This document shows positions 1 through 30,057 of a DNA stretch of 30,057 nt, in pieces (the stretch's first letter is position 1; each line of letters opens with the position of its first letter). Source of the stretch: Bacteroidota bacterium. GTDB taxonomy: Bacteria; Bacteroidota; Ignavibacteria; UBA10030; UBA8401. The stretch lies in the NCBI GenBank assembly GCA_040753935.1, contig JBFMDF010000001.1:1-30057 (forward strand), in the 5' to 3' direction. Below the pieces are notes generated by a model. The model searched no databases, was not told the origin of the DNA, and was given only the letters and a program-made list of their open reading frames with translations. Both the position numbers and the translations under genes were made by a program.

Positions 1-1070
1 ATGAACGCATTAATCCGTAAACTCGACGACAGGTTAAGGTCTACTCCACCTAAAAGAGAATATGCGGTTGTCCCCCCTTCATAGGCAATTTTTTCTAAAT
101 AACTCACTGAGTCAATATCATTATTATAATACACGTTTCCGGAAATAGAATATTGCCCTATTCCCCAACCGATGAAATAATGAAATATCTCTCCTTCTTC
201 TGTATTGAATTGATACACAAACGAAAATGATATTGCCTTACATTCGTTGACATCATCATTCTTATTTGCGGTTTCTATTAAAAATGACAATGATTTTGAA
301 ATGTTGACACGAAACGTATACCAAGGAATTGATCTGATGGTAAACTCAGGTGAAAGACGGGAGATACGGTTTGTAGAATTTCTGTACCTGTTTTCAATGG
401 CATTAAACGCTGCGTCCAGTCCGCTAAGGTCTGGTGAAAATGTTGATATTCCATACCCAAAACTTGACTTGGGGTATGCATCAACTTCTTCGATCTCCTT
501 TCCTGACTCGTATTTTTCAGCAAGAGGAAGAATATCGGGGTCTTTGGGAGAAACGTACGTTTCATTGATCGAATAAATATTCCTCTTCACATTAGATTTT
601 TTACCTGAAACAGAAATACCATCATTATGCTGTGCTGTTTTCATAGGTGTGTTTTTACGATAATATTCCATATCGGGTTGTATAACTTCCCCATTTATGG
701 TTTCCAATTGTGCAGGGTCATCACCTATGGTATATTTGCCTGTTACCAAATCTTCATAATGATTAATTTTTTCCGCCAAGACGTGCATAAGAATTTTTAT
801 GTAAAAAAGCACCGTGTCTTGTGTTCCACTTTTGGTATTGTATGTAACGTTACAAAAGAACGTGCTGTCGGAAGAAATGTAAAACACGGCACTGGTGAAA
901 TTTTTAATACTTCGGAACATTCCGAATTGTTTTCTTTCCTCAGCATCAATCACAGCCCCTACGCGTGGGCTGATAATGACAATCGTTGCACTGTCTTGAT
1001 TTTGAGTGCGTGCAAGTTGAGATACAAAAGCAACACACATCAGGCAGCAGATAAATATTCTGGGCTGCAT
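1..1070 (-). CDS. Exported hypothetical protein, truncated by the window edge; C-terminal part looks like an outer-membrane beta-barrel
   Basis: Not in the ORF track because its stop lies outside the window. Manual translation from ATG at 1070 is open for 356 codons to base 1: MQPRIFICCLMCVAFVSQLARTQNQDSATIVIISPRVG...FHYFIGWGIGQYSISG...AYSLLGGVDLNLSSSLRINAF. It has a signal-peptide-like N-terminus, alternating aromatic/Gly strands late in the sequence, and starts 22 nt after the nucleotidase stop. Confidence 0.8.
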   Translation of the reverse strand, partial: MQPRIFICCLMCVAFVSQLARTQNQDSATIVIISPRVGAVIDAEERKQFGMFRSIKNFTSAVFYISSDSTFFCNVTYNTKSGTQDTVLFYIKILMHVLAEKINHYEDLVTGKYTIGDDPAQLETINGEVIQPDMEYYRKNTPMKTAQHNDGISVSGKKSNVKRNIYSINETYVSPKDPDILPLAEKYESGKEIEEVDAYPKSSFGYGISTFSPDLSGLDAAFNAIENRYRNSTNRISRLSPEFTIRSIPWYTFRVNISKSLSFLIETANKNDDVNECKAISFSFVYQFNTEEGEIFHYFIGWGIGQYSISGNVYYNNDIDSVSYLEKIAYEGGTTAYSLLGGVDLNLSSSLRINAF

Positions 1071-1092
1071 ACATTCCCTGTGTTTGATGATA

Positions 1093-2967
1093 CTATTTTA
1101 CCAGGATCATTTTTCTTGTTGCCGTAAATCCGTCCACTTCAAGTTTGTAAAAATATATTCCTGACGCGACATCTTTTGCATTCCATACTATTTCTTTTTG
1201 ACCAGCAGAGAGTTCCCCGCTGATCAACGTCGCAATCTCCTGCCCTAATACATTATAAACCTTCAATGTCACCAATCCCGTCACCGGAACAGCAAACCGT
1301 ATTGTTGTTGCCGGGTTGAACGGATTCGGATAATTCTGTTCCAACCGAAATTCGGTAGGAGGGGCTGGATTCTTTTCTTCCTTCACCGGACTCACCACAC
1401 TGTTACGCCGCTGGGGATAAATTGTATCCCGCTGCATAACATAGGCAACCAACGTTTGAAATTCTGTCGAATCATTATAGATAACCAAATCAGAGTATGG
1501 AATTTCCAGTTGATCCATTACCAACGGTGTAAATTCGTTGGAGACAACCGTATATTCTTTCATCAGATCAAGAGGTTGACCGCCGATGAGCACTTCCGTC
1601 ACACGCGAGCCCGCAGGGTTGTTAGGATTATATGTGTATGTTAATCCACTCGCCTGGATTAAAAATTCGTCGTCTGCTTCTATTGAAGAAAGCCCGAATT
1701 CAAGACCGTACATCAGTGCCATTCCGCTCATTTTAAATGTTGCCATTCTGAATCCGAGATAATTATGTTCGTTAAAACCGTATCCAACCACGCGAAAAAG
1801 ATCTGCCGCAACAATTGCACCCTTATACAACGGCTGCGCGGTTGAACCTCCCGCCTCTATGGCAATGTCCGTCTTGAATATTTCACGGTATGCGTCGGTC
1901 ACCAAATTGCCGATCGGTGTATCCTTTGGACCGTTGCCGGTTAAATTAGTTGCGACTTCATCAAATTGTTCTGCGGCATACCCAATAGGGTTGCTATAGA
2001 GAGGTCCGAAAATTCCTTCGACTGAATTTTTCATTACGTCAATCATCATGGCAGTCTGCACATCTTCGGCAATTGTTGAATCCACCTGAATCAGTTCATA
2101 CCCGGCAAGGCGGACAGTATTTGATTCCTTAATCACCGTTATTTTTCCAAGTTGCAGGTAGAATCCATCGGTCTGAACTACGTACGTTGTATCGCCGGAA
2201 ATATTAGAAATCGGTACCGGCTGTTCAAATTTTTTATGATCATGCCCACCAATGATAAGATGTATTCCGGGAACGTATGCCGCGACTGCCTGATCAATAC
2301 CGAATCCGAGGTGCGACAAACAAATTATCAGATCGCATCCTTGCGAAGAGAGCGTATCAACCATAGCCGCCGCTGTTTCAAGAATAAGGGTATCAACAAC
2401 TGCCGGCGCAGGATTTGAAAGAAGATTCGTCGAAGGAGTCAGCAATCCGAAGATACCAACCGTGATGGTGCCGTACTGTTTGACGAGGTACGGTTGAATG
2501 TACTGTTTGAGCGGCTGCACATCCGGCGCATCGAGAATGAGATTCGCAGAAAGAAGAGGAAAGCGCGCAGATTGGAAAACGGTATCACAGGCGTGATACA
2601 ACATTCCGGGACCGAGATCGAACTCATGGTTGCCGATTGCCATCGCATCAATTCCCATGGAAAGGAGCACGCTGAGTTCTCCTGCACCCACGGTTCCATT
2701 GAATACCGGATCACCGATGAATGAATCTCCGGCGTGCAGTGTCAGCACGTTTGCGGATTGCATGCGTGTTTGATTGATCAGCGTTGCAGCGCGCGCCGCG
2801 CCACCAAGTGTTCCTTTCATCTGATCATCTTTTGGTCCGATCGGAAGTATATTGGAATGTGTATCGTTCAAATGAAGGATCACCAATGTATCGGCAGCCG
2901 CGGTTGCTTTGGTGAATCCGATAACGACTGCCGACACGAGTGTAAGAATAGATTGAATAGTTTTCAT
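1093..2967 (-). CDS. 5'-nucleotidase/UshA-CpdB family metallophosphoesterase with C-terminal T9SS type A sorting domain
   Basis: Signal peptide; calcineurin-like motifs HLNDTHS, AGD, GNHEFD, SHLG, GGHDH; 5'-nucleotidase C-domain (DTPIGNLVTDA); C-terminal EQNYPNPFNPATTIRF...KVYNVLGQEI...ASGIYFYKL...RKMILVK. Confidence 0.9.
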   Translation of the reverse strand: MKTIQSILTLVSAVVIGFTKATAAADTLVILHLNDTHSNILPIGPKDDQMKGTLGGAARAATLINQTRMQSANVLTLHAGDSFIGDPVFNGTVGAGELSVLLSMGIDAMAIGNHEFDLGPGMLYHACDTVFQSARFPLLSANLILDAPDVQPLKQYIQPYLVKQYGTITVGIFGLLTPSTNLLSNPAPAVVDTLILETAAAMVDTLSSQGCDLIICLSHLGFGIDQAVAAYVPGIHLIIGGHDHKKFEQPVPISNISGDTTYVVQTDGFYLQLGKITVIKESNTVRLAGYELIQVDSTIAEDVQTAMMIDVMKNSVEGIFGPLYSNPIGYAAEQFDEVATNLTGNGPKDTPIGNLVTDAYREIFKTDIAIEAGGSTAQPLYKGAIVAADLFRVVGYGFNEHNYLGFRMATFKMSGMALMYGLEFGLSSIEADDEFLIQASGLTYTYNPNNPAGSRVTEVLIGGQPLDLMKEYTVVSNEFTPLVMDQLEIPYSDLVIYNDSTEFQTLVAYVMQRDTIYPQRRNSVVSPVKEEKNPAPPTEFRLEQNYPNPFNPATTIRFAVPVTGLVTLKVYNVLGQEIATLISGELSAGQKEIVWNAKDVASGIYFYKLEVDGFTATRKMILVK

Positions 2968-3000
2968 GACAATTCCTCTGTTTTTTTGTCCCGCATGATG

Positions 3001-3549
3001 TTATTCTTTTGACGGTTTGTTAATCGAGTATCCGAAGACAAATGATAATCGGTTGCCGTCGGGATTTGTTGCCATCACAATGTTCAATGGAATGTTCACT
3101 CCGCCGTAGTCAAGCACATAACCGACCGCAACAACTAATGCGGTTGAAATCTTCGTCGGCGTAACGATGGCGTTCGGACCCATGCCGAATTCAAATCCGC
3201 TGGGAAGACGAATACCCATCACCAATGATGCACTGGGAATTAATGTTCCGTATTCAACTCCTGCGACGAGCGGTACAAATTGAATGACGAATGATGGGCG
3301 CTCTCCTTCCGGCTGCACCTGATACTCAAAGTGCCATCCGAACTGACTGATGAACCGGCCGATGCTTTTTTGTTTTAAGTCGTACACCAATTTGCCCTCA
3401 CCAATAACAGAGGTAATTCCTAATCTTGGGCCGCCAAGATTATTCTCGCCGAACTTTAATTCTTTCAAAAAGCCGGCAGACGTTTGGCTGTAGGTACATG
3501 TAACCGCTGTTACCAAAGCCACTGCGAGTATTGCCGATATTTTTTTCAT
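3001..3549 (-). CDS. Exported hypothetical protein, probable small outer-membrane beta-barrel
   Basis: 182 aa; signal peptide; SD-like AGGAGG upstream; amphipathic strands (SQFGWHFEY, GFEFGMGP, LSFVFGYS). Confidence 0.7.
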   Translation of the reverse strand: MKKISAILAVALVTAVTCTYSQTSAGFLKELKFGENNLGGPRLGITSVIGEGKLVYDLKQKSIGRFISQFGWHFEYQVQPEGERPSFVIQFVPLVAGVEYGTLIPSASLVMGIRLPSGFEFGMGPNAIVTPTKISTALVVAVGYVLDYGGVNIPLNIVMATNPDGNRLSFVFGYSINKPSKE

Positions 3550-3605
3550 GATATCCTCCTATGGTGATTTTTGTAAAAGTTGTTTTTTTGTCTTTCTCCA
3601 CAGCT

Positions 3606-3658
3606 AACTTACCCGCAACCAACAAGAGAGTTGTCATAGAATTGTCAAATGGCCGTCA
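3606..3658 (-). promoter_or_regulatory. Probable activator-dependent promoter of the leftward operon: three 11-bp-phased repeats plus a TAAGTT element
   Basis: Plus-strand TTGTCAT (3631), TTGTCAA (3642), CCGTCAA (3653), GTCA cores exactly 11 bp apart. On the minus strand TAAGTT (3611-3606) lies 20 nt downstream of the proximal ATGACA. Confidence 0.6.
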
Positions 3659-3691
3659 AAGTTTTGTGGAAATTGAGGAAAGAAATATTCC

Positions 3692-3722
3692 TTGAAAGTG
3701 AACGTCTGGGGCTGTATTTTGC
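3692..3722 (+). promoter_or_regulatory. Bacteroidota-type housekeeping promoter of the kinase/regulator pair
   Basis: TTG (3692-3694) - 20 nt - TATTTTGC (3715-3722), resembling the -33 TTTG / -7 TAnnTTTG consensus. Confidence 0.5.
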
Positions 3723-3746
3723 ACACGCACAACCGAAGGGTGGGGT

Positions 3747-6176
3747 ATGAGGAACCAAAAATCTTCTCGCATGATCGGGTATTTCTATCTCCTTGCCGAT
3801 TTGCTGATTCTTATTGTTTGCCTGCAGCATATCCCATCGATTGCTCAGCGTGCACATTTCCCAATGTCTATCGTTTCACAGGGGGAAACTGTTACCGTCA
3901 AGGAAATCATCTCTGCGCATCATGCTCAACATCTCTCAGTCGGTGACACTGTGCTTTCGGTGAGCGGACTTCAACCACGAAATATTTTTGAACTGCAATT
4001 CATTGCCGATACAAAAAAGAAAAACGACACCATCTCGGTTGCGGTCAGCCGAAGAGGTGAAATATTTCAAACAGCCGTAGTATTACTTCCCTACTACACC
4101 ACAATACGCTTTATTCTGATTACATTTTTTGTCGGCATTGTTATGTTTATGTTGAGCGGATTGCTGATCTTCTCTATCCCTCACGAGCCACTTGTACATT
4201 ATCTTCATAACATTATTGTTTCATTGAGCGCAGCGTTGATGTTAACGTGGGGCACGATGGATGGTTCACTGTGGACTGCCGTAGCTACTATTCTATTCTT
4301 TCTCTCATACTTTCTGTTCGGCCTTGTTTTTCTGTTATTCTGCTACGCATTGTGGAAACCGTTGGGACCTGTTCCATTATGGATAACTCTTGCATTGTAC
4401 ACGGCAGTAGTATGTTACTCCGGTTGGACTTCGTATCTTTATTTTTCATCTGTTGCGCAGATATCGCTTGAACAGTTTAGAGTTTTTTCTGTCTATCTTT
4501 TCATCTTTCGTTTGTTAGTTGTAGTAGCCGTGTGTGTTGGTATGGGATTGCTCATTGCAACACTCGGAAAGAAAACTTCACCTGAAGATGCCACGAGAGT
4601 GCGGTGGGTCATCGGCGGTATTGTGGGAGGCGGTTTACCATATACAATATTCGGAATTATTCCTGTAACATTTTTCGGCGCCGATGCATTTGCGGAAGAA
4701 ATCAGCACACTCTTCTTCCTGTTGGTTCCGCTTTGCATCTCTGTTGCCTTCATTCGATACAATCTATTGAATCTCCGTTCGTTTGTCAGACGCCAGAGAA
4801 TTTCCACTATCTTTCGTCTGCTTCTCTACAGCTGTGTTATCTTTATCTCCGCCGTACTCGCCGCACACGTTGTTGAGTGGGAACAGTTCGATACACATTT
4901 CGTTATTGCTTTTATTGCCGGCACTTTGGTAGTGTTGCTGCTCTCTGTTGGAACTGTGTTTGAGCAATATGTCGATGAGAAGTTATTTCAGACAAAACTG
5001 AATTTCCGAAAAACGCTGAAAGATTCGATTGCCGAACTGCAGACCTCGCTCGACGACCGTTCGCTGTTTCACCGCTTGCTTGAGGTTATACACCATCATC
5101 TTCCCATCCGCGCGGCTGCAGTGTACCAATACAACAACGGCGTTACTCGGCAATTGCAGTACATCGGACAGCAACAAGGAACCGCAGACATCAAGGGGGA
5201 CACTATTCGTCTCATCGAAAACAATGTTTCACCAATTGTTCAACTCCATACCACCGCTACCAACAACGGTGTCTTCGATTACGCCATTGCAATACGAAAA
5301 CAGTCGGGAGAACTTGCCGCCATTATCGGTTTGTATCTTGAAATGCGGCACGACAGGCTCGAAGATGAAGATCGTGATTTTCTCACTTCGTTGGCTGCAG
5401 AAGCGTCGCTGATGCTGGAACGGTTCCAACTACAGGAAGAAATTATCTTAAAGAAAAATGAAGCGCGGCGATCCGAAGAAATGAATGCGTTGAAATCCTT
5501 TTTTGTTTCCAGCGTTTCCCATGATCTTCGACTTCCGCTGACAACAATTCGTATGTACACGGAACTACTGAATGACGACCATGGCCTTTCTAAAAGAAAG
5601 AAATCGATATTTCTCCGAACAATTTTAGGAGAAACAGACAGATTAACACAGTCCGTGGAGAATATTCTCAACATTACCGCTATTGAGCGAGGGAAATTTC
5701 AGCTTACCTTCTATCCGGTCGACGTACGGCTCATTGTGAAACGAGCCGTACAAGCGATGCAGTATGAAATTAAAAAAAGATCTGCCACTGTCATGCTCTC
5801 TCTGCCAAATCATAAACTGACTGTGCTGGCGGATGAAACCGCGTTAGAGCGGGCGGTGATGAACTTAATTTCAAACGCGTTGAAATACTCGTTACAAAAA
5901 TCGAGAGTCACTGTAACGGTAAGAAAACAATCTTCCACTGGCACTATTATCGTGTCCGATCATGGCATCGGAATCCCTCGTCAAGAACAGGCAAAAATTT
6001 TTGAAAAATTTTACCGCATCGAACGGAGTCCTCGGCTTCAGCAGTTGAGTGGATTGGGAATTGGACTGGCTGTGGTGAAGTATATCGTCAATCAACATCA
6101 TGGAACAATCTCTCTTTCAAGTAAACTAAACAAAGGGACGACATTCACTATTTCACTTCCTCTCACCGTCGCATAA
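3747..6176 (+). CDS. Membrane sensor histidine kinase (PDZ-like, about 9-10 TM helices, GAF-like linker, HisKA, HATPase_c)
   Basis: PDZ-like LSVGDTVLSVSG; many hydrophobic segments; H-box SSVSHDLRLPL; N-box MNLISNALKYS; G1 VSDHGIGIP; F-box IFEKFYR; G2 GLGIGLAVV. Confidence 0.92.
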   Translation: MRNQKSSRMIGYFYLLADLLILIVCLQHIPSIAQRAHFPMSIVSQGETVTVKEIISAHHAQHLSVGDTVLSVSGLQPRNIFELQFIADTKKKNDTISVAVSRRGEIFQTAVVLLPYYTTIRFILITFFVGIVMFMLSGLLIFSIPHEPLVHYLHNIIVSLSAALMLTWGTMDGSLWTAVATILFFLSYFLFGLVFLLFCYALWKPLGPVPLWITLALYTAVVCYSGWTSYLYFSSVAQISLEQFRVFSVYLFIFRLLVVVAVCVGMGLLIATLGKKTSPEDATRVRWVIGGIVGGGLPYTIFGIIPVTFFGADAFAEEISTLFFLLVPLCISVAFIRYNLLNLRSFVRRQRISTIFRLLLYSCVIFISAVLAAHVVEWEQFDTHFVIAFIAGTLVVLLLSVGTVFEQYVDEKLFQTKLNFRKTLKDSIAELQTSLDDRSLFHRLLEVIHHHLPIRAAAVYQYNNGVTRQLQYIGQQQGTADIKGDTIRLIENNVSPIVQLHTTATNNGVFDYAIAIRKQSGELAAIIGLYLEMRHDRLEDEDRDFLTSLAAEASLMLERFQLQEEIILKKNEARRSEEMNALKSFFVSSVSHDLRLPLTTIRMYTELLNDDHGLSKRKKSIFLRTILGETDRLTQSVENILNITAIERGKFQLTFYPVDVRLIVKRAVQAMQYEIKKRSATVMLSLPNHKLTVLADETALERAVMNLISNALKYSLQKSRVTVTVRKQSSTGTIIVSDHGIGIPRQEQAKIFEKFYRIERSPRLQQLSGLGIGLAVVKYIVNQHHGTISLSSKLNKGTTFTISLPLTVA

Positions 6177-6180
6177 TAGT

Positions 6181-6861
6181 ATGAAAAACATTCTCATTGT
6201 CGAAGATGAAATACCCGTCCGCAACGGATTGCGAGAACTGCTAACACAAGAAAATTTTTCAGTGGATACTTGCGGAACGGGAAAAGCCTGCCTCGATGCA
6301 GTAAAAACAACGGTGTATGATCTGATCATTCTCGACATCATGCTGTCGGATATGTCGGGATTCGATGTTTGCCGGACAATGCGTTCGCGCAACGTGTCGT
6401 CAAAAATTTTAATGCTGACGGCACGAAGTGAAGAAATTGACAAGGTTCTGGGCCTTGAACTCGGCGCTGATGACTATGTCACAAAACCATTTGGCAATAA
6501 AGAACTCATCGCCCGTGTCCGTGCGTTGCTGCGCAGGCAGGAAAAAATATCACAATCACTCGGAGAAGTTTCGTTTGACGGAATGAAATTTGATTTTGCA
6601 AAACAGAATGCTCTTCGGGGCAAAGAAGAACTGCGCTTGAGCGCAAAAGAATTTAAACTGCTTCACTATTTTCTTCAACACGAAGGCGAGGTTGTCACGC
6701 GAGAACAATTGCTGAACGATATCTGGGGCTATGACAGCACCCCAACAACGCGAACGGTGGATAATTACGTTTTATCCCTTCGCAAAAAAATTGAAAAAAA
6801 CCACCGGAAGCCAAAACATCTCATCACCGTTCACACTTCGGGATATAAATTTGTACGATAG
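6181..6861 (+). CDS. OmpR/PhoB-family response regulator
   Basis: REC motifs ILIVEDE, IILDIML, GADDYVTKPF; winged helix LLNDIWGYD...TRTVDNYVLSLRKKIE...GYKF; 4 nt after the kinase stop. Confidence 0.95.
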   Translation: MKNILIVEDEIPVRNGLRELLTQENFSVDTCGTGKACLDAVKTTVYDLIILDIMLSDMSGFDVCRTMRSRNVSSKILMLTARSEEIDKVLGLELGADDYVTKPFGNKELIARVRALLRRQEKISQSLGEVSFDGMKFDFAKQNALRGKEELRLSAKEFKLLHYFLQHEGEVVTREQLLNDIWGYDSTPTTRTVDNYVLSLRKKIEKNHRKPKHLITVHTSGYKFVR

Positions 6862-6955
6862 TTGAGTCTTTATAAAAGAGATGGCCGCGTAAAATTGAAG
6901 TACCGGCACACTAATCAAAGACGAAGTACGACATTTATGGTGTATCGGATGGGGC

Positions 6956-8281
6956 TTATTTCAAATAATACTTCAGAGGATTTGGCGTCAGTTTGCACTC
7001 TTCCGCAATGGAAAACGGAGCAATTTTCCCTTCACTCCGTAGTTGATACAACCGCGGAACAATTTTATCGCGTAAATCAATCGGCGTCAGTGGGTTAATG
7101 TAGATTGAGGTTCCCCCTTCGAATCCTGCCGGCACGTTCATTCGCCATTTCAACATTACGTGCCATGGCATCTTGTACACCGAATCAATCGGCGTGTAGT
7201 ACCACTCTTCATTACAGGAAGATTGCGAACCGAGTGCGGCATGGCAGGCGTGAACGATATCGCTGAATCCCCGTACTTCTTCGTCGGTGTGTTCGTACGG
7301 GCGGGCAGCGTTTGACTTCGAGTAAATTTCTATCGTCGGGTAGCGATGTCCAATACCAACGTAGGCAATGGCATAATCATTTTCTGCAAAGACGAAGTTG
7401 AACTGCGCGGCAAAATTTGCCCCGAGTTCGTTAAACACATTGGCATCCTGCCGCACCATCTCTATTTGTCGTTCAATGGAGGCGCCCCACTCATCCAATG
7501 CACAAACTTGTTTGTGAAGATGATCGAACGATGCACCTGCTGAGCGAAGCCAGTTTTGAAAAATGCTGATGTAACGGATGTAGCGGTTGTACTCCAGCAT
7601 ATCTTTCATTGCCTCTATGACAAACTTGAAATAGTAATAATGTTCTTCCACCGTTAAATCGCCTGAGGAACGGATTTGTGCATCGTACTGCGCATCATGG
7701 GCATAGTGCCAGCGCGCAATCACTAATTCATGACAGCCGCCAAAGAAGGCGTCCATCATGTTGACTTTTTCGAACGCCGATTTTCGTCTAATCTGTTCTT
7801 CGGTTTTTCCGGCTTGCTGAAGTTTGTAATGAATAATATTGTTGATGTGCTCTGCACCTTTGGGGTTGGCAAAGTAGGCATCGCGCCATTCTGTGAGACG
7901 GCGATTGAGTTTATAGCCGTAATTTTTCTTCCAGTAATCAATGGTAACTATTTCAAACAAATTTCCTGTGCGACGAAACTCTGCCGCTGTGTCGAAATAT
8001 TTATCCGGTTCGAGATGGTAGAGCGTTTTATACTGTCCGTCAATTTTCACCAGGCGAGCTTTTTCCGGGGGCGTTTCAAAGTAACGGGTGGAACAGAAAC
8101 TGCAGTAGTCTTCCTTGTTTGATCGAACCAGCAGTTTTGCCGTTGCAGGAACTTCGTTGGTAATCGGCTTGCTGCTTCTGCCGGGGACTGCCCACACTTC
8201 GGTGCCGGTAAACGGATTGATTTGCTTTACCGTACCATCCGGCATGATGTTATAGTATGAAGTGTGATTACGAGGGAACAT
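6956..8281 (-). CDS. DUF4921-family protein, GalT/HIT-like nucleotidyltransferase fold
   Basis: N-terminus DGTVKQINPFTGTEVWAVPGR recognised as DUF4921-like; CSFC (CxxC); FQNW...AGASFDHLHKQ matching the GalT HxHxQ motif. Alternative start at 8245 (MPDG). Confidence 0.75.
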   Translation of the reverse strand: MFPRNHTSYYNIMPDGTVKQINPFTGTEVWAVPGRSSKPITNEVPATAKLLVRSNKEDYCSFCSTRYFETPPEKARLVKIDGQYKTLYHLEPDKYFDTAAEFRRTGNLFEIVTIDYWKKNYGYKLNRRLTEWRDAYFANPKGAEHINNIIHYKLQQAGKTEEQIRRKSAFEKVNMMDAFFGGCHELVIARWHYAHDAQYDAQIRSSGDLTVEEHYYYFKFVIEAMKDMLEYNRYIRYISIFQNWLRSAGASFDHLHKQVCALDEWGASIERQIEMVRQDANVFNELGANFAAQFNFVFAENDYAIAYVGIGHRYPTIEIYSKSNAARPYEHTDEEVRGFSDIVHACHAALGSQSSCNEEWYYTPIDSVYKMPWHVMLKWRMNVPAGFEGGTSIYINPLTPIDLRDKIVPRLYQLRSEGKIAPFSIAEECKLTPNPLKYYLK

Positions 8282-8300
8282 GGGATGTTCCTTGTGAGTA

Positions 8301-8331
8301 AGTGACCGTCACCGGTAAGGTGACGGTCACT
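8301..8331. repeat. Perfect 13-bp inverted repeat with self-palindromic arms (REP-like)
   Basis: AGTGACCGTCACC-ggtaa-GGTGACGGTCACT; each arm contains GTGAC-N-GTCAC. Confidence 0.85.
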
Positions 8332-8342
8332 GTAATGTTGCG

Positions 8343-9743
8343 TTACACTGTCGTTGCCGCTTTCAACATCTGCTGCACTTTTTTCGGTGAATCGGCTTCA
8401 GCATAAAAACGGATAAGCGGTTCAGTACCGGAAGCGCGAATGAGCATCCATCCATTTTTTGTGTAGAGTTTCACGCCGTCGGTGGTATCAATCTTTGTTA
8501 TTTCGAATGAACCAACTTTTTTCGGCTTGGAATTGAAAAAGTTCATTACTTTTTCTTTTTCGGATTGCGTGAGATGTTTATCTATCCGTCCGAAATGGTG
8601 CTCGCCAAATTCATCAAAGAGTTCTTTGACTAATTCACTCAGCTTCTTTCGCCGCACCGCCATCACTTCCGCCAACAGAAATCCAATGAAGATGCCGTCC
8701 CGTTCCGGCAGATGACCCTGTACGGCAATGCCGCCGCTTTCTTCGCCGGCAATGATGATGTTTTCTTCCGTCATCAACTTACAAAGATGTTTGAAACCAA
8801 CCGGTGTTTCGTACATTTGAATGCCGTACTTCGTACACATTTTGGGAATCAGTTCGCTCACCGAGAGCGATTTTGCAACTGCTCCCTTCAGATGTTTTCG
8901 TTCGACAAGATATTTCAAGAGAATAGCAAAGATACGGTGCGAATCGACAAAGTTCCCCTTCTCATCCACCGCACCGACTCGGTCGGCATCGCCATCTGTT
9001 GCAAAGCCCATGTGGTATTTTCCGGTGCGAACTTCGAAGGCAAGCTCCTCTACATTCTGCGGCAGTGGTTCCGGATTGGTAGTGCCGAATGAGGGATTGT
9101 ATTCGCTGCGGATCGTTCCGATTTTCGGCAGTAGCAGTTCCGGAATTCCCATGCCAGCACCGTGCATTGCATCGTGCATCATTTTCAGACGTACGGATTT
9201 AATTAAATCAAATTCAATTTTCGTCTGCACATCGTTCACATACAATGTTGTAAGATCGACGAATTGGATGAGTTTATTCTTCACTAATTCATCAAATGGC
9301 TTTATCGGAATTGGTAGTGTCGCCGCATCTTGAAAGAGCGCAAGTTCTTTTTCTACTTCTGCCACCATTTCCGGATGAGCCGGTCCGCCAAAATCTCCTT
9401 TGATTTTGAATCCGTTGTACTTTGCCGGATTGTGGCTCGCCGTAATCACAACGCCGCCGGCTGCTTTTTTCTTCAGCACACCGAGTGATACCATTTGTGT
9501 CGGAGAAATCTTTTCCGACAGAAGAACTTTCACGCCCACCGATGCAATCACCTGTGCTGATGCGTGTGCAAATTCTTTTGATAGGAATCGTGCGTCGTAC
9601 CCCACTACGACACCGTTTTTTGCTTTAGGGTGTTTCTTAAAATAAAGTCCTGTGGCGAGCGCAACTTTTTGCACATTGGCAAATGTAAAATCTTCAGCGA
9701 TTACTCCGCGCCAGCCGTCTGTTCCGAATTTGATGTGAGCCAT
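8343..9743 (-). CDS. Phosphoglucomutase/phosphomannomutase (alpha-D-phosphohexomutase family)
   Basis: KFGTDGWRG, phosphoserine loop ITASHNP, metal loop DGDADR, sugar loop GEESGG, RASGTEP. Start moved from 9794 to the ATG at 9743 (MAHIKFGTDG). Confidence 0.93.
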   Translation of the reverse strand: MAHIKFGTDGWRGVIAEDFTFANVQKVALATGLYFKKHPKAKNGVVVGYDARFLSKEFAHASAQVIASVGVKVLLSEKISPTQMVSLGVLKKKAAGGVVITASHNPAKYNGFKIKGDFGGPAHPEMVAEVEKELALFQDAATLPIPIKPFDELVKNKLIQFVDLTTLYVNDVQTKIEFDLIKSVRLKMMHDAMHGAGMGIPELLLPKIGTIRSEYNPSFGTTNPEPLPQNVEELAFEVRTGKYHMGFATDGDADRVGAVDEKGNFVDSHRIFAILLKYLVERKHLKGAVAKSLSVSELIPKMCTKYGIQMYETPVGFKHLCKLMTEENIIIAGEESGGIAVQGHLPERDGIFIGFLLAEVMAVRRKKLSELVKELFDEFGEHHFGRIDKHLTQSEKEKVMNFFNSKPKKVGSFEITKIDTTDGVKLYTKNGWMLIRASGTEPLIRFYAEADSPKKVQQMLKAATTV

Positions 9744-9789
9744 AAAAGTATCTGTGTGGTTGAGTATGTAAGTGGTTGAGAATAGTATC

Positions 9790-9826
9790 GCCACAGAGTC
9801 AAGGATGTAATCTGCAAATCTGTGGC
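9790..9826. repeat. Degenerate hairpin immediately after the eno stop
   Basis: GCCACAGA (9790-9797) / TCTGTGGC (9819-9826), extendable inward with mismatches; no U-tract on the minus strand. Confidence 0.45.
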
Positions 9827-9833
9827 AGTATTT

Positions 9834-11270
<1,437 letters not shown>

Positions 11271-11276
11271 TTAATA

Positions 11277-11305
11277 TTGCTATCCAACTAAATCACTGCT
11301 ACTTT
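11277..11305 (+). promoter_or_regulatory. Candidate promoter of the VOC gene
   Basis: TTG (11277-11279) - 20 nt - TACTTT (11300-11305). Confidence 0.35.
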
Positions 11306-11332
11306 TTAGTATCAAAATATTACGGGGGATTT

Positions 11333-11716
11333 ATGAATTATAAACTCAACTGTTGCATCCCAACACTCGAAGCGAATGATCTTAACGAAACAATTCAGTT
11401 CTATACTAAAAAACTCGGCTTTCGTCTTATCAACGTGTACCCTGATGCAGAACACCCGAGGTGGGCAAGCGTAAAGCGGGATAATGTCGAAGTGATATTT
11501 ACTTCACCTCGCAACCAACACAACCCATCACATCAGCACATAAGCTTTTCCGGCTCTCTCTATTTTTATCCAACAAACCTGCAGGCAGTGTGGACAGAAT
11601 TGAAAGACAAAGTGCCGATTGAGCATCCAATTGAAGTAACAGAATACGGCACGCGGGAGTTTGCCATTCGTGACTGTAACGGTTACATCATTCACTTCGG
11701 AAAAGCAATAGACTAA
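11333..11716 (+). CDS. VOC (glyoxalase/bleomycin-resistance) family protein
   Basis: 127 aa; DLNETIQFYTKKLGF and EYGTREFAIRDCNGYIIHFG match the two VOC beta-alpha-beta-beta-beta signatures. Confidence 0.88.
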   Translation: MNYKLNCCIPTLEANDLNETIQFYTKKLGFRLINVYPDAEHPRWASVKRDNVEVIFTSPRNQHNPSHQHISFSGSLYFYPTNLQAVWTELKDKVPIEHPIEVTEYGTREFAIRDCNGYIIHFGKAID

Positions 11717-11730
11717 CTTCATCCTTCTAT

Positions 11731-11778
11731 GCCGCCCGATTGCTTTTCATTGACAATAAACATCGACAATCGGACGGC
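11731..11778. repeat. Intergenic 12-bp inverted repeat (one mismatch) around a 24-nt loop
   Basis: GCCGCCCGATTG (11731-11742) / CAATCGGACGGC (11767-11778), followed by TAAATTTTT. Confidence 0.55.
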
Positions 11779-11830
11779 TAAATTTTTACTCTCCTCTTGC
11801 TCTTCTCTGTAAATTTCATACCTTTCTTAC

Positions 11831-13300
11831 ATGCTTTCTTTTGAATATCTCCTTTTGATCGGGTCGTCGTTAATTTTGCTGAGCATTGCGATTGCAAAAT
11901 TTTCCGATAACCTCGGCGTTCCGACTCTTCTTCTCTTCCTTGGCATCGGGATGCTTGCCGGTTCCGATGGTCCAGGCGGGTTATACTTTGACGATGCGCG
12001 CTTGTCACAATCCATCGGCATCATTGCGTTGATTTTCATTTTGTTTGCCGGTGGACTTGACACAAAATGGAGTGAAGTGCGTCCGGTCGTAAAAGAGGCA
12101 GGCATTCTTGCTACGGTCGGTGTCTTTGTTACAGCAATTGCAATCGCGTTATTGACAATGTATGTGTATAACTTATCATTTCTCAACGGATTGCTGCTTG
12201 GTGCAATTGTTTCCTCCACGGATGCCGCGGCGGTATTTTCTGTTCTCCGGTCAAAAAATGTTTCATTGAAAGGAACCCTCAAACCATTGTTGGAATTGGA
12301 ATCGGGTAGTAACGATCCGATGGCAGTGTTTTTAACGATCGGCACGTTACAGTTGCTGACGATGCCCGATACAACAATAGGAGATATTCTTTTGCTGTTC
12401 ATCTATCAGATGGGAATCGGCGCGCTGCTTGGTTTCGGGTTTGCCAAGGGAATGGTGTGGATTTTGAATCGCCTCAAATTTCCGTACGAGGGGATTTATC
12501 CGGTCTTTGCCATAGCCTACGCGGGATTGATATACGCGGCAACTGCGCTTGTTGACGGCAGTGGATTTCTTGCCGTGTATATTGCAGGACTCATCATCGG
12601 AAATAGCGACATCATTCAGAAGAAAAGTCTTCTCCGTTTCTTTGACGGGTTAAGTTGGCTGGGACAGATTGCCATGTTTCTTACACTCGGCCTGCTCGTC
12701 TTCCCCCATCAACTACTTCCGATTGTCGGCAGTGGTATTGTGATCTCGCTCTTTCTAATTTTCATTGCGCGTCCTATTGGCGTGTTTCTTTCTCTCACCG
12801 CCAGTCAATACACGCTGAAGGAAAAAATTTTCATCTCATGGGTCGGTTTGCGCGGTGCGGTGCCGATTATTCTGTCGACCTTTCCACTGCTGGCAAAAAT
12901 TCCGGATGCCAACATCCTTTTCAACATTGTCTTTTTTATCGTGCTGACATCGGCGCTACTGCAAGGATGGACAATTCCTCTTCTTGCGCGATGGCTTGGT
13001 GTTGATGCCCCGCTGAAAAAAACAATGCAGTACCCAATTGAATTTGCGGCAACACAAAATTCAGATACACAGTTGGTCGACATTCTCGTTCCGTACAACA
13101 GCGATGTCGTCGGTAAGCAGATTGTGGATTTGGGTTTACCGGAAGACAGTCTGGTTGTGCTGATCAGTCGCAATGAGAATTTTATTGTGCCAAGCGGAGG
13201 TACGCACATTGAAGAGGGGGATACGTTACTGGTGCTCGTAAACAAACACAACTTGCCGAAAGTCCGGGAAATTTTTTCGCAGCAGAAAATAACAGAGTGA
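11831..13300 (+). CDS. cvrA: K+/H+ antiporter, NhaP2/CvrA type (CPA1) with C-terminal TrkA-C (RCK_C) domain
   Basis: Multi-TM; SSTDAAAVFSVLR, LELESGSNDPMAV, SWVGLRGAVPI; C-terminal VGKQIVDLGLP...PSGGTHIEEGDTLLV. No CorC-like extension. Confidence 0.9.
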   Translation: MLSFEYLLLIGSSLILLSIAIAKFSDNLGVPTLLLFLGIGMLAGSDGPGGLYFDDARLSQSIGIIALIFILFAGGLDTKWSEVRPVVKEAGILATVGVFVTAIAIALLTMYVYNLSFLNGLLLGAIVSSTDAAAVFSVLRSKNVSLKGTLKPLLELESGSNDPMAVFLTIGTLQLLTMPDTTIGDILLLFIYQMGIGALLGFGFAKGMVWILNRLKFPYEGIYPVFAIAYAGLIYAATALVDGSGFLAVYIAGLIIGNSDIIQKKSLLRFFDGLSWLGQIAMFLTLGLLVFPHQLLPIVGSGIVISLFLIFIARPIGVFLSLTASQYTLKEKIFISWVGLRGAVPIILSTFPLLAKIPDANILFNIVFFIVLTSALLQGWTIPLLARWLGVDAPLKKTMQYPIEFAATQNSDTQLVDILVPYNSDVVGKQIVDLGLPEDSLVVLISRNENFIVPSGGTHIEEGDTLLVLVNKHNLPKVREIFSQQKITE

Positions 13301-13347
13301 TCTTTTCTACTGATTGTTCTAGCGGTAATATTTCTCTACATTTCTTC

Positions 13348-14475
13348 ATGACCATCCTCCTCGCTCCCAACGCAATGAAAGGCTCGCTCACCGCTCAACA
13401 GTGTGCGGTGATTCTCAGAAGATCCTTACTCAGAAAATACCCTACCGCTACTATTATTTCTCTGCCTGTTGCCGATGGCGGAAATGGAACACTGGAGTGT
13501 TTGATGAATGCTCTCGGCGGAACGATGTATGAAAAAGAGGTTACCGGACCAATTCCCTCGCTGAAAGTCAACGCACGATACGGCATTACCACGCAGCATA
13601 TTGCTATTATTGAATCTGCCGAAGCGATTGGATTGCAGCACATCACTCCCTCACCCGAAACCATTGCACAGTCAACGTCGCGCGGCGTGGGCGAATTACT
13701 GCTTGCCGTACTGAAACATCCTTTGCAAGAAATATGGATTGGACTTGGCGGTACAGCAACAAATGACGGTGGTGCGGGACTGGCGCGGGCATTGGGAATA
13801 GAAATATTGAACGAGTACGGCAAAGAGGTGACCGAGGGGGCAGTACATCTGACAAAAGTATCACGCATTGATTTTCAACTCTCAGAAGTCGCTACGCAAA
13901 TAAAAAACCGAAAATTGAAAATACTGTGCGATGTGCATAACTCTTTGTTGGGAAACGATGGAGCTACCTACACTTTCGCCCCTCAAAAAGGAGCCACCGA
14001 AGAGCAACTTCCCTATCTTGAAGCTGCGCTAAAAAACTTTGCGGACATTGTTGAGACAACATTAGGAAAAACATTCCGTGCTATTCCCGGTAGCGGCGCC
14101 GCCGGCGGATTAGGATTCGGTTTGCTGGCATTTTGCAATGCTCAACGTGTTCCGGGTATAGATTTTATTCTCAACGCTATCGGCTTCGACAACTATTTGC
14201 AACAATGCGATTTCGTTATCACAACTGAAGGAACAATTGACAAACAGACTTTACTCGGCAAGGGAATCTTTGGAATTACACAGCGGGCAAAAAAATTCGG
14301 GAAACCGGTTCACGCATTTGTCGGCAGAATACAAGGTGAGAAGGCCAATCTACAACATACACTCGGTCTTGCTTCGCTTATCCAAATTTCTCCGGACGAT
14401 CTTCCTACGCCTCAAGCCATGCATGATGCCAGTTGGCTACTGGCAGATGCAGTATATCATCACAAGTTCCAATGA
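13348..14475 (+). CDS. glxK: Glycerate kinase, GlxK/GarK family
   Basis: APNAMKGSL, PVADGGNGT, GLGGTATNDGGAG, GATYTFAPQKGA, GSGAAGGLG, DKQTLLGKG. Start moved from 13297 to the ATG at 13348. Confidence 0.85.
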   Translation: MTILLAPNAMKGSLTAQQCAVILRRSLLRKYPTATIISLPVADGGNGTLECLMNALGGTMYEKEVTGPIPSLKVNARYGITTQHIAIIESAEAIGLQHITPSPETIAQSTSRGVGELLLAVLKHPLQEIWIGLGGTATNDGGAGLARALGIEILNEYGKEVTEGAVHLTKVSRIDFQLSEVATQIKNRKLKILCDVHNSLLGNDGATYTFAPQKGATEEQLPYLEAALKNFADIVETTLGKTFRAIPGSGAAGGLGFGLLAFCNAQRVPGIDFILNAIGFDNYLQQCDFVITTEGTIDKQTLLGKGIFGITQRAKKFGKPVHAFVGRIQGEKANLQHTLGLASLIQISPDDLPTPQAMHDASWLLADAVYHHKFQ

Positions 14476-14522
14476 AAAGACTTCGATAGCATCATTCGCC
14501 AAGTAGCGCGGTAAAATGTTCA

Positions 14523-14553
14523 TTGAGTTTTCCATTTCTCTTAAGTATTTTGG
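14523..14553 (+). promoter_or_regulatory. Candidate promoter of the SPFH gene
   Basis: TTG (14523-14525) - 20 nt - TATTTTGG (14546-14553). Confidence 0.5.
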
Positions 14554-14632
14554 TGTAGTTGCTTATCTCTGCACACACTATCGCGTACACTTACCCCACT
14601 ATGAGGTTCAACATTTTTAAAAGGGAGGTAGT

Positions 14633-15502
14633 ATGTTTTTCCTAGTTTTTACGCTCATCGCCGTTATCGGATTTGTTGCATGGCGTAACCTGCGCATTAA
14701 CCCTAATACAAAAGGGAGCGCTAATATTTCTCTCTTCGTCGCATTTGTTTCCGCACTGATTGCACTGTCGAACTGTTTCACGGTAATACCTGCCGGCCAT
14801 GTCGGCGTCGTCGATTTCTTTGGTACCGTGTCCGACAACACGTTGAAATCCGGCATTAACTTCGTCAATCCTCTTGCCCGAGTGATCAAAATGTCTGTGA
14901 AAACACAAGAGATTAAAGAGGTGATGGATGTTCCGTCGAAAGAAGGGTTGACCGTACAGTTAGAAGTAAGCATTTTGTATCACCTCAATCCGGAAAAAGC
15001 CGCTGATGTGTATAAAACGGTCGGAGAAAATTACGAAAGCGTTATTCTTGAGCCACAATTTCGTTCTGTCACACGTGGTGTAACGGCAAGTTTTGAAGCG
15101 AAAGCGTTGTACACGTCTGAACGAGAGCATCTTTCTCAATTATTGCTGAAAGAGATCGAAAAGGCAACTTCCGAACGCGGTGTTGTAGTTGAATCGGCGC
15201 CCTTACGACGGGTAACACTCCCCGCCGGTTTATCTGCTTCAATTGAGCAAAAGTTGCAAGCAGAACAAGAAAGCCAACGAATGCAATTCATTCTGACGAA
15301 AGAAAAACAGGAAGCCGATCGCAAACGGATTGAAGCGCAGGGAATTTCCGATTTCCAGAAAATTGTCAATCAAGGACTAAACGAACAATTGCTGCGCTGG
15401 AAAGGAATTGAAGCAACAGAGAAACTGGCAAACTCACCAAATACCAAAGTCATTGTGATCGGAGGTAAAGACGGTTTGCCGTTAATTCTTGATGCCAAAT
15501 AA
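14633..15502 (+). CDS. SPFH/Band 7 (prohibitin-like) membrane protein
   Basis: Two N-terminal hydrophobic segments; IPAGHVGVV, PSKEGLTVQLEVSILY, coiled-coil ASIEQKLQAEQE...AQGI; GGGAGG SD. Confidence 0.92.
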   Translation: MFFLVFTLIAVIGFVAWRNLRINPNTKGSANISLFVAFVSALIALSNCFTVIPAGHVGVVDFFGTVSDNTLKSGINFVNPLARVIKMSVKTQEIKEVMDVPSKEGLTVQLEVSILYHLNPEKAADVYKTVGENYESVILEPQFRSVTRGVTASFEAKALYTSEREHLSQLLLKEIEKATSERGVVVESAPLRRVTLPAGLSASIEQKLQAEQESQRMQFILTKEKQEADRKRIEAQGISDFQKIVNQGLNEQLLRWKGIEATEKLANSPNTKVIVIGGKDGLPLILDAK

Positions 15503-15559
15503 TGGCACATCGTCGTTTATCACCAGCAGTTTTACACTGTAGAAATGTAAGCACCTACA

Positions 15560-18500
15560 ATGCATTTTGAAAAAAAATCATCGGCACGCAGCGATATCAT
15601 TACTATCTCTATCGTCGCGATAGCATTATTTGGGTTGGCAATTCAATTCAAATTGTTCGATAAATTATTCTCATTCATTGAACGATATCGCGAATATCAT
15701 CTTGACGAGATTGTTTTTGTTACTATTATCCTGTCGTTTTTCTTTGCAATCTTTTCCTATCGGCGGTGGCGGGAATTAGATGAAGAGATTCACGAACGTT
15801 GGAAAGCAGAGCGGGCACGGAAAGAAACCGAACAACGCAGCGAAGCGCTCCTGACGACTCTCCCTAACCTCACATTCAGAATCAGCCGCAACGGAACGTA
15901 CCTTGATTACCGCGCCCCAAGCCCGGAGGATTTGTATGAACCGCCGGGAAATCTCATCGGTATGACAGTGAAAGAACATCTTCCTCCTGCTGTTGCCGAA
16001 CAGTACATAGTACACATCGAACGCGCGCTGACGACTGGTACCATTCAAACATTCGATTACGAACTTCAGATGCACGGAATGACGAAAAAATTTCAGGCGC
16101 GTATTATTGCCAGCGGCGCAGATGAAGTATTTGTGCTTGTCCGTAACATCACGCATTCGGAGATTATTTCAGAGGCATTGGTTCGATCAGAAACACGGTT
16201 TCAGGCAGTTGTGGAAAGTTTGAGCGAAGGATTGATGCTGACCGATCTGGATGACCGCGTGCTGTATATGAACCAGCGCATGACCGAGTTATGCGGTTGG
16301 GACATTGAAGAAGTACGGGATAAACCGACGTATGAATTTCTCATTCCACACGAAAAACGCGTTCTTCATTTGGAACGCAACCGCCGTCGAGCACAAGGGT
16401 ACGCTGAGCGGTACGAAATTGAAATGCTGCGAAAAGACGGAACCACCTTTTGGGCTGAGGTGTATGGCTCGCCGTTCCGCGACGCACAGAAACGAATTAT
16501 CGGAACAATCGGCACCATTACCGACATTACGGAACAGAAGTGGAACGAACGACTTCAATCATCCCTCTACCGTATTGCTTCCATCGCCCGCTCCGCCCGC
16601 GATATGCAGGAACTGCTCTCCTCAATTCACGCTACTATTTCCGAACTGATGTACGCAAAAAACTTCTACATCGCCTTGTACGATCCGTTCAGTAACATGA
16701 TTTCGTTTCCATATTTTGTGGATGAGATTGACAAACCGCCGGCACCGAGAAAGTTTGCTCACGGGTCAACAGAATACGTGCTGACGACCGGAGAAATACT
16801 TCACGCGCCACGAAACGTCTTTGACGATCTTGCAAAAAAAGGCGATATCGATCCGATTGGCGCTGATGCCGTGGATTGGCTTGGCATTCCGTTGAAATCG
16901 GGCAACACGACGTTCGGTGTTCTTGCAGTACAAAGCTACGATCCAAAAATAGTTTTCACCGAACGCGAAAAAGAAATTTTGATTTTCGTCTCACAGCAAA
17001 TTTCCACCGCTATTCAACAACGATCGGAAGAAGAACGATTCCGCGCCATCTGGGAACACTCAGCCGACGGCATGCGGGTAACCGATAAAGACGGCACAAT
17101 TGTGATGGTAAATGATGCATACTGCGCCATGGTGAAAAAAACAAAGGAAGAGTTGCTTGGAAAATCATTTCAAATAGTGTACAACAAAACTGATACAGAC
17201 GTGCGTAAAGGGATCGAACGATACAAAGAACGTTTTGCGTCAAACGAAATTACTACAAAACTTGAAGACCAAGTAACCTTGTGGAATAACGAGGTGCTGA
17301 CGATAGAAATGACCGCCTCGTACATCACCTTCGGCATCAATGAACGAATGCTGCTGTGCGCTTTCCGCGATGTTACAGAACGAAAAAAACTGGAAGAGCA
17401 GTTGCTCCACGCACAAAAGATGGATTCGATCGGCGTGCTTGCCGGTGGCATTGCTCACGATTTCAACAATGTGCTTGCCATGATTCTCGGCTCGGCGGAA
17501 TTGGTCAAGCATCGTGCAAAAGACAATCCCGATATCCTGAAATTTGCCAACATGATTGCAAATGCCGCCGAACGCGGCTCCGGTATCGCAAAGCAACTGC
17601 TGATGTTCGCCCGCACTGAAAAGGGATTCCATCGCCCACTCTCTCTTTCGTTGGTCATTATGGATGTGTGCAAATTGCTTGAACATTCCATGCCGAAATC
17701 GGTTTCAATTCGCACCATTGTCACTGCGGAAAACGATATCATTTCCGGCGATGAAGACCAACTGCATCAAATTCTCGTCAACCTTGCGGTAAATGCCAAA
17801 GATGCTATTGAACAAAAGGGAGGTGAAGGAACCATTACCTTCTCTGTCACCAACATCCGCGGTAACGAATTAAAAAGACAACTGCCACAGGCGCGAAATA
17901 CTCTCTACGTTGTGCTTCATGTTGAAGATACTGGCAAGGGAATGTCTGAACAAACGATGGGACGCATCTTCGAACCATTCTTCTCTACCAAAGAGCGGGG
18001 CAAAGGAACTGGATTAGGTCTTTCCATCGTTCACGGCATCGTCAAAAATCACAACGGTATGATTGATGTTGAAAGCACCGTCAATGTCGGAACAACATTT
18101 CATCTGTACTTTCCTGCCTCGCGCATTGCGGAAAACGTACCGACACCAACAGCCGAAACACCTGTTGCAACAGCCACATCTAACGATCAGCCATCAAAGA
18201 ACATTCTTATCGTTGATGATGAACCGGAACTGAGAACAATGATGAAGGATATCCTGGAAACCCACGGTCATACTGTTATTACAGCACACAACGGCAAAGA
18301 AGCACTTACTGTGTACGAGAAGGAAAAGGAAAAGATTGATCTCGTTATTTCTGATCTCGGTATGCCGGTGATGGATGGCAGGCAATTTCTTGCAACGTTA
18401 CGCAAACAAGGTTCAACGGTCGCGTTCATTTTAATCACCGGATATCTTGATCAAGGAACCAAGCAAGATTTGCTTGGAGAAGGAGCTAACGAAGTGTTGT

Positions 18501-18565
18501 TAAAACCGTTTACCAGTGAAACGGTTATTTCCGCAGTCGGTCGGGTTGTTTCCTCAACGAACTAA
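15560..18565 (+). CDS. Hybrid sensor histidine kinase (2 TM, PAS, PAS, GAF, PAS, HisKA, HATPase_c, REC)
   Basis: GAF motif WLGIPLK...GVLAVQSY; H-box LAGGIAHDFNNVL; QILVNLAVNAKDA; EPFFSTKERGKGTGLGL; REC ILIVDDE...DLVISDLGMP...KPF. Confidence 0.95.
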   Translation: MHFEKKSSARSDIITISIVAIALFGLAIQFKLFDKLFSFIERYREYHLDEIVFVTIILSFFFAIFSYRRWRELDEEIHERWKAERARKETEQRSEALLTTLPNLTFRISRNGTYLDYRAPSPEDLYEPPGNLIGMTVKEHLPPAVAEQYIVHIERALTTGTIQTFDYELQMHGMTKKFQARIIASGADEVFVLVRNITHSEIISEALVRSETRFQAVVESLSEGLMLTDLDDRVLYMNQRMTELCGWDIEEVRDKPTYEFLIPHEKRVLHLERNRRRAQGYAERYEIEMLRKDGTTFWAEVYGSPFRDAQKRIIGTIGTITDITEQKWNERLQSSLYRIASIARSARDMQELLSSIHATISELMYAKNFYIALYDPFSNMISFPYFVDEIDKPPAPRKFAHGSTEYVLTTGEILHAPRNVFDDLAKKGDIDPIGADAVDWLGIPLKSGNTTFGVLAVQSYDPKIVFTEREKEILIFVSQQISTAIQQRSEEERFRAIWEHSADGMRVTDKDGTIVMVNDAYCAMVKKTKEELLGKSFQIVYNKTDTDVRKGIERYKERFASNEITTKLEDQVTLWNNEVLTIEMTASYITFGINERMLLCAFRDVTERKKLEEQLLHAQKMDSIGVLAGGIAHDFNNVLAMILGSAELVKHRAKDNPDILKFANMIANAAERGSGIAKQLLMFARTEKGFHRPLSLSLVIMDVCKLLEHSMPKSVSIRTIVTAENDIISGDEDQLHQILVNLAVNAKDAIEQKGGEGTITFSVTNIRGNELKRQLPQARNTLYVVLHVEDTGKGMSEQTMGRIFEPFFSTKERGKGTGLGLSIVHGIVKNHNGMIDVESTVNVGTTFHLYFPASRIAENVPTPTAETPVATATSNDQPSKNILIVDDEPELRTMMKDILETHGHTVITAHNGKEALTVYEKEKEKIDLVISDLGMPVMDGRQFLATLRKQGSTVAFILITGYLDQGTKQDLLGEGANEVLLKPFTSETVISAVGRVVSSTN

Positions 18566-19114
18566 TTCTTTTTTCCATTCGCGGTAGCCGATCATTGCTA
18601 GTACCAGATATACGCCATACAGTACCATTGTAACGTACAATTCCTTATATCCATACATGGCAATTGACCCGACATTCACTCCGATCCATACACTCCAATT
18701 CTCAATGTACTTTCGCGCTAACAACCACTGCCCAGCCATACTGAGTACTGCCAGAAAAGAGTCAATGTAGGGAAGCGACGCATCAGTTAACTGATGAAGT
18801 GTATAGCCAAGCGCCAAAGTGCCTGCACATACTATCAACGCAACAATTAGTGCTGAACGTACCGGAATGCGAGAAACATGCAATGCAGTTTTATTTTCGC
18901 CTCCGTACAACCATTCATACCATCCGTACGCCTGAAGAACGATAAAAAACACCTGCAGACCCATATCGGCATACAACTTTACCTCGTAAAATATCTCGAT
19001 GTAAAGAAAAACCGAGATGATGCCGAGCGGGTAGGTCCAAACGTTCTGCCGCGTTGCCAAATACACAGCAACAATTCCAAGAATTACGGCAACAACTTCT
19101 TCGATTGATGTCAT
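18554..19114 (-). CDS. pnuC: PnuC-family transporter, by context the thiamine-specific PnuT
   Basis: RQNVWTYPLGI, LYADMGLQVFF, YGWYEW, QWLLARKYIENWSVW; last gene of a TPP-riboswitch operon, stop/start overlap with thiN at 19114. Confidence 0.9.
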   Translation of the reverse strand: MTSIEEVVAVILGIVAVYLATRQNVWTYPLGIISVFLYIEIFYEVKLYADMGLQVFFIVLQAYGWYEWLYGGENKTALHVSRIPVRSALIVALIVCAGTLALGYTLHQLTDASLPYIDSFLAVLSMAGQWLLARKYIENWSVWIGVNVGSIAMYGYKELYVTMVLYGVYLVLAMIGYREWKKELVR

Positions 19115-19755
19115 CAGATGATTGTCGGATGGATTTTGAAAAGCAACAGGGGACCGCTCTTCAACGAAACAGAAACTTGTGCACTGCTCGCTTCGTTGCT
19201 CGATCCTTCGCGAACGCCCGGTTCAAGTGCCTCATGACGTAGTGGATATTTCAGTCCGCGGGTTACAATGCCGGTGCACCGTCCCATCGGCACCAACGAA
19301 ATTTGCTGACCGATAACGGCGGGAAATGTTATCCGTTGTTGAATCACTTCAACGGTGCATCGTTCGTCAAGAAATATCAATGACATTTTTCTGTGGTACT
19401 TCAACAGAATGCTGAAGTTTGCCATTGTATGATCAGGTCTGTCTCCTGTAGCGCCTATGACTGTAGCAGAAGAAAATTTGTTTGTCAGCAAATAGTTGAG
19501 CGCTTTTTCTAAGTCGGTGCTGTTCTGATCGGTCAAGTGAATAATCGGTACAGAAGAAAAGTACTTTCGTGTTTGCCGTGTAATTGAATCAAGATCGCCG
19601 ATGATCACGTGCGGCGTTATACCAAAAGCACGCGCTTTGTTGGCGCCGCCGTCTGCACAAATAATAAATGGTTTGTCTTTCAGCAACGGTGTAATTATTT
19701 TCTTCGACGGCATTTCACCGTTGCAAATAATGAGCGCATGTTTGGTTGGTTTCAT
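19114..19755 (-). CDS. thiN: Thiamine pyrophosphokinase
   Basis: LIICNG, ICADGGAN, IIGDLDS, DQNSTDLEKAL, GATGDRPDHTMAN, GLKYPL. Start moved from 19782 to the ATG at 19755 (MKPTKH). Confidence 0.95.
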   Translation of the reverse strand: MKPTKHALIICNGEMPSKKIITPLLKDKPFIICADGGANKARAFGITPHVIIGDLDSITRQTRKYFSSVPIIHLTDQNSTDLEKALNYLLTNKFSSATVIGATGDRPDHTMANFSILLKYHRKMSLIFLDERCTVEVIQQRITFPAVIGQQISLVPMGRCTGIVTRGLKYPLRHEALEPGVREGSSNEASSAQVSVSLKSGPLLLFKIHPTII

Positions 19756-19762
19756 AAGTACG

Positions 19763-19796
19763 AACCTTGCGAAGGTTGGCAAACCTTCGCAAGGTT
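19763..19796. repeat. Perfect 15-bp inverted repeat with self-palindromic arms (REP-like)
   Basis: AACCTTGCGAAGGTT-ggca-AACCTTCGCAAGGTT; each arm is AACCTT-N3-AAGGTT. Confidence 0.88.
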
Positions 19797-19802
19797 TTTA
19801 GT

Positions 19803-22130
19803 TTATAATTGCACCGTTAATCCCACAAGGTAATTTCTTTCTGCCGCCGGAAAGAACGCATCACCTTCACCACTTTGCAGGTACAGAGTGTTCAACACGT
19901 TGCGCACTTCAGCGCGTAACGAAATTTCTGCGTCGCCGAACTTTGGAAATGTGTAGAGCGACTCAACGTTCAGCACAGTATAAGCATCATTTTTGTTTTT
20001 TTCATTCTTAAAATTATCGGTGTAGAACGAACCGACATACTTGACCAGCAATGACGCCGTCAACCCCTCCTGTTCAAATGTCAATCGAAGATTACCGAGC
20101 AGATCGGGGAAACCAGCAATTGGATTGCCGTCCAGTTTTCTTCTGTACACAATACCGTTCGACACACTATCAACGGTCGAAAACTTTACAATGGTATTTG
20201 ATGATACTGCCGCATTTCCGCCGATCAGCAACACATCGGCAAGACGAAGTGAGCCGTCGATTTCCAATCCAATGTGTCGTGTGCGCGGCGCGTTGCCGTA
20301 CACCGGGTTGCCGAAAATATCCACCTGTCCGCTCTTTACCAATTCATTGGTAAATTCCATCCAATAGACATTGGCGTTGAAAATCAAATTGCTTGCCTTG
20401 TATCCGCTTCCTAATTCAAGGTTAATCAACTGCTCAGGTTTTGCAATCGGCTTGTTGAAATTATATTTTGTCACTCCACCTGTTGTATCCGCTTCAAATG
20501 CAGGCGTTGCGCCAAAGTACGCATCTTCTGCCGCGTAGAGATTTCGTAACCGCGGTTCACGCGAGGTGTACCCAAATGAGACGTACGCATTCCATTGTTC
20601 ATCGATGTTGTAGTTTACGCCAATACGGGGGTTGATGAAATGGTACGGCACACTGAATGAATTACCTAAGAATTTTTCGTTTCGAATTTGATACTCGTTG
20701 AACGCATACTGCACATTCGCCATCAACGTGGTTTGCTCATTGAATTTGTAATTCTCTGTAACATACAATGACGCCATGTGTTTAATTCCATCATACTGAT
20801 AAAAGCGATAATCCGGATCAAAATTTGTCGGCAATCCTTCGGCGTATTGAATTTTTCCCCAATGCGTTCCTTTGTGGTAGCGATATTCACCGCCGATTGT
20901 TACACTGCCGTTCTGATGCTGCAGTTCAATCCGCGGCAGCCACCCCCACTGCACTAAATCAACAGCACCACGAACAATGGCGTTGGCAATTTTCGGTGTC
21001 GGGTAAAATCCATGCGCACTATCCACCCGCAGTGTTGTTGCATCTGCCCATGATCCATCGTAATCAAACCAACCGTGACTGTCATAAAAGAATAACGTAT
21101 TGTTCAAGCGAATCTTATCGGTTACTTGCCAGTCGTTAATAATTTCATAATGCGGTTGGTTGAATCGTTCTGTTTCCTGCGGACGGCGTTGCACAGTGAA
21201 GCCATATGTTGTTCCGGTGGAATCATATTCCCAATACGATAAATTCATTCTACGAAGTTTTTTGTTGTCGTTGACAAACTTTGGCAAACCGGTGTACACG
21301 AGTTTGTCCTCCAGTGGTCCGCCAAACAAATGAATGCGGGTAATCATCTTCTCATCAAATCGCAGTGCACCAAAAAAGTACGATCCCATTTCCATTGCAG
21401 AATGAACTCGATATCCGTTCGACTGAATTTTACCAAGACGCCCATAGAACATGTACTTTTCACCGACCAAACCGGAATTGTACGACACGGCAAGTTTCTT
21501 CATTGTCATCGGTAGCGACTGCGAACTGTCGCCGTATTCCTGAAATCCGAACATCGATTCAAATTTCGTGTACGGTTTCGGTGTAAACGGATTGGTAATA
21601 ATATTGATAGAACCGCCAATAGCAGGCGGACCGTAAAACGCGCTTCCAGCGCCGCGTTGTATTTGCACACTCGATGCACTGGCAAGAATATCGGGAAAGT
21701 CAATCCAGTACACGTTGTGATCTTCCGGATCGTTTTGCGGCACTCCATTCACCATAATTGAGAGTCTTCGCTGATCGAAACCACGCAGAAAAATGAAATT
21801 GTAACCAATGCCGTTTCCTCCATCGGAGTATGAAATCATCGATGGTTGTTCGGCAAGCAGTACGGGAACATCCTGCAGTGAATACCGCTGCTGAAGCACT
21901 CCTTTGGAAATATTGGTAAATGTGACAGGGGTTTCGCGTTCAACGGCTGTTGTTCCTGTAACCAACACAGGATCGAGCCGATACCGCACACTGTCTTTCT
22001 CTGCTTGTTCCGTCGATGACGCATTCGTCTGTGCCACCGCAGAAATTGCAACGAAGCCAATAAGGGTAATGATCCGAAGCAATCGAAACATGGAGCTGGA
22101 GCAATGATGTATGTGAACTGTGTTTAGCAT
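19803..22130 (-). CDS. TonB-dependent receptor, by context a thiamine importer
   Basis: Signal peptide; TonB-box-like DPVLVTGT; plug motifs LRGFDQRR, VNGVPQND, IQRGAGSAFYG...IGGSINI; beta-barrel ending RNYLVGLTVQL; GAGGAGGAG SD before 22130 (alternative start 22091). Confidence 0.95.
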   Translation of the reverse strand: MLNTVHIHHCSSSMFRLLRIITLIGFVAISAVAQTNASSTEQAEKDSVRYRLDPVLVTGTTAVERETPVTFTNISKGVLQQRYSLQDVPVLLAEQPSMISYSDGGNGIGYNFIFLRGFDQRRLSIMVNGVPQNDPEDHNVYWIDFPDILASASSVQIQRGAGSAFYGPPAIGGSINIITNPFTPKPYTKFESMFGFQEYGDSSQSLPMTMKKLAVSYNSGLVGEKYMFYGRLGKIQSNGYRVHSAMEMGSYFFGALRFDEKMITRIHLFGGPLEDKLVYTGLPKFVNDNKKLRRMNLSYWEYDSTGTTYGFTVQRRPQETERFNQPHYEIINDWQVTDKIRLNNTLFFYDSHGWFDYDGSWADATTLRVDSAHGFYPTPKIANAIVRGAVDLVQWGWLPRIELQHQNGSVTIGGEYRYHKGTHWGKIQYAEGLPTNFDPDYRFYQYDGIKHMASLYVTENYKFNEQTTLMANVQYAFNEYQIRNEKFLGNSFSVPYHFINPRIGVNYNIDEQWNAYVSFGYTSREPRLRNLYAAEDAYFGATPAFEADTTGGVTKYNFNKPIAKPEQLINLELGSGYKASNLIFNANVYWMEFTNELVKSGQVDIFGNPVYGNAPRTRHIGLEIDGSLRLADVLLIGGNAAVSSNTIVKFSTVDSVSNGIVYRRKLDGNPIAGFPDLLGNLRLTFEQEGLTASLLVKYVGSFYTDNFKNEKNKNDAYTVLNVESLYTFPKFGDAEISLRAEVRNVLNTLYLQSGEGDAFFPAAERNYLVGLTVQL

Positions 22131-22171
22131 AGCTATCTCCTCCTCGTTCTCTCCGTCACTGAGAAAAACGG

Positions 22172-22213
22172 AAAAAAAAAGCCGTTACTGAGAACGACAG
22201 AATCAGTAACGGC
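22172..22213 (-). terminator. Intrinsic terminator of the riboswitch expression platform
   Basis: mRNA GCCGUUACUGA-11 nt-UCAGUAACGGC followed by nine U (plus-strand A run 22172-22180). Confidence 0.85.
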
Positions 22214-22232
22214 AAAAAAGTTTATTAGTCTG

Positions 22233-22355
22233 TCGTTTCCCTACGCTGGCATTATCCAGATCAGGTGGTTCATCCCGCCATTGGTTGGCGAGAATCAAGG
22301 GTATGTTCTCAGTTTCCCGTTCCGTTGTCGCAAACGGGATAACACCCCTAACGAT
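22233..22355 (-). ncRNA. TPP riboswitch (THI element) with an extra hairpin between P2 and P4
   Basis: Minus strand reads AGGGGTG...CTGAGAACATACCCTTGA[28-nt insert]ACCTGATCTGGATAATGCCAGCGTAGGGAA; P1 TCGTT/AACGA; P3 TCCCGTT/AACGGGA; upstream of thiamine genes. Confidence 0.96.
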
Positions 22356-22390
22356 GTATTGCTATGTTGTAAAAGAACGAGATGCTATGA

Positions 22391-22421
22391 CGAATATACT
22401 TCTATTTTTTTTCTAATACAA
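22391..22421 (-). promoter_or_regulatory. Candidate promoter of the riboswitch/thiamine operon
   Basis: TTG (22421-22419) - 20 nt - TATATTCG (22398-22391), about 35 nt upstream of the aptamer. Confidence 0.55.
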
Positions 22422-22427
22422 GTTCGG

Positions 22428-23141
22428 TTAATCTTTTGATCCGTCTTTGTTATTGTCTTTGTACACTTTTATTGAGGCCTTTAGATTTTCATCAATAACA
22501 CCTTCATTGTTCGGATCTTTCGGATTTACCAAATTACCAGATGATGTCTTAAACCAATTGGCAGAACTGATTACAATAGTCGCGTTGACTGCCGGAGAAG
22601 TATCAGACACCTCAATTGCGGGATCAAAATCAACTTTTTGTTTTGCATCCACTTTAGACCGATACGTAAAGGTATCGGGTGCAGCTCCGGTGTTATATAC
22701 AATTCCATTGATGATAATGCTGTATCGTTCACCCGCAAGAAACTCTGCAAACTGCAACGAGTCTGAAGCAGGAATTTCTGCTTTTTCGACTCGGTGAACA
22801 TCATATTCTATTTTGCTGTAGGAACCGAAAGGAACAGTAATTGATCCGACGTTTTGTACTGAACCATTCAGATTCAATTCCAATACCATTGGTGCTGTGC
22901 GAAAATTTGAGCTGTCCCCTTTTGGTGATTTGAATTTAATATCGCGCAACACAAACCGAGCCCGGGTAATTTTAATTGAATCAACGGCGGTTGATTGACC
23001 GATTTTCGCCAGCGCCGTAGTAGTATATTTCGACGCCATTGATAGTGTGCCGCTTGTTGGCTTTGAATCGGTCGAAGAATCGCACCCCCATACAAATACC
23101 CCCAATGTTAGCCCACACAAGATACATACCAAACGTTTCAT
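22428..23141 (-). CDS. Lipoprotein of unknown function (beta-rich, possibly DUF4382-like)
   Basis: MKRLVCILCGLTLGVFVWG-C lipobox; Ser/Thr linker; AAAGGAG SD. The DUF4382 resemblance (GSYSKIEYDVH) is tentative. Confidence 0.75.
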   Translation of the reverse strand: MKRLVCILCGLTLGVFVWGCDSSTDSKPTSGTLSMASKYTTTALAKIGQSTAVDSIKITRARFVLRDIKFKSPKGDSSNFRTAPMVLELNLNGSVQNVGSITVPFGSYSKIEYDVHRVEKAEIPASDSLQFAEFLAGERYSIIINGIVYNTGAAPDTFTYRSKVDAKQKVDFDPAIEVSDTSPAVNATIVISSANWFKTSSGNLVNPKDPNNEGVIDENLKASIKVYKDNNKDGSKD

Positions 23142-23304
23142 TGTTTCTCCTTTGAATTGTTATTGATTACACTTAATGGTAACTGATACATACTGAGATT
23201 GTTGTGAGAACTGTCACGGAGTGGTGGAAAAACAAATATTGTTTATTTTGTAGGAATGCTTTGAATCAGTCAAAGAAATGCCATCCCACACTATTCTCTT
23301 ATTC

Positions 23305-23326
23305 GGAACGTGTTTTCACACGTTCC
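23305..23326 (-). terminator. Hairpin 10 nt after the hutI stop (terminator or 3' stabiliser)
   Basis: Minus strand GGAACGTGT-GAAA-ACACGTTCC, perfect 9-bp stem and GNRA loop, but no U-tract. Confidence 0.5.
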
Positions 23327-23335
23327 TACATTTGT

Positions 23336-24574
23336 TCAAAACTCCAACACCACGCCATTCTTAATTACCTTCCACACATGATTCACACCGTAATGATACG
23401 GAATGTACCGATAATCCTGAACATCGTAGATAACGACATCGGCTTGTTTGCCGATTTCAATACTGCCGATTTCATCGGATAATCCGAGTGCCGCCGCGCC
23501 GTTGAGAGTTGCAGCGGTAATCGCTTCTTCGGGTGTCATCTTCATCTGCGTGCAGGCAAGTGTCAACATCATCTGCATGGAATAACACATTTGCGTGCCC
23601 GGGTTGAAGTCGGTAGCAATAGCGAGGGGAATCCCTGCATCAATAATTTTTCTTGCCGGTGCGTACGGATGATTGAGAAACAGTGAACAACCGGGTAACA
23701 CCGTTGCAATGGTATTGGAATTTTTTAACGCCGCTATACCTTCGTCGTTTGTTTTTTCAAGATGGTCAACGGATATAGCGTTGTGCTTTGCGCCAAGCTC
23801 CACTGCACCAAAAGCATTCAGTTGATCTGCATGCAGTTTTGGAATTAATCCGAGTCGTTTTGCTTCGAGAATAATTTGTTCGGTAACGTGCAGATCAAAG
23901 TATCCCTTCTCACAAAAGACATCTACAAATGTCGCCAGTTTCTTTTCGGCAATGTACGGCATCATGTAATCGCAGATGCGATCGACATACCCTTGCTTGT
24001 TGTCTTTAAATTCAGGCGGAAAAGCATGCGCTCCGAGAAATGTCGGCACGATGGTTACGTAGTGATCGCGCTTCAGGTCATGAATGACTTCGAGAATTTT
24101 TATTTCTGCTTCGGGTGAAAGTCCATAACCGCTTTTAATTTCCACGGTTGTAGTACCGTACCGCATCATATCGTTCAATCGTCGTTCTGCCAGATGATAT
24201 AATTCTTTTTTTGAAGCTTCACGAGTAGCACGTACGGTAGACAGTATTCCTCCCCCACCTTCCGCTATTTCTTGATACGATTTTCCCTCTGCCCGCAGTG
24301 CAAATTCATGTTCGCGACTGCCGGCAAATACCGTGTGCGTGTGCGAATCGACAAAGCCGGGAAGAACGGTACGGTTTCCCGCGTCAATACTATCATACTC
24401 CTCAGGCGCTGTAACTTCACCATTGTTACCAATCGTTACGACAATTCCATTTTCAATCAATAGCGAAGCGTTGGTCAACACTTCTACTGATCGCATCTCG
24501 CTGCCGCTTTTCACTCGTTTTCCGTGCGAGGCAACGGTCACGAGTTGTCCGATATTCTTAATAAGAAGATTCAT
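23336..24574 (-). CDS. hutI: Imidazolonepropionase
   Basis: PGFVDSHTH, GTTTVEIKSGYGL, TFLGAHA, DVFCE, KLHADQ, VDHLE, ATDFNPG. Confidence 0.97.
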   Translation of the reverse strand: MNLLIKNIGQLVTVASHGKRVKSGSEMRSVEVLTNASLLIENGIVVTIGNNGEVTAPEEYDSIDAGNRTVLPGFVDSHTHTVFAGSREHEFALRAEGKSYQEIAEGGGGILSTVRATREASKKELYHLAERRLNDMMRYGTTTVEIKSGYGLSPEAEIKILEVIHDLKRDHYVTIVPTFLGAHAFPPEFKDNKQGYVDRICDYMMPYIAEKKLATFVDVFCEKGYFDLHVTEQIILEAKRLGLIPKLHADQLNAFGAVELGAKHNAISVDHLEKTNDEGIAALKNSNTIATVLPGCSLFLNHPYAPARKIIDAGIPLAIATDFNPGTQMCYSMQMMLTLACTQMKMTPEEAITAATLNGAAALGLSDEIGSIEIGKQADVVIYDVQDYRYIPYHYGVNHVWKVIKNGVVLEF

Positions 24575-24782
24575 TTGTTGGTAAGAGTCTGTGTGTGTGA
24601 AGTTTTATCGGTCATATCTAAAAATCCTTTACATTCATAGAGTGGAAGTCGGGGATATTTCGGTAACGATGGATCGGTTTTTGATTTTTCACACAAGTGA
24701 AACTGCGATTTGCGATTGGAAGTAACAACGGTGTGGTACGCGCACCGAAGACATACTCCTATTTCTTTTTCTAACCGTGCCG

Positions 24783-24786
<4 letters not shown>
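24571..24786 (-). CDS. Small four-Cys putative metal-binding protein
   Basis: 71 aa: CLRC...FHLCEKSKTDPSLPKYPRLPLYECKGF; ATGA overlaps with both neighbours (24783-24786 and 24571-24574). Confidence 0.8.
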
Positions 24787-28193
<3,407 letters not shown>

Positions 28194-28257
28194 GGCTATT
28201 GGCAAAATGTTATAGTGATTATTTTTTACTGCTATTGTTTTTTTTGTCCGATCACCG

Positions 28258-29907
28258 TTACGTCAACATCGGAATGTTGATATTCCATTGTTTTGCATTG
28301 TCAATAGCGCGTTTATACCCTGCATCGGCGTGACGAATAATTCCCATCCCCGGATCGTACGTCAGTACACGTTCTAATCTGATATCGGCGTCATCGGTAC
28401 CATCGCAGACAATGACCATACCGTTATGAATAGAATTTCCGATACCGACTCCACCGCCGTGATGTACACTAACCCAACTTGCTCCGCCAACAGCATTCAG
28501 CATCGCTCCGAGAATGGGCCAATCGGCTATTGCGTCACTACCATCGTTCATTTTTTCCGTTTCACGATTGGGCGAGGCAACGCTTCCGCAATCCAAATGG
28601 TCTCGCCCAATAACAATCGGTGCTTTCACTTCTTTTTTCCTCACCAAATCGTTGAAAATTTTTCCCATCTTGGCGCGCTCGCCGTAACCAAGCCAGCAAA
28701 TACGCGCAGGTAAACCTTGAAAGGCAACATGCTTCTGTGCCTTTTCGATCCAGTTTTTTAAGAGTGAATTTTCAGGAAATGTTTCAATCACCGCACGGTC
28801 AGTCCGATAAATATCTTCTGGATCGCCGGAGAGCGCCACCCAGCGAAATGGACCTTTACCGTCGCAAAAGAGCGGCCGAATATATTCGGGAACAAAGCCG
28901 GGAATATCGAACGCTTTCTTCACGCCGTACGAAAACGCCTCGCCGCGGATGTTATTGCCGTAATCGAACACTACTTTCCCTTTTTTCTTCAGCAGTAACA
29001 ATCCTTTTACATGTTCTGCAATGGAGGCACGTGCAAGTTCAACATATTTTTTGGGATTCTTTTTTCGCAGTTCGAGCGCTTTTTCATAACTTACCCCTGC
29101 CGGCACATATCCATTAAGCGTATCGTGTGCTGATGTCTGATCGGTGACAATGTCTGGCAGAAATTTTCCACGAGCAATTTTCGGCACAATTTCTGCCGCA
29201 TTGCCGAGCAAACCGACGGAGAGTGGCGTTTTGTTTTCTTTCGCTGTACGAATCATTGTCATCGCTTCGTCAAAGTTGTCGGTCATCTTGTCAAGATATT
29301 TTGTGGCAAGACGCTTTTCAATACGGGTTCGATCAACTTCAACGACAAGACACGCGGCGCCGTTCATTGTAGCGGCGAGCGGCTGAGCGCCCCCCATGCC
29401 GCCGAGTCCGGCGGTAAGAAGAAATTTTCCGGCAAGCGAACCTCCGAAATGCTGACGGGCGGCTTCGGCAAATGTTTCGTATGTTCCCTGCAAAATCCCC
29501 TGCGTGCCGATATAAATCCAACTTCCAGCCGTCATTTGTCCGTACATCGTCAAGCCCAGCGCTTCAAGACGGCGAAATTCATCCCAGGTTGCCCATTTGG
29601 GAACAAGCATCGAATTGGAAATAAGAACACGCGGAGCGTTACGATGAGTTTTAAAGATACCGACAGGTTTTCCGGATTGGACAAGAAGTGTTTCGTCGTT
29701 TTCCAATTTTTTCAGCGCATCAACAATAGTATCGAAACATTTCCAGTTGCGCGCAGCTTTTCCTGTGCCGCCATACACAATCAGATCCTCCGGCTTCTCG
29801 GCAACTTCCGGGTCGAGATTGTTCATCAGCATCCGGAGCGCCGCTTCTTGTACCCATCCCTTAGCGGAAATGTTTGTTCCGCGCGGGGCGCGAATGATAC
29901 GAGGCAT
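28258..29907 (-). CDS. hutU: Urocanate hydratase
   Basis: [63 protein letters not shown]. Confidence 0.99.
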
Positions 29908-29937
29908 AGTTGCTCCACAATTTAATCACAAAGCAAA

Positions 29938-30014
29938 AAGTCCCTGCACTTATCCAAACACAATGTAACAACACTCAATGAATGTATTACGATAATCATA
30001 AGCGCGTGGGACTT
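29938..30014 (-). other. Long imperfect stem in the hutU 5' leader
   Basis: mRNA AAGUCCC-ac-GCGCUUAU ... AUAAGUGC-a-GGGACUU, enclosing an inner hairpin (29965-29990) and followed by UUUGCUUU. Confidence 0.5.
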
Positions 30015-30033
30015 CCTCTTAAGCGGTTACGAA

Positions 30034-30041
30034 CAAATATA
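30034..30041 (-). promoter_or_regulatory. -7 element of a candidate hutU promoter
   Basis: TATATTTG, an exact TAnnTTTG match; the -33 element would lie beyond the window end. Confidence 0.55.
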
Positions 30042-30057
30042 AACAAAAAAGGAGAAA

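Follow-up and report, generated by a model that had tools for sequence, protein, structure and literature searches.

A conserved array of TGACA direct repeats as the candidate operator of a nucleotidase operon beside a PhoB paralogue in uncultured Ignavibacteria

Three direct repeat units, spaced at 11 bp, lie between a kinase/regulator operon and a divergent operon encoding a predicted outer-membrane barrel and a secreted 5′-nucleotidase. The array is most likely a conserved operator in uncultured Ignavibacteria and a candidate regulator-binding site. Its sequence, genomic uniqueness, conservation, geometry and linkage to the kinase and regulator genes were all observed by computation, as was its difference from the TAACA boxes of the same host. 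We put at roughly two in three (about 0.68) the probability that the regulator of the adjacent two-component system activates the barrel/nucleotidase operon through this TGACA operator, at a promoter without a −33 element. As a regulatory prediction the operator assignment is solid but unsurprising; the surprise is modest because the mechanism, in which tandem direct repeats replace the upstream promoter element, is textbook. The relevant features of the window (the whole stretch of 30,057 nucleotides that was analysed) are as follows.

3631–3660, minus strand: operator of three 11-bp-phased units (sequence, genome uniqueness, conservation at 18 of 30 loci)
3604–3611, minus strand: putative −7 box, TAAGTTAG, 20 nt downstream of the proximal unit (sequence; the N20-TAnnTT spacing recurs in relatives)
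3692–3722, plus strand: the kinase/regulator operon's own promoter, TTG, N20, TATTTTGC (sequence; blocks conserved in relatives)
3747–6176, plus strand: sensor histidine kinase, 809 aa (Pfam HisKA and HATPase_c, AF2, hydropathy)
6181–6861, plus strand: response regulator of the OmpR/PhoB family, 226 aa (Response_reg and Trans_reg_C)
3001–3549, minus strand: first operon gene, 182 aa, with a signal peptide and a predicted 8-stranded outer-membrane β-barrel (AF2, Foldseek)
1093–2967, minus strand: UshA-type 5′-nucleotidase/phosphoesterase, 624 aa, with a T9SS C-terminal sorting domain (Pfam, TIGR04183)
3–1070, minus strand: third operon gene, 356 aa, truncated at the contig edge (weak barrel leads)

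On the plus strand, positions 3631–3660 read TTGTCATAGAA / TTGTCAAATGG / CCGTCAAA, with the cores TGTCA (3632–3636), TGTCA (3643–3647) and CGTCA (3654–3658) at a phase of 11 bp. Read on the minus strand, along the operon, the units are TGACG (3658 to 3654), TGACA (3647 to 3643) and TGACA (3636 to 3632), and a spacer of 20 nt (3631 to 3612) separates the proximal TGACA from TAAGTT (3611 to 3606). A preliminary description of this DNA had reported a triple repeat with this position and phase, and a 20-nt gap on the minus strand between the proximal repeat and TAAGTT; the sequence bears out the former and matches the latter exactly. A PhoB-family operator has two or more direct repeats, phased at 11 bp and overlapping the upstream promoter element; the same architecture, with three units, is present here.

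In a scan of the 2.59-Mb genome, a three-unit array of strict TGACA units with at least 14 of 15 matches occurred once. Allowing T[GT]ACA gave two matches, the second of them within a 619-codon open frame, and 3631–3660 was the only intergenic array in the genome with 14 or more matches. A single intergenic site fits the self-contained regulon proposed in the preliminary description, with uniqueness provisional because the genome is 93% complete. The two-unit pattern TGTCA-N6-TGTCA, which had been put forward as a genome-wide probe, proved uninformative: it occurred six times, about as expected by chance, and three units are needed. Scans of the region for sigma-70 promoters and terminators gave results at shuffle level only. 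The frequency of the two-unit pattern and the sigma-70 consensus scan would both be compatible with repeats that arose by chance or have no regulatory role, such as overlapping −35-like TTGACA hexamers. This explanation is strongly disfavoured, since the three-unit array is unique in the genome and keeps its phase, position and spacing in different families of the order.

No TTG occupies the −33 slot of the operon promoter. Replacement of the −33 element by the array, as originally suggested, is thus in keeping with a proximal unit placed N20 from TAAGTT, with the missing TTG and with the conservation of this geometry. The kinase and regulator genes had also been credited with a complete promoter of their own, and one was found: TTG at 3692–3694 is followed by N20 and by TATTTTGC at 3715–3722, and these blocks are conserved in three relatives (G004, G001 and G022). 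Across the genome, the motif TTG-N19–21-TAnnTT[TG] was enriched about four-fold upstream of genes (58 occurrences, compared with 15 in shuffled sequence and 12 within genes). A similar RpoD motif has been mapped in Chlorobaculum by dRNA-seq (bioRxiv 10.1101/172254), and a promoter of the TTG/TAnnTT type is plausible in this host. On geometry, a regulator bound to units that overlap the −33 slot could instead block this region of a constitutive promoter and act as a repressor. We consider repression very improbable: there is no TTG element to occlude, the −7 box is weak, and the same geometry is found at the pstS promoters of the same genomes, pst promoters being activated by PhoB-family regulators in the bacteria studied (textbook knowledge).

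Homologues of the first (barrel) gene were used to follow the array through the order. An array scoring at least 13 was present at 18 of 30 sampled loci with such a homologue, compared with 0.17% of 6000 shuffles, and lay 89–131 nt upstream of the homologue. Exactly 20 nt preceded TAnnTT in 11 of the 18 arrays; a strict TAnnTT at 17–29 nt was absent in 7. The array upstream of the barrel gene was kept in G004, G001, G022 and G024 while the flanks diverged. Among arrays linked to the kinase, 48 of 54 units had G at position 2, and a single unit had A. In this genus and G022 the genes are arranged divergently; the order is kinase-regulator-array-target in G024, G008, G018, L040, L041, L043 and several of the L13x–L15x loci. 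Five array-bearing genomes in which the pair is not adjacent were checked; each has one orthologous kinase, in four of the five on the same contig and within about 10 kb. No full-length kinase match and no barrel-gene match were found in G002 and G003, and no array scoring 13 or more was found in the examined flanks of the orthologous kinase/regulator loci L027, L028, L029, L039, L042 and L044–L046. Conservation and synteny, named in the preliminary description as a test of its proposal, came out in its favour, with the array present at 18 of the barrel-gene loci and linked to the orthologous pair through rearrangements. In strain variants from the public runs X1, X3 and X4 the spacer differs and 2541 extra bases lie between the promoter and the barrel gene; the array and TAAGTT at N20 are kept. 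The organism is present in sediment and hot-spring samples, and no RNA run was listed among the public runs that contain it. An exact 30-mer scan of metagenome contigs for the 2541-nt insert gave no match, and a kinase-based metagenome scan for it returned unrelated kinase cores only, mostly from gut metagenomes.

The 226-aa regulator matched PF00072 (105.6 bits) and PF00486 (92.3 bits), and residues D9, D52, T80 and K102 are the same in all 19 sequences compared; it thus combines a receiver and a winged helix with the conserved Asp, Thr and Lys of the OmpR/PhoB family. Its scores lay below the cut-offs of the PhoB equivalogs TIGR02154 (210.1 vs 296.2 bits) and NF053854 (178.5 vs 270 bits). 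The regulator on contig C188, which adjoins a PhoR-like kinase, scored higher on the same two models (246.9 and 229.1 bits), yet also below the cut-offs. The recognition helix is PTTRTVDNYILSLRKK in all 13 orthologues of the local regulator, with a few conservative substitutions, and DRTVDVHIRKIREK in six canonical PhoB orthologues. In place of the PhoB-type helix (DRTVDVHIR..) the local family has TRTVDNYILSLRKK; the local regulator reads DNYILSLRKK where the canonical PhoB orthologues of the clade read DVHIRKIREK. These sequence characters identify the 226-aa protein as a paralogue of PhoB, distinct from the canonical one.

The 809-aa kinase comprises, in order, TM1, a small periplasmic PDZ-like β domain, about eight further TM helices, a GAF-like domain, HisKA and HATPase_c, and its H592 is invariant. 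It had been described as a PDZ-TM kinase; the transmembrane and kinase parts of this assignment stand, whereas the PDZ matches are below the Pfam thresholds (PDZ_2 17.8 vs 27 bits, E 0.004; PDZ 17.3 vs 23.2 bits). A small β-rich domain with one helix is nevertheless predicted at residues 35–112, between TM1 and TM2, in an AF2 model with pLDDT 76. The GAF match is likewise sub-threshold (E 0.0055). Foldseek with the whole model returned kinase cores only and did not identify the PDZ-like and membrane parts by fold, and a word-indexed search with the N-terminus gave six close relatives and nothing further. A literature search on Ignavibacteria two-component systems with nucleotidases found nothing relevant.

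The host also carries a canonical Pho regulon, with PhoB/PhoR on contig C188 and porin-pstSCAB-phoU on C9/C101. The array could be an ordinary pho box for the C188 PhoB, which would place the nucleotidase operon in the phosphate-starvation regulon and leave the neighbouring system to control something else or only to modulate. It is well established that Pho regulons typically include extracellular nucleotidases and phosphoesterases, and the phase of the units and the unit-N20-TAnnTT geometry are the same at the host's Pho promoters, pstS included, as at the local array. In addition, TGACA arrays are present at the PhoR-type loci of other phyla that served as controls, and therefore a PhoB-type helix can read TGACA. 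In four genomes the pstS promoter has the exact N20 spacing to TAnnTT; its units, however, are TAACA (11 of 12 have A at position 2), and this position separates them cleanly from the predominantly G-containing units of the kinase-linked arrays. Through several rearrangements the array has stayed with the paralogous pair rather than with the phoB/pst genes, and the recognition helix of the paralogue is distinct and conserved. A TAACA-array scan of this genome found arrays that were intergenic in 9 of 10 cases (at pstS, the porin gene and others), and did not pick up the site at 3631–3660. By unit sequence, TGACA as against TAACA, the array falls outside the host's Pho regulon, and its apparently single target contrasts with the nine intergenic arrays of that regulon. 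Control by canonical PhoB is therefore unlikely. Since the host pho boxes are TAACA, the earlier term 'pho-box-like' holds for the architecture of the array and not for membership in the Pho regulon.

In the porin promoters of G004, G003 and G000, TAACA and TGACA-like units occur together within a single phased array, so that cross-recognition is possible; these arrays could be cited for control by PhoB as well as for binding of both the local regulator and PhoB, with the local signal and phosphate status integrated at one promoter. Such dual control would be helped by unit cores that are one base apart within an identical geometry. It too is improbable, given that TAACA units make up only the one A-containing unit in 54 in arrays beside the kinase/regulator pair.

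Activation by the adjacent regulator, the reading we prefer, would proceed as follows. The membrane kinase would respond to a signal and phosphorylate the adjacent OmpR/PhoB-family regulator, head-to-tail dimers of which would fill the 11-bp-phased TGACA units. The bound regulator would recruit RNA polymerase carrying the primary sigma factor, in a class II activation as at pho promoters, because the proximal unit holds the place of the −33 TTG, 20 nt from the weak TAAGTT. From this arrangement we infer which regulator binds, that binding activates, and where transcription starts. The transcript would encode the small outer-membrane barrel, the T9SS-secreted 5′-nucleotidase and a third envelope protein, which together may form a module for the hydrolysis of extracellular nucleotides or phosphoesters.

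The 182-aa barrel protein gave an AF2 model with pLDDT 86.7 and eight long strands. Foldseek matched the model to Ail, OmpX, the OmpA transmembrane domain and NspA, the first three at probability 1.0 and TM 0.5–0.6, and the signal peptide and the predicted eight-stranded antiparallel fold are those of an OmpX/Ail/OmpA-TM-like barrel. The protein has no Pfam or NCBIfam match; its family extends to at least 649 related clusters, and among the 120 listed every source name was 'hypothetical protein'. The 624-aa protein has the domains of an UshA-type 5′-nucleotidase, Metallophos (38.8 bits) and 5_nucleotid_C (94 bits), and reached no equivalog cut-off in the profile search. Its C-terminal Por_Secre_tail (PF18962, 35.9 vs 27 bits), together with TIGR04183 (43.8 bits vs a cut-off of 23), marks it as T9SS type A cargo. 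The third gene follows the nucleotidase gene after a gap of 22 nt. Its 356-aa fragment has no Pfam match and gave weak leads to OMP β-barrel clusters in a protein-atlas search; in L154 a homologue of the third gene comes after the barrel gene. The product is probably an outer-membrane protein. Of the barrel/T9SS nucleotidase/barrel operon originally described, the first two genes are upheld, and the third has barrel-like leads that are weak only.

The proteins encoded behind the array in other genomes include a T9SS-tailed 5′-nucleotidase, Exo_endo_phos proteins, an Exo_endo_phos-Omp85 fusion and another T9SS-tailed protein. These secreted or surface phosphoesterases fit the phosphoester-scavenging role that had been proposed. 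A 175-aa protein behind the array of G018 was considered as a barrel homologue and rejected (BLASTP E 3.9).

The operator, promoter and regulator can thereby be given a precise, testable assignment in uncultured Ignavibacteriales, where next to nothing is known of transcriptional regulation. The comparison also defines the real pho box of the clade, TAACA units followed by N20 and TAnnTT, and ties two uncharacterised families, the small outer-membrane barrel and the PDZ-like/polytopic/GAF-like kinase, to extracellular phosphoester or nucleotide scavenging. As a more tentative extension, which we think somewhat doubtful, Ignavibacteriales may carry a second Pho-like circuit independent of phosphate, in which such a kinase and a PhoB paralogue have co-diverged with a TGACA operator (against TAACA, the promoter geometry being otherwise identical), are insulated from PhoB and, on an envelope or extracellular cue, regulate a single operon for surface phosphoesterases. 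Candidate cues would be the availability of organophosphate, nucleotides or eDNA, or C-terminal peptides at the PDZ-like domain. If true, a single base would split regulator and operator specificity in a natural system, and if this G/A difference insulates two PhoB-family regulons, they would make a compact natural model of how paralogues avoid cross-talk.

Among known systems, Bacillus subtilis PhoP-PhoR also has an OmpR/PhoB-family regulator and secreted phosphoesterase targets. In PhoP boxes, TT(A/T/C)ACA is repeated directly on the coding strand every 11 bp and takes the place of the −35 element. The local TGACA units on the coding strand of the operon presumably share this orientation, the reverse of that of the E. 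coli pho box, and as in B. subtilis, where there are three to four units, they overlap the upstream promoter element. The G of the local core is, however, outside the Bacillus consensus, the local promoter is of the FCB-group type (−33/−7), the kinase sensor is PDZ-like, polytopic and GAF-like, and the regulon is apparently one operon in a host with a separate canonical Pho system. RegX3 of Mycobacterium tuberculosis SenX3-RegX3 is the closest solved structure to the local regulator (2oqr, E 9.5e-50) and is likewise a PhoB-like member of the OmpR family; the resemblance is a general family one only, and the kinase architecture and operator are unrelated to the local ones.

E. coli PhoB-PhoR, whose pho box (CTGTCAT twice) was the analogy first drawn for this array, shares the TGTCA core, the 11-bp phase, the replacement of the upstream hexamer and the class II model. 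The analogy holds for 11-bp repeats in the −33 slot but fails in orientation, as TGTCA is on the plus strand and the operon on the minus strand, whereas in E. coli TGTCA runs along transcription; the local regulator also falls short of the PhoB cut-offs. In its E. coli-type orientation the array would suit the kinase gene, but the complete promoter of that gene lies 30 nt further on.

The plus strand at 3631-3660 is identical to the sequence read in the preliminary description, confirming a triple repeat whose proximal unit lies N20 from TAAGTT. The window spans contig C1 in full, and the genome is a fragmented MAG of 2.59 Mb in 480 contigs, with 44.5% G+C and a completeness of 93%. The features concerned are as follows.

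1070-3, minus strand: third operon gene, 356 aa, truncated at the contig end
2967-1093, minus strand: nucleotidase gene, 624 aa, with Metallophos, 5_nucleotid_C and Por_Secre_tail (T9SS sorting) domains
3549-3001, minus strand: barrel gene, 182 aa, tightly packed with the next two genes
3611-3606, minus strand: putative -7 box TAAGTT, 20 nt beyond the proximal TGACA
3636-3632, minus strand: proximal array unit, TGACA
3647-3643, minus strand: middle array unit, TGACA
3658-3654, minus strand: distal array unit, TGACG
3692-3694 and 3715-3722, plus strand: kinase gene promoter, TTG, N20, then TATTTTGC
3747-6176, plus strand: histidine kinase gene, 809 aa, with HisKA and HATPase_c domains
6181-6861, plus strand: response regulator gene, 226 aa, with Response_reg and Trans_reg_C domains

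The kinase and regulator genes are separated by 4 nt, and orthologues of the kinase were found in Ignavibacteriaceae and Ignavibacteriales MAGs. Strong AGGAGG Shine-Dalgarno sequences are present at 3540-3549 and at the start codons of neighbouring genes, despite the -33/-7 type promoters; in PMC6847099, Bacteroidia and Flavobacteriia are described as having no Shine-Dalgarno sequences, unlike the genes of this window.

A genome scan for TGTCA-N6-TGTCA, which had been suggested as a check, gave 6 matches with about 6 expected, and so performs at chance level. The three-unit array with strict TGACA units (at least 14 of 15 matches) occurs once genome-wide, at the site under study; when T[GT]ACA units were allowed, one further match was obtained, within a 619-codon frame.

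Promoter elements were sought in the -150 to -10 regions of 931 genes with Shine-Dalgarno support. TTG-N19-21-TAnnTT[TG] was found 58 times in these upstream regions, compared with 15 in shuffles and 12 inside genes, while TAnnTTTG by itself showed no enrichment. The RpoD motif from dRNA-seq of Chlorobaculum tepidum is TTG-N17-23-TA[ATC][ATC][AT]T (bioRxiv 10.1101/172254). The operon promoter contains the -7 part, and a regulator unit occupies the position expected for TTG. Such a layout is characteristic of promoters that depend on an activator, the type to which the operon promoter would belong. The term 'pho-box-like', applied to the array earlier, holds for its 11-bp-phased PhoB-family architecture and does not hold for an E. 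coli orientation, as the TTnACA-like units are on the coding strand. Bacillus PhoP boxes have TTnACA-like units on the coding strand, and in orientation the array resembles these, unlike the E. coli pho box.

Orthologous kinase/regulator pairs are present in the genomes of relatives. An array of the same phase lies 5′ of the barrel gene in two genomes of the same genus (G004 and G001; kinase identity 60-61%) and in one of another genus with divergent layout (G022), and in G024, where the kinase is 29% identical and all four genes are co-stranded, it lies between the regulator and barrel genes. When four divergent intergenic regions were aligned, islands of identity fell on all three array units, on the -7 box and the ribosome-binding site, and on the elements of the kinase promoter. 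A second, independent sampling was based on the barrel gene; across 277 genomes of the order, homologues of it were present in 40. Among the best 30 loci, 18 had arrays scoring at least 13/15, located 89-131 nt 5′ of the start codon, compared with 0.17% of shuffled upstream regions (n=6000); the repeats are thus conserved in related genomes. The consensus, anchored at the proximal unit, is TTTGAC-N5-TTGACa-N5-TG(A/G)CAA. TAnnTT follows the proximal unit after exactly 20 nt in 11 of the 18 arrays, and the strict pattern was not found at any other spacing among them. At some low-scoring loci the barrel gene is not the first of its operon, as in G001, where the array is further upstream of an intervening extra gene.

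An orthologous regulator or kinase was found within the 1.5-kb flanks at 12 of the 18 array-bearing barrel-gene loci, and about 5 kb away in G008. The remaining five array-bearing genomes each have exactly one orthologous kinase, in four cases on the same contig and 6-10 kb off. Kinase-based sampling placed arrays just 3′ of the regulator in G008, G018, L040, L041 and L043; in G032 the array precedes the kinase, and in L047 array and kinase are divergent. No array was found in the flanks examined of the orthologous pairs L027, L028, L029, L039, L042 and L044-L046. Two genomes of the same genus that are 100% complete (G002 and G003) gave neither a full-length kinase match nor a barrel-gene match. 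The association of array and kinase/regulator pair is frequent, not universal.

The comparative evidence supports the main interpretation of the preliminary description, with the corrections given here. The array is very likely a functional PhoB-family operator, and we estimate a probability of about 0.7 that the neighbouring PhoB paralogue reads it and activates the operon. Circuits of this kind are well known; the present member is uncharacterised.

The local regulator is a PhoB paralogue distinct from the canonical PhoB. On TIGR02154 it reaches 210 bits, the cut-off being 296, and on the Bacteroidota PhoB model 178 bits, with a cut-off of 270. A higher-scoring regulator (247 bits) adjoins a PhoR-like kinase on contig C188, and contig C9 carries a porin gene followed by pstSCAB-phoU. 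The pstS promoters of G000 (the source genome), G001, G003 and G004 contain three to four TAACA units in 11-bp phase, the third being followed after exactly 20 nt by TAnnTT, and the porin promoters have similar arrays. These canonical pho boxes of the clade, [G/T]TAACA repeated three to four times, are located at C9:295-390 and C101:~810-880 of G000 and at L125, L126, L127 and L128. In G000, nine of ten TAACA arrays scoring at least 13 are intergenic; T[GT]ACA arrays of that score are nearly all intragenic except the site under study. At the second position of the unit, kinase-linked arrays carry G in 48 of their 54 units, T in five and A in one; pstS units carry A there in 11 of 12 cases. The recognition helix is PTTRTVDNYILSLRKK in 13 orthologues of the local regulator, with a small number of conservative substitutions, and DRTVDVHIRKIREK in six orthologues of canonical PhoB. 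The shared promoter geometry, together with distinct units and distinct recognition helices, points to two PhoB-family regulons, each with its own unit core and reading head. The two regulators may nevertheless recognise each other's sites, since TGACA arrays also occur at PhoR-type loci of other phyla and porin promoters contain mixed units; such mixed arrays could permit cross-talk with the paralogous regulator. At the porin promoter the phased array runs on into TGACA-like units, reaching seven units in G004. In G000 a phased TCACA/TCACA/TAACA array at C17:8660 (plus strand) adjoins an OmpR-family regulator gene (C17:7937-8623), whose PhoB-like product scores 210 bits on TIGR02154; array and regulator may make up a third such pair with the same architecture.

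In other genomes, the genes behind the array encode the barrel and nucleotidase pair (L043, G024 and others), an Exo_endo_phos protein (L040), an Exo_endo_phos-Omp85 fusion (L041), a T9SS-tailed protein of 424 aa (L047) or a large CarboxypepD_reg protein (G008). Surface or secreted phosphoesterases and outer-membrane proteins are thus a recurring theme. G008 has two arrays about 5 kb apart on its contig C6 (L024:2700-2760 and L152), near a single kinase/regulator pair; one precedes the gene for the 870-aa CarboxypepD_reg protein and the other the barrel gene, the match to which has one in-frame TAA. The G008 regulon thus comprises two promoters or more. Within the genus the operons differ in content: in G001 an additional gene of about 290 aa separates promoter and barrel gene (L022:1150-2000), the product ending in an aromatic residue like an outer-membrane protein, and in G004 the nucleotidase is replaced after the barrel gene by a 230-aa protein whose OMP_b-brl assignment is weak (L021:4944-5636). 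In G032 a thymidylate-synthase-like protein of 302 aa and an Exo_endo_phos-Omp85 fusion are encoded 3′ of the kinase/regulator pair (L023:2145-3053), a hint of a theme that involves nucleotides and goes beyond phosphate release.

The model of the 182-aa protein (pLDDT 86.7) has a signal peptide followed by eight long strands, and its structural matches are Ail, OmpX, the OmpA transmembrane domain and NspA. Its family comprises at least 649 related clusters, those listed being named only 'hypothetical', and has no Pfam model. The 356-aa fragment gave weak barrel-like leads only. The kinase had been described as a PDZ-TM kinase. In its model (pLDDT 76), TM1 is followed by a small beta domain (35-112), some eight more membrane helices, an alpha/beta domain (437-531) and then the catalytic core; the putative PDZ domain is plausible, its Pfam match being below threshold (E 0.004), as is that to GAF (E 0.0055).

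Contigs from four public metagenome runs (X1-X4) were compared with 3300-4000. In all four, A replaces T at 3637, making the proximal unit TTGACA. In the X1 contig, 3569 is joined to 3630 through 2541 other bases that replace the 60 nt of 3570-3629. The contigs of X2, X3 and X4 break off at both of these positions with loose ends, the upstream ends being identical across runs, and X2 additionally has the window's form of 3570-3629. The variant loose end beside the array has a different 20-nt spacer that again terminates at TAAGTT, so that the geometry of array plus N20 is kept while the downstream content varies. The arrangement in this strain variant resembles that of G001, with its extra gene between promoter and barrel gene.
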